This document shows, one piece after another, positions 1 through 64,000 of a DNA stretch of 64,000 nucleotides. The position numbers and the translations under genes are program-made. The DNA is taken from contig CAWDYC010000004.1 in assembly GCA_963806535.1 (NCBI GenBank), positions 224,001 through 288,000 on the forward strand, given 5' to 3'. Position 1 is the first letter of the stretch. Every line of letters begins with the position of its first letter. The notes beneath the pieces are model-generated. The model worked only from the letters and a program-made list of their open reading frames with translations, had not been told where the DNA came from and ran no database searches. The stretch is from Candidatus Bathyarchaeota archaeon (GTDB taxonomy: Archaea; Thermoproteota; Bathyarchaeia; Bathyarchaeales; Bathycorpusculaceae).

Positions 1-515
1 GATGACAACTGTCAAGGCTATGGAGATAGCAATCATTTCCAAAGGACTCAGCAATCTTGAAAAATTAGCTTCAACCCAAGCCGCCCAGAAACGCTCCTGC
101 AATTGTAATCGTAATTTTACCTAGAAAATATGATGAGAAAAACTTTGCTGGACTATATTTCATCAGGCCCAAGAGGTATAACGACGGGTTCATCAGGAAT
201 AGGCGTGGCAGCAGCTAAATAAAGCAGCAGAAAAGCCCAACGTCTAATCTTTCCTGCTTCAACATCAAGTCGTGCATGGTTTTTTTCGCTGAGGTGTCCA
301 CTTACAAAGAAAGTTATCATGTAGTGGATGCCTTTGGCTAAGGCTGCGGCAAGGGCGATAAGAAAAGCTATTGTGAGTAGTGCGGTTGCGTCTGCGTTTA
401 CCATGCCGATGGCTGCGGTGGATGCGATTAGGAGGTTTGAGGGACCAAAGAAGGGTATCAGGTTTAATCCAAAAGCAACCAGAAAAGTAATAATGAATTC
501 GATGGTAAATAGCAT
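1..515 (-). CDS. DedA/VTT-like membrane protein (frameshifted, runs off window start)
   Basis: Hydrophobic ORF with LNLIPFFGPS and ATPIPDEPVVIPLG motifs; frame shifts near 160 and a hydrophobic frame continues to the window edge. Confidence 0.55.
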
Positions 516-825
516 GTACCCTTACCCGTTTTCTCCAGAAAATAATCGATAACCCCACTTATAAGTACAAACAGCCCAAAACCCACGAGTTTCTGACCTG
601 AGCGCTGTAGCCTATTTAGGTCATGTAGTGAACAATGAGGCAGGCTGTAAGAAATAAAAAAGCGACCGAACCGTTCCTAACATAACTGCCCAAAACTAAT
701 TTATGGGCAAACCGCTTGCAGCAAGAGAGTTAACTTAACCTAACCAAGGCTAATAGATTCCCAGATAGGTTTAAATGTGGAGAGTTCGGAGTATAGAAGA
801 GATAAAGATACATGAGGATTCCAAT

Positions 826-1053
826 ATGAGCGAAATGACAACCGAAATCCTTGAACAAAACCTCAGCAAAGTCGTACTTGTACGGCTTAAAGGAGGAAAA
901 AGCCTTCGGGGAAGACTGAAGGGTTTCGACCAACACTTAAACTTGGTTTTAGAAGAAACAGAAGACACAACAATGGTTGAAAACCAAAAGAAACTGGGAC
1001 TAATCATCGTTCGAGGAGACAACGTAGTCCTTATATCGCCTCCGCCTAGGTGA
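826..1053 (+). CDS. Sm-like archaeal protein (LSm/SmAP1)
   Basis: Sm1/Sm2 motifs VLVRLKGG..LRGRLKGFDQHLNLVLEE and IIVRGDNVVLISP; ATG at 826; directly upstream of rpl37e as is usual in archaea. Confidence 0.95.
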   Translation: MSEMTTEILEQNLSKVVLVRLKGGKSLRGRLKGFDQHLNLVLEETEDTTMVENQKKLGLIIVRGDNVVLISPPPR

Positions 1054-1058
1054 GTGCC

Positions 1059-1247
1059 ATGGGAAAAGGTACTCCATCAATGGGCAAGCGCCAAGGCAAA
1101 ACTGTCCATATTAAATGCAGGCGCTGCGGAAGACGAGCATACCATGTACGCCACAAGCGTTGTGGAGCATGCGGTTATGGCGAAACCACAACCATGCGAC
1201 ATTATACTTGGATGCGTAAGACTCTTCAAAGAGTACGCGTCGTCTAA
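1059..1247 (+). CDS. rpl37e: 50S ribosomal protein L37e
   Basis: MGKGTPSMGKR..HIKCRRCGRRAYH..CGACGYG zinc-ribbon signature. Confidence 0.96.
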   Translation: MGKGTPSMGKRQGKTVHIKCRRCGRRAYHVRHKRCGACGYGETTTMRHYTWMRKTLQRVRVV

Positions 1248-1376
1248 AAACCATTTTTAACAAACACAATATCTAAACAATAATTTTCATCTTTTAACAT
1301 AGAAACTAGTAATCTTGAACCTATTTTTTAAGCTATAATAATTAATTATTTAAAAGAAAAAGAAGAATTGATTTTT

Positions 1377-2004
1377 CTATTGGCTTGGCGTATTGTAATA
1401 GCCCTTGTCAATCTTTACAAAGATTAACGGACCTTTACTTTGAGCCATCTCACGAGCCTTCCGCAACGCCTCATTGACCACAATGAAAACTCTTTCTCTG
1501 TCGCTAAGGTCTTGAACGCGTTTTTCTCCAAGCTCCATCTTTAAGAGATTTTCAGACAGAATTTCTGTGCCGCAAATTTCGCCGTTCTTAACCAGCGTCG
1601 TAATTACGATTTCCTGAAGCTCTTGTTTATGCTCTAATTCGCTTCCATATTGGTTCAGCGTTGCTGATGGTTTTTGAAATTTTATTCCATCTGCTAGCGT
1701 TTTGGTCACCTATAAGCAGCTTAACTCGTTCTTTCCATTTCTTAAACCAGATGCCAATCCAAATGGTCAAAAATGCTTCTAATTCCAATGAATCTTCTTT
1801 GAAAAGATTTTCAAGTTTTTCAACAAGTTCGCATTGGTTTGCTTCTTTTCCCATTAAATTCCAGTGGAATTTAAGGTAATTAGTGAAATCTTGACAGGCA
1901 ACCTGCAAAACTTTGCGGTCTGACCCCATAATATCAAGGGCAGGATCCGCTTCTTTCAATTTCTCCCCTATCATTAATTCTACAAAGTTCATACTGATTC
2001 CCAC
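1377..2004 (-). CDS. Hypothetical protein (one frameshift near 1640)
   Basis: Two overlapping same-strand ORFs (1627-2004, 1377-1709) with host-like codon usage that appear to form one gene. Confidence 0.55.
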
Positions 2005-2127
2005 TCCGAAGCCTTCTCCAATATTGATTAAAGATCAAGCTTTTAATTAAACTTTGTTTCTAAGGAAACATATAACTCCCTAAGAAGTTTCCAGCAATAT
2101 TTCGAATCCTGATACATACAAAAAAGC

Positions 2128-2784
2128 TTATTTGATGTATTCTGGAAGTTCAGTAACATCTTTCAAAATTAAATCTGGGCATTCTTTCACAAGTTCTTTG
2201 CATTTATACAAGCCCAGACAAAACCGCAACGGTTGCTGCTCCAGCAGCTTTTCCAGCCCGCACATCATTAACGGAGTCACCTGCAATGATGCAACTGCAC
2301 ATCTCAACATCTAAAGCTTCAACACATTTTATTAACGCTTCAGGAGAAGGCTTTGGCTTAGAAGTATCCATCGCTGTTACAACATGAGTGAAATATTTTG
2401 ATATGCCAAAGCACTCTAGCTCTTTTATGATGGCTTCTGATGGAGCATGCCGCATGGTTATCAGGGCAAGTTTAGCTTTCTGCGATAGCGTTTCAAGTGT
2501 TTTTGAGACGTTAGGTATAAGTTTGGTTTTTTCTTGGCTGATTGAATAAAATGTTTGATAGTATATTTTTAGAAATTTTTTGGAGTCGCCGTTAATGATG
2601 TCGTTATTGTTAGTCCTTGCTCAAGTCTTTTGGGAATTTCCAAGGCAACTTTATTTTCTGGGGGTTTTTGCCCGACGGTTTGAAATGCTATTTTGGCGGC
2701 TTCTATGTAGGCTGCTTTGGAGTCAACTATTGTGCCGTCTAAATCCAAGAAAATGCCTTTTACTTTTAATCCGTTTACGTTCAT
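2128..2784 (-). CDS. HAD-family hydrolase (phosphoglycolate phosphatase-like), frameshifted
   Basis: Motif I FLDLDGTIVDS, KPKPSPE and GDSVNDVRAGKAAG spread over three ORF pieces. Confidence 0.85.
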
Positions 2785-2949
2785 GAGATGTCTCTTGCCC
2801 TTGAGAGGTTATGTCTTGTTTCTTAAATGTTTCTTAAAGATTTGACGAATTAGCTTTAATGTAAATTTTCTATATAGATTATGAAGAGAATCTCTATAGG
2901 CGCCCATGGACAATTTCTATTTTGAATATGTGGAAGAGGTGAAAAAAGA

Positions 2950-3123
2950 ATGCTCTCACGAGATTGTGACGGCTGCTCCAAACTTAAAGAATGCAGTAAA
3001 CGCTACCAAAAAGCTATGAAAGGCGACAAAGTTTACTGCCCTGACGGAACTGCTCATCTGATTGACAGTTACAGCATAAATCCAAGCCCTGAAGTAATAT
3101 GTTTCTTTGAAGCGTTTCAATAA
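2950..3123 (+). CDS. Small Cys-rich protein (57 aa), not in the ORF track
   Basis: Hand translation MLSRDCDGCSKLKECSKRYQKAMKGDKVYCPDGTAHLID...; GAGGTGA Shine-Dalgarno-like sequence just upstream. Confidence 0.6.
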   Translation: MLSRDCDGCSKLKECSKRYQKAMKGDKVYCPDGTAHLIDSYSINPSPEVICFFEAFQ

Positions 3124-3256
3124 TTTAAAATGCTTAACTGAACTTCTTAGACATGGAAACTGCCAATAAAATAAATCGCATTTTTTCTATTTTAACCTCA
3201 TAAAACAGAGTTAATTATTTTATCGAAGATTCAGGTCTCCGAGGATAAAGAAAAAA

Positions 3257-4342
3257 CTAAGTGAGAACTGAATCAACGTTTAAGTTAAGCACAACTTCGG
3301 AAATGTCACTTGCGTATTCAGCTGTTCGCCTTACACTTTCAATCACTAGCCTCAAGTTAACAACCTCTTCTATTTTGACATTTTGCAAGCAAATGACTGT
3401 TTCTTTCTCCAATTTATGAACTTGGCTAAGCTTTTCAATGACGCTTTCTGCCAAATTAAAATCATGTCTAAATAATGCATCCATTGAGCTCTCAAACATT
3501 GAATTAGCCAATCCACTTAACTGTTCTAATTTCTGCAAAACGTCTTCACTTACTTGCTCTTTTAGTAGCAGAGTGTTTTCAGCGATTTTGGTTGCATGGT
3601 CTGCAGTTCTTTCAACCGCTTTCCCAATAAGCCTATATCCTAAACAGTCTTTTTGGCTGTTTAATCCGATTTCTTTTACAATTCTTGGATTTGAAACTGC
3701 CAACTTCAAGAGCCGTACAATGTACAGACCAAATCGGTTAACTTCACGGTCTGTTTCAATGACTGATTTTGCAGTGGAATAATCCAGTTTCTTTAGCGCA
3801 GTTATGGCTTCTTTATGCATGGATGAAGCGATTATAGACATTCGGCTTAGAGCATTTTGAACTGTGAGTTCAGGATAATTAAGTAAAACCTGCAGGGTCA
3901 AATCGGTGGGGGTGTCAATTACAATTTCTGTTCCAACTAAATAGTGCCTGGCGAAGTTTTTGAGGTGATTTCGAAGTTTTGAAGAGAGCACTTTTTGTCC
4001 TTGTGCTCTAATATGCAAAATGTTGTATCCGTCTAAATAGGCGGAGATTGCAGTTCTCATGACGGCGTCCGGGTTGTCATTTATTGATGCTTTGATGTAG
4101 GCTTCGTCTTGTTTTTCTTTTTTTGGAAAACTTGAAGGTGCTATTGAGAGTGAGCCATCGTCTTCTTCGCGGACTAGCATTGAGCTTCCTCTTTTGAGCT
4201 CGTTTCGGATTGCCCAATCTTTAGGCAGTGATAGTATGAATGTTGATCCGCCTGTTACCTGAAGTTTGCGTTGTTCCTCGTTTACTTTTTCGGCTTCCTT
4301 GGTCACATTTGTCTCCAAGTTAGTTTTTCTATGTGTTCTCAT
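3257..4342 (-). CDS. Phosphate uptake regulator, AbrB-like N-domain plus tandem PhoU domains
   Basis: RKLQVTGGSTFILSLPKDW N-terminus; two PhoU repeats (ERTADHA, RRTAEYA); divergent from pstS. Confidence 0.92.
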   Translation of the reverse strand: MRTHRKTNLETNVTKEAEKVNEEQRKLQVTGGSTFILSLPKDWAIRNELKRGSSMLVREEDDGSLSIAPSSFPKKEKQDEAYIKASINDNPDAVMRTAISAYLDGYNILHIRAQGQKVLSSKLRNHLKNFARHYLVGTEIVIDTPTDLTLQVLLNYPELTVQNALSRMSIIASSMHKEAITALKKLDYSTAKSVIETDREVNRFGLYIVRLLKLAVSNPRIVKEIGLNSQKDCLGYRLIGKAVERTADHATKIAENTLLLKEQVSEDVLQKLEQLSGLANSMFESSMDALFRHDFNLAESVIEKLSQVHKLEKETVICLQNVKIEEVVNLRLVIESVRRTAEYASDISEVVLNLNVDSVLT

Positions 4343-4729
4343 TATATTAGTTATATCTATATAGACTATAAATTTTATTGAGATTTTCTATATAAAAAAC
4401 ATGGGAAAATGATAAAAACTCAAAACTAAGTGAAAATATGAAAACTAAATATTTGAAGAGGCACATTTGTTCTTTTTAAAATTCCTGATGTCCTTATCAA
4501 CAAATTAACTATGCATTTTTCCCTTATTCCTAAATTTTTTGCTTTAGTATTTGTTCCTTTTGGGCACTTTAATGCTTGAAAATATATTTTTTCGTCGCCT
4601 CTAATCTTTTGCGCACCACGCAATGTGAGACTATACATGTATTTTCCATTTTATATATAGTATATAGTGTTTATAGAGAGTACCCTCATATAACAAAACA
4701 CTAAATAGCCTTTGTTGGAAGGAAAAAAA

Positions 4730-6043
4730 ATGAAAAGTACATATATAATTATTGCAGCAATCGTCGTAATCGTTATCATCATTGGCGGCGTCTTTGCTTA
4801 TCAGTCGTTATCATCTTCTCCAACTCCATCTCCCACTCCTACTCCAACAACTTCAACTCCAACAGCAACTCCTACATCTTCACCTACTTCGTCCCCAACC
4901 TCTTCTCCAACATCACATCCAACTTCAACCCCAACAGCTACTCCAACTGCAACGCCCTCCCCAACTCCAACGCCAACATTATCGCCAGCAACCCTTAACG
5001 GCGCAGGAGGCACACTTGTCGCCCCACTAATGTCGGTTTGGCAACCAGCCTATCAACAAGTCATGCACCAAATAACAGTTAACTACAACCCAGTCGGAAG
5101 CGGAGCCGGAATTACTCAATTCACCCAACAAGTAGTCGATTTCGGTGAATCCGATGCACCAATGACTGCAGCACAATATACAGGTCTTCCATCAGGGACA
5201 ACCGCTCTAACTATACCAATATCTGCCAGCGCAGTCGTACCAGCGTATAACTTAAAACTTGTTAACGGTTCAGCTTGTCAGAATGGCCTCAATTTCACAG
5301 GAACAGTTTTAGCAAACATTTTCTTAGGAACTATAACTACATGGAACGACCCAGCTATCCAAGCACTACAAAGCCCATCAGTAGCCGCTCAACTGCCAAG
5401 TACAGCAATAACCACTGTTCACCGATCTGACGGAAGCGGAACCATGTTTGCCTTCGTTGATTTCTTAGGCAAATCAAGTAGCACATGGCTATCACAGGTT
5501 GGAGCACCAAGTACAGCTCCAAGTTGGCCATCAGCTCCAGCCCAAATAGCAGCTCCCAAAAATGCAGGTGTAGCAGCTGCCATATCCCAAAAGGATGGCG
5601 CAATTGGTCCACTTGAAATTGCCTACATACTTGAAAACACAGGTCAAACCTCGGTATTTTATGGCACAGTTCAAAATTCGGCAGGCACATTTATCTTAGC
5701 TAATGTTACAAACATTGCAGCTGCGCTTCAAGCAGGAGCTTCTTCTGGTCTTCCAGCTGGAAATGCTTCATGGACAAGTGTCTCTATAGTCGACAATATA
5801 TATGGCAATACAACAGCTTCTACCGTCTATCCAATAGTAACGATGACTTATGCTTTGGTGTATCAAGCACAAACTAGTTTAACTCAAGGTGCAGCTCTCG
5901 TCAACTTCATGTCATGGATCGTAAACTCAGGCCAAAACTTAGGAACAGGATTAGGCTACGTCCCATTGCCAGCTAACATAGTCGCTGTTGACAACGCAAC
6001 ACTCAAATTAGTCACATACAACGGAACGCCAATACTACAATAG
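4730..6043 (+). CDS. pstS: Phosphate ABC transporter substrate-binding protein with N-terminal TM anchor and Thr/Pro/Ser stalk
   Basis: GAGGT, YNPVGSGAG, DFGESDAP and VHRSDGSGT motifs. Confidence 0.95.
   Translation: MKSTYIIIAAIVVIVIIIGGVFAYQSLSSSPTPSPTPTPTTSTPTATPTSSPTSSPTSSPTSHPTSTPTATPTATPSPTPTPTLSPATLNGAGGTLVAPLMSVWQPAYQQVMHQITVNYNPVGSGAGITQFTQQVVDFGESDAPMTAAQYTGLPSGTTALTIPISASAVVPAYNLKLVNGSACQNGLNFTGTVLANIFLGTITTWNDPAIQALQSPSVAAQLPSTAITTVHRSDGSGTMFAFVDFLGKSSSTWLSQVGAPSTAPSWPSAPAQIAAPKNAGVAAAISQKDGAIGPLEIAYILENTGQTSVFYGTVQNSAGTFILANVTNIAAALQAGASSGLPAGNASWTSVSIVDNIYGNTTASTVYPIVTMTYALVYQAQTSLTQGAALVNFMSWIVNSGQNLGTGLGYVPLPANIVAVDNATLKLVTYNGTPILQ
4815..4990 (+). repeat. Low-complexity (TP/SPTS)n linker in pstS
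   Basis: SPTPSPTPTPTTSTPTATPTSSPTSSPTSSPT... coding repeat. Confidence 0.8.
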
Positions 6044-6106
6044 GACTTAATAGGGTATTATTCCCTTATTTTTTTGTATTAATCAAAATATTGAGGCACT
6101 ATAAAG

Positions 6107-7037
6107 TTGCGATTCAGACTGCCAAGAGGAGACACAATACTAAAGATCGTTCTTGTTGCAGCCGCTCTATTCATTATAGGTACTTGTTATAGGTCTTGCA
6201 GTTGAACTTTATCTTGGCTCTGCTCAATCGATTGGTAGATTTGGATTTAGTTTTTTGTCTGGATCAAAATGGCAACCCACTCAGAATATTCTTAGCGCTT
6301 TGCCTTTTATTTATGGAACATTGTTAACATCGGCAATTGCTATTGTCATAGGATTCCCGATTAGTCTGGGAGTAGCAGTCTTTATCTCTGAGAAACTTAA
6401 AAGTCATCAGACTTTTGGTTATACATTAGGCACAGTTGTTGACCTTTTAGCTGCAGTGCCAAGTGTTATTTACGGTTTATGGGGAGTGTTTGTTCTAATC
6501 CCTCTTTTGCGTGATTACGTGGAAACGCCTCTGCATAAATCTCTTGGGTTTATTCCCTTATTTTCTGGGAGTCCTTTTGGATACGATTTTTTTACTGCTG
6601 GCGTTCTTTTGGCTATAATGATTATTCCAACAATGTCAGCAGTTACAAGAGATGTGTTGAGTGTGGTCCCGAATAGTCAGCGAGAAGCAATGTACTCGCT
6701 TGGCGCTACGGATTGGGAAGTTACTCAAAAAAGCGTCTTGCCCTACGCTCGGTCAGGAATATTTGGCGCCTTTGTTTTGGGGCTAGGACGTGCTTTCGGT
6801 GAAACAATGGCAGTAACCATGGTAATTGGCAACATTCCCAATATTAGCACCAATTTGTTTTCGGCAGGTGCCACTTTGTCTTCGCTAATAGCAAACTCAT
6901 TCGGCGAATCTTCAGGACTTTATCAATCAGCCGTAATCGAAATAGGATTAATCCTGTTTTTTGTTGCTTTGTTAGTTAACTTTCTTGCCCGATTTATGCT
7001 TTGGAGGATGACTCGTGGAACACGAGTTAAGAATTGA
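6107..7037 (+). CDS. pstC: Phosphate ABC permease PstC (frameshift near 6190)
   Basis: LAAVPSVIYGLWG, REAMYSLGAT and GRAFGETMAV motifs; N-terminal TM segment in another frame from TTG 6107. Confidence 0.92.
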
Positions 7038-7049
7038 GGGAATGAAGCA

Positions 7050-7925
7050 ATGAAAGAATTTACTATGCCTGCGGGCATTTCAATCTGGCGAAAAATACTT
7101 AACAAGTTAATGACAATATTAGTAATAGCGGCTGTAGTTCTAGCCGTAATTCCTCTTTTACTAATACTTGGCGACGTTTTCATACGAGGGGCACCAGCCA
7201 TAAGCATCGGCTTTCTAACCAAATTACCTACAGCGCCAAATGTTACAGGCGGAGGAATAGCTAATGCAATAGTTGGATCTTTTACCATGGTAGGAATTGC
7301 CTCCCTTATCGCTGTTCCAATCGGCATTGGAGCAGGCATTTATTTTTCAGAATGGTCTTCGTCTAAGCTTTCCACAATTTCAGGCTTTATGAATGATGTA
7401 CTTACAGGTTTTCCATCAATTGTTTTGGGACTATTTGTTTTCGTAGTAATAGTTTTAAGCACGAAGCAGTTTTCTGCTTTTGCCGCTGGTGTAGCCCTTA
7501 GTTTTGTGATGCTCCCAATCATCGCAAGAACGACAAGTGAATCTCTAAAGCTTGTTCCTAATACCTTAAGAGAAGCATCGATGGCTCTAGGAATTCCCCG
7601 ATGGAAAACAGTGATTAGAATAGTTATCGGTACAGGGAAAAATGGTCTATTAACAGGTATTTTGTTGGCTGTGGCAAGAGCAATGGGAGAAACAGCTCCC
7701 ATACTACTTACGGCATCTACAAGCATTTACTTTGCAAAAAGCATTTTTCAGCCAACAGCTTCATTAACAGTCCTAATCTATAATTACGCTACTTCTGCTT
7801 CTAGAATTTGGCAAACTCAGGCATGGGGAGCGGCTTTAGTCCTTATTCTTTTTATGCTTGGGTTGAATCTTCTGGTGAAGTTTACCGTGGGTAGAAATCT
7901 AACAGGATCAAGGTTGGAGACGTAG
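7050..7925 (+). CDS. pstA: Phosphate ABC permease PstA
   Basis: PSIVLGLF, LREASMALG and ARAMGETAP motifs. Confidence 0.95.
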   Translation: MKEFTMPAGISIWRKILNKLMTILVIAAVVLAVIPLLLILGDVFIRGAPAISIGFLTKLPTAPNVTGGGIANAIVGSFTMVGIASLIAVPIGIGAGIYFSEWSSSKLSTISGFMNDVLTGFPSIVLGLFVFVVIVLSTKQFSAFAAGVALSFVMLPIIARTTSESLKLVPNTLREASMALGIPRWKTVIRIVIGTGKNGLLTGILLAVARAMGETAPILLTASTSIYFAKSIFQPTASLTVLIYNYATSASRIWQTQAWGAALVLILFMLGLNLLVKFTVGRNLTGSRLET

Positions 7926-7984
7926 AGGAATGATAAGAAACTCAAAAGAATTAATACAAAAACATGTTAGGGTGAGCAATAATA

Positions 7985-8770
7985 ATGAGTGACAACAAAA
8001 ACTCGGATTTATCAGGGGTTAAGTTAGCAACAAAAGATTTGAAAGCCAAATTTGGAAAACTACAGGTTCTAAAGGGTATCAACCTAACCTTCCCTGAAAA
8101 TAAAGTAACAGCCATTATGGGACCTTCGGGATGTGGAAAAACCACTTTGATAAGATGCCTCAACCGAATTCATGAATTAACTCCAGGCGCAAAAGTTGAA
8201 GGAGAAGTAATTTTGGACGGAGTAAACATATACTCTTCACAAGTTGATCCTGTCGCAATCCGCAGAAGAATAGGCATGGTCTTCCAGAAAGCGAATCCTT
8301 TCCCCACGATGTCAATCTTTGACAACGCGGTAGCGGGCTTGAAACTTGCAGGTGTGAGAAATAAGGAACTTCTAGATCGCATGGCAGAAAAGAGTCTTCG
8401 AATGGCTTTCCTGTGGGATGAAGTAAAAGATGATCTGAAAAAATCAGGCACAAACTTGTCCGGGGGACAACAACAGAGACTTTGCATTGCACGTGCTCTT
8501 GCTGTTGAACCAGAAATTATCTTAATGGATGAACCTTGCTCAGCTCTTGACCCTATTGCTACAGCCAAAATCGAAGAGTCTATTGCAGCGCTTAAGAAGG
8601 ATTTCACAATTGTCATTGTCACTCATAATTTGCAGCAGGCTGCGCGTGTTTCTGACTACACAGCTTTCATGTATTTAGGTCAACTCATCGAGTTCGGGCC
8701 AACAAAAGAGATTTTTGAGCGTCCTAATAACCCGTTAACAGAGAAATATATAACTGGAGAATTCGGATAA
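7985..8770 (+). CDS. pstB: Phosphate ABC ATPase PstB
   Basis: [34 protein letters not shown] and YITGEFG. Confidence 0.97.
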
Positions 8771-8777
8771 TAGATGG

Positions 8778-9428
8778 ATGGCTATGAGCAGAATAATTGA
8801 CCCTGGGTTAGAAGAACAATCAGTACTAATCACTAGAATGGGCGAATTAACCTATGAAACGTTAGCTCTGTCTATTCAAGGATACCTTAAAGGAAAAAGC
8901 GTTCAAGAAGAAGTTCGGGAAATGTCAGATATGCTGATTGCAATGGCTGATAAGATTGAAGACAAAAGCTTTGAATTAATCGCTCGGTTTCAACCAGTCG
9001 CTACTGATCTTAGAACAATAAAATCGTACATGAAAATTAGCAATGACTTTGCAAGGTTCGGTAGGTACGCACTTGACATATCATTCATAAATGACAAACT
9101 TCGAGGCTTAAACGAATGCGAAAACTGGTGCAAAGATGAAGTTTCAGAAATGAGCGAAAAAGTCCTCCAAACCGTCAGAATAAGCATTGACTCGCTTAGA
9201 AAACATGATTTAATACTGGCTAAATCTATCTCCCAAACCGAACGTGAGGTTGACAAGATGTATTTTGATTTTCTTCAACAGCTTATCACGTCAGAAGAAG
9301 ATAACAATAAATGCGTAATTTCCAGTGTATTGATGACTAGATATTTAGAGCGCATAGCGGATCACGCAACTTACATTTGCGAATCGATCGTGTACATTGT
9401 AACTGGTGAAAAAATAAGCCTTGGATAA
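8778..9428 (+). CDS. phoU: Phosphate signalling protein PhoU
   Basis: IARFQPVATDLR and RYLERIADHA; last gene of the pst operon. Confidence 0.93.
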   Translation: MAMSRIIDPGLEEQSVLITRMGELTYETLALSIQGYLKGKSVQEEVREMSDMLIAMADKIEDKSFELIARFQPVATDLRTIKSYMKISNDFARFGRYALDISFINDKLRGLNECENWCKDEVSEMSEKVLQTVRISIDSLRKHDLILAKSISQTEREVDKMYFDFLQQLITSEEDNNKCVISSVLMTRYLERIADHATYICESIVYIVTGEKISLG

Positions 9429-9790
9429 TATGACCCAAGGGTTGAATTGTTACCCGTCTTAGGTTTTTGTGCTAATGGTTTTCAACATGGGTGAACATGG
9501 TTTCATGATCGGGGTCTAGTCGCTCTTATTTTTGAAATATGAAGATCTTCCATGTGAATATATAGAGTATATTCAGATTTGGCCCATGAACGAGGGTCTA
9601 TTTGCCCTTATTTTTGAAAAGTGGAAACCTTTGACCCCCCTTTAAATAGAGCATATAAATGCTAACATAGCTCCATGAACCGGGGAGGGGCTAAGTCCTC
9701 TTTGTTCGGGGAAGTCAAATCTTTCTCCTTGTTTTTATACCCTGAATGGAGTAATGTTCAAAAGCAACTCTTCAACCTGAGATTAAGGTA

Positions 9791-10429
9791 ATGATACCTA
9801 TTCTGAATGTTAATTGGCAAAGCCTTCCAGCCGACTATTCCCTCAGCGAACGCGACGCTGACGTGTTGGCGCTAATCGAAAACGAAGACTTAGCCATATT
9901 CACATTCGACGGGTTAAAACGAAGAACCGGACTGCATTCCGAAACGCTCTCCCGCATCCTCAGCCGACTTGAGCAAGAGGGCATAGTGAAAAAAGAAGCT
10001 GAAGGATACCGCGTAACCCCAAAAATAACTGAATTAAAACTTCACCAACCACGCAAAGAAGAACAGTCAACACCGCTAATCCAAACTTTCCTACCATCAG
10101 ACCTAATGACCCAGCAACTTATTCTGTCGCTTAAAGGCAAATGGTTCGGTGTACTTCGCTGGCTGGGCATTTCAGAAAACAACCAAGGCATCACGTTGAA
10201 GTGGATTACCGAAGATGGCGGCATCCAAATAGCTGCAAACATTCAAGGAACAGCCCTAAACATAGAAGCTAAATTCTTAACAAACAACAACTTGAATTTG
10301 GCGTTGAAAGCTTCATATCAGCTTATGGCAAATATCGGCAAGCTCTGTCAAAGCTCACATGCAGCCAAGCATGCTTTAGCTCAGAACGTGGCTTACTATG
10401 GCAACTCACCTTTTATGATGCCTGCCTAA
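9791..10429 (+). CDS. Winged-helix DNA-binding protein
   Basis: FTFDGLKRRTGLHSETLSRILSRLEQEGIV wHTH pattern. Confidence 0.75.
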   Translation: MIPILNVNWQSLPADYSLSERDADVLALIENEDLAIFTFDGLKRRTGLHSETLSRILSRLEQEGIVKKEAEGYRVTPKITELKLHQPRKEEQSTPLIQTFLPSDLMTQQLILSLKGKWFGVLRWLGISENNQGITLKWITEDGGIQIAANIQGTALNIEAKFLTNNNLNLALKASYQLMANIGKLCQSSHAAKHALAQNVAYYGNSPFMMPA

Positions 10430-10490
10430 CTTTTTGTGACTAACTTTTGATGTTCCTTAGTCAACAAATACCATTTTGCCATAATATCTT

Positions 10491-11438
10491 ATGGTGAAAA
10501 ACAAAATGACTCAACTAGTTAACCCGTTAGAGGTTCTCAAATCACTCTCAGAAGCAACAAGCATGCTCATCAAGAAAGTCTCAGAGTCTGTAGTTAGCGT
10601 AAAAGCGCAAATGTCACGCGGCACAGGCGTTGTCTTAACACAAGACGGCTACATCATCACCTGCAACCATGTCCTCCAAGGATGCAACGCAATCAAAATC
10701 GGACAAGGAGAAAAAACATTCAACGCAAAAATCGTTGGAACCGACCCATACAACGACTTAGCCTTGATAAAAGCAGAGAAAGGAGAATTTACACCCATAC
10801 AATTGGCCGATTCAGAAAAACTAAGCGTAGGCCAATATGTTTTGGCTCTCGCTAACCCGTTTAACAGAAATCAGCCAACCGCAACCAGCGGCATGGTAAC
10901 CAGCGTAAACAGCACAATCAGAGGCTGGCGAGGAAGCACACAAATGGAAAACGTCATCGCCACCGACGCACAGCTTAACCCAGGCTTCAGCGGCGGACCA
11001 CTTGTAGATGCAGACGGCAAAATAATCGGCATAAACACAGCTTATGTTTGGCAAAGAGGCATAGCCATTCCAATAAACAAAGTAAAAGCAGTCGCTGACA
11101 GATTAATGACTGGAAAAGTAGCTCAAAAAGGCTACCTCGGCATAATCGCAAACACTGTTGCAATTCCAGAAGAAATCGCTGAACAAGCAGGTTTAGAACA
11201 AGAAAGCGGAGTAATGATATTCTCTGTTGAACCAGGCTCTCCAGCGCGCAAAGCAGGCTTAGCAATGGGCGATGTGCTCGTAAAATTCAATGATAAACCA
11301 GTAACTGACTTCTACGATCTACCAAGATTGCTCGCTGAAGACGTTATCGACAAAGAAACCAAGCTAACCATCATCCGACGAGAAAACCTCATTGAAGTAA
11401 CAATTGTTCCAACAGTTCACGGAGGCGAAGAAGACTGA
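10491..11438 (+). CDS. HtrA/DegP-like S1C serine protease with PDZ domain
   Basis: TCNHV (His), DLAL (Asp), LNPGFSGGPL (Ser); C-terminal PDZ GSPARKAGL. Confidence 0.92.
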   Translation: MVKNKMTQLVNPLEVLKSLSEATSMLIKKVSESVVSVKAQMSRGTGVVLTQDGYIITCNHVLQGCNAIKIGQGEKTFNAKIVGTDPYNDLALIKAEKGEFTPIQLADSEKLSVGQYVLALANPFNRNQPTATSGMVTSVNSTIRGWRGSTQMENVIATDAQLNPGFSGGPLVDADGKIIGINTAYVWQRGIAIPINKVKAVADRLMTGKVAQKGYLGIIANTVAIPEEIAEQAGLEQESGVMIFSVEPGSPARKAGLAMGDVLVKFNDKPVTDFYDLPRLLAEDVIDKETKLTIIRRENLIEVTIVPTVHGGEED

Positions 11439-11664
11439 TAAATCGTATGCCCTTAGAAATTGAACCGCCATCTCCAATGCCAAACCCGCCACTAAGACGC
11501 TCATCCTCATCCTATGCCACAACTAACCAATGCAAGCGCTGTTGCTTCAACGGCCCCTTTTCCATCTGTTTTTGATTAAGAAAGGAAAAGAGCTTTTTCT
11601 TTTTTTGTTTTTTATGAATTATTTTATAAGCAGATTCTAACTATCCACTAATCAAGGTGTTCGT

Positions 11665-12058
11665 ATGCATGCTGGGTTAGCCTTTGTTGTAGGAATTTTA
11701 GTGACCATTGCGGCGTTCCTCTTTTTCGCTGCAATTTCAGGAACAACTTATTATGGCTTAGCAATTTCGGTCGAATTAACCCTTGGAGTGACTCTCATTA
11801 TTGTCGCTTTGATTGTTGCAGCAATATTTTATGTTGGTGTCAAAGCTCAGTTTAGATAGAGTTAAAACAGGGAAAGAAGCCTTAGTCGGGTCCAAAGGTA
11901 TCGCAACGAGCGACTTGAAACCTGAAGGCGAAATACGGGTAATGGGTGAATTCTGGAAAGCTACGGCCAAAGATACCCCAATAGCAGTTGGTCAAGTCGT
12001 GGAAGTTGTCGGTATGGAAGGAATGTTACTTGTCGTAAAACCAGCCTTTACGTCTTGA
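11665..12058 (+). CDS. NfeD-family (short) membrane protein; frameshift near 11857; 3' end is the insertion site of the element
   Basis: TM segments followed by OB-fold TGKEALVG..LKPEGEIRVMGEFWKA..VEVVGMEGMLLVVKP; partner SPFH gene lies beyond the element. Confidence 0.85.
12030..12046 (+). repeat. Left att core
   Basis: TTGTCGTAAAACCAGCC, identical to 17156-17172, encoding VVKPA of NfeD. Confidence 0.95.
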
Positions 12059-12078
12059 TAGATTTCTTGTGTTGTCAT
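12030..12078 (-). CDS. N-terminal fragment of the split integrase (MTTQEIYQDVKAGFTT)
   Basis: ATG at 12078 overlaps the stop of the upstream RHH gene (ATGA); read across the att core it joins the integrase frame at 17155 in the circular form. Confidence 0.8.
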
Positions 12079-12209
12079 TGTTTTTTATCTTCTTTGAAGT
12101 GTTGTTCTAATGCTTGGTTGATGATGTTTGATATGTCGCCTCTTTTGCGGTTTTTTTCTCTTAATTTGTTTTCGTTTTCGGGGGTTATATTAAAAATTAT
12201 TTTTACCAT
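12075..12209 (-). CDS. Small ribbon-helix-helix-like protein (44 aa), not in the ORF track
   Basis: MVKIIFNITPENENKLREKNRKRGDISNIINQALEQHFKEDKKQ: beta strand plus two helices typical of CopG/RHH. Confidence 0.7.
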   Translation of the reverse strand: MVKIIFNITPENENKLREKNRKRGDISNIINQALEQHFKEDKKQ

Positions 12210-12351
12210 TTTGTTTATTCCTTCATTTATTAGAGTTGTAATTGGATAGCTGAATATATAGATATCTTTGTTTTCTTATTATCTAAGATTGGTTTTTCCT
12301 TTGTTGTTTAATTTCTTATTTGTTGATGGTTTTTTATTTTTCAAGTTTTGT

Positions 12352-12456
12352 TAAGTCCCCTTTCTAAGATAGAAGGGGATTTAGGGGCAAGTGTGATAGC
12401 ATACTATAACCTATCTTTTATCAAGAGGTTGGGAAGGAGAGGGATGCTCTCTCCTT
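12352..12456. other. Hairpin cluster in the non-coding region of the element, candidate replication origin
   Basis: Stem-loops at 12352-12383 (TAAGTCCCCTTTCTA/TAGAAGGGGATTTA) and 12434-12456 (AAGGAGAG/CTCTCCTT). Confidence 0.45.
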
Positions 12457-12650
12457 AGTTGTTTTACGTGTGAGTGTCTCTCTCGTTTTTGATGGTTCTG
12501 GGTTTGAGTTAGTTAAATTAGAATATTTTTAGTTTGTTTGTTGGTTTTATTGTATTTTTGTTAGTTTGTAAGTGTGTTTGTTTGTATCTTAATAGTTACG
12601 ATATGTTTAAATTATCATTTGATAAGTTATTAGTCAAGGGGTGATTTAGT

Positions 12651-12746
12651 TTGAAGTGTGAAAGGTGTGGTGTTGAGTTAATCGGGGAAGGTATTGTTTT
12701 CTGTTCTGGTTGTGCAGAAAAAATTTACAGTTCTTTGTCCAGTTAA
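12651..12746 (+). CDS. Tiny zinc-finger protein (31 aa)
   Basis: TTG start with GGGGTGA SD; MKCERCGVELIGEGIVFCSGCAEKIYSSLSS has two CxxC pairs. Confidence 0.55.
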   Translation: MKCERCGVELIGEGIVFCSGCAEKIYSSLSS

Positions 12747-12750
12747 CTTT

Positions 12751-13434
12751 TTAATTTTCTTTTTTTGTTTCTTTGTTTTTTAGTAGCTCTTCAGTGAATT
12801 CTTTTATTAATTCTTTCATTGATCTATCCCAGTTTATGGTTATTTCTTCATTGAGTTTTTCCCAATTTATAGCTGTTTTAGCGTTCAGTTTTGCTTGGTC
12901 TATTATACATTGGTTAATATCTACTTCTTTTATGATTTTGGTTGTTGCTTCTATTAGTATTTGAGTAAACCATTCGTAATTTAGCCATAGATGCAATTTT
13001 GTAAGGGTTTCTATTTCTTTAAGAGGTATATCTTTATGATTTTGAATTGTTTTTAAAAGTCTTATGAAATTGGTTTGATTCCATTTGTTGATTAGGTCTA
13101 AGATAATTAATGGATTGTTTTTTGTTTCCTTTAGTATTGCGTCTATTTTGTTTGAAAATTTTTTCATAATTTCCATTGTTTTTGTGGCTTCTATAATATC
13201 AGATTGGGCTTTGTAGAGGACTGGAATTGGATATTTTTCGCTTTCGATGTCTCTTTTTCTGTCAATTAGACCGTCTTTGGTTAGCTGTTTTAGGTGTTTG
13301 TGTAGTGTTCTTGGGCTTAGTTTGGTAGTTTTTTTTAGGTTGTTGGTTCGGTGCCATTGTCCGTCGGATAGTGCTTTCCAGATTTTTGTTTGTGTTTCGT
13401 AAAATGCTTTTGTGTTTTTGTTTGATTGTATCAT
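12751..13434 (-). CDS. Winged-helix transcription regulator of the element
   Basis: IWKALSDGQWHRTNNLKKTTKLSPRTLHKHLKQLTKDGLI ArsR/HxlR-like HTH. Confidence 0.75.
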   Translation of the reverse strand: MIQSNKNTKAFYETQTKIWKALSDGQWHRTNNLKKTTKLSPRTLHKHLKQLTKDGLIDRKRDIESEKYPIPVLYKAQSDIIEATKTMEIMKKFSNKIDAILKETKNNPLIILDLINKWNQTNFIRLLKTIQNHKDIPLKEIETLTKLHLWLNYEWFTQILIEATTKIIKEVDINQCIIDQAKLNAKTAINWEKLNEEITINWDRSMKELIKEFTEELLKNKETKKEN

Positions 13435-13532
13435 TGTTTTTTACCTTTTTGATGGATGGGTTTACACCTTTTATGAGTTTATGTAGTGTATACTTATTAA
13501 TATTTTCTCGGTTGTTTTTTCGAGGATTAAAT

Positions 13533-13769
13533 ATGGTTAAACTTACTATTGATGTTAAAAAGTTGCTTTTTTTAAAAGTGTTGGTTTTAGTTGTTTCGTC
13601 GGTTTGTTTGTTGGCGATTTCATTGGTTTTTAGTTATGATTATTTTTTTGGATTTGATATTTTGGGTTTTAATCTTAGTTTAGGTTTTTCTGGTTTGCTT
13701 TTCTGTATAGGGATTTTTGAGTTGGCGTGGGCTTTAGCTTTAGTTAGTAGATTTCGGGGGAGAGTTTAA
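13533..13769 (+). CDS. Small two-TM membrane protein
   Basis: ATG at 13533 after GAGGA; two hydrophobic helices and a basic C-terminus. Confidence 0.6.
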   Translation: MVKLTIDVKKLLFLKVLVLVVSSVCLLAISLVFSYDYFFGFDILGFNLSLGFSGLLFCIGIFELAWALALVSRFRGRV

Positions 13770-13770
13770 A

Positions 13771-14430
13771 ATGGTTTCAAAATATATTGCCCTTCCTTTT
13801 ACAATTATTATTTTGCTTAGTATATTTTCGCTTTTAGGGTTAGGTTCTGGTTCATTAACTCAAAGTATGTCTGGTTCTGGTGGATATGGTTCGGGTCAGG
13901 ATGCAAAAAATCCTGGTAATTATACTGGTTGGGTAGATATTTCAGGGCGGTTAATTTTAAATTCTAACGCTGAAGTGGTTGTAAATGATTCTGGTGGTTA
14001 TTTAACATCTGTAACAATCGGCTTCAATTATGGCGGTGGTTTCAATTACTATTGGAACAATGGTACTGGCAAATATTTGTTGACTGAAGTCGGAGCAATC
14101 ACTCAGGGTAATGGTCAAGAGTCAACTGGTGCACTTCAATGGAATTTGAGCACCAGTTTAGGGTTGCTTGTGATTGTGGTTTTGATTATGGGTGTTGGTG
14201 TTGTTGTTGGCTTTCATGTTTTTGGATCAGGTGAAAATGACGTTTCTGTTGGTATGGTGCTGAAAAATACGGGTTTTCTTATGCTTTGGGCGGTTTTTAG
14301 TTCTTTATCGCTTCATTTACTGACACTAATTCCAGATGGGCTTGGTGATATTTTATATTTTGTTTTAACTGGAATGCTAACCATTGGATTAATCGACAGT
14401 ATTGGGCATCCGTCTGGGGGTTATGATTGA
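13771..14430 (+). CDS. Membrane protein: N-terminal hydrophobic helix, Gly/Asn-rich domain, three C-terminal TMs
   Basis: 219-aa ORF packed tightly with its neighbours; hydropathy pattern. Confidence 0.75.
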   Translation: MVSKYIALPFTIIILLSIFSLLGLGSGSLTQSMSGSGGYGSGQDAKNPGNYTGWVDISGRLILNSNAEVVVNDSGGYLTSVTIGFNYGGGFNYYWNNGTGKYLLTEVGAITQGNGQESTGALQWNLSTSLGLLVIVVLIMGVGVVVGFHVFGSGENDVSVGMVLKNTGFLMLWAVFSSLSLHLLTLIPDGLGDILYFVLTGMLTIGLIDSIGHPSGGYD

Positions 14431-14672
14431 TGGGTGCTTCTGTTGTTGTTGGTTCTGTAATTGTGAATAAGGTTGAAAAAGATCGTTTGGCTGTTTGTCC
14501 TTATGCTGAACAGATTGCAGTTCGTTTTGGTGTTCCCCTTTGCCTTTGTTCTTTAGGGTTTGGGGCTTGTCCGTCTCATGGTAGGCGGGCGAAATTTAAG
14601 TTTCATTTTACTGGTTTTGAAGTTGTTTGGGTTTGTGATAGGCTGGATGGGTTTCCAGATTTGGAGCGATGA
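14427..14672 (+). CDS. Small Cys-rich hypothetical protein
   Basis: Overlapping start; CPY..CLC..CP..C residues. Confidence 0.5.
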   Translation: MMGASVVVGSVIVNKVEKDRLAVCPYAEQIAVRFGVPLCLCSLGFGACPSHGRRAKFKFHFTGFEVVWVCDRLDGFPDLER

Positions 14673-14678
14673 TTTTGT

Positions 14679-15869
14679 TTGGGTAAGCGTGAAGAGGATG
14701 AGCTATGGTCTGGTTATGTTTCTTCTTTAGATAAGTCTGAGAGAGTTAAGGCTCGTCAGTGTAAGCATGATTTTGACGTCAAGATGTTTGGTGAGCCTGT
14801 TCATAGATTGACGGGTCAGAAACCTAAAGAGGTTAAGTTTGTTGAAGTTGTTGATGATTCTTCTGAGTCTGAGCCTGATGGTTATGCTCCCATTATTATG
14901 GGTTACCAACGTGTTGGTCATGGTAAAAAGACTAACGATAAGTGTGGTCAATTTATGGGTAATAAGGTTTGTTTGCGTACTGAGTTGCATCATAATAGTT
15001 TGGATGGTTCTATTCATGAGGGTGATGTTTTTGTTCGTAAGAAACATCATCATTGTTTTAATTGGCGTTGTCCAATTTGTTATAAATATTCTTCTGCGGT
15101 TCGTGAAGCTGGCCGTATAAAGCAACGTATTAATGAAGCTTCTAAGCGGTTTGGTGCGAAGCCTGAGCATGGGATTGTTAGTTTTTCAGAGGAAGATAGG
15201 GTTTTGTCTGTGGAAAAGTTGCTTGCTAAAGCTGTTAAGGGTCTTTATGCTCGGGGAATAACAGGTGGTTCTCTTATCCTACATTTGGAGCGTTATCGTT
15301 CTTCTGACTTTGTTCGGGGGGGCATTCGGCATATGAGTGAATGGTATTTTTCGCCTCACGTACATTTTTTGGGTTTTTTTAAAAATGAGTATGGTCGTTG
15401 TCGGAATTGTAAGTGCTATGATGAGTGGGGTTCTAAGAGTACGAAGGGGCATACTCGTCATACTAATCATGGGGGTTCTGCTTGTTTAGGCTGTTCTGGT
15501 TTTGAAGGTTTGACCAGAAGGTTGTATGAGAAGGATGGTTTAATCGTTAAGGTTATGGGTGAGCGAAAGAGTATTTTTGGGACTGCATACTATGAACTTA
15601 ATCATGCTTCGGTTAAGGTTGATAAGAAGCGTTTTCAGATTGTTCATTGGTTTGGTAATTGTAGTAAGCGTAAATTGAAGGTTGTTTTTGAAAAGAATAA
15701 GCAGGTTTGTCCTTGCTGTTTGCATGAGTTGGTTGATGCTCGTTATTTTGGTTCTATGGAGTTTGTAACTTCTTTGGATTCACCTTTTTATGAGCGTGAT
15801 ATGTGGCTTCCAATGAATGAGTATGGTCGTGATGTTTGGGTTGAGAAGGCTACGTGTGGTTCGGGTTAG
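14679..15869 (+). CDS. HUH-superfamily rolling-circle replication initiator-like protein
   Basis: N-terminal Cys/His cluster (C..CPIC), motif-I-like HGIVS, motif II SPHVHFLG, motif-III-like YYELNH, C-terminal CPCC. Confidence 0.75.
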   Translation: MGKREEDELWSGYVSSLDKSERVKARQCKHDFDVKMFGEPVHRLTGQKPKEVKFVEVVDDSSESEPDGYAPIIMGYQRVGHGKKTNDKCGQFMGNKVCLRTELHHNSLDGSIHEGDVFVRKKHHHCFNWRCPICYKYSSAVREAGRIKQRINEASKRFGAKPEHGIVSFSEEDRVLSVEKLLAKAVKGLYARGITGGSLILHLERYRSSDFVRGGIRHMSEWYFSPHVHFLGFFKNEYGRCRNCKCYDEWGSKSTKGHTRHTNHGGSACLGCSGFEGLTRRLYEKDGLIVKVMGERKSIFGTAYYELNHASVKVDKKRFQIVHWFGNCSKRKLKVVFEKNKQVCPCCLHELVDARYFGSMEFVTSLDSPFYERDMWLPMNEYGRDVWVEKATCGSG

Positions 15870-15881
15870 TGGTAACTCTGA

Positions 15882-16163
15882 ATGCTAATGGAGTGTTATT
15901 TGATTATGAAGTATGAAACTTTGAGGAGAATTGAAAAAAATGGTGTTTATATTGCTGAATTTGACCCCAAGGTTCATTGTAAATATAACCCGAATGTTTT
16001 ATGCATTAGATTATATCTTGGTAAGTTTGAGTGTTCTGGTTTTGTTGATAATAAGAAACAGTTTAAGGAAAAACATGAAATGGAAATTGTTTTTTGGCAT
16101 TTGTTTTGTGGTGGTGTTGATGGGTTTTTTGGTTCATTGGTGTTCATATTTATTTGTGTTTAA
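15882..16163 (+). CDS. Hypothetical protein
   Basis: ORF following Rep; boundaries uncertain, overlapping alternative frame. Confidence 0.35.
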   Translation: MLMECYLIMKYETLRRIEKNGVYIAEFDPKVHCKYNPNVLCIRLYLGKFECSGFVDNKKQFKEKHEMEIVFWHLFCGGVDGFFGSLVFIFICV

Positions 16164-16181
16164 ATTGTTTTTATGTTTTGC

Positions 16182-17172
16182 TTATTTTCTTATTCTGAAG
16201 TATTGGTATCCGTCTGCTTCTGTTATTTTCTGGTAGCCTGCGTCTGATAGTTCTATGATGCGTTTTCCTGTGTTTGGTTCTCCTAATTTTACTGCTTCGG
16301 TTTTGTATTCTTCTGGTTCGTCTAAGTTTATGCTTCTTATGTAGCCCAATGTTGTTTCAAGTTGTTTGTGTCTCATAAATCTCATGGTGGCTATTGGGTC
16401 GTGTTTGCCTTCGTGTTTGTAGAATTGTTCTCCTGCGTAGTTTCTTAGGTTTTTTAGGTTTATTAGGTCTAATTCGGGTTTGCATAGTTTTTTTGCTATT
16501 TTTCGTCTGGCTTGTCGCCATGCTTCGCCTTGTGCTTTTGCTTCTGGAAATGGTTGTTCTTTGTTTGTTGTTTTTGATAGGTAAATTCTGAGCATTTCTG
16601 CGGTTTCTGATTTTAGTTTATAGCTTCCGTTGTTGTGTCCTTTTGTGCCTGTTACGGTTAGTTTTCCTTCTTCTTTGTCTATCATTGTTCCTTTTATTCT
16701 GTGTAGTTCTTCGGGTTCTATTGCGGTTTGTGATAGGGTTGTGAATATTGCGGTGTATTTGGTTGATGCCGTGTTTATGATTAGATTCACGTTTTCTTTT
16801 GATGGGATTAGTGGTATTGGGGCTTCGTATTCCATTTTTGGCTTGTCGAATGGGATTTGGTTTTGTTCGCAAAATACGCTGTAATGTTCTAAGATTCTCT
16901 TTTTATAGCCGTTGCTTAGTGTTTTGTTTTTCATGTCGGGTCTTGAGCCTTTTAGCTGTGTTAGAATGTAGAGAAGTGTTTTTGTGCTGTCGAATAGATT
17001 GCAGTTGTCTGCTAATACTGCGAAACTGCTTTGATATTTTGAGATGGTTTGTTGGCTTCTGCCTTTTAGTTTGACTGCTTCGATTGTGTTTTCGATTGCT
17101 GTTTTGGTTCTTTCGTCTAATGGTTTTCTGGCTACTTGTGCGAAATAATGGCGGGTTGTCGTAAAACCAGCC
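16182..17172 (-). CDS. Tyrosine recombinase/integrase, C-terminal fragment (frame open from the att core)
   Basis: KNLR (HxxR position), MRHK..TTLGY (His/Tyr) and GTKG (Lys); the frame stays open 73 codons upstream of ATG 16934 up to the att core. Confidence 0.9.
17156..17172 (+). repeat. Right att core
   Basis: Identical to 12030-12046; followed by GAGCAAAAAGCTTAA, the displaced nfeD end (EQKA-stop). Confidence 0.95.
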
Positions 17173-17222
17173 GAGCAAAAAGCTTAATTCTCCAAACTAC
17201 CGAATACCAATAGAAGGTGTAA

Positions 17223-18092
17223 ATGTTGTCAGAAGTTTTAGCTCCAGTAGTAGGATTCATAGGAATCGTAATTGCTCTTTTTCTGTTAAGCGGTATACGC
17301 GTGCTCAGAGAATGGGAGCGAATGCCCGTTTTAAGACTTGGACGCTATGTCGGTTTAAAAGGTCCTGGAATAATCTATCTTGTTCCATTAATTGACAGAG
17401 CACCACTAAAAATCTCAACGAGATTAGACACTATCCAATTCCGCACAGAATCAACCTTAACCAAAGACAACGTTCCGGTAAATGTTGATTCAGTATTATA
17501 CATGAAACCTGTGGATTTGGAAAAGGCTGTGTTGGCCGTTGAAAATTACTATCAAGCGACTCAATTAGCTTCACAAACGACCTTGCGGGAAGTCATCGGC
17601 AAAGTAAGTCTCAACGAGTTGCTAGCTGAACGGGAAAAAGTTGGAGCGCGCCTGCGAGAAATCATCGATGAAAAAACTGAGTCATGGGGAATCAAAGTTA
17701 CATCCGTTGAAGTCCGAGACGTTATCATCCCTGCCAACCTTCAAGACGCTATGAGCCGCCAAGCACAAGCTGAACGAGAACGAATTGCAAGAGTAACCTT
17801 AGCCACAGCTGAGTTCGAAGCATCGGCAAAAATGATTGAGGCAGCAAAAATGTATGAGGCAAGTCCAGAAGGCTTGAGACTTAGATGGATGAACATACTC
17901 TATGAGTTGGGTCAGCAATCTCAAACAAATACGATAATGTTGGTGCCTGCATCTATGCCCGAGGCAGGTTGGCCGCCAATCGGCACTTACGGCTTCAAAG
18001 ACCTAACCACGGCACAACAAGCTCAAGCGGCAAAGAAGAAGCCATTGGTGAATCAAGAGTCGCCCCCACAAACATCTGAACAACCAGAGTAA
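17223..18092 (+). CDS. SPFH/stomatin (slipin) family protein
   Basis: RLGR..GLKGPG, LTKDNVPVNVD, QTTLREVIG and AMSRQAQAERER. Confidence 0.95.
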   Translation: MLSEVLAPVVGFIGIVIALFLLSGIRVLREWERMPVLRLGRYVGLKGPGIIYLVPLIDRAPLKISTRLDTIQFRTESTLTKDNVPVNVDSVLYMKPVDLEKAVLAVENYYQATQLASQTTLREVIGKVSLNELLAEREKVGARLREIIDEKTESWGIKVTSVEVRDVIIPANLQDAMSRQAQAERERIARVTLATAEFEASAKMIEAAKMYEASPEGLRLRWMNILYELGQQSQTNTIMLVPASMPEAGWPPIGTYGFKDLTTAQQAQAAKKKPLVNQESPPQTSEQPE

Positions 18093-18125
18093 TACTTTTT
18101 TTCTTTTCTTTTTTTGTTTGCAAGT

Positions 18126-19160
18126 TCATAGGCACTGGACTGTTTTTACTGCTTTCACCGTGTGCTCTAGTAACAATGCGGCTGCTTCTTGACTTGGCCA
18201 ACCGCCTAAACCGCAGTCAGGACCCGTAAACGTCATCCGTTCGCCATACTTTTCCTTTGGCAAATCTGTATCTTTTCCTTATAACTTCCTCAGTTTCAAC
18301 CAATTGCTCTGCTGAAGGTTTAGCTATGCCTTTCTCGTAGAGCTCGGCTAAAATAGCGTCAATGTCTGTTCTGGAAATACCTACTCTGATTTGCTTATCC
18401 GCCTGCTCCAGCATACTTTTGGGAACTGCGTCAATGTTGCCTGGTGAAGCCGCATATTCAAACGATAAGACATCAAGGTTTTTGACGCATAGTAAATCGT
18501 GGACTCCAGCAGTTGAATGCAAGTGGATTTGTCGTGTGGCTCCTTGGAAATCAAAGGCTTTCTCAAGCACCCTGCAAATCACGTCGGATGTGGCTTGGAT
18601 GTTGTTTAAGCCGAAGCTTGGCTCATCAATCGATACAACCTTTGTCTCAACATACTTGTTGTTGAAGATACTATTTTTTGCAAATCGTCTAATTGTCTCT
18701 GCCAACGCATCCAATACATCTTCATAAGGAGTTTTTCCGATTTCAAGCAAATATTGCTCAAGCGGACCAAAAATTGACACCCGCAACTGGATTTTTTTGC
18801 CAAACTCCTCACTCAATGCTTTGGCCTGTTGATTGATTAAATACACTTCAGGCAGTATGGCGTTTTTTTCTTCCACAAGAAATGAACCCGCTATCCATTG
18901 CAACATGAATTACATCGCCGATTTGTTTCATGCCGTCGTAATGCTGGGGAAAATTAACTACATCTAAGCCTGAGGCAATTTTTTTCTTAAAAGAATCAAG
19001 CACAACTTTGACGAAGTTATTGTTTAGAAAATCATCTTTTGTTATATCTTTGCCTTGAATGATGTTTTCTCTTGCAAGCTGATACGCTTTGCTAAAGCTT
19101 TCTCTATTCACTCCCATGCGGCAACGGGAAACTGCCTATGTCATCAACTAAAGTATCCAT
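18126..19160 (-). CDS. Methionine-synthase-like (MetE C-terminal/core-type) protein, frameshifted
   Basis: N-terminal DDIGSFP, SIDEPS, QIHLH and C-terminal TGPDCGLGGW across three frames. Confidence 0.7.
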
Positions 19161-19229
19161 AAACAACTATTGGCGACAGAAATTCTATTAAACCTAACCC
19201 TACCTTTACACCGCTGAAAGGTATGAGTC

Positions 19230-19662
19230 ATGTCTGAATGCATATTCTGCCAAATAATTCAAAAACAAGTCTCGGCAAGCATAATCTATGAAGATGAGCA
19301 AGTGGCTGCTTTTTTAAGTAATCGCCCAGTGAATGTGGGGCACACGCTTGTTGTTCCCAAAAAACATTATGAAAACATTTTTGACATTCCTGAGAAAGAA
19401 ACTGCTTATCTTTTCACGATTGCAAAACGGATAGCTCAAGCTGTAAAAGATGCAACAGGAGCCGAGGGCATAAGAATTGTGCAGAACAACGGTGAAGCAG
19501 CTGGACAAGTAATTTTTCATTTGCACGTTCACATTATTCCGCTGAAACCTGCACAACCAATTCAGCCATGATGGTGCTTATCGTGATCCAACTCAGCCTC
19601 GCGATTCGGAAGCATTGGAGAAAGATGCTGAAAAAATAAGACGGAATCTGCCTCTTTCTTAA
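19230..19662 (+). CDS. HIT-family protein (frameshift near the 3' end)
   Basis: CIFC, GHTLVVPKKH and AGQVIFHLHVHIIP. Confidence 0.92.
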
Positions 19663-19838
19663 AGTCATTTTCATTTGTAAAATCCCTTTCTTTTTAGATG
19701 GAAAAATTAACCATAATTCTAAATGTAGTTTTCTAACTGCAGCAAACTTACCAGCCAGATTAACTAAACCTTGCTTTTTCAGGAACAGCTATAAAAGAGG
19801 GAAAAACAATCATTGCGTACATCACAAGCGGAATAAAC

Positions 19839-20189
19839 ATGACGGAACAACCTAACAACGAACCAAACAGCAATAACCAACCTACCTCCCAAATCGAGAA
19901 ACTTTTAATCGACGACCCCTCAAACTTCCAGTTCCATGCTGCATACCTTGTTTACTCAGAAACTTTTGACGGTGGAAATGAGGATGCGAAAAAAGAACTT
20001 AATCAGAATATTGAAGATTTAAAAGAAAACAAAATTGATGCTCAAACATTTTACGTTAACATTTCACGCTTCCGCAAACTGGATCAGCCGATGGGTAGAC
20101 CAGGAAAATTCACCGTGGCGACTCAGAGAAAGAAAGATTGGCGCATGAAAACCCAGCGATCTGAGCGTATCAAACGACACAAAAAATAA
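19839..20189 (+). CDS. Hypothetical protein with basic C-terminus
   Basis: 116-aa ORF with host codon usage followed by a T-rich terminator. Confidence 0.7.
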   Translation: MTEQPNNEPNSNNQPTSQIEKLLIDDPSNFQFHAAYLVYSETFDGGNEDAKKELNQNIEDLKENKIDAQTFYVNISRFRKLDQPMGRPGKFTVATQRKKDWRMKTQRSERIKRHKK

Positions 20190-20411
20190 GTTAAATATTT
20201 TATTTTTTGTATTCTAATTGAGCCGTTTTTAAAATACATGTTTTTTTATTTTGCCTACATTAATAAGACCGCATTTCAGAAAAAAACAACTTCTCGTTTG
20301 TTAGAGTTACGTACAGAATGTTTAAACATGTTTAAACAATTCATAGGGAAGTTTTATCTATAAAACATACATTTCAACAGGGTTATACCCTGAAAACTGG
20401 AGCAAAATTCG

Positions 20412-21189
20412 ATGCCGCAATTAAAAGCCTTTAATGTCGCAATTATAGCTTTATGCGCTGCGCTTTACGCAGTTGTAGGTTACCTAACAAGTTTCAATTT
20501 AAGTTTCGGCGGAGTCGCTTTTTGGCCCGCAGCCTTTGTTCCAGCCATTTTCGCTGTTTTGTTTGGACCTTGGGAAGGCGGCATTGGAGCTGCCATTGGA
20601 ATATTTATTCGAGACAATTTTGTTCACGGGACAAGCGTTGCTAAGCTTAACGGCGGGTGTCACTGCAAATTTTGCGGCGTTTTTCATAATAGGGTATTTT
20701 GCACACACGACGCTTAATCGAAAGAAAACTTTGATTAGTTTAATCATTGGCGCAGGGGTTATTCTTGCAGGTCTTTTGTTACCAACTATTTTGCTTCCAA
20801 CTGAATCCGTGGGTTATACTGGTTTGTCAATGGAAACTATGATTATTCTTTTCAGTGTCCTTATGACTATCTCGCTTGTTCTGTTTGCCGCCATTGCAAA
20901 ATACTGGAATGAATTCAGAAATTTTGGAGTAGGCGCAATAATTGGACAAGCCGTTGGCGCCACAATAGTGGCAGTTGGAGTTTGGGGGTATAGCCAACTT
21001 TTCTACGCTCCCAACGGTTATTTCAAATCACCAATATCTGCGTCCTTCGTGCCAATTCTATTTGTTTGGACATTTGTAACTGAAATACCATTTGTACTCC
21101 TCGTATCGCCTCCCGTTGTAAAAGCCTGTCGAGAAGCTTTCCCATTTCTTAAACTAAGCAACCGAACTGGAAATAAGGCGAAGCAATGA
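20412..21189 (+). CDS. ECF/QueT-like S-component membrane protein (frameshift near 20625)
   Basis: IALCAALYAV..AVLFGPWEGGIGAAIG S-component pattern; first gene of the CoA operon. Confidence 0.7.
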
Positions 21190-22144
21190 CAAAGACCAAA
21201 ACTGCAAAAGCTTTTGCTCCCGCGGCGATCTCCAGTTTCTTTGAAATTCACGACACCGAAAAAAATAAGCCGATTACTGATTTAGAAAAAGTAGGTTCCA
21301 GAGGGGGCGGCTTTGGGCTACAGAAAGGAGTTTCTACGTGCGTTACGGTTGACGAAGCAAAAACTTCCGACATAACTGTCTTCATTAATGGTAAACGTGC
21401 ACCTGAAGCGAAAACAACCAAGCTGAGTAATTGAAACATTACTTAAGAACCTACAAAAATCGTATGCTGTTATCGTTAACCACAAAATTGAAGTTCCAAT
21501 AGGAACAGGTTTTGGAACAAGCGCAGGAGGAGCATTAACAGCAGGATTAGCTCTCAAAGAAGCATTAGATTTACCTTTAACTTACAACCAAATTGGCAAA
21601 ATAGCGCACGTATGCAGAGATTGAATGTCAAACAGGCTTAGGTACAGTAAGTTCATTAACATCCACTGGTGGCTGCGTTCTTGTCGTTGAACCAGGAGCA
21701 CCTGGAATCTGTCAAATCGACCGCATACCAATAACTCATGACTTCGTTGTAGTGGCTGGTTTTACTCAATCAAACATCCCAAACAAAACAGTTTTAGCAG
21801 ATCCTGAAAAAAGACGACTAATTAACTCCTACGGCAAGAAAACATTGGAGGCAATTCTCGCTAAGCCAAGTCTTGAGAATTTTCTAGAATGCTGCAGTGA
21901 ATTTTCTGAAAAGGCGGGTTTCGCAACACAGAAAACTCGCCAACTAGTCAAATTAGCTAAGAAAGCCGGCGCGGTCGGTGCAGCCCAAAATATGATTGGC
22001 GAAGCAGTCCACGCTCTTGTGCTCAAAGAAAACGCTAATCAGGTGGCAGAAGCTTTTAAGCAAGTTTTGCCCTCTGGAAAAGTGTTTGAGAGCAAAATTG
22101 ATTTCCAAGGCGCTAGGCTGATAGGAAATGAAAAAATACAATAA
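21186..22144 (+). CDS. Pantoate kinase (GHMP family), frameshifted
   Basis: AFAPAAISSFF, GSRGGG, PIGTGFGTSAGG GHMP loop and AAQNMIGE; adjacent to PPAT. Confidence 0.85.
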
Positions 22145-22613
22145 AGTTGCAGTTGGAGGAACCTTTGATGAGCTCCACAGAGGGCATGAAGCTCTAATAA
22201 GTAAGGCTTTTGAAGTTGGCGAAAAAGTTGTTATCGGCTTATCTTCTGACGAATTTGTTTCAAAAATGAGTAAAGCTCACAAAACTGCAAGTTATGCCGA
22301 GAGACTGAATGAACTGCAGGCTTATTTAGAAAAGGCCGGGTTAGCAAACAGGGCAGAAATCGTTCCATTAAACGACCCTTATGGTCTCACAATATCAGGC
22401 AAGGGCTTAGACGCATTGGTTGTTAGTAAAGAAACAGAAGTTATTGCTGAAAAAATCAATGAGATTCGCAATAAAGCAGGGCTTAGCCCGTTAAAAATTG
22501 TTACCGTAAATATGGTTCAAGCAGAAAACTGTATTCCAATCTCTACAACAAGGATTAGAAAAGGAGAAATTGACCGAAATGGTCACATGATGAAAATCAG
22601 TCAAAACCAATGA
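22128..22613 (+). CDS. coaD: Archaeal phosphopantetheine adenylyltransferase
   Basis: VAVGGTFDELHRGH, DPYG, LVVSKET and ISTTRIRKGEID. Confidence 0.9.
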   Translation: MKKYNKVAVGGTFDELHRGHEALISKAFEVGEKVVIGLSSDEFVSKMSKAHKTASYAERLNELQAYLEKAGLANRAEIVPLNDPYGLTISGKGLDALVVSKETEVIAEKINEIRNKAGLSPLKIVTVNMVQAENCIPISTTRIRKGEIDRNGHMMKISQNQ

Positions 22614-22622
22614 TTTTTGCTC

Positions 22623-23554
22623 TTACAATATTTCTCCAACAACATTGATGGGTTTACTAATTAACGATGTTACTTCTTCAAGTTTCTCTTTATCTATTGT
22701 GGCAAGAACGACTGTGGCGGGGCCAGCCGATTTGTTCAAATCTAACCCTTTAACCTCAATCAGCTTTACTTGTCTCCCAACGCCGAATGCCATCATTCTA
22801 GCTTCATCCGCAATGCCAAAAGTGCCTACAGCGAGCAATATCATGTACGTATTTTTTTTGTGAAAGCTGAATTACATTTTTTAAGTCAGCAATTTCTCCT
22901 TTTTTCTCAGCCAAAATAACTTCATCGCCAACTTTAGGTTTGCCAATAGCAATTATTAGGTCGCCAGGGCATGTTTTTCCAAGTCTTAACTCGTCTTCAT
23001 TTGCAAAACCAACGACAGTTAACCCAGCACCAGTCTGGACCGTTTCAAAGTTGTCTTCTGTATTTTCCATGATTACTTGATTTGGGTCAAGACCGATGCT
23101 TCTGGCTTCACGTTTAATGCCCTCTATTATCTGGTTGCCTGTTGGTTCCTTCTCTACGCCTAAGGTGACTGATAAGAGAAGAGGAAAAGCACCTGTCGCA
23201 GTAACATCCATCAAGGCAACTCTTGCCAGAAACTTTCCCAGTACCTGACCATCAACTTTTACTTTATCCATTATTTTTGGACCAACAGCTCCTGATGAAG
23301 TTGAACCTGCTACTATGGCGTGACCTGTTGGAACTTTGAGGATTGAGACATCGCCTCTTCTTGTGTACGTTATTTGGGCAGGTTTTACTTGGAAAACAAT
23401 GGGGCGTAGCATTGTGCCCAACGTTGTCTACAAGGTGTAAATAGATAGTTAATGCTTGGCGCATGACTTCTGATCGAGTAAGGTTGTGTTTTTTTGCTAG
23501 TTTATCGATGTCTGAAGCAATTTTGTCGGGCAAGCGGACGTTTATGATCTCCAT
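22623..23554 (-). CDS. RHH domain fused to an AIR-synthase-fold (alpha-ribazole kinase CblS-like) domain, frameshifted
   Basis: INVRLPDKIASDIDKLAKKHNLTRSEVMRQAL RHH; then GAVGPK..ARVALMDV..EPTG..NTEDNFETVQTG; single-base shifts near 23420 and 22830. Confidence 0.65.
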
Positions 23555-23738
23555 AGTTAACCAACCGTATTACAATTGTTGTACGTGAAATCTCTTATCC
23601 TTTGTCCCCACACCAAACATATTACGCTGGAATATATTGGCATAATTAGCGCTTAAAAAAGGCTATCTGTTGGTATTTTCAAGCGGTTTAGCGCAAGTGT
23701 TATATGTACTTATACTGTAAAAAGTGTGAGGAATAGCC

Positions 23739-24705
23739 ATGAATAAAAAAATCCTAGCATTAACCCTCGTATTATTATTAACCACCATTTATATTTCATC
23801 GGTGTCAATTTCACCAACTAAAGCCCAGAATACAACCTCTGGGTGGATTACAAGTTATGATATTTACGATTACAATTCCAATCAGCATCTTGCCTAGTTA
23901 TAGTGCATCAACGGGCAATCAATCATTTGACCCAATAGTCACCTGGGGCAGAAGTTAAAGTAACATTCACTATCAATGTTTTCACTGCTGGATCAGGCGA
24001 CCTGAAGCTTTCAACCAGTTTACAAAATCCACCTCAAGGACAATATTGGACACTTAGCAGCCAAAGCACCTATTCGTTAGGCAGCGATTTCAATCCAAAT
24101 TCACAGCAAGCATCATTCAATTGGGTTGTCGGAACCTTTACAATGACTGTTGCTGGTATCGTTCCATCTAAGCTCCTCACAGAGTACCGGAGCTCCTGTA
24201 AACTTAGTAACCCTGTACGGTCCAACCAGTGGCATACCTCTTGATCAAATCACCGTATCATCAGTCAGCGCAGCGATGACTCAGTTCAATACACTGTACA
24301 CGCAAAAAGCAGCGCATCTAAGAACACTTGAATCAGGTGGAGTTGCACAGGGATATGTCGATCTCTACAAAAATGTTCTTAATGAGTCAACAGTCGAAGC
24401 AAATGCAGGCCAAGTTACAAGCGCCATAGCCCTTCTTAAACCAACTGAACATTTCAGATGAACCAGCATCTTCAACAACTCAAGCACTCTTCATACCAAT
24501 AGTCGGTGTCTTAGCTGCTGTAGCAGTCATATTTGCAGTTTTGTTCCTCAGAGTACGCGGAAAAGTTGGATACTTCCAGCTTGTCGTTGAAGACCAAATC
24601 AAAGACTTAGAAGGTTTAACGATGAGGATTTCAAAAATCGACAGAGCAAGTTCATCTAACTTAGAATCAATCAAAGACAGACTCAAAAGATTAGTTGGGA
24701 TGTGA
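23739..24705 (+). CDS. Type I membrane protein: signal peptide, S/T-rich ectodomain, TM helix, cytoplasmic coiled coil (several frameshifts)
   Basis: MNKKILALTLVLLL..PTKAQ signal; C-terminus FIPIVGVLAAVAVIFAVLFLRVRGK..VEDQIKDLEGLTMRISKIDR..IKDRLKRLVGM-stop at 24705. Confidence 0.7.
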
Positions 24706-24711
24706 TAGCAC

Positions 24712-27405
24712 ACGAAAATCTACCAGAACAGCGTTCAACTGATAGGACTTGGTTCAGCAGGAACTAACATAGTCGAAGCTTTCCTAACGAACAAAAAAAC
24801 AATGGAGTTGCTGGGAAACGATATTACTCGTCTTTCCCTTTTAGCAATCGACATTGCTGACCCAGAAATCAGAAGCCTTCTAGAAGCTGACGAAAAAATC
24901 ACCAAATCAATGATAAGAGCCGGTATTCCCCGAGAACGCTTGCGCGTAGTTGCTCAATCTGTAAAGTTTCCAACTGCCGAGGCAATGTTTGATTTCATCA
25001 ACCAAAAATACAATGAGTACTTGGTTGGCGAAGGCGCTAAACTTGAAGATTTCAAACCATGGCTTCAATCAACAATGGCTATTCCACCAATGGCTGGCGG
25101 CGCAGGCAGAAGAAGAGCATTAGCCAAAGCTATTTACGCCCTAAACTATTATCAACTAGGAATAATCAAAAACTGCATAAACGTTTTCAAGGAACAAGCT
25201 CTCTCATCAATTATTACTCCAACCATTGTTCTGGTCTACGGTTTAGGCGGAGGAACAGGAAGCGGCATCTTCTTTGACTTCGTCAGGCACCTGCGAAAAG
25301 TCATGGGATCAGGCATACCAATAATAGCGTTCGTTATCACTCCCTGCGGCGGAGACGACCCTCCAGCAAAAGGCTGCTCATCATTCACTGCAATAAACGA
25401 GCTCTCTTTGCTATTGAATAAAGATTACAACCAGTATGTCATCAATGAATTCGGCGAATTGTACCGAAACCCTCTAAACGCTCTTGTCTACTTGCCATTA
25501 CTTCCAGCGTTCTCAAAAGTAGGCAACATAGTTACAGCCCGCAAAGAAATGGATGACATGGTTGTAGACATGCTTTATGTTCTGATGGATTTTGACTTAG
25601 CAGACTTAATGGGTGGAATAGGCACCGAAGTTGGACTCACCAATAACTCGGCACACACTTTAGGCATGATGAAAGTTATTTATCCAGTCGACGATTACAT
25701 TGCAGCATACAAAGTCAACTTTGAAAGCCTTGAACTATTACAAGAGCACCGAAGAGAAAAACTTGAGTTACTAGATGCAATGGACTGTTTAGTCAAAAAC
25801 AACTTTGACACAGCAAAAGAATTCTTCAAGAATTACCTGATAAAAACAGGCACATATAATGATGAGCAGTTTGAAGAAAAACTCAAGGCATTAATCACAA
25901 GTAATCCACGAATGGAAGATGACTTAGCCTTACATGTAAAAGGCATCGAGATACAAGTCAGAAATTGGATGCGTGAATTAACAAGGTTCCTTTCTACAAT
26001 CAAATTCATGGGAAAACCTGGACCAATTGAAGAAGCTATAGTCAATCTTACACTCAAAAAAGAAGGCACCAAAAAAATTGACAGCCTTGAAGCTCTACTT
26101 GGCAACCTAACAAAGACCTATCTAGAATTCTCAGAGCGGAAAGCAGACATTATCGAACGGTTGACGCAATTAATTCCAAGTTCACAAGTCTTTACAGTAC
26201 GGCAAAAAAGAATCCTAGATGATTTCGTTAACATTGCAGAGATTGCTGAGAAATCCCTTAACACCCTGAGGTTCTACGACGAAACCAGATACTTAACCGA
26301 TGCATTGATCAGATTCTATGAGGTAATGCCAGAATGCACCTGTGAACAGAACGACTTAAAAGACATACAATCTGAACTTGCAACAATTTACCTCTTGGTT
26401 CAATTGATGCTTAGATCACCTCAAGACGAATCAAAAATGGTTGAGGAACACCTTGCTTACGTAAACGGAATCGTGCTTAGACGCCAGGATAAACGGGGCG
26501 ATGTCGACAATGAAGTCGTAAGGATACAAGAATCAAGAAAACGAAAAGAATTTGATAAATCTAAAATGGAAAGACAGCTCCGTAAAACTTTCAGTTCAAA
26601 GAAATACGCTAGAGAACAACTATTGAGTTTAGATAGAGACTTAAAGAGAATGGAAACTGAAGAAGCCATGGCTCTTGAGAATCTAAGCAAAGCTGATGAA
26701 TCAATCCAATTATACGTGAATTTGGCTAAGAAGATAGAATTAATATCTGAATACCGTAAGCGTCTAAACAAAATTGTTGATATGCAACATGATTACGAGG
26801 GAAGACTTGCTAAAATCGTCGAGCCGAAGAAGTACTTTGAAAAATCAGCAGAACTCACAGAACTTGAGCAAAGAAAGATCTTATTCAAGATATTAACTGA
26901 GCAAGAAGAAACGCTGACAAACGACGTAATATTCAAAGATATACTAGACATGGACCACTTCAAAGACTACATGAAAAGCGTCATTAGAGCATTCAAAACA
27001 CCAAGCGTCATGGGCTTCAAACCAATCTACAAAACCGACTACATCTGGGTCACAATCCAGTCCCCTCCAAACATGTGGACCGAAGACATGTCTCAAGAAG
27101 TCTACACTGCACTTGCAGGATACGTCACCAGCGAAGTATCAAGAACAATCACTGTTCGAGTAACCGAATCACGAGATCCATGGACAACACGCGTACTAGT
27201 AGTCGGTGGCAGAGCAAAACCCTCAGACATGGAAGCATTCGACGAAATGTCACTGCTCTACAGCAAATCAAGCGATTTCGAAAGACACCTCTCAAGATCA
27301 TACCTGCTTGAACACGGCGTTGCAGCAACACAAATCATTAAAGAATTAAGCGGAAACGGCAATGGCGCCGAAACTGCAAACAACAGTAAAAACAATAAAA
27401 AGTAA
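24712..27405 (+). CDS. Large tubulin/FtsZ-superfamily GTPase with coiled-coil insertion (FtsZl1-like)
   Basis: T1 LIGLGSAGTNIVE (in frame upstream of ATG 24802), T3 GGAGRR, T4 GLGGGTGSG, T7 DFDLADL. Confidence 0.88.
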   Translation, partial: TKIYQNSVQLIGLGSAGTNIVEAFLTNKKTMELLGNDITRLSLLAIDIADPEIRSLLEADEKITKSMIRAGIPRERLRVVAQSVKFPTAEAMFDFINQKYNEYLVGEGAKLEDFKPWLQSTMAIPPMAGGAGRRRALAKAIYALNYYQLGIIKNCINVFKEQALSSIITPTIVLVYGLGGGTGSGIFFDFVRHLRKVMGSGIPIIAFVITPCGGDDPPAKGCSSFTAINELSLLLNKDYNQYVINEFGELYRNPLNALVYLPLLPAFSKVGNIVTARKEMDDMVVDMLYVLMDFDLADLMGGIGTEVGLTNNSAHTLGMMKVIYPVDDYIAAYKVNFESLELLQEHRREKLELLDAMDCLVKNNFDTAKEFFKNYLIKTGTYNDEQFEEKLKALITSNPRMEDDLALHVKGIEIQVRNWMRELTRFLSTIKFMGKPGPIEEAIVNLTLKKEGTKKIDSLEALLGNLTKTYLEFSERKADIIERLTQLIPSSQVFTVRQKRILDDFVNIAEIAEKSLNTLRFYDETRYLTDALIRFYEVMPECTCEQNDLKDIQSELATIYLLVQLMLRSPQDESKMVEEHLAYVNGIVLRRQDKRGDVDNEVVRIQESRKRKEFDKSKMERQLRKTFSSKKYAREQLLSLDRDLKRMETEEAMALENLSKADESIQLYVNLAKKIELISEYRKRLNKIVDMQHDYEGRLAKIVEPKKYFEKSAELTELEQRKILFKILTEQEETLTNDVIFKDILDMDHFKDYMKSVIRAFKTPSVMGFKPIYKTDYIWVTIQSPPNMWTEDMSQEVYTALAGYVTSEVSRTITVRVTESRDPWTTRVLVVGGRAKPSDMEAFDEMSLLYSKSSDFERHLSRSYLLEHGVAATQIIKELSGNGNGAETANNSKNNKK

Positions 27406-27406
27406 G

Positions 27407-27430
27407 AAGGAGCTTTAACTCCTTTTTTAT
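27407..27430. terminator. Hairpin/T-tract between the convergent tubulin-like genes
   Basis: AAGGAG-ctttaa-CTCCTT followed by a T run. Confidence 0.5.
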
Positions 27431-29181
27431 TCCAATAAACTTTTTGTGATTAATTTCCAGTCTTCTTCAGTTATTGAACCTTTTTTGACGGCTTTATTCT
27501 TCATTTTTTCAACTCTTTTCTCTAATGCAGCGAACCTTGTTGCTGTCTCGAAACCGCCAACAAATAATGCGATGTCTATGCGGTCATTGGTTTCTTCTAC
27601 GTACACTGGATCGGCTATGTATATTGATTCAAGGTCTGCTTTATTCTCGAACCAGTTGGCTATTGCTAGCTCAATTTTTCCTCTCGTAAGAGTATCTTTT
27701 AGGTTAAACGGCAGGCGGATCAGAACATAAAGTAAAGTGGACGTTGATAGGTCAAAAGTGAAAAGAGGTCTGAGCAAAGTGGTGTCTAACATATTTTCTA
27801 ATGAACCGTAAATTTTCAAGCTTAAGCCAGAAGCTAAGAGAACAGTGAACATTTTGGAACCGAAAGATTTTGACATTTCGCACAGTTCAGCCACAAAAGT
27901 TTCTTTTGCCAACATTAAATCAAGAAGGTAATTGGTTACGCTGTTTCCATTAATGGCGTAACCGTTTCTGTCGACACCTATGTAACTTTCAAGATTATCC
28001 CTATCAACAAGCAAAAGAGCAGTATCCTGTTTCGAAGCCAAAATACCCAGAGAGGCAAAAGTGTTAAATTGGCCATCTAGAGGCTGTGCTTTCGAAGGCA
28101 AAAGCGGTAAAGCTATTGAGTTTATATTCCATTCTTTGAATTGAGCATTTAAACTTGGCAATAAAGCGCTGCCAATGCCATTCCAAGTGGATGAAACAAT
28201 GATGGCGCCTTGAAGCTTCTCTATAGGCTTGCTCTTTATTCTTGCAAAAAAGTTTTCATTATCAACAACATATGGTAGAATGTCATACCAGAAATGAGTA
28301 TCAATATCCTCATCTAAGCAGACAATGTTGTTCTTGTCTAGTCGACCTTGACTCCATTTGATTACATCTTTGGTTGATTTTTCCACGAAAATAGGTAAAA
28401 CCCCCTGATCTCTTTTAGCCTCAAATGAGCCTTTTAAGACAATGTTTATTGGGTATTCACCAATGCACACTATGGCTTTTGTGGGTAAAAGACGTTTTAA
28501 GCTGTCAGTGTATTTTTCTATGTTCACAACGCTATCGGTTAACGGTACTTTATTTTCAGTTTCAACAGGCGCTACTTCTTTTATACTTTCAACTGCCGAT
28601 GTCACTTCTTCAGGGTTTGGCCGGGTCAATGGATCCGCGAGTTTATCTTGGTCTTTCACCCATTTCAATTCAACAATTGCTTCTTTCTGTTTTGCATCAA
28701 TCGGAGCAACAATGTTATCAATTTGAGATGTTTCCTGCTGTTTCTTTTTCCGTTGATTGAGGTTTGCTGTCGCTTTCTATCAAGGTTAGTTGAGTTTCGG
28801 TGGGCCTTGGCGCTATCTCATTGTTGGGCTCAATCTGTACATTGTTTTCTTTGCCAGAAGTTTGTTCATGAGTAATAACTTGCTCAGGAGGTATTTCAGC
28901 TTGTTGTTGATTGGCTTGGGTGTCTGCCGGTAATATTTCATTTTGGGTTTCCGCGCTCGGTAACTTTGTTTCATCTTCAACTGGTAGTTGCTTCATTGCT
29001 TTCAACTGGTAGAATGTTATTATCAATTCCAGTTGATTCTGTCTTTTCATCCTTTAGAACTGGGCTCTTCCACATTGTCGGTTTGATTTTGTTCGGACAG
29101 TCTCTTTTCATTTTCTCGTTCTTTTAAGTAGTCATTTTTATTGTACCATAGTCGCAGTTTTCTTTTTGGCAAAGTTATCAC
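27427..29181 (-). CDS. Divergent tubulin/CetZ-fold protein with degenerate GTP loops and an acidic N-terminal extension (two frameshifts in the extension)
   Basis: Ordered remnants IVCIGEYPINIV, IVSSTWNGIGSALLP, LLPS..FNTFASL, LLLVDRD, RIDIALFVGG; N-terminal pieces at 28718-29050 and about 29050-29181. Confidence 0.65.
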
Positions 29182-29279
29182 TTTCAGGGGTTTTTTCTCG
29201 ATAAGCTTAAGAAGAGTATGGTAAATTAAGGCTTTAGGTAATTCACCCTTTAAAGCGGGAGAGAGAGGATCAAGAAAAC

Positions 29280-39818: not shown

Positions 39819-40005
39819 ATCAGAGTGCACACTCCAAGAATTCTGTCAACATCAATACAAGGCAAAATTGACAGTGGGTAATCAGGACCAACTAATTGCA
39901 GAAAAGTGACTTCCGAAAAGCATGGACTTTTCCCATGCCTTAGGGTATGCGCTGAAATGGCTTTTGAACAGGTTTTCACTGCCATTAGCGCAGAAATAAG
40001 TGAAG

Positions 40006-40956
40006 TCAAACGGTGTACTCCCCAAGTTTTCTTTGTCCTTCTGCCAGCTTTTTCGGGTCAGCTTCAAAATTGTCTACTTGCCCAAGGGCTTCGATTAGCC
40101 GCTCAAATTTAATCTCAAGCCGATCCACTTTCTTGTCGATACGCTTGACTTTCTCTGGCATCTGCATGTAATCAATCGCAGCATCCTTGCCGATGTTCTC
40201 AAGTTCGCCCTCGCCCCAACTGTGATCAATCTTGCGACGCCCCGCTCTTACGCTAAAGTATCTGCCAAACAGTTTTGCAACAGGATCCTCAACAGCCATT
40301 TCGCCGCCGACAAACGCTCCCTCAGCTAAGACAACCCCGTATTTCTTCGCCAAAGCCACCGCAATACGATTACTCAGGTTCATGGCTAAACCGTAAACTT
40401 CCGCAGGATTCTTACCCCGAATCACTGGCACGTGAACAATCCAACTTTTTGAAGTATGCCTAACCTTAACACCCTGTTCCAAACCCAAAAGAGCCGTCCA
40501 ATTCTGCATCTCCACAGGCTTGAACTGCCCATCAGGATAACGTCCCTCTGCCAGAATCTTAAACGACACCTGACACTTGTCCAACCTATGCAACTCGCCA
40601 GGAAACACCCTGCCCTCACATGACTTGAGAAGATTTGAGCCCTCAGTTGTAAGAGCATAAAAAGTTGCACTGCTACGCTTCTCCTGGTAGATTAGGCCAG
40701 CTTTTTCTAACTTGCCGATATAGTACCATACGTGGGAACGGCTTAAACCCAAGATTCTGCCAGCTTGCGTAGGGTAATCACCTGCATAAATGCGCTTCAT
40801 CAAAGGAAGAACCCATGTGCGGACTTTATCGCTATCAAACTGCACGCAACCTGTAGCTTGATGTCTAGTTGTACTTTGAGCATTTTCAGCACCGACTTTT
40901 GTACTTTGATCTTCAACCAAAAAATCAAGCCTCCATCCAGCTGGATAAAGCATCAT
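40006..40956 (-). CDS. wHTH-containing protein of mobile-element type
   Basis: YPTQAGRILGLSRSHVWYYIGKLEKAGLI HTH; higher GC than flanks; C-terminal coiled coil. Confidence 0.7.
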   Translation of the reverse strand: MMLYPAGWRLDFLVEDQSTKVGAENAQSTTRHQATGCVQFDSDKVRTWVLPLMKRIYAGDYPTQAGRILGLSRSHVWYYIGKLEKAGLIYQEKRSSATFYALTTEGSNLLKSCEGRVFPGELHRLDKCQVSFKILAEGRYPDGQFKPVEMQNWTALLGLEQGVKVRHTSKSWIVHVPVIRGKNPAEVYGLAMNLSNRIAVALAKKYGVVLAEGAFVGGEMAVEDPVAKLFGRYFSVRAGRRKIDHSWGEGELENIGKDAAIDYMQMPEKVKRIDKKVDRLEIKFERLIEALGQVDNFEADPKKLAEGQRKLGEYTV

Positions 40957-41170
40957 TTATTTTCGCTTTCATTTCTTCCTCAAAAGCGTCAATACAAAGC
41001 GTTAGGTCATCTAACACATTGCAAAGTTTTCGGTTTTCTTCCCATAGCAGGCGATTTTCTTTTTCTAGAACAGCGATTCTTTCTTCATATGTTAGTAGGA
41101 TGCGCTGAACTTCTTGTAAAACATCAGATTTAATTCTGTCTCTTATTGAACTGTCGCCGTTTTGAATCAT
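40925..41170 (-). CDS. Small coiled-coil protein
   Basis: EERIAVLEKENRLLWEENRKL heptads; GGAGG SD upstream. Confidence 0.5.
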   Translation of the reverse strand: MIQNGDSSIRDRIKSDVLQEVQRILLTYEERIAVLEKENRLLWEENRKLCNVLDDLTLCIDAFEEEMKAKINDALSSWMEA

Positions 41171-41683
41171 CGTTAGCTACCTCCAAAACGTCGACGCTCA
41201 AGAGCTCCCCGCCCAGGACAAGAGCCGCCGCCATGCGTACAATGCCGATTAGAAAAACTGTACCGCTTACACGAAATATCGGTTCCATCAGCAAACGCCA
41301 ACTTTGCAAACTTGCAGAAAAACAAGTCCTTAGAGCACGTATCAATTATGGCGCAGTCTTTTGATAATGGATTACTTAAGCAGGGATAGTATCCAAGAAG
41401 GCATGGAGGCTTAAACGAATCGGCAACTTAGCTCATTGGTGGCTGCCTCCTCTGGGCTGAAACTTAGAGCACGCACCGCTTGAAGCTAACTGATTAATCG
41501 ACTTCTTACCCTTCAAGGCCGGCTCGGAACAACGACCACACCAAAATAAGCAATTCATGCAGCGAAGTTCTTTCCTTGAAAAATCGTCTATTCTGGAGCG
41601 TACGCTAACGTAGGACTTTTAAATCTAAAAAAAGGGGTGGAAGAGAGCGGAAGATTCAGTATAAATGTAGTTCGTACATATGA

Positions 41684-41761
41684 TGGCGGGTCCGACGGGA
41701 ATTGAACCCGCGACCCCCGGATTAAAAGTCCGGTGCTCTAGCCTGACTGAGCTACGGACCC
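41684..41761 (-). tRNA. tRNA-Lys(UUU)
   Basis: GGGTCCG acceptor stem, anticodon arm CCGGA-CTTTTAA-TCCGG, GGTTCAATTCC T-arm and encoded CCA. Confidence 0.97.
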
Positions 41762-41841
41762 GCTTTGATTTGTTGCGGCTATAGGAAAACAAGAAGGGGT
41801 TTTTTAGCGTTTCTATTAAAATTAAGATAAAAAGAAATTAT

Positions 41842-42213
41842 TTAATGGATTGTTGGGGCTTTTAGGACTGTTGTCATGAAACCCTTGATTTTGTCTTGCG
41901 AGTTGAGGATGGTTTCGATGGTTTGTGCTCCTTTTTCGGTTAGTTTGTAGATTCTTTTTCTTTCAATCCATATTCCTTCGACTAAGCCGTTTCGTTCAAG
42001 CGAGTAGAGTAGTGAGTAGACTGTGCCTGAACTGGCTAAGAATCCGAATTTGTTGTGTATGTATGATATTACGTCGTATCCGCTTATGGGTCCGTTTTGT
42101 AATTCGCCCATTATTATTGTGTCCATGAAACTTTTGATTACTCTTTCATGCATTTTTTTTATTATTCTTGCTTCTGATTTTTCACCGTTTACTGTTATTG
42201 TTAAAGCTACCAT
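41842..42213 (-). CDS. PadR-family transcriptional regulator
   Basis: GPISGYDVI..SSGTVYSLLYSLERNGLV..RKRIYKLTEKG. Confidence 0.9.
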   Translation of the reverse strand: MVALTITVNGEKSEARIIKKMHERVIKSFMDTIIMGELQNGPISGYDVISYIHNKFGFLASSGTVYSLLYSLERNGLVEGIWIERKRIYKLTEKGAQTIETILNSQDKIKGFMTTVLKAPTIH

Positions 42214-42609
42214 ATTTTTACACGCTCACTATTGTTTATTCATGTTTAGATATATAAGATTTATTCGGATTTAGAATAACATGTTATAACAAAACCCAAA
42301 AAGTATAAACAAACTTCTCCCTGTGAAACTGATAAACCGATCACATTTAACGATTTAGCGCTTTCACATATTATGCCATATCGAGGTAGACAGATCACAG
42401 AATTTTACATGAAAGTGTCATAGAGCTCCGATTATATTCAAAAATTTTTCATTTTTCATATACATACATACATAGAACATTCGAGCAATTTTACTGCAAA
42501 AATTCGTTTTCCCTTCTCTCAAAGCCAGTTTTTAATAGCTACCGATATATGTGCATGTTACGAAACGTTATCTCTTCTTTTAGGCTAAAAAGGGTACGGT
42601 GCCTTTAAA

Positions 42610-44245
42610 TTGATTTCATGGAAATATACATTTAAACGATTAAATGAAGAATACGATATCGCTAAACGAAAAAAGCAAGCGTTAGATAACCTTTTTGAAA
42701 CCGGCAAAATTTCGCAGTCAACACGCGATTCTTTTAACGGCGAAATCAATGCAGCAATAGCCACAATCGAAAAACAGCAAAAAGAATTAATTGACAGCAT
42801 GGCAGGAAAAACTCAGGAACTGGAAAACCAAATAAAAATGTTAGAAACACTTCTTGCTAACTATGAGATTCAGCATGTCGTAGGCGAAATTGACGAGGAC
42901 ATCTACCAAAGAGAAATAAGCCTACTTACAACAGGGCTAGAAACAACCAAAAACGAGCTAAACACAATAAAACAAGTCACAAACCAACTTTCTCCAACAG
43001 CCCCAGCAATCCAAGCGCCAGCCGCTCCAGAACCAGCAGCCCCAATTGTCGAAGCTGAAATTGCACAACCAGTAATAGCAGAACCAACACCTGTAGAAGC
43101 TCCAGTTGAAGCCGCTCCAATTGAAACTGTAGTAGAACCAGCTCCAATTGAAACTGCTCCAGCTGAGATTCCAATTGAAACTGTAAAAGCAGAAGCGACT
43201 CCAGCGGAAAGCGCTCCAATAGAAACAGCGCCCGTAGAACCAGCGCCAGTAGAAACTGTTCAAGCGCCAATCGAAGCTGCTCCAGTTGAAACAGCGCCAA
43301 TAGAAGCCGCTCCAATTGTTGAAGCCCCAGTTGAAGTTACGCCAGTTGAAACCCCAATTATAGAAACAGTTCCCGTCGAAGCCCCGCCAGCAGAGACAAT
43401 CGCTCCAGTTGAAACAACCCCTGTTGCTGAAGCTGCCCCCATTGAGATGCCAACAGTCGAAGTAGCTCAAATTGAAGCTCCCATAATCGAAGCTGCTCCG
43501 GTTGAGACTCCAACGGTCGAAGCGACCCCAATAGAAGCCCCACCGATTGAAGTTCCAGTTGAAGCTGCACCAGTTGAAACCTCAATTATCGAGACAGCGC
43601 CAGTCGAAGCTACCTCGGTTGAGACAACTCCCGTTGTTGAAGCTACACCAATTGAAGCTCCAATCCTCGAAGTTGCCCCAATTGAAGCTCCTGTTGAATC
43701 TCCAACTGTTGAAGTCGCTCCAACAGAAACCGCTCCAATCGAAGCTGTTCCAGCTGAAGAAGCTCCAATCGCTCCCCCAGAACCAGAAGTCCAAATAATA
43801 AATGAACCAACACCTGAAATTGCTCCTCAAGAACCAGCAGTAACTGAGCCAGCGCCACAAGAACCAATCATAAATATGGAAGCAGCTCCAGTTGAACCAG
43901 CTCCAATAGTAGAGCAGCCATAGTAATTGAGCAGCCAATCGTTGAAGCAGCAAACATTACGCCAACTGAAGTAATTGCTGAGCCAACAACAAGAGCAGCC
44001 AACAGTTGAAGAAGTTCCACTTCAAGATTTTGAAGTTACCGAACCAGTTCAAATTGAAACTACCCTTGAAAAAGTAATGGATCCAACAATAGAAACCATC
44101 TACTCCAGTCATAGTCGAGGAGGCTATAATTCCAGCCCACCCTATGGAAGCGCCCCACGTGGCGCAGACGGAAATGGTAGCAAACGCAGAAGCCGCAACA
44201 ACCGCAACAGAAACAGAAGACTCCAGTGAAGAAAAATCTGAATAA
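42610..44245 (+). CDS. CdvA-like coiled-coil protein with long Pro/Glu/Ala/Thr/Val/Ile repeat tail (frameshifts near the 3' end)
   Basis: KKQALDNLFETGKISQST and NYEIQHVVGEIDEDIYQ resemble the CdvA helical region; repeat tail continues to TAA at 44245. Confidence 0.7.
43000..44130 (+). repeat. Degenerate coding tandem repeat (APIE/APVE-T/A units)
   Basis: Dozens of GCTCCA(A/G)TTGAA-like units. Confidence 0.9.
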
Positions 44246-44467
44246 TCGTATCTCTTTAATTTCTTTTCTTTTTTATTTTTTGTTTAAAATAACTTTCAAT
44301 AATTTTAATCAAGATCGGTTTAGAATAATCTTCTGGTTTCTGTGTGAGTGAAAAAATTGTTTTTTGTTGCTTTTTAGATTTAGCAATTGTTTTGGTCTTA
44401 GGTTGCGTCCCAATTCGTCCCAAAAAGGCCAGAAACGTCTAAAAATGTCCCAAAAAGACTCGAGCGA

Positions 44468-45224
44468 TTAGGTTTTCAAAAGGGTTTGCAGAAGTTTAAT
44501 GGCTGCCCACGCTGCTAATGCGCTGGTGTGTGGATTATCAGGGTGTGGATCGTTTGCAAAACGCAGAAACATTTCGCCAAATCGCCATTTAACCTGAATC
44601 TCATGCGTGTTACGCTGAACTGTTGGGTCGGAAACGACTTTGACTTTTACTTTGGTTGGTTTAACAGTTAACGCTAAAGTTGCTGCAACATTCATTTCTC
44701 GGGGAAACTTTCTTGCTGCTTCTTCAGCGTAGCCTTCGTAAATCACTTTTTCTTCTTTGCTGTCGTTTCCAAAGGCTTTGGGGTTTTTTCGTGAAGTCAA
44801 AGTAATCTCGTCGATGCCTGCTAATGCTGCGCTGGAAAGTGCATCTAAGCCGCCGATAGCGCCTGAAGGAACATGAACCCTGCTCAAATCAACATTTAAA
44901 TCCAGTAGTGCGCCTGTGCTCATAACTATTAGCTCGGTTCCTAGAAGCAACAATTTTGGGCACATAATCTTTTGCCGCTTGCTGAGACGCCGCTTCCACA
45001 ATAACCTTAGGCTTTAGTGCAAGTAGTTCGTCAACGCTTTCAACAATTTTTACTGGAAACTTGATTGTGCTTTTGAGTTTTTGTGCTTTTGAAGCGTCAA
45101 AGTCATAAACAACCAGTTCGTCGCAGATTACAAGTTTTCTTTCTATGGCTTCAGCTAGTACTGTGCCAATTGCACCGCACCCTATCAAACCAACCTTTAT
45201 TTTTTTTAAGTCACTTTCTATCAT
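44468..45224 (-). CDS. nadX: L-aspartate dehydrogenase, frameshifted
   Basis: IGCGAIG, IVEAASQ, MSTGAL, PSGAIGGLD, NVAATL and NPHTSALA. Confidence 0.88.
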
Positions 45225-45234
45225 AATTTGAGTC

Positions 45235-47704
45235 TCAAGCGATTGTGACTATAATATCGGCGGGATCAATTTGCTCGCTGTCACTCTTGCCGTCATATTC
45301 AACTGTAACATTGTTGAGATCTTCAACCTTCAAAGTTCCTGCAATATCTGCCTTTCCTTCAATTATAACCTTAGCGTTTTCGCTGTTAGCCGTGCGGATT
45401 ACCACATTTTTAAGCGGCAAATTAAGCGGTAGTTTTTTCTCTGCCTTTGTCTGTCGTCCCTCGCTGATGACAGCAATAATTAAGTCACCTTTCTTTTCTG
45501 CCTCTTCATCCACAAGTGCCGCATTAAATTTGGGCCATTGTGAAATCTGCAGGCTTTCAAAGCCTTTGTTTTCGATGAACATGTGCTGGTAAATCTCTTC
45601 CGTTAAGTGAGGTGTTACTGGCGCAAGCAATTGCAGTATACGATAGAGCACTTCGTAGAGCGTTTGTTGTGCTGCTACCTTTTTTGCTTGATTTTGAGAG
45701 TCAGTATTGTAGAGTCTGTCTTTTACTGCTTCAACATAGTAGTCGCAGAAAACATGCCAAGTGAAATTGCGCACATCTTCAACTGCTACGTTAAATTGAC
45801 ATTTTTCAAAAGCTTCGGTGACTTTTTTTGTGAGGTTTTCGGCTTTGCTAATTATCCATTTGTCAAGAGGCTGAAGATCTATATCCTTGGCTTCAACTGG
45901 CTTGTAATCTTCTAAGAGTTTGCTTGTAAAGCTTGACACGTTCCAAAGCTTATTTAGAAAACGTCTGCCATACTCAACATCTTGCGCCCGATACGGAATG
46001 TCTGAGCCTGTTGCTCCTCCGCCTGCAGCCCACTGCCTTGTTGCATCTGCCCCATTTTTGTTTAGCACTTCAGGAGCCGCAGCGTAGTTCTTGAGTGATT
46101 TGCTCATTTTTCTGCCATCTGCGCCCAGCACCATGCCGTTTATGAGGACACTGTTGAATGGGCGTTCATCGAATAGGGCTAAGTGGCGTACCATGAGGTA
46201 GTATGCCCAGGTTCGGATGATGTCTGTGCCTGATGGATGAATGCTTGCGGGGAACAGGTGCTTCCAGTCAGGGCGGTCTGGCCAGCCTGCATGAACAGCG
46301 CATGTTATTGAGGAATCCATCCATGTATCCAAAACGTCGGTTTCACCCGTGAATTCGTGTTCCGCCGCATTTGGGGCATTTGTCAATTCGAGGTTTTTCC
46401 ATTCTCGGATCAATTGGCACCCAGTTTTCTTGAGCAACAATGACTTCGCCACAAGTTTTGCAGTACCAAACTGGAATTGGCGTTGCAAACAATCTTTGAC
46501 GGCTAACAACCCAATCCCAATCCAGTGATCGTGTCCAATCGATTAAGCGGTTTTTCATGTAGTCTGGGTACCATGGAATCTCGTTAGCGTTTTTCTCCAC
46601 TGCCTCAGATAATGGCATGGTTTTCATGAACCATTGTTTAACCTCTAAGATTTCGACTTGGGCTTTGCAGCGGTCGCAGACGCCTACTTCCTGTTGAATC
46701 TTTTCACTCTTCTCTAGTAACCCTGCCGCAGTTAAGTCTGCAACGATAGCTGCTCGTGCTTGGTTAACGTATAAGCCAGCGTATTTGCAGCCTGCTTCGC
46801 TGATTTTGCCACTTTCAGTTAACAGTCGGATAACTGGAAGTTTATGTTTGATAACGGTTTTTACATCTTCTTTGTCGCCGTAAGTGCAAATTTGAACAAC
46901 GCCTGTGCCAAAGCAGGGGTCTACTGATTCTTCGCTAATGATGGTTACTTCGCGGTTCATTAGGGGCACAGCGATTTTTCTGCCAATGTATTTGCTGTAC
47001 CGTTCGTCTTTTGGGTTAACTTCAACGGCGACGCATGCGGGTATGAATTCGGGACGTGAAGTTGCTATTAGTAGGTATTCGCTGCTGCCTTCTAGTTGGA
47101 AGCGTATGTAATGCAGGGTTCCTTCTTTTTTGATGTGGTCAACTTCGGCGTCGGCGATGGCGGTTTCGTCTCTGGGACACCAATTCACTGGGTGAGTGCC
47201 TTGGTACATGTAACCTTTTTTGTGAAGAAGCACAAAACTCAGCTGGGTTCTGCGCCAATAATCTGGATCCATCGTTTTGTATTCTGTGGTCCAATCGATA
47301 CTGGCACCCATCTTGAGTAACCCTTCTTTCATTATGCCAATGTATTTCTCAACCAGCTCAATGCACCATGCGCGGAATTGGTCGGGAGGTACATCGCGTT
47401 TGCGGATGTTTCTTGCTTTTTCAACTTGGATTTCTATGCCTAATCCGTGGCAGTCCCAGCCTTGGGGGAAAAGCACGTTGAAGCCTTGCATTCGTTTGTA
47501 TCTGGCCACCATGTCAAAGTAGGTCCAGTTCAAAACGTTGCCCATATGCAACTCGCCTGAAGGGTAAGGCGGAGGAGTGTCTATGCTAAATGGAACTCGC
47601 TGTTTATCGTTCCAATCATAGTGGTAAATGCCCATTTCTTCCCATTTCTGCTGCCATTTACGCTCAATCTCTGTGAAATTGTATTCTTTAGGCATAGGCT
47701 GCAT
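45235..47704 (-). CDS. valS: Valyl-tRNA synthetase (one frameshift near 46350)
   Basis: IDTPPPYPSGELHMGN (HIGH), DWVVSRQRLF, DVLDTWMDSS and KMSKS. Confidence 0.96.
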
Positions 47705-47826
47705 GCTATTAGTCCTCGGTAGTATGATGGCTTAGGGAAAACAAGAAAATCACCTAAAAACATTACCCTATTAAACGCCAGAACATTTGTCCCTTGATGC
47801 AAACCTTGGGCTGCTAGTTTAATTGA

Positions 47827-48253
47827 CTAATTCCTATTGATGCTTTCAAAAAACTCTCTGGGGGTAAGTATTCTGGTTTTTCTAAACTTATCAAGTCTGA
47901 GAAGGTGTTTGTCTCCTGAGACGATTATGTCCGCTCTTGATGCGAGTGCACATTCTAGAATTTTGTTATCTTGCCGTATCTTCCTCAATAATGCATAGTT
48001 TCAATTTAGGATCAACTATTGTTGAGCTTGTCTGGATAGCTCGAAGAATCTCTTTTTCGTTTACATTTGCCTTGTTTAGAATTTTAGCTATTTTGGGGTA
48101 TAATAGGACTTTAGATATTTCTAAAATGATGTCTTTGCTAATGTAAACTGTTAGTTCTTGTTTTGTTTGAAAAAACTCGTTTGCGAGAATTTTTTTCATG
48201 AAGAGTGAAAGCCATACATTGGTGTCGAAAACTACTTTGACCTTCTTGCCCAC
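47827..48253 (-). CDS. PIN-domain toxin (VapC-like), frameshifted
   Basis: VVFDTNVW; after the shift DNKILECA..ADIIVSGDKHLL. Confidence 0.85.
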
Positions 48254-48495
48254 TCGACTGCCTCAGCCACAATTGCATCAACGTCAACAGATTCTTCACA
48301 TGTTGCTTTTTGAATTCTTTTTGTTATGTCCTCAACGGATGCTTCCTTGGTTTTCCTGAGTAGTATGTCTCCGTTGTGAGTAAGTACCAGAAGCTTCTCG
48401 CCGCCTTTCACTCCCAATTTCTTGCGGACTTCTCGGGGGATTACTACTTGACCTTTGGATGAAACCTTAATTATATCTTCGATTTCCTCTGTCAT
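48232..48495 (-). CDS. AbrB/MazE-family antitoxin
   Basis: KVSSKGQVVIPREVRKKLGV; overlaps the PIN gene. Confidence 0.9.
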   Translation of the reverse strand: MTEEIEDIIKVSSKGQVVIPREVRKKLGVKGGEKLLVLTHNGDILLRKTKEASVEDITKRIQKATCEESVDVDAIVAEAVEWARRSK

Positions 48496-48623
48496 AAATT
48501 AATGAAATATTTTACAAGTAAATAAATTTTTACATTTATTTGCGTAGCAGTCGAAGGCAGATTAAAAAAAGAAAAAATAAAAAGTTGCTAAGGCGGGTCT
48601 TTTGTTTTGAAGGACAGGTAAGT

Positions 48624-49424
48624 TTATCGGTTTCTTTCGCTTCGCACGAAGAGGAACGTTCCAATCACGAAAGATGCTATCGAAATTGCAGCGACTATCA
48701 CTAAATCGAGGAATGGGGTTGTACATGGCTATTTGGCTATAGAATGGTGTGCCTTGATAGACTAGTCCTCTTAGCAAATCAACTAGGTAAGTCATTGGCA
48801 TGGCATGTGATAAAGCGCCTAAGACTCCGCTGGAATTGTTTATGGGTATGAATGCGCCTGAGAGGAACATTTGAGCAAATACGAACATGATTACGCCTTT
48901 GTCTGCTGTTTTTGGGCTGCTGCTAAATATGCTGGCAACTAATACGCCAAGTGTTCCGCCTGATATGCAGATAAGTGGTGCCAATACAGAGGATCCAGCC
49001 GATTGCTGATAACCCAATGGATATTCCCATAACTAGGGCTATGATGACGAATGCGAAAAGCTGCAGTATGGCAGTGATGCTGCCACCAACAATTTTGCCC
49101 AGAATGATGGAATACCGTGATATTGGAGCTACAAAGATTTCTTGTGTAAAATCGTTTTCTCGGTCTTCAACAAGCGATGTGACACTCATCATAGTGTTCA
49201 TGGCAATTGTTGCGGCGACCATTCCTAAAAGCGCAAACTGAAGATAATTGTAACCTAAACCAACACCCAAGTTTTGGGCAATGCTACCACCTAGAATGCC
49301 CAGAAACAGGACTGGAAACATAAGGCTAAAAACAAGCGAAGTTTTCCAATCTTTAAAGAATCGCAAGTACCTCTCGGGCAGCAATAACTAATATTGCGTT
49401 GAGGTCTTTTTGAAGTGGCTTCAT
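48624..49424 (-). CDS. ABC-2 type permease, frameshifted
   Basis: EDRENDFTQEIFVAPISR, FLSGAFIP and PMTYLVDLLR. Confidence 0.85.
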
Positions 49425-50375
49425 TAAATTGTGACCTCCTCGGTTTTATTTTCGATTAAATTCATGTAAGCTTCTTCAAGGGTTGGCGTATGGAGCTCCA
49501 TGCAAGTTAGAGGCATCTTGATTTGGGCTAGAATTTGCTGTGGGGTTTGTTGCTCAAAATAGATTTTGAACTTGCCATCTTCCGTTAGTTTCTGATTTAA
49601 AGTTCTCAATCTGGGAACTCAACATGCCTCGGTTTTCAGCATCTAGGACGAGGTATTTGCCAAGTAAACGGTTCTTCATCTCGCTTGGTGTTCCCAGAAA
49701 AATGATTTGGCCATGATTTACTATGCATACTCTGTCGGCGTTTTCGGCTTCTTCGATGTAGTGAGTGGTTAGGAATATTGTGGTGTTTTGGGTTTTGGCT
49801 ACATTTCGTAAATAGATCCATAGATCTCTGCGGGAAACGGCATCTAAGCCTTGACTTGGCTCATCTAAGAACAGCACTTTGGGCTTTTGCATTAATCCGC
49901 GGATGATTTCTAACTTACGCTTCATTCCACCTGAGAAGGTTTTAAGGGGTTTGAACAGGTCCTCGCGTATGCCCATAAACCCGGCCATCTCTAAAACCTG
50001 ATTTTGATATTCCTTGGGCATGAGTCGAAAGAATGGCTTGTAAGGATAGACGCCGTAGAGGTTTACGTGTAAACGTATGTTTTCTTCGGCCGATAGGTTG
50101 AGGTCTAAGCTTGGATTCTGGAAAATGATTCCGACATTTTCGCGTACATTTTTTGCTTGGGTGCTTACGTCGTAGCCTGCTATGGTTATGTTTCCGCTTG
50201 TTTTTGCCAGTGTTGTGGTTAGGATTGATATTGTGGTTGTTTTGCCTGCTCCGTTGGGTCCGAGAAATGCGAAGAATTCGCCGGGTTGCACATCGAAACT
50301 GATGTTGTTTACGGCAGGTTTCTCGGTTTTGCGGTAGCGTTTGGTTAGTTTTTCTACGTGTATGATTGGTTGCAT
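49424..50375 (-). CDS. ABC-2 (DrrA-like) exporter ATPase, frameshift near the 3' end
   Basis: GPNGAGKTT, FSGGMKRKLEI, FLDEP and LTTHYIEEAE. Confidence 0.92.
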
Positions 50376-50394
50376 TTTTTTACCTTCAATTTAT

Positions 50395-50468
50395 TTAACA
50401 TTGTTAAATTAACTTAACATTGTTAAATAAATACTTAACGCTGTTAAATTATCATTTAACGTGGTTAA
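50395..50468. promoter_or_regulatory. Four tandem palindromic operators TTAAC-N3-GTTAA
   Basis: Copies at 50395, 50414, 50435 and 50456 between the divergent TetR and ABC genes. Confidence 0.85.
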
Positions 50469-50501
50469 AACATATAAACAGCCAACACGCAATCAATAAT
50501 A

Positions 50502-51179
50502 ATGAAAACAAGAAAAACCAAAACACCACACATACAACCAGACGCCGTCATAAAAGCAGCACTAGAAATACTAGATGCAGAAGGCTTAGAAAACGTAACC
50601 CTAAGACGCATAGCAGCAAAACTCAACGTACAAGCACCCGCCCTATACTGGCACTTCAAAGACAAACAAGACATCACAGAAGACATGGCCCAAACCATCC
50701 TCACAAACGCAAAACTCGACAACTTCACCCCACCAACCGACATCAACAACTGGCCTCAATGGCTAGCAGACTTAATGCATTGCCTACGTAACGCACTAAT
50801 TGCTCACAGAGACGGCGGACGCGTTGTTGCGGGAGCATCGTTTGGTCGCGCCTACGCTTTAGAAAAAATGTTAGCTCAAATTGCCAGGGTTTTAAACAAA
50901 GCTGGATTTGACAGCCTTCCTGCAGGTCTAGCTGCCGCCACAATAATCGATTACGTTTGGGGCTTTGTAATTGAAGAGCAAGCGGGCACTGAACCCGAAG
51001 CACTCATAGCGCACTTAGCCAACCCGCAACATACCCAATCCATCAGGACTAATTCAGAAGACGACGCATTCCTAAGCGCCTTCATGGAAGAATACCGCAA
51101 AACAACGCCAACAGAAACTTTTGACTGGGGCTTACAGGTAATAATAACTGGCCTAAAATGCACAATACCCAAACAGTAA
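50502..51179 (+). CDS. TetR-family regulator with TetR_C-like domain
   Basis: ALEILDAEGLENVTLRRIAAKLNVQAPALYWHFKDK; HRDGGRVV; FDWGLQVIITG. Confidence 0.93.
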   Translation: MKTRKTKTPHIQPDAVIKAALEILDAEGLENVTLRRIAAKLNVQAPALYWHFKDKQDITEDMAQTILTNAKLDNFTPPTDINNWPQWLADLMHCLRNALIAHRDGGRVVAGASFGRAYALEKMLAQIARVLNKAGFDSLPAGLAAATIIDYVWGFVIEEQAGTEPEALIAHLANPQHTQSIRTNSEDDAFLSAFMEEYRKTTPTETFDWGLQVIITGLKCTIPKQ

Positions 51180-51232
51180 ATTTTTCGTAAAGCTAAAATA
51201 AAAGTAGTATGTTTTGATTATTCTAATAAGGT

Positions 51233-51326
51233 AATTCGGGGAGCTGGGAAATTGACCTGGCTGAGAGGGCAACTGTTTGTTGCCGACCCAATGAACCTGA
51301 ACCAGGTAATACTGGCGGAGGGAAAA
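51233..51326 (+). ncRNA. TPP riboswitch (THI element)
   Basis: GGGGAGC...GCTGAGA...GACCC...GAACCTGA-CCAGGTAATACTGGCGGAGGGA consensus; P3a GGCAAC/GTTGCC; upstream of an operon ending in thiE. Confidence 0.93.
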
Positions 51327-51329
51327 GAC

Positions 51330-51875
51330 GTGAACATAAATCTAATAAATAAAACAGACAAAAAACAATTTTCTCAGACAAAAAGAGTAGCGTTAACAGG
51401 AGTTATGGCAGCGTTAATTGCTGTTACAACTATTATTGCCATACCTTTGCCGCCCCCGCTCTCAACCATTAATCTCGCGCCTGTAATAATATTCGTAGTT
51501 TGCATTCTCCTTGGACCAATTTTTGGCTTAACCTCAACTGTTATCGGATGTGGCATTGGATACTTGGCTGGAACAAGCCTTGGGACAATAATTGTTCCCC
51601 CCGGATTTCTATACATATACTTGGTTGGTTTAGTCGTTGCCAGAGGTCCAATGGCTTTAGCTGTAGGTGCTTTAAGAAAGAAAAGTGAAATAACAGGGAT
51701 GGTTCTCGGCGTCATTATTGAAACGGCTATTTTCTTTAGCATCGATTTTGTCTTATTTGGGCTTGGATTCGCTGTGTTTGACTTGGGGACTCTTGTTGAT
51801 TTAGTCTTCGTACCGATAACGGTAGCAGTTCTCATTGCTGTAAGAAGAATTTTAGATACCAAGTATCTATCATAG
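51330..51875 (+). CDS. ECF transporter S component (thiamine or precursor)
   Basis: GTG at 51330; VALTGVMAALIAV..INLAPVIIF..LLGP pattern; directly after the TPP riboswitch. Confidence 0.85.
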   Translation: MNINLINKTDKKQFSQTKRVALTGVMAALIAVTTIIAIPLPPPLSTINLAPVIIFVVCILLGPIFGLTSTVIGCGIGYLAGTSLGTIIVPPGFLYIYLVGLVVARGPMALAVGALRKKSEITGMVLGVIIETAIFFSIDFVLFGLGFAVFDLGTLVDLVFVPITVAVLIAVRRILDTKYLS

Positions 51876-51885
51876 ATGACAAAAA

Positions 51886-52557
51886 ATGCTTGACAATATG
51901 GATTTTGAGCAGGAGCAAACGGCTAAGCATTATGAAGAGTACTATGAGACTAAATACAAAAGGGCCGACCAGCTCGAAAAGAAACTTTTAACACAACTTT
52001 TCTCTAAATTTTCGGACGTAAAAAACGTTTTAGAAGTTGGTTGTGGAACTGGTCACTTCACTAGGTGGATGGACTCTTTAGACTTAGAATCAATAGGTGT
52101 TGACAAGTCTAAGAGCATGCTCGAAGAAGCAAAAGGGCGCTGGTCTCAAGGAACCTTGTTACAGACCGAAGGAAGCCGCTTACCATTTAAAGATAAATCA
52201 TTTGACGTTGTTGCGTTTATCACTAGCTTGGAATTTATGCCAAATGCCACGTTGGCAATTAATGAAGCCGCAAGAGTCGGGAAAAGAGGCATTATCTTAG
52301 GTTTGATGAACAAAAACAGCACAAGCACTCTAAAAAAGAGAATTCAAGTGACAACAAAAAATAACTCATTTTATCAACAGGCAAAGTTTTATTCGATATC
52401 AGACATAAAGAATTTAATAGAAAAAACTCCTGGAAAGCTCGAGATCACATTTTGGGCATCGACAGTTTTTTCCAAACCTTTCAATAAGATGGAGTCATCA
52501 CGTTTTCCTTTTGGAGCATTTCTTGGAATAGCAATAAAATTAAGGGATAATTCATGA
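51886..52557 (+). CDS. Class I SAM-dependent methyltransferase
   Basis: VLEVGCGTGHF, LPFKDKSFD and TSLEF. Confidence 0.9.
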   Translation: MLDNMDFEQEQTAKHYEEYYETKYKRADQLEKKLLTQLFSKFSDVKNVLEVGCGTGHFTRWMDSLDLESIGVDKSKSMLEEAKGRWSQGTLLQTEGSRLPFKDKSFDVVAFITSLEFMPNATLAINEAARVGKRGIILGLMNKNSTSTLKKRIQVTTKNNSFYQQAKFYSISDIKNLIEKTPGKLEITFWASTVFSKPFNKMESSRFPFGAFLGIAIKLRDNS

Positions 52558-53606
52558 GTGATATTGGCAAGTTTACGTTCGATTTAATTGAAAAATTGGT
52601 TTACCCCAAACTAGGTGCTGAAAGAGTAGAAGTGCTTGTTGGTCCTGGTGCCGGTCGTGATAACGCAGTTATCCAGTTGAAAGGAGGTCAAGTGCTAGTT
52701 ACGACAGCTGATCCCCTTTCTGTGATTCCTGCTTTGGGGTTTAAGGACTCAGCGTACATATCGGTTCATCTGATTGCTTCGGATTTGGCTACTTGTGGCT
52801 TTGCCCCTCAGCTTTTTATGGTTAATCTCAATGTTCCACCTGAAATGAAAAATGAAGAGTTTGAAGAGTATTGGACAAGTGTAGATGAAGAATGCAGAAA
52901 GCTCGGGATAGCTATCGTGGGTGGGCACACGGGCAGGTATGCTGGTTCAGGATACACAGTTATAGGCGGAGGAGTTATGATGGCAGTTGTACCTGAAAAT
53001 CGGTACGTAGCAAGCACTATGGCTAAGCCTGGCGACTTGATAATGATGACCAAAGGTGTCGCTATAGCTACAACGGGAATACTTTCTAGGGGTTTTCCAC
53101 AAACTATTGAAAAATATTTTGGGTCTGCTTTTCTTAAAAAGACTAAGCGGTACCTTTACAGCTTCAGCGTGGTTGAAGATGCGTTAGTTGCAGCTTCGGT
53201 AGGCTTGAGGGATCAAGGGGTTACAGCTATGCATGATGTCACCGAAGGTGGGCTGTTAGGCGCTTTATATGAGTTTTCAGAGGCATCGAATACTGGTTTA
53301 GAGGTTGATATTTCAAAGGTTATTATTACTGATGAAGCGAAAGAAATCTGTCAGCTGTTCAAGATTTCCCCTTATAAGACTTTAAGCGAAGGTACTCTGC
53401 TTTTAACCGTGAAACCTGAAAAAGCTTCAGCTGTTCAGCAAGCGCTTGATTTGAAAGGTATTAAAAATGCCATAATTGGAAAAATGAATGACGTCGCGCA
53501 AGGCAAATGGATCAAGAACGAAGGTAAGCAAGAGCATTTAGAGAGACCAGAACCTGATCCTTATTGGACGGCATATTGGAAAGCAACTAGTGAGGGTTGG
53601 AAATGA
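52554..53606 (+). CDS. AIR synthase (PurM/ThiL/HypE fold) family protein
   Basis: GPGAGRDNAV, TADP, ASDLAT, VGGHTG and AMHDVTEGG. Confidence 0.88.
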   Translation: MSDIGKFTFDLIEKLVYPKLGAERVEVLVGPGAGRDNAVIQLKGGQVLVTTADPLSVIPALGFKDSAYISVHLIASDLATCGFAPQLFMVNLNVPPEMKNEEFEEYWTSVDEECRKLGIAIVGGHTGRYAGSGYTVIGGGVMMAVVPENRYVASTMAKPGDLIMMTKGVAIATTGILSRGFPQTIEKYFGSAFLKKTKRYLYSFSVVEDALVAASVGLRDQGVTAMHDVTEGGLLGALYEFSEASNTGLEVDISKVIITDEAKEICQLFKISPYKTLSEGTLLLTVKPEKASAVQQALDLKGIKNAIIGKMNDVAQGKWIKNEGKQEHLERPEPDPYWTAYWKATSEGWK

Positions 53607-54241
53607 CACATTTCCGTGGTCTTAAGGGATTGTACCTTGTTGTATCACCAATTTTACCTTTTGAGCAATTGTTGCTTGCCACGGAAAGGGCGCTTGATGG
53701 CGGCGTTGACATACTTCAGTTATCAACAAGCAAAGAAAACCAAGAGATCAACGCTTTAGCAAATGCGCTTGCAGATTTAGCGAAGAAGCATGATATCCCA
53801 TTTCTTGTCAACAATAATTTAGAATTGGCTGCCAAAGTCAAAGCTGACGGGGTGCACTTTGACACATATGACGTTTCCCCCAAAGAGGCAAGGCAGGTTA
53901 TTGGCAATGAAGGCATTGTTGGTTATACTGTAAACGTTGATTTAGAAAAAATTATGTGGGCTGAACAGGAAGATGCAGATTACGTTTCATTCTGTTCGAT
54001 CTTTAATCAATGCCCAGGTGGACCATGCCCGATTGTGCCCCTTGATGCAGTAAGAAATGCAAAAACCAAGGCCAATATTCCAGTATTTGCAGCAGGTGGA
54101 ATAAACATTGAAAACCTTTTTGCAGTTCTTGAGGCAGGCGTGGATGGCGTTGTGGTTACATCTGCTATTCTAAAATCTAAAGATCCTAAACAGATTGCAC
54201 AAAGCTTTAAACAAATCATTAACAGGTTCCTTGAAAAATAG
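53603..54241 (+). CDS. thiE: Thiamine-phosphate synthase
   Basis: LYLV, GGVDILQL, FLVNN, ADGVH, ADYV, PVFAAGGI and AGVDGVVVTSAI. Confidence 0.82.
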   Translation: MTHFRGLKGLYLVVSPILPFEQLLLATERALDGGVDILQLSTSKENQEINALANALADLAKKHDIPFLVNNNLELAAKVKADGVHFDTYDVSPKEARQVIGNEGIVGYTVNVDLEKIMWAEQEDADYVSFCSIFNQCPGGPCPIVPLDAVRNAKTKANIPVFAAGGINIENLFAVLEAGVDGVVVTSAILKSKDPKQIAQSFKQIINRFLEK

Positions 54242-54264
54242 TTAGCTTCTGCTTTGCCAGTGTT

Positions 54265-55145
54265 TTACTTCTTCAGTTCTGACAAGACGAAGCTTACTAT
54301 TTCTTCGGCTATGTTGACTTTTGCTACGACCTGCAAGCCTTTCCAACCAGGCTGACTGTTAACGTCAACTATGCGTGGTCCTTGCGGTCCCTCAAGGATG
54401 TCTACGCCCGCAACTTTTGCAGCCCACAGCTTTAGCGGATTTTATAGCTAATTCTTCGAATTCTTTGCTAATTGTTGCAGGCGCTGGTTTCGCTCCTCGG
54501 CTGTAGTTGGTTTTCCAGCCTTCCGCGACGCGGCGCATCGATGCAACTACTCGGTCGCCGATAACAAATGCGCGTATATCTGAGTGTCCGTGAGGTACAA
54601 ACTCCTGCATGTAGATGACGCCATGATGGAATGTTATGGCTTTGAAAACTGTGTCAGCAATGTCAGCGTCAACTACTCGAGTTGCGCCTTGTCCTCTGGA
54701 ACCGAAAATTGGTTTAACGACAACGTCTCCGCCAAGTTCGCTAAAGGCTTTGAGCGCTTCGTTTACGCTTTCCGTGGCTAATGTCCGTGGAACAGGAACG
54801 CCCACATCTTCAAGGAGCGCCAAAATATCATATTTGTCAACACAATGCTCAATGGCTGTTGGCGGGTTCACCATGTAGAAGCCTTGACGTTCAAGCTTGT
54901 AGAGCATGTCCATTCTGAAAACCAGTTCTTCAAGTGAACCGCGTCCAATCGGGCGGATAATGAGTGCGTCTAAATCGTCAAGGATGCTGGTGCCGTTAAC
55001 TTTGAAGTAGGGTTTGTACGCGAGTCTTGCGACAAGTTTTGGAAAAGTGAAACATTCGTAAGGTATGCCTCGTTTTGTTAATGCTTCCCGAACTTGTGTG
55101 CTGCTCCATGCTTCAGGGATTTCGCGTCATTATTCCAAATTTCAA
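54265..55145 (-). CDS. RimK/MptN-family ATP-grasp glutamate ligase, frameshifted
   Basis: DKY, VVVKPIFGSRGQG, YMQEFV, DIRAFVIG, WKTN and DVNSQPGW. Confidence 0.88.
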
Positions 55146-55253
55146 TGCAGATCTGTCCTTGCTAATGATGTAGTGAAGATGCTAAATGATTGTGCTCTTA
55201 AAGTTTCTGGGGAAAATGGAAAAATCAAGACTTTATTGCCAAAATAAAGAAAG

Positions 55254-55749
55254 CTAGTTTCTGAATTTATCCGAAAACAAAACTATTTTTTCTCTGTTTT
55301 TGCCTATCAAGTCGCCGATGAATGCTCCCAAAGCCAAACAGATTATCAGGCTTGTTATAGCAAAAAAGTCGATACCTATCGAACTTGCAATTTGCGAGTT
55401 AATCCCAATTGCATTAAAGGAAAGCACGATTGCTGCCCAAATGCCGAAGCCGATAACGGATGCTCCAACAAAAATGAATGTTGCTTTTTTGTTGTAGCTT
55501 GAAGGTTTAAACCCAAGAGAGAATGCAAAGCCTATCACCGCAAGAATGGTGCCCAATATCAATGCCTCTTTTTCGCAAAGAAATATTCATTAAAAATCCA
55601 TAGGCAAAAGTAAAAACCACCATAATTAACGTCAAGGCTATCCAGTACGTTTTGCTTTTCAAAAGGCTTACTGGTTTTGGCTGATCTTTAAACTTGGTTT
55701 TCTTCGGCTTCGTCTTTTTAGGCTGAGTCTTCGGATAAGTCTTAGGCAT
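55254..55749 (-). CDS. Membrane protein, frameshifted
   Basis: Lys-rich N-terminus and four TM segments over two ORFs. Confidence 0.6.
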
Positions 55750-55829
55750 GACTCATTTGACTAAATGTTTTGCTTAATTAGTTTTTCATAAATAACCTAT
55801 GAAGCTCTCGGGTCAAGTCGAGAAACATG

Positions 55830-57799
55830 CTACTTTATTCTTTCAAGCCGCAAAGAATTCAGCAAGAGCAGCATCGTGACTCCATCGTCACCTGCAATGA
55901 CGGTTGCCAGCAAACCTGTTACGCCGATTACTCCTAAAGCTCCTAAAATTAGTTTTATTACAAGTGATGCCGCAATGTTTTGTTTTGCAATATTCATTGT
56001 TTTATCGCTTAATTTTATGAGGTATGGAATTTGTGCCAGCTCATCTTTCACGAGCACTATGTCTGCTGATTCGAGGGCAACATCAACGCCCTGCTGCACC
56101 CATGGCTATACCAACATCTGAAGCGGCAAGTGCAGGAGCATCATTAACGCCGTCGCCCACCATTGCCACAAGCCCACCTTTGCCCTTCATTTCTTCAATG
56201 CATTTGAGTTTGTCTTCTGGAAACAGCTCCGCATAAACCTCATCAATCTTCAAAATATCCCCTGTCTCCTTGGCAATCTCTGTTCTGTCGCCAGTTAACA
56301 TAGCGGTTTTTATGCCAGTTTTTTTCAAGTCACTTACAGCTTTGAGTGCATCTTGCCTAACTTGGTCAACAACGCAAACTGCCGCAAACCCCTCTCTGCC
56401 AACAGAAACACAGACCGAAGTGTGAGTATCAGCTTCATCAATTGCGAAGGCTTCCGAACAATTACAATCGAACTGTTTCATTAACTCTAAATTTCCAACC
56501 GCGACAAAATCACCATTAACGTTACCTACGATGCCTTTTCCTGGAACCTCGGTGACATCAGTTATTTTGAACTTGCTTAGGTCAATGCCTCTTTCTGTGG
56601 CCCGTCGAACAATGGCTTGAGCAACAGGATGATTGGAAAACTGGTCAAGTGCAGCAGCATAAGCCAACGCTTCTTCTTCGGTTCTTTGCGTAAGCCTTAC
56701 TTCATGAACCGCGGGTCTGCCCATCGTTAAAGTGCCAGTTTTATCAAAAACTACTCGCTTTACCTTAGCTAATTTTTCAACGTAGATTCCGCCTTTAATT
56801 ATTACACCTCTTCTAGCTGCAATTGTTATTGCTACAAAAACTGTTGCGGGAACCGAAATGATGAAGGCGCTTGGGCAAGAAACCACAAGAAGAATAAGCG
56901 AACGGTACAGCCACGTATGGAAAGACATGCCAAAAACCAATGATGGCACGGCAGCGGTTAAAACGGCTAATATGATAATTATTGGCACATAGATTTTTGC
57001 GAATCGGTCTACAAGTTTTTCTATCGATGCCTTTCGTTTGCCCGATTGACCCAACAAGCACTATTATTCTTGAGACAAGAGTTTCACTGGCTCTTTTTGT
57101 GACAGTTATCTTTAGAGGACCACTCATGTTTAATGTGCCTGCATAAACGCAGTCGTTCAACTTTCTTAGTTACAGGCACTGATTCGCCGGTTACGACGGC
57201 TTGGTCAACATGTGAGAAACCATCAGCAACATTGCCGTCTAAAGGTATCCGCTCACCTGGACGGACAAGCAAAGTCATGTTCGGCTCAACTTGATTGACT
57301 CTTACAATTTTTTCCGTCTCCATCAGCGACGATTCTTGCTTGGTCGGGCATGAACTTAGACAGTTTCTCAACAGTTCGCCTTGCTCTATCCTCTATGTAG
57401 CCTTCAAAATATTCAGCAATCGAGTAAAGAAACAGTACTGTTGCCGCTTCAAATCGTGCATTAAGGTATAGGGCACCTAATGCTGCAGCAGCCATCAGAA
57501 ATTCAACAGAAAATCTTTTTTCAACAAATAGTTCTCGAAGACCCACTCACGCCAATGTATGCGGAAGCAGAGAGAACTGAAACATAATACAAAATTGTGG
57601 TTAACGTGGCTGGGACATTTATTATTGGCAGGTTAAAGCCAAGGGGGACTCCTGCAAAAAGGTAGTCAAGCAAACCACCTATCAGAACGGTTAAGCCAAG
57701 CAAAACTGCAAAGGAAATTATGACACGTTTACTTTCATGTTCCTCTGCTTCTTTCTGCTCTGGCTTTTCTACGCAGAATTTATCTTCTTCAGAAGTCAT
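55830..57799 (-). CDS. P1B-type heavy-metal ATPase (ZntA/CadA-like), multiple frameshifts
   Basis: TGES, SCPSA, FDKTGTLT, NHP, MLTGD and MVGDGVNDAPALA. Confidence 0.92.
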
Positions 57800-57873
57800 C
57801 GTTACCTAATAAAGAAAAATACTCGGCAAATATTAACTGTTCAGGTAACAGCCTCTGTTCACCATTGGTTGCA

Positions 57874-58508
57874 TTAGTAAAAACAAGGGATGTACTCTCT
57901 GACCCTGAAATTAACGCCTAACGCTTCGGCAACAGCCTGCGCTTTGGCTATATCCACTTCTGGCATCCGTACAACCGTCACTTCAACTTCAAGCACAGAT
58001 TTGGCTTTTTTTATGAAATCGATTGCTGCCTCATACGCATCAGCAAAAGTTGGTTTGCAAATCTCATTGTAAGTTTCTTTGTCGCCTGCGTTTAAGCTCA
58101 CGCTTACTTTGTCAACGCCAGCCGCCTTCAACTCCGCCGCCACATCCCTGCCTCGATTAAGCACGATAACCATGCCCATTTGTGTTCACCCTGATTTTCA
58201 GAGGTCTGCCATAATGCTGCCTTATCCACCGTGCAACCTCCAACAAGACATCCAACCTCTCAGTCGGCTCGCCGAAACCGCAAAAAACCACTTCATCCCA
58301 ATTCGCATATGCAAAACCTCGCTAAGCTCGGTGTAATTTGCGCAACGCTTGGCTCCTCTGATAGTTTAAGGTTGAAACCGCCCACGCCCTGCTTAAAATT
58401 TCTAAGACAGAAAAAGCAGCAGTTCGAACATCGATTGGTTATGTTTAGGTAGAGCTTGTTTTCCAGCCAGTAGACCGTTTTTGGCGTTTCATTTTTAGCC
58501 AGTTTCAT
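57874..58508 (-). CDS. TatD-associated radical SAM protein, frameshifted
   Basis: LYLNITNRCSNCCFFCLR CxxxCxxC; VSVSLNA; FRVREY. Confidence 0.85.
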
Positions 58509-58792
58509 CCGCCCGTCATTAGGGACATAAGAATAACGCTGTCGCCGTCTTTTAGTGGTGTGTTTACGCCTTTTAGTTGGTCCATGTGGATGCCGTTTAC
58601 CATGCTACGAAATTTGGTTTCATTTCTTTCTTGGTTGGGTCATAGACTTCCAAGGTAAGTGGTTTTCCATATTTAGCTGGCGATTTTATCTAGTAGGTCG
58701 ACTAGTGATGTATCTTCTTTGAGGTCGAATTCTTCTTGGCTTGTTTTTGTAAAACTTTTGACCAAGCTTATGTAATGTACTTTTATTTTCAT
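58505..58792 (-). CDS. MoaD/ThiS (SAMP-like) ubiquitin-fold protein, frameshifted, not in the ORF track
   Basis: MKIKVHY... and C-terminal VNG..TPLKDGDSVILMSLMTGG-stop; divergent from AOR. Confidence 0.8.
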
Positions 58793-59025
58793 TTTTTTGA
58801 CCTTACTAGCGACTTAGTAATATGAAATTGATTAAAGCATCTCATATCTTTTTTCCAGCGCAAATTCGAGATTTAGCAGGTGATTTATTTGAAAAACCGA
58901 TGTTATTCTTTATGCATTACGGCAGCAAAAAGCTTTATTTAAGCCATGAATTTCCAAAATACAAACCCATTAAGTTAATATACTTTTCAACTGCCTAATA
59001 GTAAAAATAATCGGAGGAACAAGGT

Positions 59026-60882
59026 TTGTTCGGTTACGCAGGTAGAGTTTTACACGTTGACTTAACTACAGGCAAAATTACTTTTGAAAAATTAGATGAG
59101 GAAACTGCCAAAAAATATATTGGCGGCATAGGCTTAGGAATGAAACTTTGGCTAGACAATTCAAAAGCAGGCGTTGACTCATTCAACCCAGAAAACCCAT
59201 TGGTTTTAACAGTCGGCCCAGTTTCTGCAACAATGTTTCCTACAGGCGGAAACGGCCACGCCTTTATATCAAAATCACCAGCAACTCACGGTGTCGGAGA
59301 AGCAGTAAGTCACGGCACTTTTGGAGCAGAAATGAAAAGAGCAGGATACGACGCGGTTATCCTGACTGGAAAAGCTGAGAAACCAGTTTATTTGTGGATT
59401 GATGATGATTCAGCTCAACTACTTGATGCCGAAAAAATCTGGGGTAAATCACCCTCTGAAACTGAAGACTCAATTAAAGATGAACTTGGTGATTATTACG
59501 TTCGGGTTGCATCCATTGGTTTGGCCGGAGAAAAACTATCAAAAATCGCCAGCATAATAAATGAGAAAACTCGTGCTGCCGGACGAACAGGTTTAGGCGC
59601 AGTGATGGGTTCAAAGAACCTTAAAGCCATCGCTGTCCGAGGAACCCATGATATCGTTGTTGCTAAACCAGACGAGTTCATGGAAATGGTCAAAGAATTT
59701 CATGAACGCATGAAAGGACCAGCAGCCCAGAAATACCGAACTTTAGGAACAGCAGAAAACATCATGATACAAAACGCTTTGTACTGCTTGCCGACCCGCA
59801 ATTATAATAATGCTCATTTTGAGAACGCTGAAAAAGTAAGCGGAGAAGCATTAAACGAAAGGTACATAGCAAAAATAATTGCTTGCAACTCATGCGCCAT
59901 GCGATGCGAGCATGAAGCAGTAGTTAGGGAAGGACCCTACAAGGGAACGATGGCGCGAATGGAATATGACAATATTTGGGCGCTTGGACCAAACTGTGGC
60001 GTAGATAAACTTGATGCCATAGTGAAAGCAGCTGAACTCTGCAACTACTACGGCTTAGACGCTACAAGTGCAGGCGTAACCGTAAGTTTCGTAATGGATT
60101 GCCACGAAAACGGGATCCTCACACATGAAGAGCTTGGCGGAATTGACGCTCACTTTGGAAACGCAGAAGCCCTCATTCAACTTTTGGAAAAGATAGGTAA
60201 ACGAGAAGGAATCGGCGACATGCTGGCTGACGGCGTAAAAGTAGCTGCAGAAAAAATCGGCAAAGGCTCAGAAAAGCTTGCCCAAAATATTAAGGGCTTA
60301 GAAGTTACAGGCTACGATTTGCGTTGTCTCAAAACAACTGCTTTAAGTTTTGCAGTTTCTTTCCGAGGCGCAGACCACAACCGAAGTGGCGCATACGCAT
60401 TAGACCTTTCAGGAAAAGTTGACCGTTTGAAAGCTGAAAAAGGACGCGGCAAACTCGTTAAAGATTCCGAAGATGTTTACGCGTTAATTGATTCACTTAT
60501 CATCTGCAAAAACGCTAAAGGCACACTATACAAAGAATTAGCTGATATGGCAAAACTGTACACGTTGGTAACTGGGATAGAGATGTCGCCTCAAGAATTC
60601 GGTGTAGCTGGCGAACGAATAAACAATCTTGCACGTTTAATCAACGTCCGCGAAGGATTAAGCCGCAAAGACGACACGTTGCCATGGAAAGTTATGAATC
60701 AACCCATCCCTGATGATGGACCCGCAAAAGGTGCAGTAGTAACTCAAGATGAACTTGACCTGTTACTTGACGATTATTACCAAGCACGCGGTTGGACAGC
60801 AGACGGTGTCCCAACAAAAGCCCTACTCAACAAGCTCGGTTTGGAAGATTTATCAAATATCGTCGAAGGAAAAGAGGATTAG
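59026..60882 (+). CDS. aor: Aldehyde:ferredoxin oxidoreductase (tungsten/molybdenum AOR family)
   Basis: GYAGRVLHVDL, AAGRTGLGAVMGSKNLKAI, CNSCAMRC, EYD and YYQARGW. Confidence 0.95.
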   Translation: MFGYAGRVLHVDLTTGKITFEKLDEETAKKYIGGIGLGMKLWLDNSKAGVDSFNPENPLVLTVGPVSATMFPTGGNGHAFISKSPATHGVGEAVSHGTFGAEMKRAGYDAVILTGKAEKPVYLWIDDDSAQLLDAEKIWGKSPSETEDSIKDELGDYYVRVASIGLAGEKLSKIASIINEKTRAAGRTGLGAVMGSKNLKAIAVRGTHDIVVAKPDEFMEMVKEFHERMKGPAAQKYRTLGTAENIMIQNALYCLPTRNYNNAHFENAEKVSGEALNERYIAKIIACNSCAMRCEHEAVVREGPYKGTMARMEYDNIWALGPNCGVDKLDAIVKAAELCNYYGLDATSAGVTVSFVMDCHENGILTHEELGGIDAHFGNAEALIQLLEKIGKREGIGDMLADGVKVAAEKIGKGSEKLAQNIKGLEVTGYDLRCLKTTALSFAVSFRGADHNRSGAYALDLSGKVDRLKAEKGRGKLVKDSEDVYALIDSLIICKNAKGTLYKELADMAKLYTLVTGIEMSPQEFGVAGERINNLARLINVREGLSRKDDTLPWKVMNQPIPDDGPAKGAVVTQDELDLLLDDYYQARGWTADGVPTKALLNKLGLEDLSNIVEGKED

Positions 60883-60884
60883 AA

Positions 60885-61389
60885 ATGGTAAAAGAACACG
60901 AAAGAAAATTCGTTTCTGTTGACCCAGAAAAATGCGTAGGATGCCAAGTCTGCGAGTACGCTTGCTCATTTACTAAAGAAAAAGCCTTCAACCCGCTCAA
61001 ATCACGCATTCGCGTTGTTCGCGTTAACCAAGTAGCTAACATGGCAGTTACATGCAGACTCTGCGAAGACCCAGCATGCGTAGCCGCTTGTCCACGAGAT
61101 GCACTTACACAATCAAAAGATACAGGCAACATTGTATTGGACAAAGACAAATGTAACGGCTGCGGCTGGTGCATCGAAGCCTGCGACTACGGAGCCATAA
61201 TGCTTCATCCAGAAACCAAAGTAGTCTACGTCTGCGACCTTATGCAAAGACAAAGCAGATGGACCACAATGCGTCAAATGGTGTCCTGAAGAAGCATTAA
61301 CATTGGTCACAAGCGACGTGCTGGCGCAGAAAGCAAGAATTAACGCAATCAAAAAGCTGCTCCAAGAACCAAAAGAAAACACGAAATAA
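60885..61389 (+). CDS. 4Fe-4S dicluster electron-transfer subunit, frameshifted
   Basis: CVGCQVCEYAC, CRLCEDPACVAACP and CNGCGWCIEAC. Confidence 0.92.
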
Positions 61390-61440
61390 AAAAAGCGCCA
61401 AGCCTTTTACATTTTTCTTTATTTTATACTTGCCATTTTG

Positions 61441-62196
61441 CTATTTGCTCAAGTGCTCTTCTTTCATGCTAACGCAAAAATTAGTAAAATTATACCTAAG
61501 ACAAGGACTGAGCAAAGACACAATTCGTTTGAACGATCTTTCAGGTATCTTTTTTAAAAGTAAATTGCCTGCAAAAGTGCCTATTATCACGGCTATTGAC
61601 GAAAAAATTAGGATAAGCAGAAATTGGCTTACCTGATTGTATTGCGTCAAGAAATAAACTGGCATTCTAACTGCATCAACAATTAATGCCGTCGCAGTAG
61701 CAGTTGCAATGAAAGCTTCCTTCTCAACATCAAAATTAAGCAGAGCAACCGCTCTTATGCCCCCTTGCTCCCCAACTAATCCACCGAAAAATCCAGAAGC
61801 AAGACCAACAACGGCTGCTCCTATCTTTCCAAAACGTAACCGCTCGGAAACTTGAATTACCCCGAGGATTCCAGCTAAGATCAGCATAACATAAAAAATA
61901 ATTTGCAGAAGATTGCTTACGAAAAAGACGTGAACGAGTGCTCCAGCTATTCCTCCCGCAGCGCTTAACAAGCCAAAGCGTATCAGTATTTTGCGGTTAA
62001 CTTTGGATTTCAGAAGCCAAAAACGTGAAGCTGAACCAAAGAAATGAGGCAACGAAACAAGTGCAATTGCGACTTTGGTTCCAGTTTGAATGCTTACTAG
62101 CGGTGTGAGAAAGCTTCCTATGCCAAATCCTGCCACGGACGCAGTCATGCCTGCAAAGAAACCTACGACAACAACTGCAACCAAAAATTCTAACAA
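61441..62196 (-). CDS. TauE/SafE (sulfite exporter) family membrane protein
   Basis: AGFGIGSFLTP and GLASGFFGGLVGEQGG. Confidence 0.85.
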   Translation of the reverse strand: MLEFLVAVVVVGFFAGMTASVAGFGIGSFLTPLVSIQTGTKVAIALVSLPHFFGSASRFWLLKSKVNRKILIRFGLLSAAGGIAGALVHVFFVSNLLQIIFYVMLILAGILGVIQVSERLRFGKIGAAVVGLASGFFGGLVGEQGGIRAVALLNFDVEKEAFIATATATALIVDAVRMPVYFLTQYNQVSQFLLILIFSSIAVIIGTFAGNLLLKKIPERSFKRIVSLLSPCLRYNFTNFCVSMKEEHLSK

Positions 62197-62325
62197 TAAA
62201 ATACCTAATTAAACAATTAATAATGCAGGTTAAAACTCTTTTCAAAGGTGCATTTCTGCAAAACCTATTAATACATTTAGAATTACGTTTAGGAAATATA
62301 ACTAACTCTTGCAAGGTGCCAGTAA

Positions 62326-63126
62326 TTGCTTGCCCAAATAATCATAACAATAATTCTCGGTTTAATCCAGGGATTAGCTGAATGGCTACCTATTTCCAGC
62401 ACCGCTCACCTGCGAATAGCTGAGCATTTTCTGGGGTTCTCCGCGACACCGCTTTTCAATGTGTTTTTGCACATAGGCACACTTGGGGTTGTTATTTTCT
62501 ATTTCAGGCATGACATCAAAGTCATACTTACCGCGTTGGTGCACAGGGACTTCCACAGCGAGTACGGGAGATTCATTCCTCTAATCGTAGTTGCAACAAT
62601 CCCGACTGGCATAATAGGGGTACTCTACGACTTTTACATCGGCGACACCTATCAAACAATCCTAATAATCGGCATAACTTTCCTGATTGGCGCCGCGCTT
62701 TTGTTCTCATCAAAGTTTGGCAAAGAAAACCAAACCCAAATCTCGTACCGCCAAGCACTCGTCATGGGTGCAGCTCAAGGGGCCGCCAGTTTTCCAGGAC
62801 TTTCAAGAAGCGGCTCAACAATATCAAGCGGGCTTTTGCAAGGTGTAAAGCGGGAAATGGTTTTCAAATTCTCCTTTTTGCTTTCTATTCCAGCCATAAT
62901 TGGCGATTTAGGTGTCGAGGCTTATCATCAACGAGGTACTTTTTCACAGGGTGTTGGCGTTAGTCCTCTGAATCTTTTAGTGGGCTTGATTTTTGCCGTG
63001 ATTGCCGGATATTTTGCCATAGTGCTTGTGAAAAAACTGGTACTAACCAAGAGGTTCCATTACTTTGCCGCATACACGTTTGCCCTTGGAATGGCCCTAA
63101 TAATTTTAACCATATTAGGATTTTAG
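62326..63126 (+). CDS. uppP: Undecaprenyl-diphosphate phosphatase (BacA family)
   Basis: QGLAEWLPISSTAH, LHIGT, PGLSRSGST and FSFLLSIPA. Confidence 0.93.
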   Translation: MLAQIIITIILGLIQGLAEWLPISSTAHLRIAEHFLGFSATPLFNVFLHIGTLGVVIFYFRHDIKVILTALVHRDFHSEYGRFIPLIVVATIPTGIIGVLYDFYIGDTYQTILIIGITFLIGAALLFSSKFGKENQTQISYRQALVMGAAQGAASFPGLSRSGSTISSGLLQGVKREMVFKFSFLLSIPAIIGDLGVEAYHQRGTFSQGVGVSPLNLLVGLIFAVIAGYFAIVLVKKLVLTKRFHYFAAYTFALGMALIILTILGF

Positions 63127-63519
63127 CGTTTCATGCGTTAATCCTTTAAGCAAATTTTTCAACAAAACTTAGAACCTAGTTTTAGCAAGCAGAAGAAGAA
63201 GAAGAAGTGTGCCCCTGCAGGTTTTCTTCTTCTTTTAAAAGCAGAGAAGAAGTAGGATGTGCTATTTCCAGCCGTCCTTCTTATTCTATCAGAGAAAAAC
63301 AACACCCAGTGCTAACACCAACCGTTGTTGTTCTACTAAATTAGCTTCTTTAAAAATACATGCAGCCGTTTGAGCTCCAAAAGAAATGGTTTCTTTCCGA
63401 ACAATTGTGTCGCAACTTTGCTTTTCTTATTCTTTCGAAACCGTATTTCATAACAATATTAAATAAGCAAATGAAGCTTTTGTTTAATTGAGCTTTGTTG
63501 AAACAAAGCAGGAAATTTT

Positions 63520-64000
63520 ATGAAAGAATCTTTAACAACAAACCAAGGTGCCCATGTTCCAGACGACCAAAATTCTCTTACCGTAAGCAACAATGGGCCT
63601 CTTCTGCTTCAAGATGTCCATCTGATTGAAAAACTAGCACACTTTAACCGTGAACGAATACCTGAACGAATTGTACATGCCAAAGGTGCTGGCGCCGGCG
63701 GATATTTTGAAGTAACAAAAGAACTATCAAAATATACAAAAGCCAAATTTTTATCTGAAATCGGAAAACGCACAGAAGTTTTCGTCAGATTTTCCACAGT
63801 AGGCGGCGAAAAAGGATCAGCGGACGCAGAACGTGATCCAAGAGGATTCGCAGTAAAATTCTACACTGAAGACGGCAACTATGATCTTGTCGGAAACAAT
63901 ACGCCAGTATTCTTTATTCGTGACCCACTAAAGTTTCCAGATTTTATTCACACACAGAAACGCAATCCTGGAACAAATCTCAAAGACCCAAACATGTTTT
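63520..64000 (+). CDS. Monofunctional heme catalase (5' part, runs off window)
   Basis: [65 protein letters not shown]. Confidence 0.95.

What the first reader, a model, noticed from the sequence alone, without database searches (positions are those of the whole stretch)
12030..17172. Complete 5.1-kb integrated rolling-circle element in a protein-coding gene
Seen: perfect 17-bp direct repeats bound a 5126-bp block. It encodes a tyrosine integrase, an HUH Rep-like protein, RHH and wHTH regulators, zinc-finger microproteins and two membrane proteins. Deleting the block restores nfeD (VVKPAEQKA-stop) 35 bp before the SPFH gene. Established: nfeD-SPFH is a conserved pair, and most archaeal integrases target tRNA genes. 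Inference: a possibly undescribed small plasmid or virus family of this archaeal lineage that may still be excisable.
Basis: partly seen in the sequence, partly recalled or inferred. Interest (0 to 1): 0.85.

Follow-up and report, generated by a model that had tools for sequence, protein, structure and literature searches.

The report
Integrated rolling-circle element with split integrase
A 5.1-kb mobile DNA element sits precisely in the tail of a membrane-protein gene of an uncultured soil archaeon, cut its own integrase gene in two when it went in, and belongs to a large, unnamed family of such elements.

Summary
An exact 17-bp direct repeat (12030-12046, 17156-17172) bounds a 5126-bp block. 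Eight congeneric genomes have the uninterrupted nfeD-SPFH site with a single core.

The host is a Bathyarchaeia archaeon. Its reading frame runs through the right core with no start codon. The ATG and first 11 codons lie at the left end, overlapping the stop of the 44-aa ORF read as RHH. Joining the ends gives a 340-aa integrase with no stop. This is the "suicidal" arrangement known from SSV1. However, the enzyme is a PF00589/XerA-like recombinase, not the PF16795 family.

The 396-aa protein has invariant HUH and Tyr motifs and several zinc-binding Cys clusters. It matches no Pfam family and has about 1500 relatives at 50% clustering, nearly all from Bathyarchaeia. Support for an HUH fold is suggestive, not decisive.

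The block is the most strand-asymmetric 3-kb stretch of the 2.95-Mb genome, which fits a single-stranded replication stage.

Of 76 related loci tested, 57 show the same repeat-bounded layout, in tRNA, RNase P RNA and C/D-box sRNA genes. Plasmid or virus is undecided. Self-excision is doubtful.

The parts
11665..12058 (+). Host nfeD gene: N-terminal membrane part (11665-11859) and C-terminal NfeD domain (11813-12058) lie in two frames. The last codons are changed by the insertion from ...VVKPAEQKA* to ...VVKPAFTS*.
   Evidence: PF01957 E 6.5e-18. Single 130-150-aa ORF in 7 congeners. A 1-nt insertion near 11857 is absent from 7 of 7 congeners.
12030..12046 (.). attL core, 17 bp.
   Evidence: Exact repeat, 0 expected by chance.
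12030..12078 (-). Int(N): ATG at 12078-12076, 11 codons (MTTQEIYQDVK), then the core. This is the 5' end of the integrase gene, separated from the rest by integration.
   Evidence: Joining it in a script to 17172-16185 gives a 340-aa ORF with M start and no stop.
12075..12209 (-). 44-aa ORF, ribbon-helix-helix-like by pattern. Its stop overlaps the Int(N) ATG (ATGA), so the two would form an operon in the circular form.
   Evidence: tblastn homologues at the left end of 5 related loci. No Pfam or NCBIfam hit.
12330..12480 (+). Non-coding stretch with two strong hairpins (12352-12383, 12433-12457). Candidate replication origin; this is inference only.
   Evidence: DNA fold -18.8 kcal/mol, z -3.9, 0 of 200 shuffles as stable. 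Inverted repeats I3 and I7.
12651..12746 (+). 31-aa CxxC...CxxC zinc-ribbon ORF.
   Evidence: Sub-threshold zinc-ribbon Pfam hits, E 0.006-0.02. No homologue in 152 related loci.
12751..13434 (-). 227-aa winged-helix protein.
   Evidence: HxlR 21.4 bits (cut-off 20.8) and other wHTH families. Homologues upstream of Rep in 9 related loci.
13533..13769 (+). 78-aa hydrophobic ORF. Reality uncertain.
   Evidence: No family hit and no homologue. The strand's composition favours hydrophobic ORFs.
13771..14430 (+). 219-aa membrane protein: signal-like N-terminus, variable middle, conserved C-terminal membrane domain.
   Evidence: One homologue, 36% identity over its full length of 219 aa, on a 5311-bp contig.
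14427..14672 (+). 81-aa Cys/His-rich protein directly upstream of Rep.
   Evidence: Homologues in the same position in 5 related loci. Weak Zn_Ribbon_Prim hit, E 0.023.
14679..15869 (+). 396-aa Rep-like protein: Zn-Cys cluster (C89, C98, H104, C126, C131, C134), EH motif (163-164), H202..Y206, HUH (H227, H229), second Cys cluster (C241, C244, C272), Tyr motif (Y305), C-terminal CPxC.
   Evidence: Alignments A1 and A3. 1537 clusters. BFVD fold hits. ESM Atlas.
15882..16163 (+). 93-aa ORF of unknown function.
   Evidence: No hit or homologue.
16182..17172 (-). Int(C): integrase body, open from the right core to the stop at 16182. The first in-frame start is only at 16934, inside the conserved N-terminal domain.
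17156..17172 (.). attR core, 17 bp.
17223..18092 (+). Host SPFH/stomatin-like gene, partner of nfeD.
   Evidence: 83-94% identical orthologues next to nfeD in L009-L016.

Best explanation
The block is an integrated copy of a small circular replicon (plasmid or virus) of a Bathyarchaeia archaeon.

In the circular form, a small ORF (RHH-like by pattern) and a 340-aa tyrosine integrase form one operon, and the attachment site attP lies inside codons 12-17 of the integrase gene. Recombination between attP and the identical 17 bp at the 3' end of nfeD inserted the circle. This duplicated the core and split the integrase gene into an 11-codon head at the left end and a start-less body at the right end. 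The split is shown by the sequence; the recombination event is inferred.

Once excised, the element most likely replicates by the rolling-circle route. The 396-aa HUH-type protein would nick one strand (the Rep-sense, T/G-rich strand) at an origin not yet located. The displaced strand would spend time single-stranded, which would explain the extreme C-to-T-type strand bias. This part is inferred.

The perfect repeats, intact ORFs and unameliorated composition indicate a recent arrival. Excision from this copy would need integrase from another copy.
For: Insertion:
- Exact 17-bp repeat.
- Single-core empty site in 8 of 8 aligned congeners.

Split integrase:
- The frame is open through the right core, with TAA 4 codons upstream and no start before 16934.
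- An ATG-led head sits at the left end, in the same frame relative to the core.
- The computed join is 340 aa with no stop.
- The same arrangement was found in 6 of 6 elements examined.
- Conserved columns L52, P64, V67 and I71 lie upstream of the first internal start.

Recombinase identity:
- The profile hits XerA structures at E 2.5e-21 and 6e-19.
- K179, R245, H270 and Y279 are invariant.

Rep:
- H227, Y305, H202, H309, C126 and C131 are invariant, and H229 nearly so, in 85 diverse members.
- Nine BFVD fold hits have E<=1e-3, and the named hits at weaker E-values (8.9e-3 to 1.5e-2) are microvirus, G2P and parvovirus replication initiators.
- ESM Atlas finds 11 Rep_1-bearing clusters, best score 0.96.
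- hhalign against a Zn-ribbon Rep_1 family aligns all motifs in the same order.

Strand bias:
- GC skew is +0.2 to +0.47 and AT skew is -0.2 to -0.6 across genes of both orientations.
- It is the top 3-kb window of 5832 in the genome.
- Across the family, inside the elements the means are +0.20 and -0.25, and 42 of 57 exceed +/-0.1. In the flanks the means are -0.01 and -0.01, and 0 of 42 exceed it.

Family and mobility:
- Rep relatives occur in 40 of 100 congeneric genomes.
- 57 of 76 loci have exact repeats of 14 bp or more bracketing the same gene order.
- 21 of 36 whole metagenome contigs end within -60 to +150 bp of the integrase start.
Against: - The Rep matches no curated family. Pfam, PHROGs and NCBIfam give nothing for the window protein. 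Only 2 of 85 members weakly hit Rep_1.
- No PDB match was found by sequence or by Foldseek.
- hhalign to Rep_1-type proteins gives a probability of only 3% (E 0.014).
- TM-scores of the BFVD hits are low, 0.2-0.3.
- No nick site or origin was identified. CTTGATA occurs once on the + strand but is not conserved in 5 relatives.
- No circular contig was found: 0 of 80 metagenome loci have terminal overlaps.
- There are no relatives in IMG/VR, and none in the phage or plasmid collections.
- Arg-I of the recombinase active site is replaced by Glu in this integrase and is missing in its close relatives, so activity is not assured.
- No reads could be laid, so neither circle nor empty-site junctions were seen in this sample.
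Confidence: 0.75

Rival explanations
1. It is a provirus. The free form would be packaged, perhaps as single-stranded DNA in a membrane vesicle or small spindle, with the 219-aa and 78-aa membrane proteins as virion components, in the manner of pleolipoviruses.
For: - Strand bias of the kind seen in ssDNA viruses.
- The 219-aa protein has a signal-like N-terminus, a variable middle and a conserved membrane anchor, and it recurs on a 5311-bp contig.
- ESM Atlas nearest clusters are viral hypothetical proteins, but only at 0.87.
Against: - No capsid, spike or packaging family was hit.
- There are no relatives in IMG/VR.
- The two membrane ORFs are absent from 152 related loci, so they are not family hallmarks.
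- Elements as small as 3.1-3.6 kb exist.
- ORFs on this strand are hydrophobic by composition.
Confidence: 0.2
2. The 396-aa protein is not an HUH nickase but a zinc-finger DNA-binding or other initiator. The element would replicate by another route, and the strand bias would have another cause.
For: - No curated HUH family or solved structure matches.
- hhalign probability is 3%.
- Many invariant Cys and His residues could be purely structural zinc ligands.
Against: - The order motif I, HxH on a strand, Tyr on a helix is invariant over 85 members.
- The named BFVD fold hits are replication initiators.
- Language-model features point to Rep_1.
- The bias covers genes of both orientations, so it is not due to coding or transcription.
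Confidence: 0.13
3. It is an HUH transposon (IS91 or Helitron-like) moved by the Rep-like protein, and the integrase is a passenger.
For: 5 of 85 family members weakly hit the IS91 transposase zinc domain (best E 0.022).
Against: - The ends are an exact direct repeat that lies inside the integrase reading frame in 6 of 6 cases.
- Targets are specific RNA genes shared by many loci. This is the signature of site-specific tyrosine recombination, not of rolling-circle transposition.
Confidence: 0.04
4. It is an assembly chimera: a free element wrongly joined into the chromosome.
For: The genome is a 12-contig metagenome-type assembly, 91.75% complete. No reads were available.
Against: - Both junctions share the exact core.
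- The core matches the host gene's own 3' end as seen in congeners.
- The same repeat-bounded layout recurs in 57 of 76 other loci.
Confidence: 0.01

Closest known systems
Elements with 'suicidal' (SSV-type, type I) integrases: fusellovirus SSV1, plasmids pTN3 and pT26-2 (review PMC8371274, passages read)
   Same: attP lies inside the integrase ORF. Integration splits the gene into int(N) and int(C). Relatives of this element target tRNA genes. Excision from the integrated state is expected to need an intact integrase from elsewhere.
   Different: - The integrase family here matches PF00589 in 23 of 23 members and PF16795 in 0 of 23. The review ties all known suicidal integrases to PF16795 and to a single origin.
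- The nearest solved relatives are XerA.
- The head fragment is only 11 codons and the core is 17 bp, against the usual 40-50 bp.
- The hosts are labelled as peat, fen and soil Bathyarchaeia, not hyperthermophiles.
- The replication protein is HUH-like rather than the replication proteins of those elements.
Cryptic integrated elements of Thaumarchaeota (PMC6563490, passages read): NitAQ6f-E2 (rolling-circle endonuclease), NitEve-E3 (split SSV1-like integrase)
   Same: These are small integrase-bearing elements of mesophilic archaea. 14 of 68 sit in 3' ends of protein genes. One has a rolling-circle endonuclease and one has a split integrase.
   Different: Here both features occur in one element and define a family of hundreds. 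I could not test whether NitAQ6f-E2's endonuclease belongs to this Rep family, because its sequence is not held and supplements are closed. Distant Rep homologues next to integrases do occur in Nitrosopumilaceae loci L124-L126.
Rep_1 (PF01446) / REP_ORF2-G2P (PF23343) rolling-circle initiators, including a Zn-ribbon-bearing archaeal or metagenomic subgroup (alignment A4)
   Same: The order of features is the same: N-terminal zinc ribbon, motif I, HxH, Tyr motif, C-terminal CPxC ribbon. ESM features are nearest to Rep_1 clusters.
   Different: No significant sequence match: hhalign E 0.014, probability 3%, and 2 of 85 weak Pfam hits. This protein is larger and has an extra internal Cys cluster.
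Microviridae replication initiators (phiX174 gpA / VP4 type)
   Same: The best fold matches in BFVD have E 1.5e-6 and probability 1.0. The named hits are microvirus replication initiators.
   Different: TM-scores are 0.2-0.3 and there is no sequence similarity. The top rows carry no name in the table.
Pleolipoviruses such as HRPV-1 (recalled, not tested)
   Same: Small circular genomes with a rolling-circle Rep and a few membrane proteins. Related proviruses integrate.
   Different: No homology to pleolipovirus proteins was found in PHROGs or Pfam. No conserved ATPase gene.

Membership tests
Suicidal / SSV-type (type I) archaeal integrases | The attachment site lies inside the integrase ORF, so integration splits the gene into int(N) and int(C). 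| tested here: met
   (window plus 5 relatives, 6 of 6).
Suicidal / SSV-type (type I) archaeal integrases | [quoted passage not shown] | tested here: not met
   0 of 23 family members at E<=1. 23 of 23 match PF00589 instead. I ran no positive control of PF16795 on a known SSV integrase.
Suicidal / SSV-type (type I) archaeal integrases | att core of about 40-50 bp, usually matching a tRNA gene. | tested here: not met
   In the window the core is 17 bp in nfeD. In relatives the cores are 14-36 bp, many in tRNA genes.
Tyrosine recombinase superfamily | Catalytic Lys, Arg-II, His and nucleophile Tyr are conserved, with similarity to known members. | tested here: met
   K179, R245, H270 and Y279 are invariant. 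XerA E 2.5e-21. The window protein alone scores 22.2 bits on PF00589, below the 27.1 cut-off.
Tyrosine recombinase superfamily | Catalytic Arg-I in the 'GLRxxEL' box. | tested here: not met
   The window has TAIEPEEL, and 14 further rows (15 of 23 in all) lack Arg at this position. The 8 most distant rows keep GLRP.EL or GTRP.EL.
HUH rolling-circle replication initiators | HxH (HUH) metal-binding motif and a catalytic Tyr motif, in the order I-II-III. | tested here: met
   H227 and Y305 are invariant, and H229 and H164 are at least 90% conserved in 85 members.
HUH rolling-circle replication initiators | Significant sequence match to a curated HUH family. | tested here: not met
   None for the window protein. 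2 of 85 weak Rep_1 hits. hhalign probability 3%.
HUH rolling-circle replication initiators | HUH-type fold. | tested here: inconclusive
   AF2 model pLDDT 72. There is no PDB hit at E<=1e-3, and the top rows are ferredoxin-like proteins. BFVD gives 9 hits at E<=1e-3 with the named ones replication initiators, but TM is 0.2-0.3. The pdb_via libraries were unavailable.
HUH rolling-circle replication initiators | A cognate double-strand origin with a nick site, and single-stranded intermediates. | tested here: inconclusive
   Hairpins at 12352-12457. No conserved nick motif. Strand bias is indirect support. ssDNA itself is not testable here.
Known archaeal virus families (Pleolipoviridae, spindle-shaped viruses) | Hallmark structural proteins. 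| tested here: not met
   No PHROGs or Pfam structural hit. No IMG/VR relative.
nfeD-SPFH gene pair (host target) | NfeD C-terminal domain gene immediately upstream of an SPFH gene. | tested here: met
   PF01957 E 6.5e-18. Contiguous pair in 8 congeners.

The most novel reading that the evidence does not exclude
This would be one member of a large, undescribed family of 3-8-kb rolling-circle replicons of mesophilic Thermoproteota (Bathyarchaeia, with distant kin in Nitrosopumilaceae).

Its XerA-like (PF00589) integrases would have acquired the self-splitting 'suicidal' attP-in-gene design independently of the SSV/pTN3/pT26-2 lineage. Many of them would work without the canonical Arg-I. They use structured RNA genes as landing sites: tRNA, the 3' end of RNase P RNA, and the 5' half of a C/D-box sRNA.

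The window copy would record a switch of target to a protein gene whose 3' end resembles the RNase P-type core.
Probability: 0.45. Interest if true: 0.75.

Novelty: new variant of a known kind. Interest (0 to 1): 0.62.

Why it matters
- Bathyarchaeia are among the most abundant archaea in sediments and soils, and they have no genetic tools. The one virome survey I read lists only dsDNA viruses, and I found no mention of plasmids in my searches (PMC10541130). A 5-kb self-replicating, site-specifically integrating element with defined att sites is a natural vector candidate.
- If the integrase family really lies outside the PF16795 clade, it challenges two statements made in the review read. One is that self-splitting integrases arose once. 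The other is that they belong to hyperthermophiles.
- The Rep family (about 1500 clusters, no Pfam entry) would add a sizeable branch to the HUH initiators.
- RNase P RNA and C/D-box sRNA genes as attachment sites would widen the known range of RNA-gene targets. I did not search the literature on that point.

Tried and rejected
- Reads: the look-up of sequencing runs on window:11500-17700 listed no run. None was listed, which is not evidence that none exists.
- Free circles: none of the 80 metagenome loci has a terminal overlap of 15 bp or more. IMG/VR holds no relative.
- tblastn of the Rep against the phage and plasmid collections gave no match at E<=1.
- PDB: no hit by sequence. Foldseek gave no hit at E<=1e-3.
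- hhalign of A1 against two single Rep_1-like proteins was not significant. A3 against A4 gave E 0.014, probability 3%.
- Nick site: CTTGATA and shared 9-11-mers were not conserved. The one shared 11-mer encodes the integrase C-terminus.
- CRISPR: no match longer than 20 nt to the element elsewhere in its own genome. In 119 congeners there were only 26-41-nt matches of 85-96% identity, which I do not take as spacers. There was no near-identical copy; the best was 79% over 189 nt.
- G014, whose SPFH lacks nfeD upstream, has no element there.
- The second most asymmetric region (C3:~482 kb) is a type I restriction-modification locus, not a related element.
- nfeD and SPFH were not found next to the RNase P-type cores, so these are not nfeD sites.
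- RNase P RNA was not found above the cut-off in the window's own genome. I therefore could not test whether the canonical site is free.
- I considered the internal ATG at 16934 as the true integrase start and rejected it, because conserved N-terminal columns lie upstream of it.
- Supplementary tables of PMC6563490 and PMC8371274 were not seen. They may list element sequences or integrase families that bear on the novelty claim.

Full report
**Observation.** The 17-mer TTGTCGTAAAACCAGCC occurs exactly twice in the window, at 12030-12046 and 17156-17172. No further copy appears even with two mismatches, and none was found in 100 shuffles. One core plus the insert measures 5126 bp. GC content falls from 41-47% in the flanks to 28-41% inside.

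The left flank encodes the C-terminal NfeD domain (PF01957, E 6.5e-18). The right flank encodes an SPFH protein. I computed the 'empty' sequence in a script and compared it with the SPFH loci of relatives. Ten of 13 matching loci aligned straight across the junction. In the 8 that could be multiply aligned (L009-L016), nfeD ends ...GTAAAACC(A/G)(G/A)CCGAGCAAAAAGCTTAA. That is a single core followed by EQKA-stop, just upstream of SPFH. Two of the ten (L017, L018) gave no alignment to the short junction query. Three loci (L008, L019, L020) matched only the SPFH side. The cores of the relatives differ from the window's at 1-5 positions, so the perfect identity of the two copies here is the mark of recombination, not of conservation.

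**Host.** Relatives of the Rep-like protein in GTDB representative genomes are almost all titled Candidatus Bathyarchaeota or Bathyarchaeia, from fen, bog, palsa, peat and mill samples. The window lies on contig 4 of a 2.95-Mb, 12-contig assembly rated 91.75% complete.

**The integrase is split.** On the minus strand the integrase frame is open from the stop at 16182 up through the right core...TAA AFCS AGFTTT RHYFAQVARKPLDERTK.... After that TAA there is no ATG, GTG or TTG until 16934. That site lies inside the N-terminal domain, because alignment columns L52, P64, V67 and I71 are conserved upstream of it.

At the other end of the block, also on the minus strand, an ATG at 12078-12076 overlaps the stop of the 44-aa ORF (ATGA). 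It reads MTTQEIYQDVK and then runs into the left core. Joining the two pieces through one core in a script gives a 340-aa ORF with an M start and no stop. attP therefore lies within codons 12-17 of the integrase gene, and integration cut the gene.

The same holds in five metagenome contigs that carry a whole element between direct repeats. In each, the integrase frame crosses the right core, and an ATG-led ORF of 11-80 codons reads into the left core in the matching frame. That makes 6 of 6 examined. This is the design called type I, SSV-type or 'suicidal' (PMC8371274, passages read). According to that review, the integrated copy cannot be expected to excise by itself.

**What kind of integrase.** A profile of 23 family members hits archaeal XerA structures at E 2.5e-21 and 6.2e-19, then IntI4, XerD and XerH. 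All 23 match PF00589, and none matches PF16795 at E<=1. The review assigns all known suicidal integrases (SSV, pTN3-like, pT26-2-like) to PF16795 and to one origin. So this integrase works like an SSV-type enzyme but fails that membership criterion. I ran no positive control for PF16795.

K179, R245, H270 and Y279 are invariant. The canonical Arg-I is Glu in the window protein and is missing in the 14 rows closest to it. The 8 most distant rows keep GLRP.EL or GTRP.EL, and 9 of the Arg-less rows have Arg in place of Gly just before the conserved His. I cannot explain this. The many precise insertions argue that the enzymes work.

**The Rep-like protein.** It matches nothing in Pfam, PHROGs or NCBIfam, the PDB by sequence, or the phage and plasmid collections. 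It is nevertheless a big family:
- Relatives occur in 40 of 100 congeneric genomes.
- There are 72 loci in GTDB representatives.
- There are 1537 clusters at 50% identity with E<=1e-3, of which 347 have E<=1e-30.
- Every named hit is 'hypothetical', and none carries a precomputed Pfam domain.

In 85 diverse members the invariant residues are C126, C131, H202, H227, Y305 and H309. H229, H164, R205 and eight further Cys are at least 90% conserved. In sequence order this reads as follows:
- a zinc cluster;
- 'EHIxxSxP' (motif I position);
- 'HxFRY';
- 'SPHFHxLGF' (HUH);
- a second Cys cluster;
- 'TAxYQLxH' (Tyr motif);
- a C-terminal CPxC.

An AlphaFold model (pLDDT 72, core blocks 85-95) places HxH on a strand and the Tyr on a helix. 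Foldseek found nothing at E<=1e-3 in the PDB; the top rows were ferredoxin-like proteins. It found 9 hits at E<=1e-3 in BFVD. The named rows among the first 50 are microvirus replication initiators, an ORF2/G2P Rep and a parvovirus NS protein, but TM-scores are only 0.2-0.3. ESM Atlas features place it next to its own unnamed clusters (0.97-0.98) and then 11 clusters carrying Rep_1 (best 0.96).

Two of 85 members weakly hit Rep_1 and five weakly hit the IS91 transposase zinc domain. One Pfam Rep_1 hit in a congener coincides with a family member. hhalign against 26 zinc-ribbon-bearing Rep_1/G2P proteins gave E 0.014 and probability 3%. The 192-column alignment nevertheless lines up both ribbons, motif I, HxH and the Tyr motif. 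I read this as a probable (about 0.8) but unproven HUH initiator of a family not yet curated.

**Strand asymmetry.** Across the whole block the + strand is G- and T-rich: GC skew +0.18 to +0.47 and AT skew -0.18 to -0.61. This includes the two genes that run the other way. It is the most asymmetric of 5832 3-kb windows in the genome, with a score of 0.72 against a 99.9th percentile of 0.65.

The bias is a family trait. In 57 repeat-delimited relatives, oriented with Rep on +, the means are +0.20 and -0.25, and 42 of 57 exceed +/-0.1 on both measures. The flanks average -0.01 and -0.01, and 0 of 42 exceed it. C-poor, T-rich bias on one strand regardless of gene direction is what cytosine deamination on a long-lived single strand would produce. 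This is established for ssDNA phages (recalled); its application here is inference.

A second, decayed relative lies on contig 6 of the same genome. Its Rep is in two frames, an IS-type transposase sits next to it, and its integrase is 29% identical. Its bias is much weaker. This fits with the window copy being recent.

**Family anatomy and targets.** Rep is followed by a convergent integrase in 86 of 152 loci. Homologues of the 44-aa ORF, the wHTH protein and the 81-aa protein occupy the same relative places in 5, 9 and 5 loci. The 31-aa, 78-aa, 93-aa and 219-aa ORFs have no counterpart there. The 219-aa protein has one homologue elsewhere (36% identity, same length, on a 5311-bp contig) with a variable middle and a well-conserved membrane C-terminus.

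In 57 of 76 testable loci, an exact repeat of 14-36 bp links the region upstream of Rep with the projected integrase start. This delimits elements of 3.1-11.6 kb, median 5.1 kb. Some loci are the same element seen in several data sets (for example L072, L141 and L144; L205 and L206; L162 and L164), so 57 is not a count of independent insertions. The cores fall into these classes:
- tRNA genes, at least 13 loci by ARAGORN;
- the 3' end of the RNase P RNA gene, 7 loci by core pattern, of which 3 were confirmed by Rfam at 186-209 bits;
- the 5' half of a roughly 65-nt gene with C, D', C' and D-like boxes and a terminal stem. I read this as a C/D-box sRNA. It accounts for 16 loci, and the reading is by eye with no Rfam hit.

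The window's attP region (core plus TTT) resembles the RNase P-type core: TTGTCGTAAAACCAGCCTTT against TGGTCGTAACCCGCCTTT. The integrase heads share KAG(F/Y). However, the window's integrase body is closer to tRNA-targeting relatives (42-44% identity) than to RNase P-targeting ones (27-28%). A switch of target from the RNase P RNA gene to nfeD is therefore a hypothesis, not a result.

**Signs of recent mobility elsewhere.**
- Of 36 whole metagenome contigs with an integrase, 21 stop within -60 to +150 bp of the projected integrase start.
- Five small contigs are an entire element plus about 100 bp of flank on each side. In 4 of the 5, the contig ends 126-127 nt after the first base of the right core. 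In 2 of the 5, the first element base is at position 127-128. This is the geometry expected of a k=127 assembly graph that branches where occupied and alternative (empty or circular) junctions coexist. The assemblers' k is not known to me, so this is inference.
- No near-identical copy of the window element exists in 119 congeneric genomes.

**Comparison with what is known.** Integration into the 3' ends of protein genes, a split SSV1-like integrase and a rolling-circle endonuclease have each been reported singly among thaumarchaeal integrated elements (PMC6563490). The Bathyarchaeia virome paper lists head-tail, filamentous and spindle viruses only (PMC10541130). A Bathy-6 genome paper mentions one 47-kb provirus (PMC11697101). 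Two recent archaeal provirus and Asgard element papers did not mention rolling-circle elements of Bathyarchaeia in the passages retrieved. Full-text searches for Bathyarchaeia or Bathyarchaeota with rolling-circle, integrase or plasmid found no description of this family. Supplements were closed. I rate it a new variant of a known kind.

**Verdict.**
- The insertion and its mechanism (site-specific recombination at an attP inside the integrase gene) are well supported.
- Rolling-circle replication is likely but rests on motifs, weak fold and feature matches, and composition.
- Plasmid or virus is open.
- Activity of this copy is untested, and self-excision is unlikely.

Noticed in passing
window 11850-11860: nfeD carries a 1-nt insertion (AGATAGAG where 7 of 7 congeners have AG[AG]N-G[ATG]G). 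This creates a TAG and a frameshift between its membrane part and its NfeD domain. It is either a pseudogene or a sequencing error, and it is separate from the element's insertion.
   Followed up: yes
G000 contig 6, about 86-92 kb (L006 4900-9700): A second, decayed relative in the same genome. It has a 314-aa integrase (29% identical), a Rep in two frames (233 + 119 aa), an IS-type transposase next to it, and little strand bias.
   Followed up: partly
L065, L074, L080-L082, L088, L089, L092, L094, L098, L112, L121, L166, L171, L174, L175 (right repeat and about 65 nt after it): Sixteen related loci are inserted in the 5' half of a small gene that reads like a C/D-box sRNA: GGGG, AUGAUGU, guide, CUGA, AUGA(C/A)GA, guide, CAGA, CCCC. 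It has no Rfam hit. I did not search whether such a target has been reported.
   Followed up: partly
L062 12295-12595, L100 10481-10785, L123 11754-12054: Related elements sit at the 3' end of the archaeal RNase P RNA gene (Rfam 186-209 bits). Four more loci share the core pattern.
   Followed up: partly
G000 whole genome; C9:153724-153912; C11:66500-70500: No RNase P RNA above the Rfam cut-off in the window's own assembly. The best hit is 22 bits, plus a 44-nt blastn match on C11 that Rfam does not confirm. The gene may lie in an assembly gap.
   Followed up: partly
window 16185-17177 (-), residues about 150-160 and 265-272 of the integrase: The canonical Arg-I of tyrosine recombinases is Glu here and absent in close relatives. 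Nine of the Arg-less rows have 'LRH' in place of 'LGH' before the conserved His, which may be a compensating change.
   Followed up: partly
L124 7770-8804, L125 6463-7395, L126 7926-8864: Distant Rep homologues (24-30% identity, same motifs) in Nitrosopumilaceae loci, next to a tyrosine integrase (L125, L126) or a wHTH gene (L124). The family therefore reaches ammonia-oxidising archaea.
   Followed up: partly
L088 (contig titled Methanocella sp. MAG): One element of the C/D-box-targeting class lies on a contig binned as Methanocella. This is either a wider host range or a binning error.
   Followed up: no
G000 contig 3, 478-485 kb (L208 4000-10500): The second most strand-asymmetric region of the genome is a type I restriction-modification locus. 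Its HsdM- and HsdR-like genes are broken into several frames with low-complexity tails.
   Followed up: partly
L210 1360-2040 (G174) and proteins P0220-P0277: A separate family of about 230-300-aa Rep_1/G2P rolling-circle proteins with N- and C-terminal zinc ribbons, mostly on 1-7-kb metagenome contigs. These are possibly very small free replicons.
   Followed up: partly

What the first reader, a model, noticed from the sequence alone, without database searches (positions are those of the whole stretch)
12030..12209. Integrase gene split by its own att site, with the start codon on the far end of the element
Seen by hand translation: upstream of ATG 16934 the integrase frame stays open for 73 codons to the right core, and in the integrated state it then meets an in-frame TAA with no start. 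At the left end, ATG 12078 (coupled by ATGA to the RHH gene) gives MTTQEIYQDVK. Across the core this reads AGFTTT-RHYFAQ, exactly in frame, making a 340-aa protein only in the circle. Established: SSV1-type integrases are partitioned by attP, but at tRNA targets and with a larger N-fragment. Inference: a recombination-operated switch that removes promoter, RHH coupling and start codon on integration, here in a protein-gene target.
Basis: partly seen in the sequence, partly recalled or inferred. Interest (0 to 1): 0.85.

Follow-up and report, generated by a model that had tools for sequence, protein, structure and literature searches.

The report
Integrase gene split by integration
A 5.1-kb mobile element sitting in an archaeal (Bathyarchaeia) chromosome carries an integrase gene that is whole only when the element is a circle, because its recombination site lies just behind its start codon; this is a new lineage and a new variant of the 'suicidal' integrases known from heat-loving archaea.

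Summary
A perfect 17-bp direct repeat (12030-12046, 17156-17172) bounds a 5,126-bp insertion in the 3' end of an NfeD gene; eight congeneric genomes have the empty site. On the minus strand the integrase frame is open from 16182 up through the right core, meets a TAA five codons beyond it, and has no ATG/GTG/TTG before the internal Met at 16934 (250 aa). The ATG at 12078, overlapping the stop of a 44-aa ORF, reads in frame across the core, giving 340 aa only in the circle. Homologues conserve the ~70 residues upstream of the internal Met (a Xer-like core-binding domain). In 31 of 39 related loci the same in-silico junction gives an in-frame ATG (3-4 of 39 when shifted by 1-2 nt). This is the 'suicidal' (SSV-type) principle, already known. 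The following differ from the described cases: a Bathyarchaeia-wide family that does not match the SSV Pfam domain; a split inside a disordered leader, so only promoter, start codon and 11 codons are removed; a short core in a protein gene; and Glu at the position of the first catalytic Arg. The circle and the expression switch are not shown directly.

The parts
11665..12058 (+). Host target gene, short NfeD (membrane part plus C-terminal OB domain). Its last codons (..VVKPA FTS*) now come from the core plus the element. The gene is also frameshifted near 11850-11860.
   Evidence: Pfam NfeD 6.5e-18 for ORF 11813-12058. Relatives have one ORF ending ...VVKPAEQKA*. The frames are shown.
12030..12046 (.). 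attL core, 17 bp, identical to the attR core.
   Evidence: 2 matches in the window, 0 expected.
12032..12054 (.). Imperfect dyad GTCGTAAA - 7 nt - TTTACGTC across the core/element border. It is present in attL and would be present in attP, but is absent at attR and attB. Possibly the pair of integrase binding sites around the overlap.
   Evidence: 7 of 8 complementary. Such a dyad lies near 72 of 3000 random positions (2.4%), so this is suggestive only.
11992..12078 (-). int(N): start codon ATG 12078, an 11-codon leader, then the core-coded codons 12-16 (and the first base of 17). In the integrated state it runs on into NfeD antisense and stops after 28 codons.
12075..12209 (-). 44-aa ORF whose TGA overlaps the int start (ATGA). 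RHH-like only as a lead.
   Evidence: No Pfam family at E<=0.1. PHROG 32327, unknown function, E 0.001. Atlas nearest named clusters are RHH_1/RHH_6/RHH_3 at 0.88, below the 0.9 level.
12253..12261 (-). TATA-like box CTATATATT, about 48 nt upstream of the ATG of the 44-aa ORF. Candidate promoter of the small ORF plus int operon.
   Evidence: Read by eye. Inference, no test.
12751..13434 (-). 227-aa winged-helix protein, same direction as int. A homologue sits upstream of the int leader in L002.
   Evidence: Pfam HxlR 2.3e-4 and other wHTH families. tblastn to L002 1.5e-33. Gene order.
13371..14672 (+). Three ORFs on the G+T-rich strand (132 aa, 219 aa hydrophobic, 81 aa Cys-rich), no family found.
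14679..15869 (+). 396-aa Cys-rich protein, the second conserved gene of the element family. Probable HUH-type rolling-circle initiator (HxH and Y motifs).
   Evidence: Homologues lie opposite to int in 12 of 26 genome loci. H227, H229, Y305 and ten Cys are invariant in 9 of 9. Atlas lead Rep_1. BFVD has 8 fold matches at E<=0.001; the named rows further down are replication initiators. Not confirmed by Pfam or PDB.
15882..16163 (+). 93-aa ORF, no family found.
16182..17155 (-). int(C): the whole folded integrase (core-binding and catalytic domains plus a small C-terminal domain) without a start codon. The public call is the 250-aa ORF from the internal ATG 16934.
   Evidence: The 250-aa form is the one in the public collections.
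17156..17172 (.). attR core.
17173..17187 (+). Displaced original NfeD tail (E Q K A stop). Its TTAA also gives the in-frame TAA (17186-17184, minus strand) that closes the int frame in the integrated state.
17223..18092 (+). Host SPFH/stomatin gene, the normal downstream neighbour of NfeD.
   Evidence: Pfam Band_7 6.4e-34. Same order without an insertion in relatives.

Best explanation
Window 12047-17172 is an integrated copy of a small (5.1 kb) Bathyarchaeia mobile element, probably a rolling-circle replicon. Its tyrosine integrase has its recombination site (attP) inside the 5' leader of its own ORF. In the circle, a promoter, a small ORF and the int start codon lie directly upstream of the core, and a 340-aa integrase is made. 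Recombination with the matching 17 bp at the 3' end of the host NfeD gene moves promoter, small ORF, ATG and the first 11 codons to the far (left) end. What stays at the right end is a complete folded integrase body with no start codon and a stop five codons upstream. Integration therefore shuts off the integrase (the 'suicidal', SSV-type principle), and excision would need integrase supplied by another circular copy. Shown: the anatomy, the empty site, the in-frame junction, and the same layout across the family. Inferred: the promoter, the silencing, and the need for integrase supplied in trans.
For: Repeat and borders. Empty attB in 8 congeners. In-frame 340-aa junction. No start codon between the TAA and the internal Met. 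The N-terminal 70 residues upstream of the internal Met are conserved (58 of 96 homologues cover >=88% of the read-through; alignment). The AF2 model (pLDDT 89) has residues 1-15 of the read-through, the core-coded part, disordered, then helices 23-38, 43-59, 65-73 and 90-106, so the internal Met (residue 83) would cut off three of four helices. Best fold and profile matches are two-domain recombinases: XerA, IntI4, Tn1549 Int, lambda Int, Cre. Family-wide, 31 of 39 related loci give an in-frame ATG at the junction against 3-4 of 39 in shifted controls, with leaders of 14-42 codons. All 25 archaeal genome loci are Bathyarchaeia MAGs. The host SPFH cluster carries a Bathyarchaeia name. The principle is published for SSV1, pTN3 and pT26-2 (PMC8371274, passages and section 8 read; PMC7253208, passages read).
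Against: No circular form was seen. The assembly holds only the integrated copy. None of 80 metagenome contigs had terminal overlaps. No relative was found in IMG/VR, INPHARED phages or PLSDB, apart from one weak bacterial hit. The window's leader (11 codons) is shorter than in any of the 31 relatives and lacks their LLSPK motif, so this copy may be a derived or damaged variant. The family has Glu where all compared recombinases have the first catalytic Arg, so activity is inferred only from the many precise integrations. Promoter and RHH function are unproven. The neighbouring NfeD frameshift means that assembly indels or local decay cannot be excluded.
Confidence: 0.8

Rival explanations
1. 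The layout is real, but the copy in this genome is a dead relic. The element integrated once, cannot excise, and the in-frame junction only records history. No switch operates now.
For: Single copy and no free circle in the assembly. The leader is unusually short and lacks the family's LLSPK motif. The adjacent NfeD is frameshifted. Published work describes integrated suicidal int halves as pseudogenes (PMC7253208, passages read).
Against: int(C) has no stop in 323 codons and keeps all 20 invariant residues of the family alignment. The two cores are identical, 17 of 17. The eight congeners searched all have empty sites, so the insertion is young.
Confidence: 0.12
2. The integrase is still made from the integrated copy, from the internal Met (250 aa), from a non-canonical start, or by read-in transcription. 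Integration would then not silence it.
For: A 250-aa ORF with an ATG exists and is the public gene call. In a sister group (L002 type) the host flank does supply an in-frame ATG, giving about 350 aa in the integrated state.
Against: The internal Met is not conserved (M in 1 of 30, in a gap-rich loop) and would remove three of the four helices of the N-terminal domain. Here the host flank gives TAA five codons upstream of the core and no ATG/GTG/TTG. The flank is the 50-bp spacer before the oppositely oriented SPFH gene.
Confidence: 0.06
3. Artefact: a plasmid contig was joined to the chromosome at a short repeat during assembly, or the in-frame reading is chance.
For: The genome is a metagenome assembly of 12 contigs. 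One frameshift lies nearby.
Against: 17 bp is too short to mislead an assembler at both junctions. Both junctions have the form expected of site-specific recombination, and the host gene is restored with a new stop. The same layout recurs in 31 of 39 independent loci, against 3-4 of 39 in frame-shifted controls.
Confidence: 0.02

Closest known systems
SSV1/SSV2 integrases of Sulfolobales fuselloviruses (type I, 'suicidal' integrases)
   Same: attP lies inside the integrase ORF. Integration separates int(N), with the start codon, from int(C), with the catalytic domain. The int gene is antiparallel to the target gene. Lys stands in place of the box II His (KxxR...Y; here K in 28 of 30, R in 30 of 30, Y in 30 of 30; signature from PMC8371274 section 8).
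   Different: In SSV1 the site is 44 bp, in a tRNA gene, and starts 190 nt (codon 64 of 335) into int. Here it is 17 bp, at the end of a protein gene, and starts in codon 11 of 340. For SSV2 the N-terminal extremity controls multimerisation (review, section 8); here the removed part is an 11-residue leader followed by a predicted disordered stretch. There is no significant sequence relation: hhalign probability 1.7%, PF16795 in 1 of 30 members at E 0.1, and no SSV1 Int chain among the PDB profile hits at E<=1. SSV1 has Arg at the first catalytic position; this family has Glu.
pTN3- and pT26-2-type suicidal integrases of Thermococcales and Archaeoglobales
   Same: Same self-splitting module without a separate directionality factor. 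[quoted passage not shown]
   Different: Those enzymes come from hyperthermophiles, carry PF16795 and use 40-50-bp att sites in tRNA genes only. This family is found in Bathyarchaeia MAGs and contigs, and its closest members use non-tRNA sites.
NitEve-E3 of Nitrososphaera evergladensis, and thaumarchaeal elements integrated in 3'-distal parts of protein genes (Krupovic et al. 2019, PMC6563490, passages read)
   Same: A cryptic integrated element of a non-thermophilic archaeon whose SSV1-like integrase is split on integration. Separately, 14 of 68 thaumarchaeal elements sit in 3'-distal parts of protein genes, with short att sites and a replaced stop codon, as here.
   Different: The paper does not say (in the passages I read; its supplements are closed) that the split integrase and a protein-gene target occur together. 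I could not compare sequences.
Archaeal XerA (PDB 4a8e, 5hxy)
   Same: Closest solved structures by profile (E 3.9e-8, 5.9e-5) and by fold. The four-helix N-terminal domain and the catalytic domain both align.
   Different: XerA is a chromosomal dif resolvase with an intact gene and Arg at the first catalytic position. This protein is element-borne, self-splitting, has Glu there, and has an extra C-terminal beta-alpha-beta domain.

Membership tests
Suicidal (type I, SSV-type) archaeal integrases | attP inside the integrase ORF; integration partitions the gene into int(N) and int(C) | tested here: met
   for the window. 31 of 39 related loci, against 3-4 of 39 in shifted controls.
Suicidal (type I, SSV-type) archaeal integrases | Pfam domain Phage_integr_3 (PF16795), given by the 2021 review as common to the SSV, pTN3-like and pT26-2-like families | tested here: not met
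   The window's protein has no hit at E<=1. 1 of 30 family members hits at E 0.1. PF00589 is found in 29 of 30.
Suicidal (type I, SSV-type) archaeal integrases | Signature KxxR...Y in box II and the catalytic Tyr | tested here: met
   K243 in 28 of 30, R246 in 30 of 30, H271 in 30 of 30, Y280 in 30 of 30.
Suicidal (type I, SSV-type) archaeal integrases | First Arg of the tetrad R...KxxR...Y | tested here: not met
   The column aligned with that Arg in XerA (two structures), IntI4 and SSV1 Int is Glu in 27 of 30, Ser in 2 and Ala in 1.
Suicidal (type I, SSV-type) archaeal integrases | Detectable sequence relation to SSV1 integrase | tested here: not met
   hhalign of the family profile against SSV1 Int gives probability 1.7%, E 0.029, over 67 columns. 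The same profile against another recombinase of the host genome gives 99.6%.
Suicidal (type I, SSV-type) archaeal integrases | attB in a tRNA gene, identity of 40-50 bp | tested here: not met
   In the window the identity is 17 bp, at the 3' end of NfeD. Among the window and 29 relatives, aragorn finds a tRNA at an att copy in 12 of 30.
Tyrosine recombinase superfamily | Two-domain fold (core-binding plus catalytic) like Xer, lambda Int and Cre | tested here: met
   AF2 pLDDT 89.1. Foldseek finds 53 PDB matches at E<=0.001, led by XerA, IntI4, Tn1549 Int, lambda Int and Cre, with 280-340 aligned columns.
Tyrosine recombinase superfamily | Pfam PF00589 above its gathering score | tested here: inconclusive
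   The window's protein scores 22.2 bits against a cut-off of 27.1. 29 of 30 members match at E<=1, best 1.3e-10.
HUH rolling-circle initiators (for the 396-aa ORF) | HUH motif and a catalytic Tyr motif | tested here: met
   H227-x-H229 and Y305 are invariant in 9 of 9. That these are the catalytic motifs is inference.
HUH rolling-circle initiators (for the 396-aa ORF) | Match to a Rep family model or a Rep fold | tested here: inconclusive
   A PF01446 scan of the genome does not hit it. 1 of 9 homologues matches at E 0.0073. No PDB match is below E 0.2. BFVD gives 8 matches at E<=0.001, all unnamed; the named rows at E 0.02-0.04 are replication initiators. Atlas lead Rep_1.
Ribbon-helix-helix regulators (for the 44-aa ORF) | Match to an RHH family | tested here: inconclusive
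   No Pfam family at E<=0.1. The nearest named Atlas clusters are RHH_1, RHH_6 and RHH_3 at 0.88, below the level the tool calls more than a lead.

The most novel reading that the evidence does not exclude
This is an independently evolved self-splitting integrase. A Xer/pNOB8-like recombinase lineage, widespread in Bathyarchaeia, placed attP in a disordered N-terminal leader. Integration then removes nothing of the folded enzyme, only promoter and start codon, which makes it a pure recombination-operated expression toggle. The lineage works without the first catalytic arginine (Glu instead). It has moved from tRNA 5' halves to protein-gene ends by using sites that mimic the AGGCTGGT-type start of its tRNA-derived cores.
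Probability: 0.35. Interest if true: 0.75.

Novelty: new variant of a known kind. Interest (0 to 1): 0.6.

Why it matters
The review literature treats suicidal integrases as a feature of hyperthermophilic archaea, with a single origin in the PF16795 group and tRNA targets (PMC8371274, PMC7253208).

This locus and its relatives extend that picture. There are 97 protein clusters, 217 metagenome stretches and 25 Bathyarchaeia genome loci. Together they show the same self-splitting logic in an abundant sediment and soil lineage, in a recombinase family with no detectable relation to SSV1 integrase.

The split also falls at a place where it can only act on expression, not on protein integrity.

There are practical consequences:
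- Public gene calls for these integrases are systematically wrong. They are either 250-aa truncations or chimeras that begin with translated tRNA or host flank.
- The element borders can be read straight from the integrase 5' end.

The Glu at the Arg-I position, if real, raises a question about tyrosine recombinase chemistry that can be tested directly.

Tried and rejected
Direct evidence for the circle was sought and not obtained.
- The look-up of sequencing runs listed no run for the element ('none was listed', and no RNA holder was listed).
- The host assembly holds no second copy and no free contig.
- No terminal overlap was found in any of 80 metagenome contigs.
- No relative was found in IMG/VR or in INPHARED phages. 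PLSDB gave only a weak bacterial hit.

The identity of the 396-aa protein stays open. Pfam and PHROGs gave nothing. A PF01446 scan of the genome hit another place, not this ORF. The PDB fold search gave nothing below E 0.2. I keep 'probable HUH initiator' on motifs, the Atlas lead and the BFVD matches only.

The RHH label has no Pfam hit.

Targets of the non-tRNA relatives (L001, L002, L023) were looked at once and not settled. L002-type cores seem to lie near the 5' end of a host ORF, and the L001 core lies about 180 nt upstream of an Alba-like gene.

The closest relative by identity (L077, 68%) sits at a different site and seems to be a lone int. It did not help.

Rows dropped before the count:
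- Genome loci without a repeat of at least 14 bp at the int 5' end: L003, L005, L010, L012, L014, L016, L017, L018, L021, L024.
- L007, whose 14-bp repeat lies inside the int body.
- Metagenome contigs whose match starts beyond residue 90: L070, L078, L079, L099, L111, L116.
- L050, the same record as L001.
- L054 and L069, with repeats 735 bp apart inside int.
L076 is the same record as L023 and was counted twice.

Literature searches.

Full report
**What is there.** The 17-bp sequence TTGTCGTAAAACCAGCC occurs twice in the window, at 12030-12046 and 17156-17172, and nowhere else even with two mismatches; shuffles give none. Between the copies the composition changes sharply. G+C falls to 0.28-0.41. 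The + strand becomes G+T-rich (GC skew +0.18 to +0.47, AT skew -0.18 to -0.61), whichever strand the genes are on. The flanks stay within about +/-0.15 to 0.2 in GC skew.

**The host site.** To the left of the insertion lies the C-terminal OB domain of a short NfeD protein (Pfam 6.5e-18). To the right lies an SPFH/stomatin gene (6.4e-34). I searched 30 relatives for the SPFH protein and aligned the sequence upstream of it with the attB rebuilt in a script. In eight genomes of the same genus NfeD is followed directly by the SPFH gene. Seven of them align across the whole rebuilt site at 73-85% identity. NfeD ends ...VVKP[A/T]EQKA-stop in six of the eight, a seventh has H in place of Q (EHKA), and the eighth (L039) differs more. 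The insertion is therefore real and young. It replaced the last five codons of NfeD by three element-coded codons and a new stop, the pattern described for thaumarchaeal elements in protein genes (PMC6563490, passages read).

**The integrase.** On the minus strand the called ORF is 16182-16934 (250 aa), and this is also the form in the public collections. Its frame stays open upstream through the right core and meets TAA at 17186-17184, five codons beyond the core. There is no ATG, GTG or TTG before 16934.

- At the left end, ATG 12078 overlaps the TGA of a 44-aa ORF (12075-12209) as ATGA.
- In the chromosome this ATG gives only a 28-aa peptide that runs into NfeD antisense.
- Joining the ends at the core inside a script gives one ORF of 340 codons.
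- The core begins in codon 11 and ends in codon 17.

**Is the upstream part protein?** Yes.
- Of 96 non-self homologues, 58 cover at least 88% of the 332-aa read-through, while the 250-aa ORF alone is 75% of it.
- In an alignment of 30, conservation starts about 20 residues after the core and runs on without a break. The residues before that point are not alignable.
- The internal Met is M in 1 of 30 sequences and sits in a gap-rich loop.
- An AlphaFold2 model built on this alignment (pLDDT 89.1) has residues 1-15 of the read-through below pLDDT 50. Four helices follow (23-38, 43-59, 65-73, 90-106), then the catalytic domain, then a small beta-alpha-beta domain.
- The internal Met (residue 83) falls between helices 3 and 4.
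- A profile search of the PDB finds archaeal XerA (4a8e, 3.9e-8; 5hxy, 5.9e-5) and IntI4, aligned from the first helix onward.
- Foldseek finds 53 chains at E<=0.001, led by XerA, IntI4, Tn1549 Int, lambda Int and Cre, over 280-340 columns.

So the part lost from the 250-aa call is most of a core-binding domain. The part lost on integration is only an 11-residue leader, and the core-coded residues lie in a disordered tail.

**The same layout across the family.** The genome collection gave 26 loci. Of these, 25 are labelled Bathyarchaeota or Bathyarchaeia and one is a probably mis-binned bacterial MAG. The metagenome collection gave 217 relatives, of which 80 were kept.

For every locus I looked for an exact repeat between the int 5' end and the DNA downstream. 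I then joined the two copies in a script.
- Among 39 loci with such a repeat (one record is present twice), 31 give an ATG at least 5 codons upstream of the core in a frame open into the int body.
- When the far flank is shifted by 1 or 2 nt, 3 and 4 of 39 do so.
- The eight failures are L006, L015, L020, L022, L025, L071, L082 and L083.
- Leaders are 14-42 codons long, polar, and often end in LLSPK, coded by a conserved TTACTAAGCCCTAA just before the core.
- The window's leader is the shortest and lacks that motif.
- Element sizes run from 1.7 to 10.5 kb.

Among the window and 29 relatives, aragorn finds a complete tRNA gene next to int(C), on the other strand, in 12. [quoted passage not shown] Further cores look like tRNA 5' ends but were not called. 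The closest relatives of the window's integrase (49-59% identity) use non-tRNA cores. In one such group the host flank supplies an in-frame ATG, so the integrated copies are called as 350-aa proteins. The cores share an AGGC[T/A]GGT-like beginning. The NfeD core resembles the tRNA-like cores of L098 (called tRNA-Pro) and L117 (not called).

**What kind of integrase.** The principle is that of the 'suicidal' or type I integrases: attP within the ORF, and int(N) and int(C) separated on integration (PMC8371274; PMC7253208). The SSV1 record marks its 44-bp site 190 nt into int, that is, from codon 64 of 335.

Membership in that family fails on sequence.
- PF16795 is found in 1 of 30 members at E 0.1, against PF00589 in 29 of 30.
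- hhalign of the family profile against SSV1 Int gives a probability of 1.7%.
- The same profile matches another recombinase of the host genome (contig 6) at 99.6%.
- The family does share Lys in place of the box II His (KxxR...Y), the SSV1-type signature. The contig 6 paralogue has YxxR, the pNOB8-type signature (review section 8).

The column that aligns with the first catalytic Arg of XerA, IntI4 and SSV1 Int is Glu in 27 of 30 members. The paralogue has Arg there. I have no explanation for this. R270 and K272, which flank the conserved His, are invariant and could be looked at.

**The rest of the element.** A 396-aa Cys-rich protein on the opposite strand is the only other gene shared widely: 12 of 26 genome loci, always opposite to int.
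- It has an invariant HxH, an invariant Tyr and ten invariant Cys.
- The Atlas gives a Rep_1 lead.
- BFVD gives 8 fold matches at E<=0.001. These are unnamed; the named rows at E 0.02-0.04 are replication initiators.
- Pfam and the PDB do not confirm it.

In the 38 metagenome contigs measured that hold upstream flank, the int-coding strand has A+C of 0.62-0.75, and the 600 nt upstream have 0.40-0.61. I read this as a small rolling-circle replicon. That reading is inference.

A 227-aa winged-helix gene and the 44-aa ORF lie upstream of the leader and point the same way. Small co-directional ORFs abut the leader ATG in L009 (also ATGA) and L013 as well, but they are not homologous to the 44-aa ORF. 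A TATA-like box (12261-12253) lies about 48 nt upstream of the 44-aa ORF (read by eye).

The core and the element's left end form a 7-of-8 dyad with a 7-nt spacer (12032-12054). The dyad is missing at attR. Such a dyad lies near 2.4% of random positions.

**How it most likely works.** In the circle, the promoter, the small ORF and the ATG drive a 340-aa integrase whose leader is translated across attP. After strand exchange in the 17-bp identity, the body of the gene is left without promoter or start and behind a stop codon. The leader end now reads outward into NfeD. The integrase is thus made only by circular copies, and excision needs such a copy in the same cell. This is the published logic for suicidal integrases. 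The difference here is that the folded enzyme is untouched, so the device acts on expression alone. None of this has been observed for this element: no reads, no circle, no RNA.

**Verdict.** It is a new variant of a known kind: the known self-splitting principle, in a large, undescribed Bathyarchaeia family outside the SSV Pfam family. It has a leader-only split, a short core in a protein gene, and an unusual active-site residue. My searches of the paper library found no description of it. Supplements were closed, and subscription journals are not covered.

Noticed in passing
window 11850-11860 (NfeD): The host NfeD gene is out of frame here. Seven relatives have a single ORF (...VGVKAQFRRVKTGKEAL...). 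The window reads ...VGVKAQFR-stop and continues in another frame. This is either real decay of the target gene or an assembly indel.
   Followed up: partly
integrase, residue 155 of P0001 (window about 16716-16718, minus strand): The position of the first catalytic Arg of tyrosine recombinases is Glu in 27 of 30 family members (Ser 2, Ala 1). A paralogue on contig 6 of the same genome (L029:1327-2271) has Arg there, and YxxR instead of KxxR.
   Followed up: partly
window 12000-17250 and loci L049-L128: There is a strong strand asymmetry over whole elements. The int-coding strand has A+C of 0.62-0.75 in all relatives measured, whichever strand the genes are on, and this drops to about 0.5 in the host flanks. 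It fits a replicon with a long-lived single-stranded intermediate.
   Followed up: partly
L009, L011, L019, L020, L025, L102, L108, L114: In tRNA-targeting relatives the att copy next to int(C) is a complete tRNA gene with an intron, or its repeat is split by about 50 nt. The far copy is continuous. The element therefore carries an intron-less version of the tRNA segment.
   Followed up: partly
L002, L052, L055, L062, L063, L068: In one subgroup (core CAAG[C/T]GCAGAA[A/G]CC) the host flank supplies an in-frame ATG about 10 codons upstream of the core (MVQE[L/F]HAA...). The integrated integrase ORF is therefore complete (about 350 aa) with a host-coded N-terminus.
   Followed up: partly
far ends of L013, L055, L087, L101, L102, L108, L114, L115, L117 and others: A conserved DNA motif, TTACTAAGCCCTAA, lies just before the core and is translated as LLSPK in the leader. 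It may be the element-side integrase binding site. The window's element lacks it.
   Followed up: no
L026 (contig labelled Limnocylindrales bacterium): This contig carries an integrase fragment and a homologue of the 396-aa protein of this archaeal element family. It is probably mis-binned.
   Followed up: no
integrase residues 292-331 of P0001 (window 16182-16304): A small beta-alpha-beta-beta domain follows the catalytic Tyr. It is conserved in the family (ADGYQYFR) and in the contig 6 paralogue. It is not part of the Xer-type structures matched, and its role is unknown.
   Followed up: no
L008 and L113 (elements of 1.7 and 3.5 kb), L077: Some 'elements' bounded by the repeats are too small to hold more than the integrase, and the closest relative (L077, 68% identity) seems to be a lone int. 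These may be remnants or minimal integrative modules.
   Followed up: no
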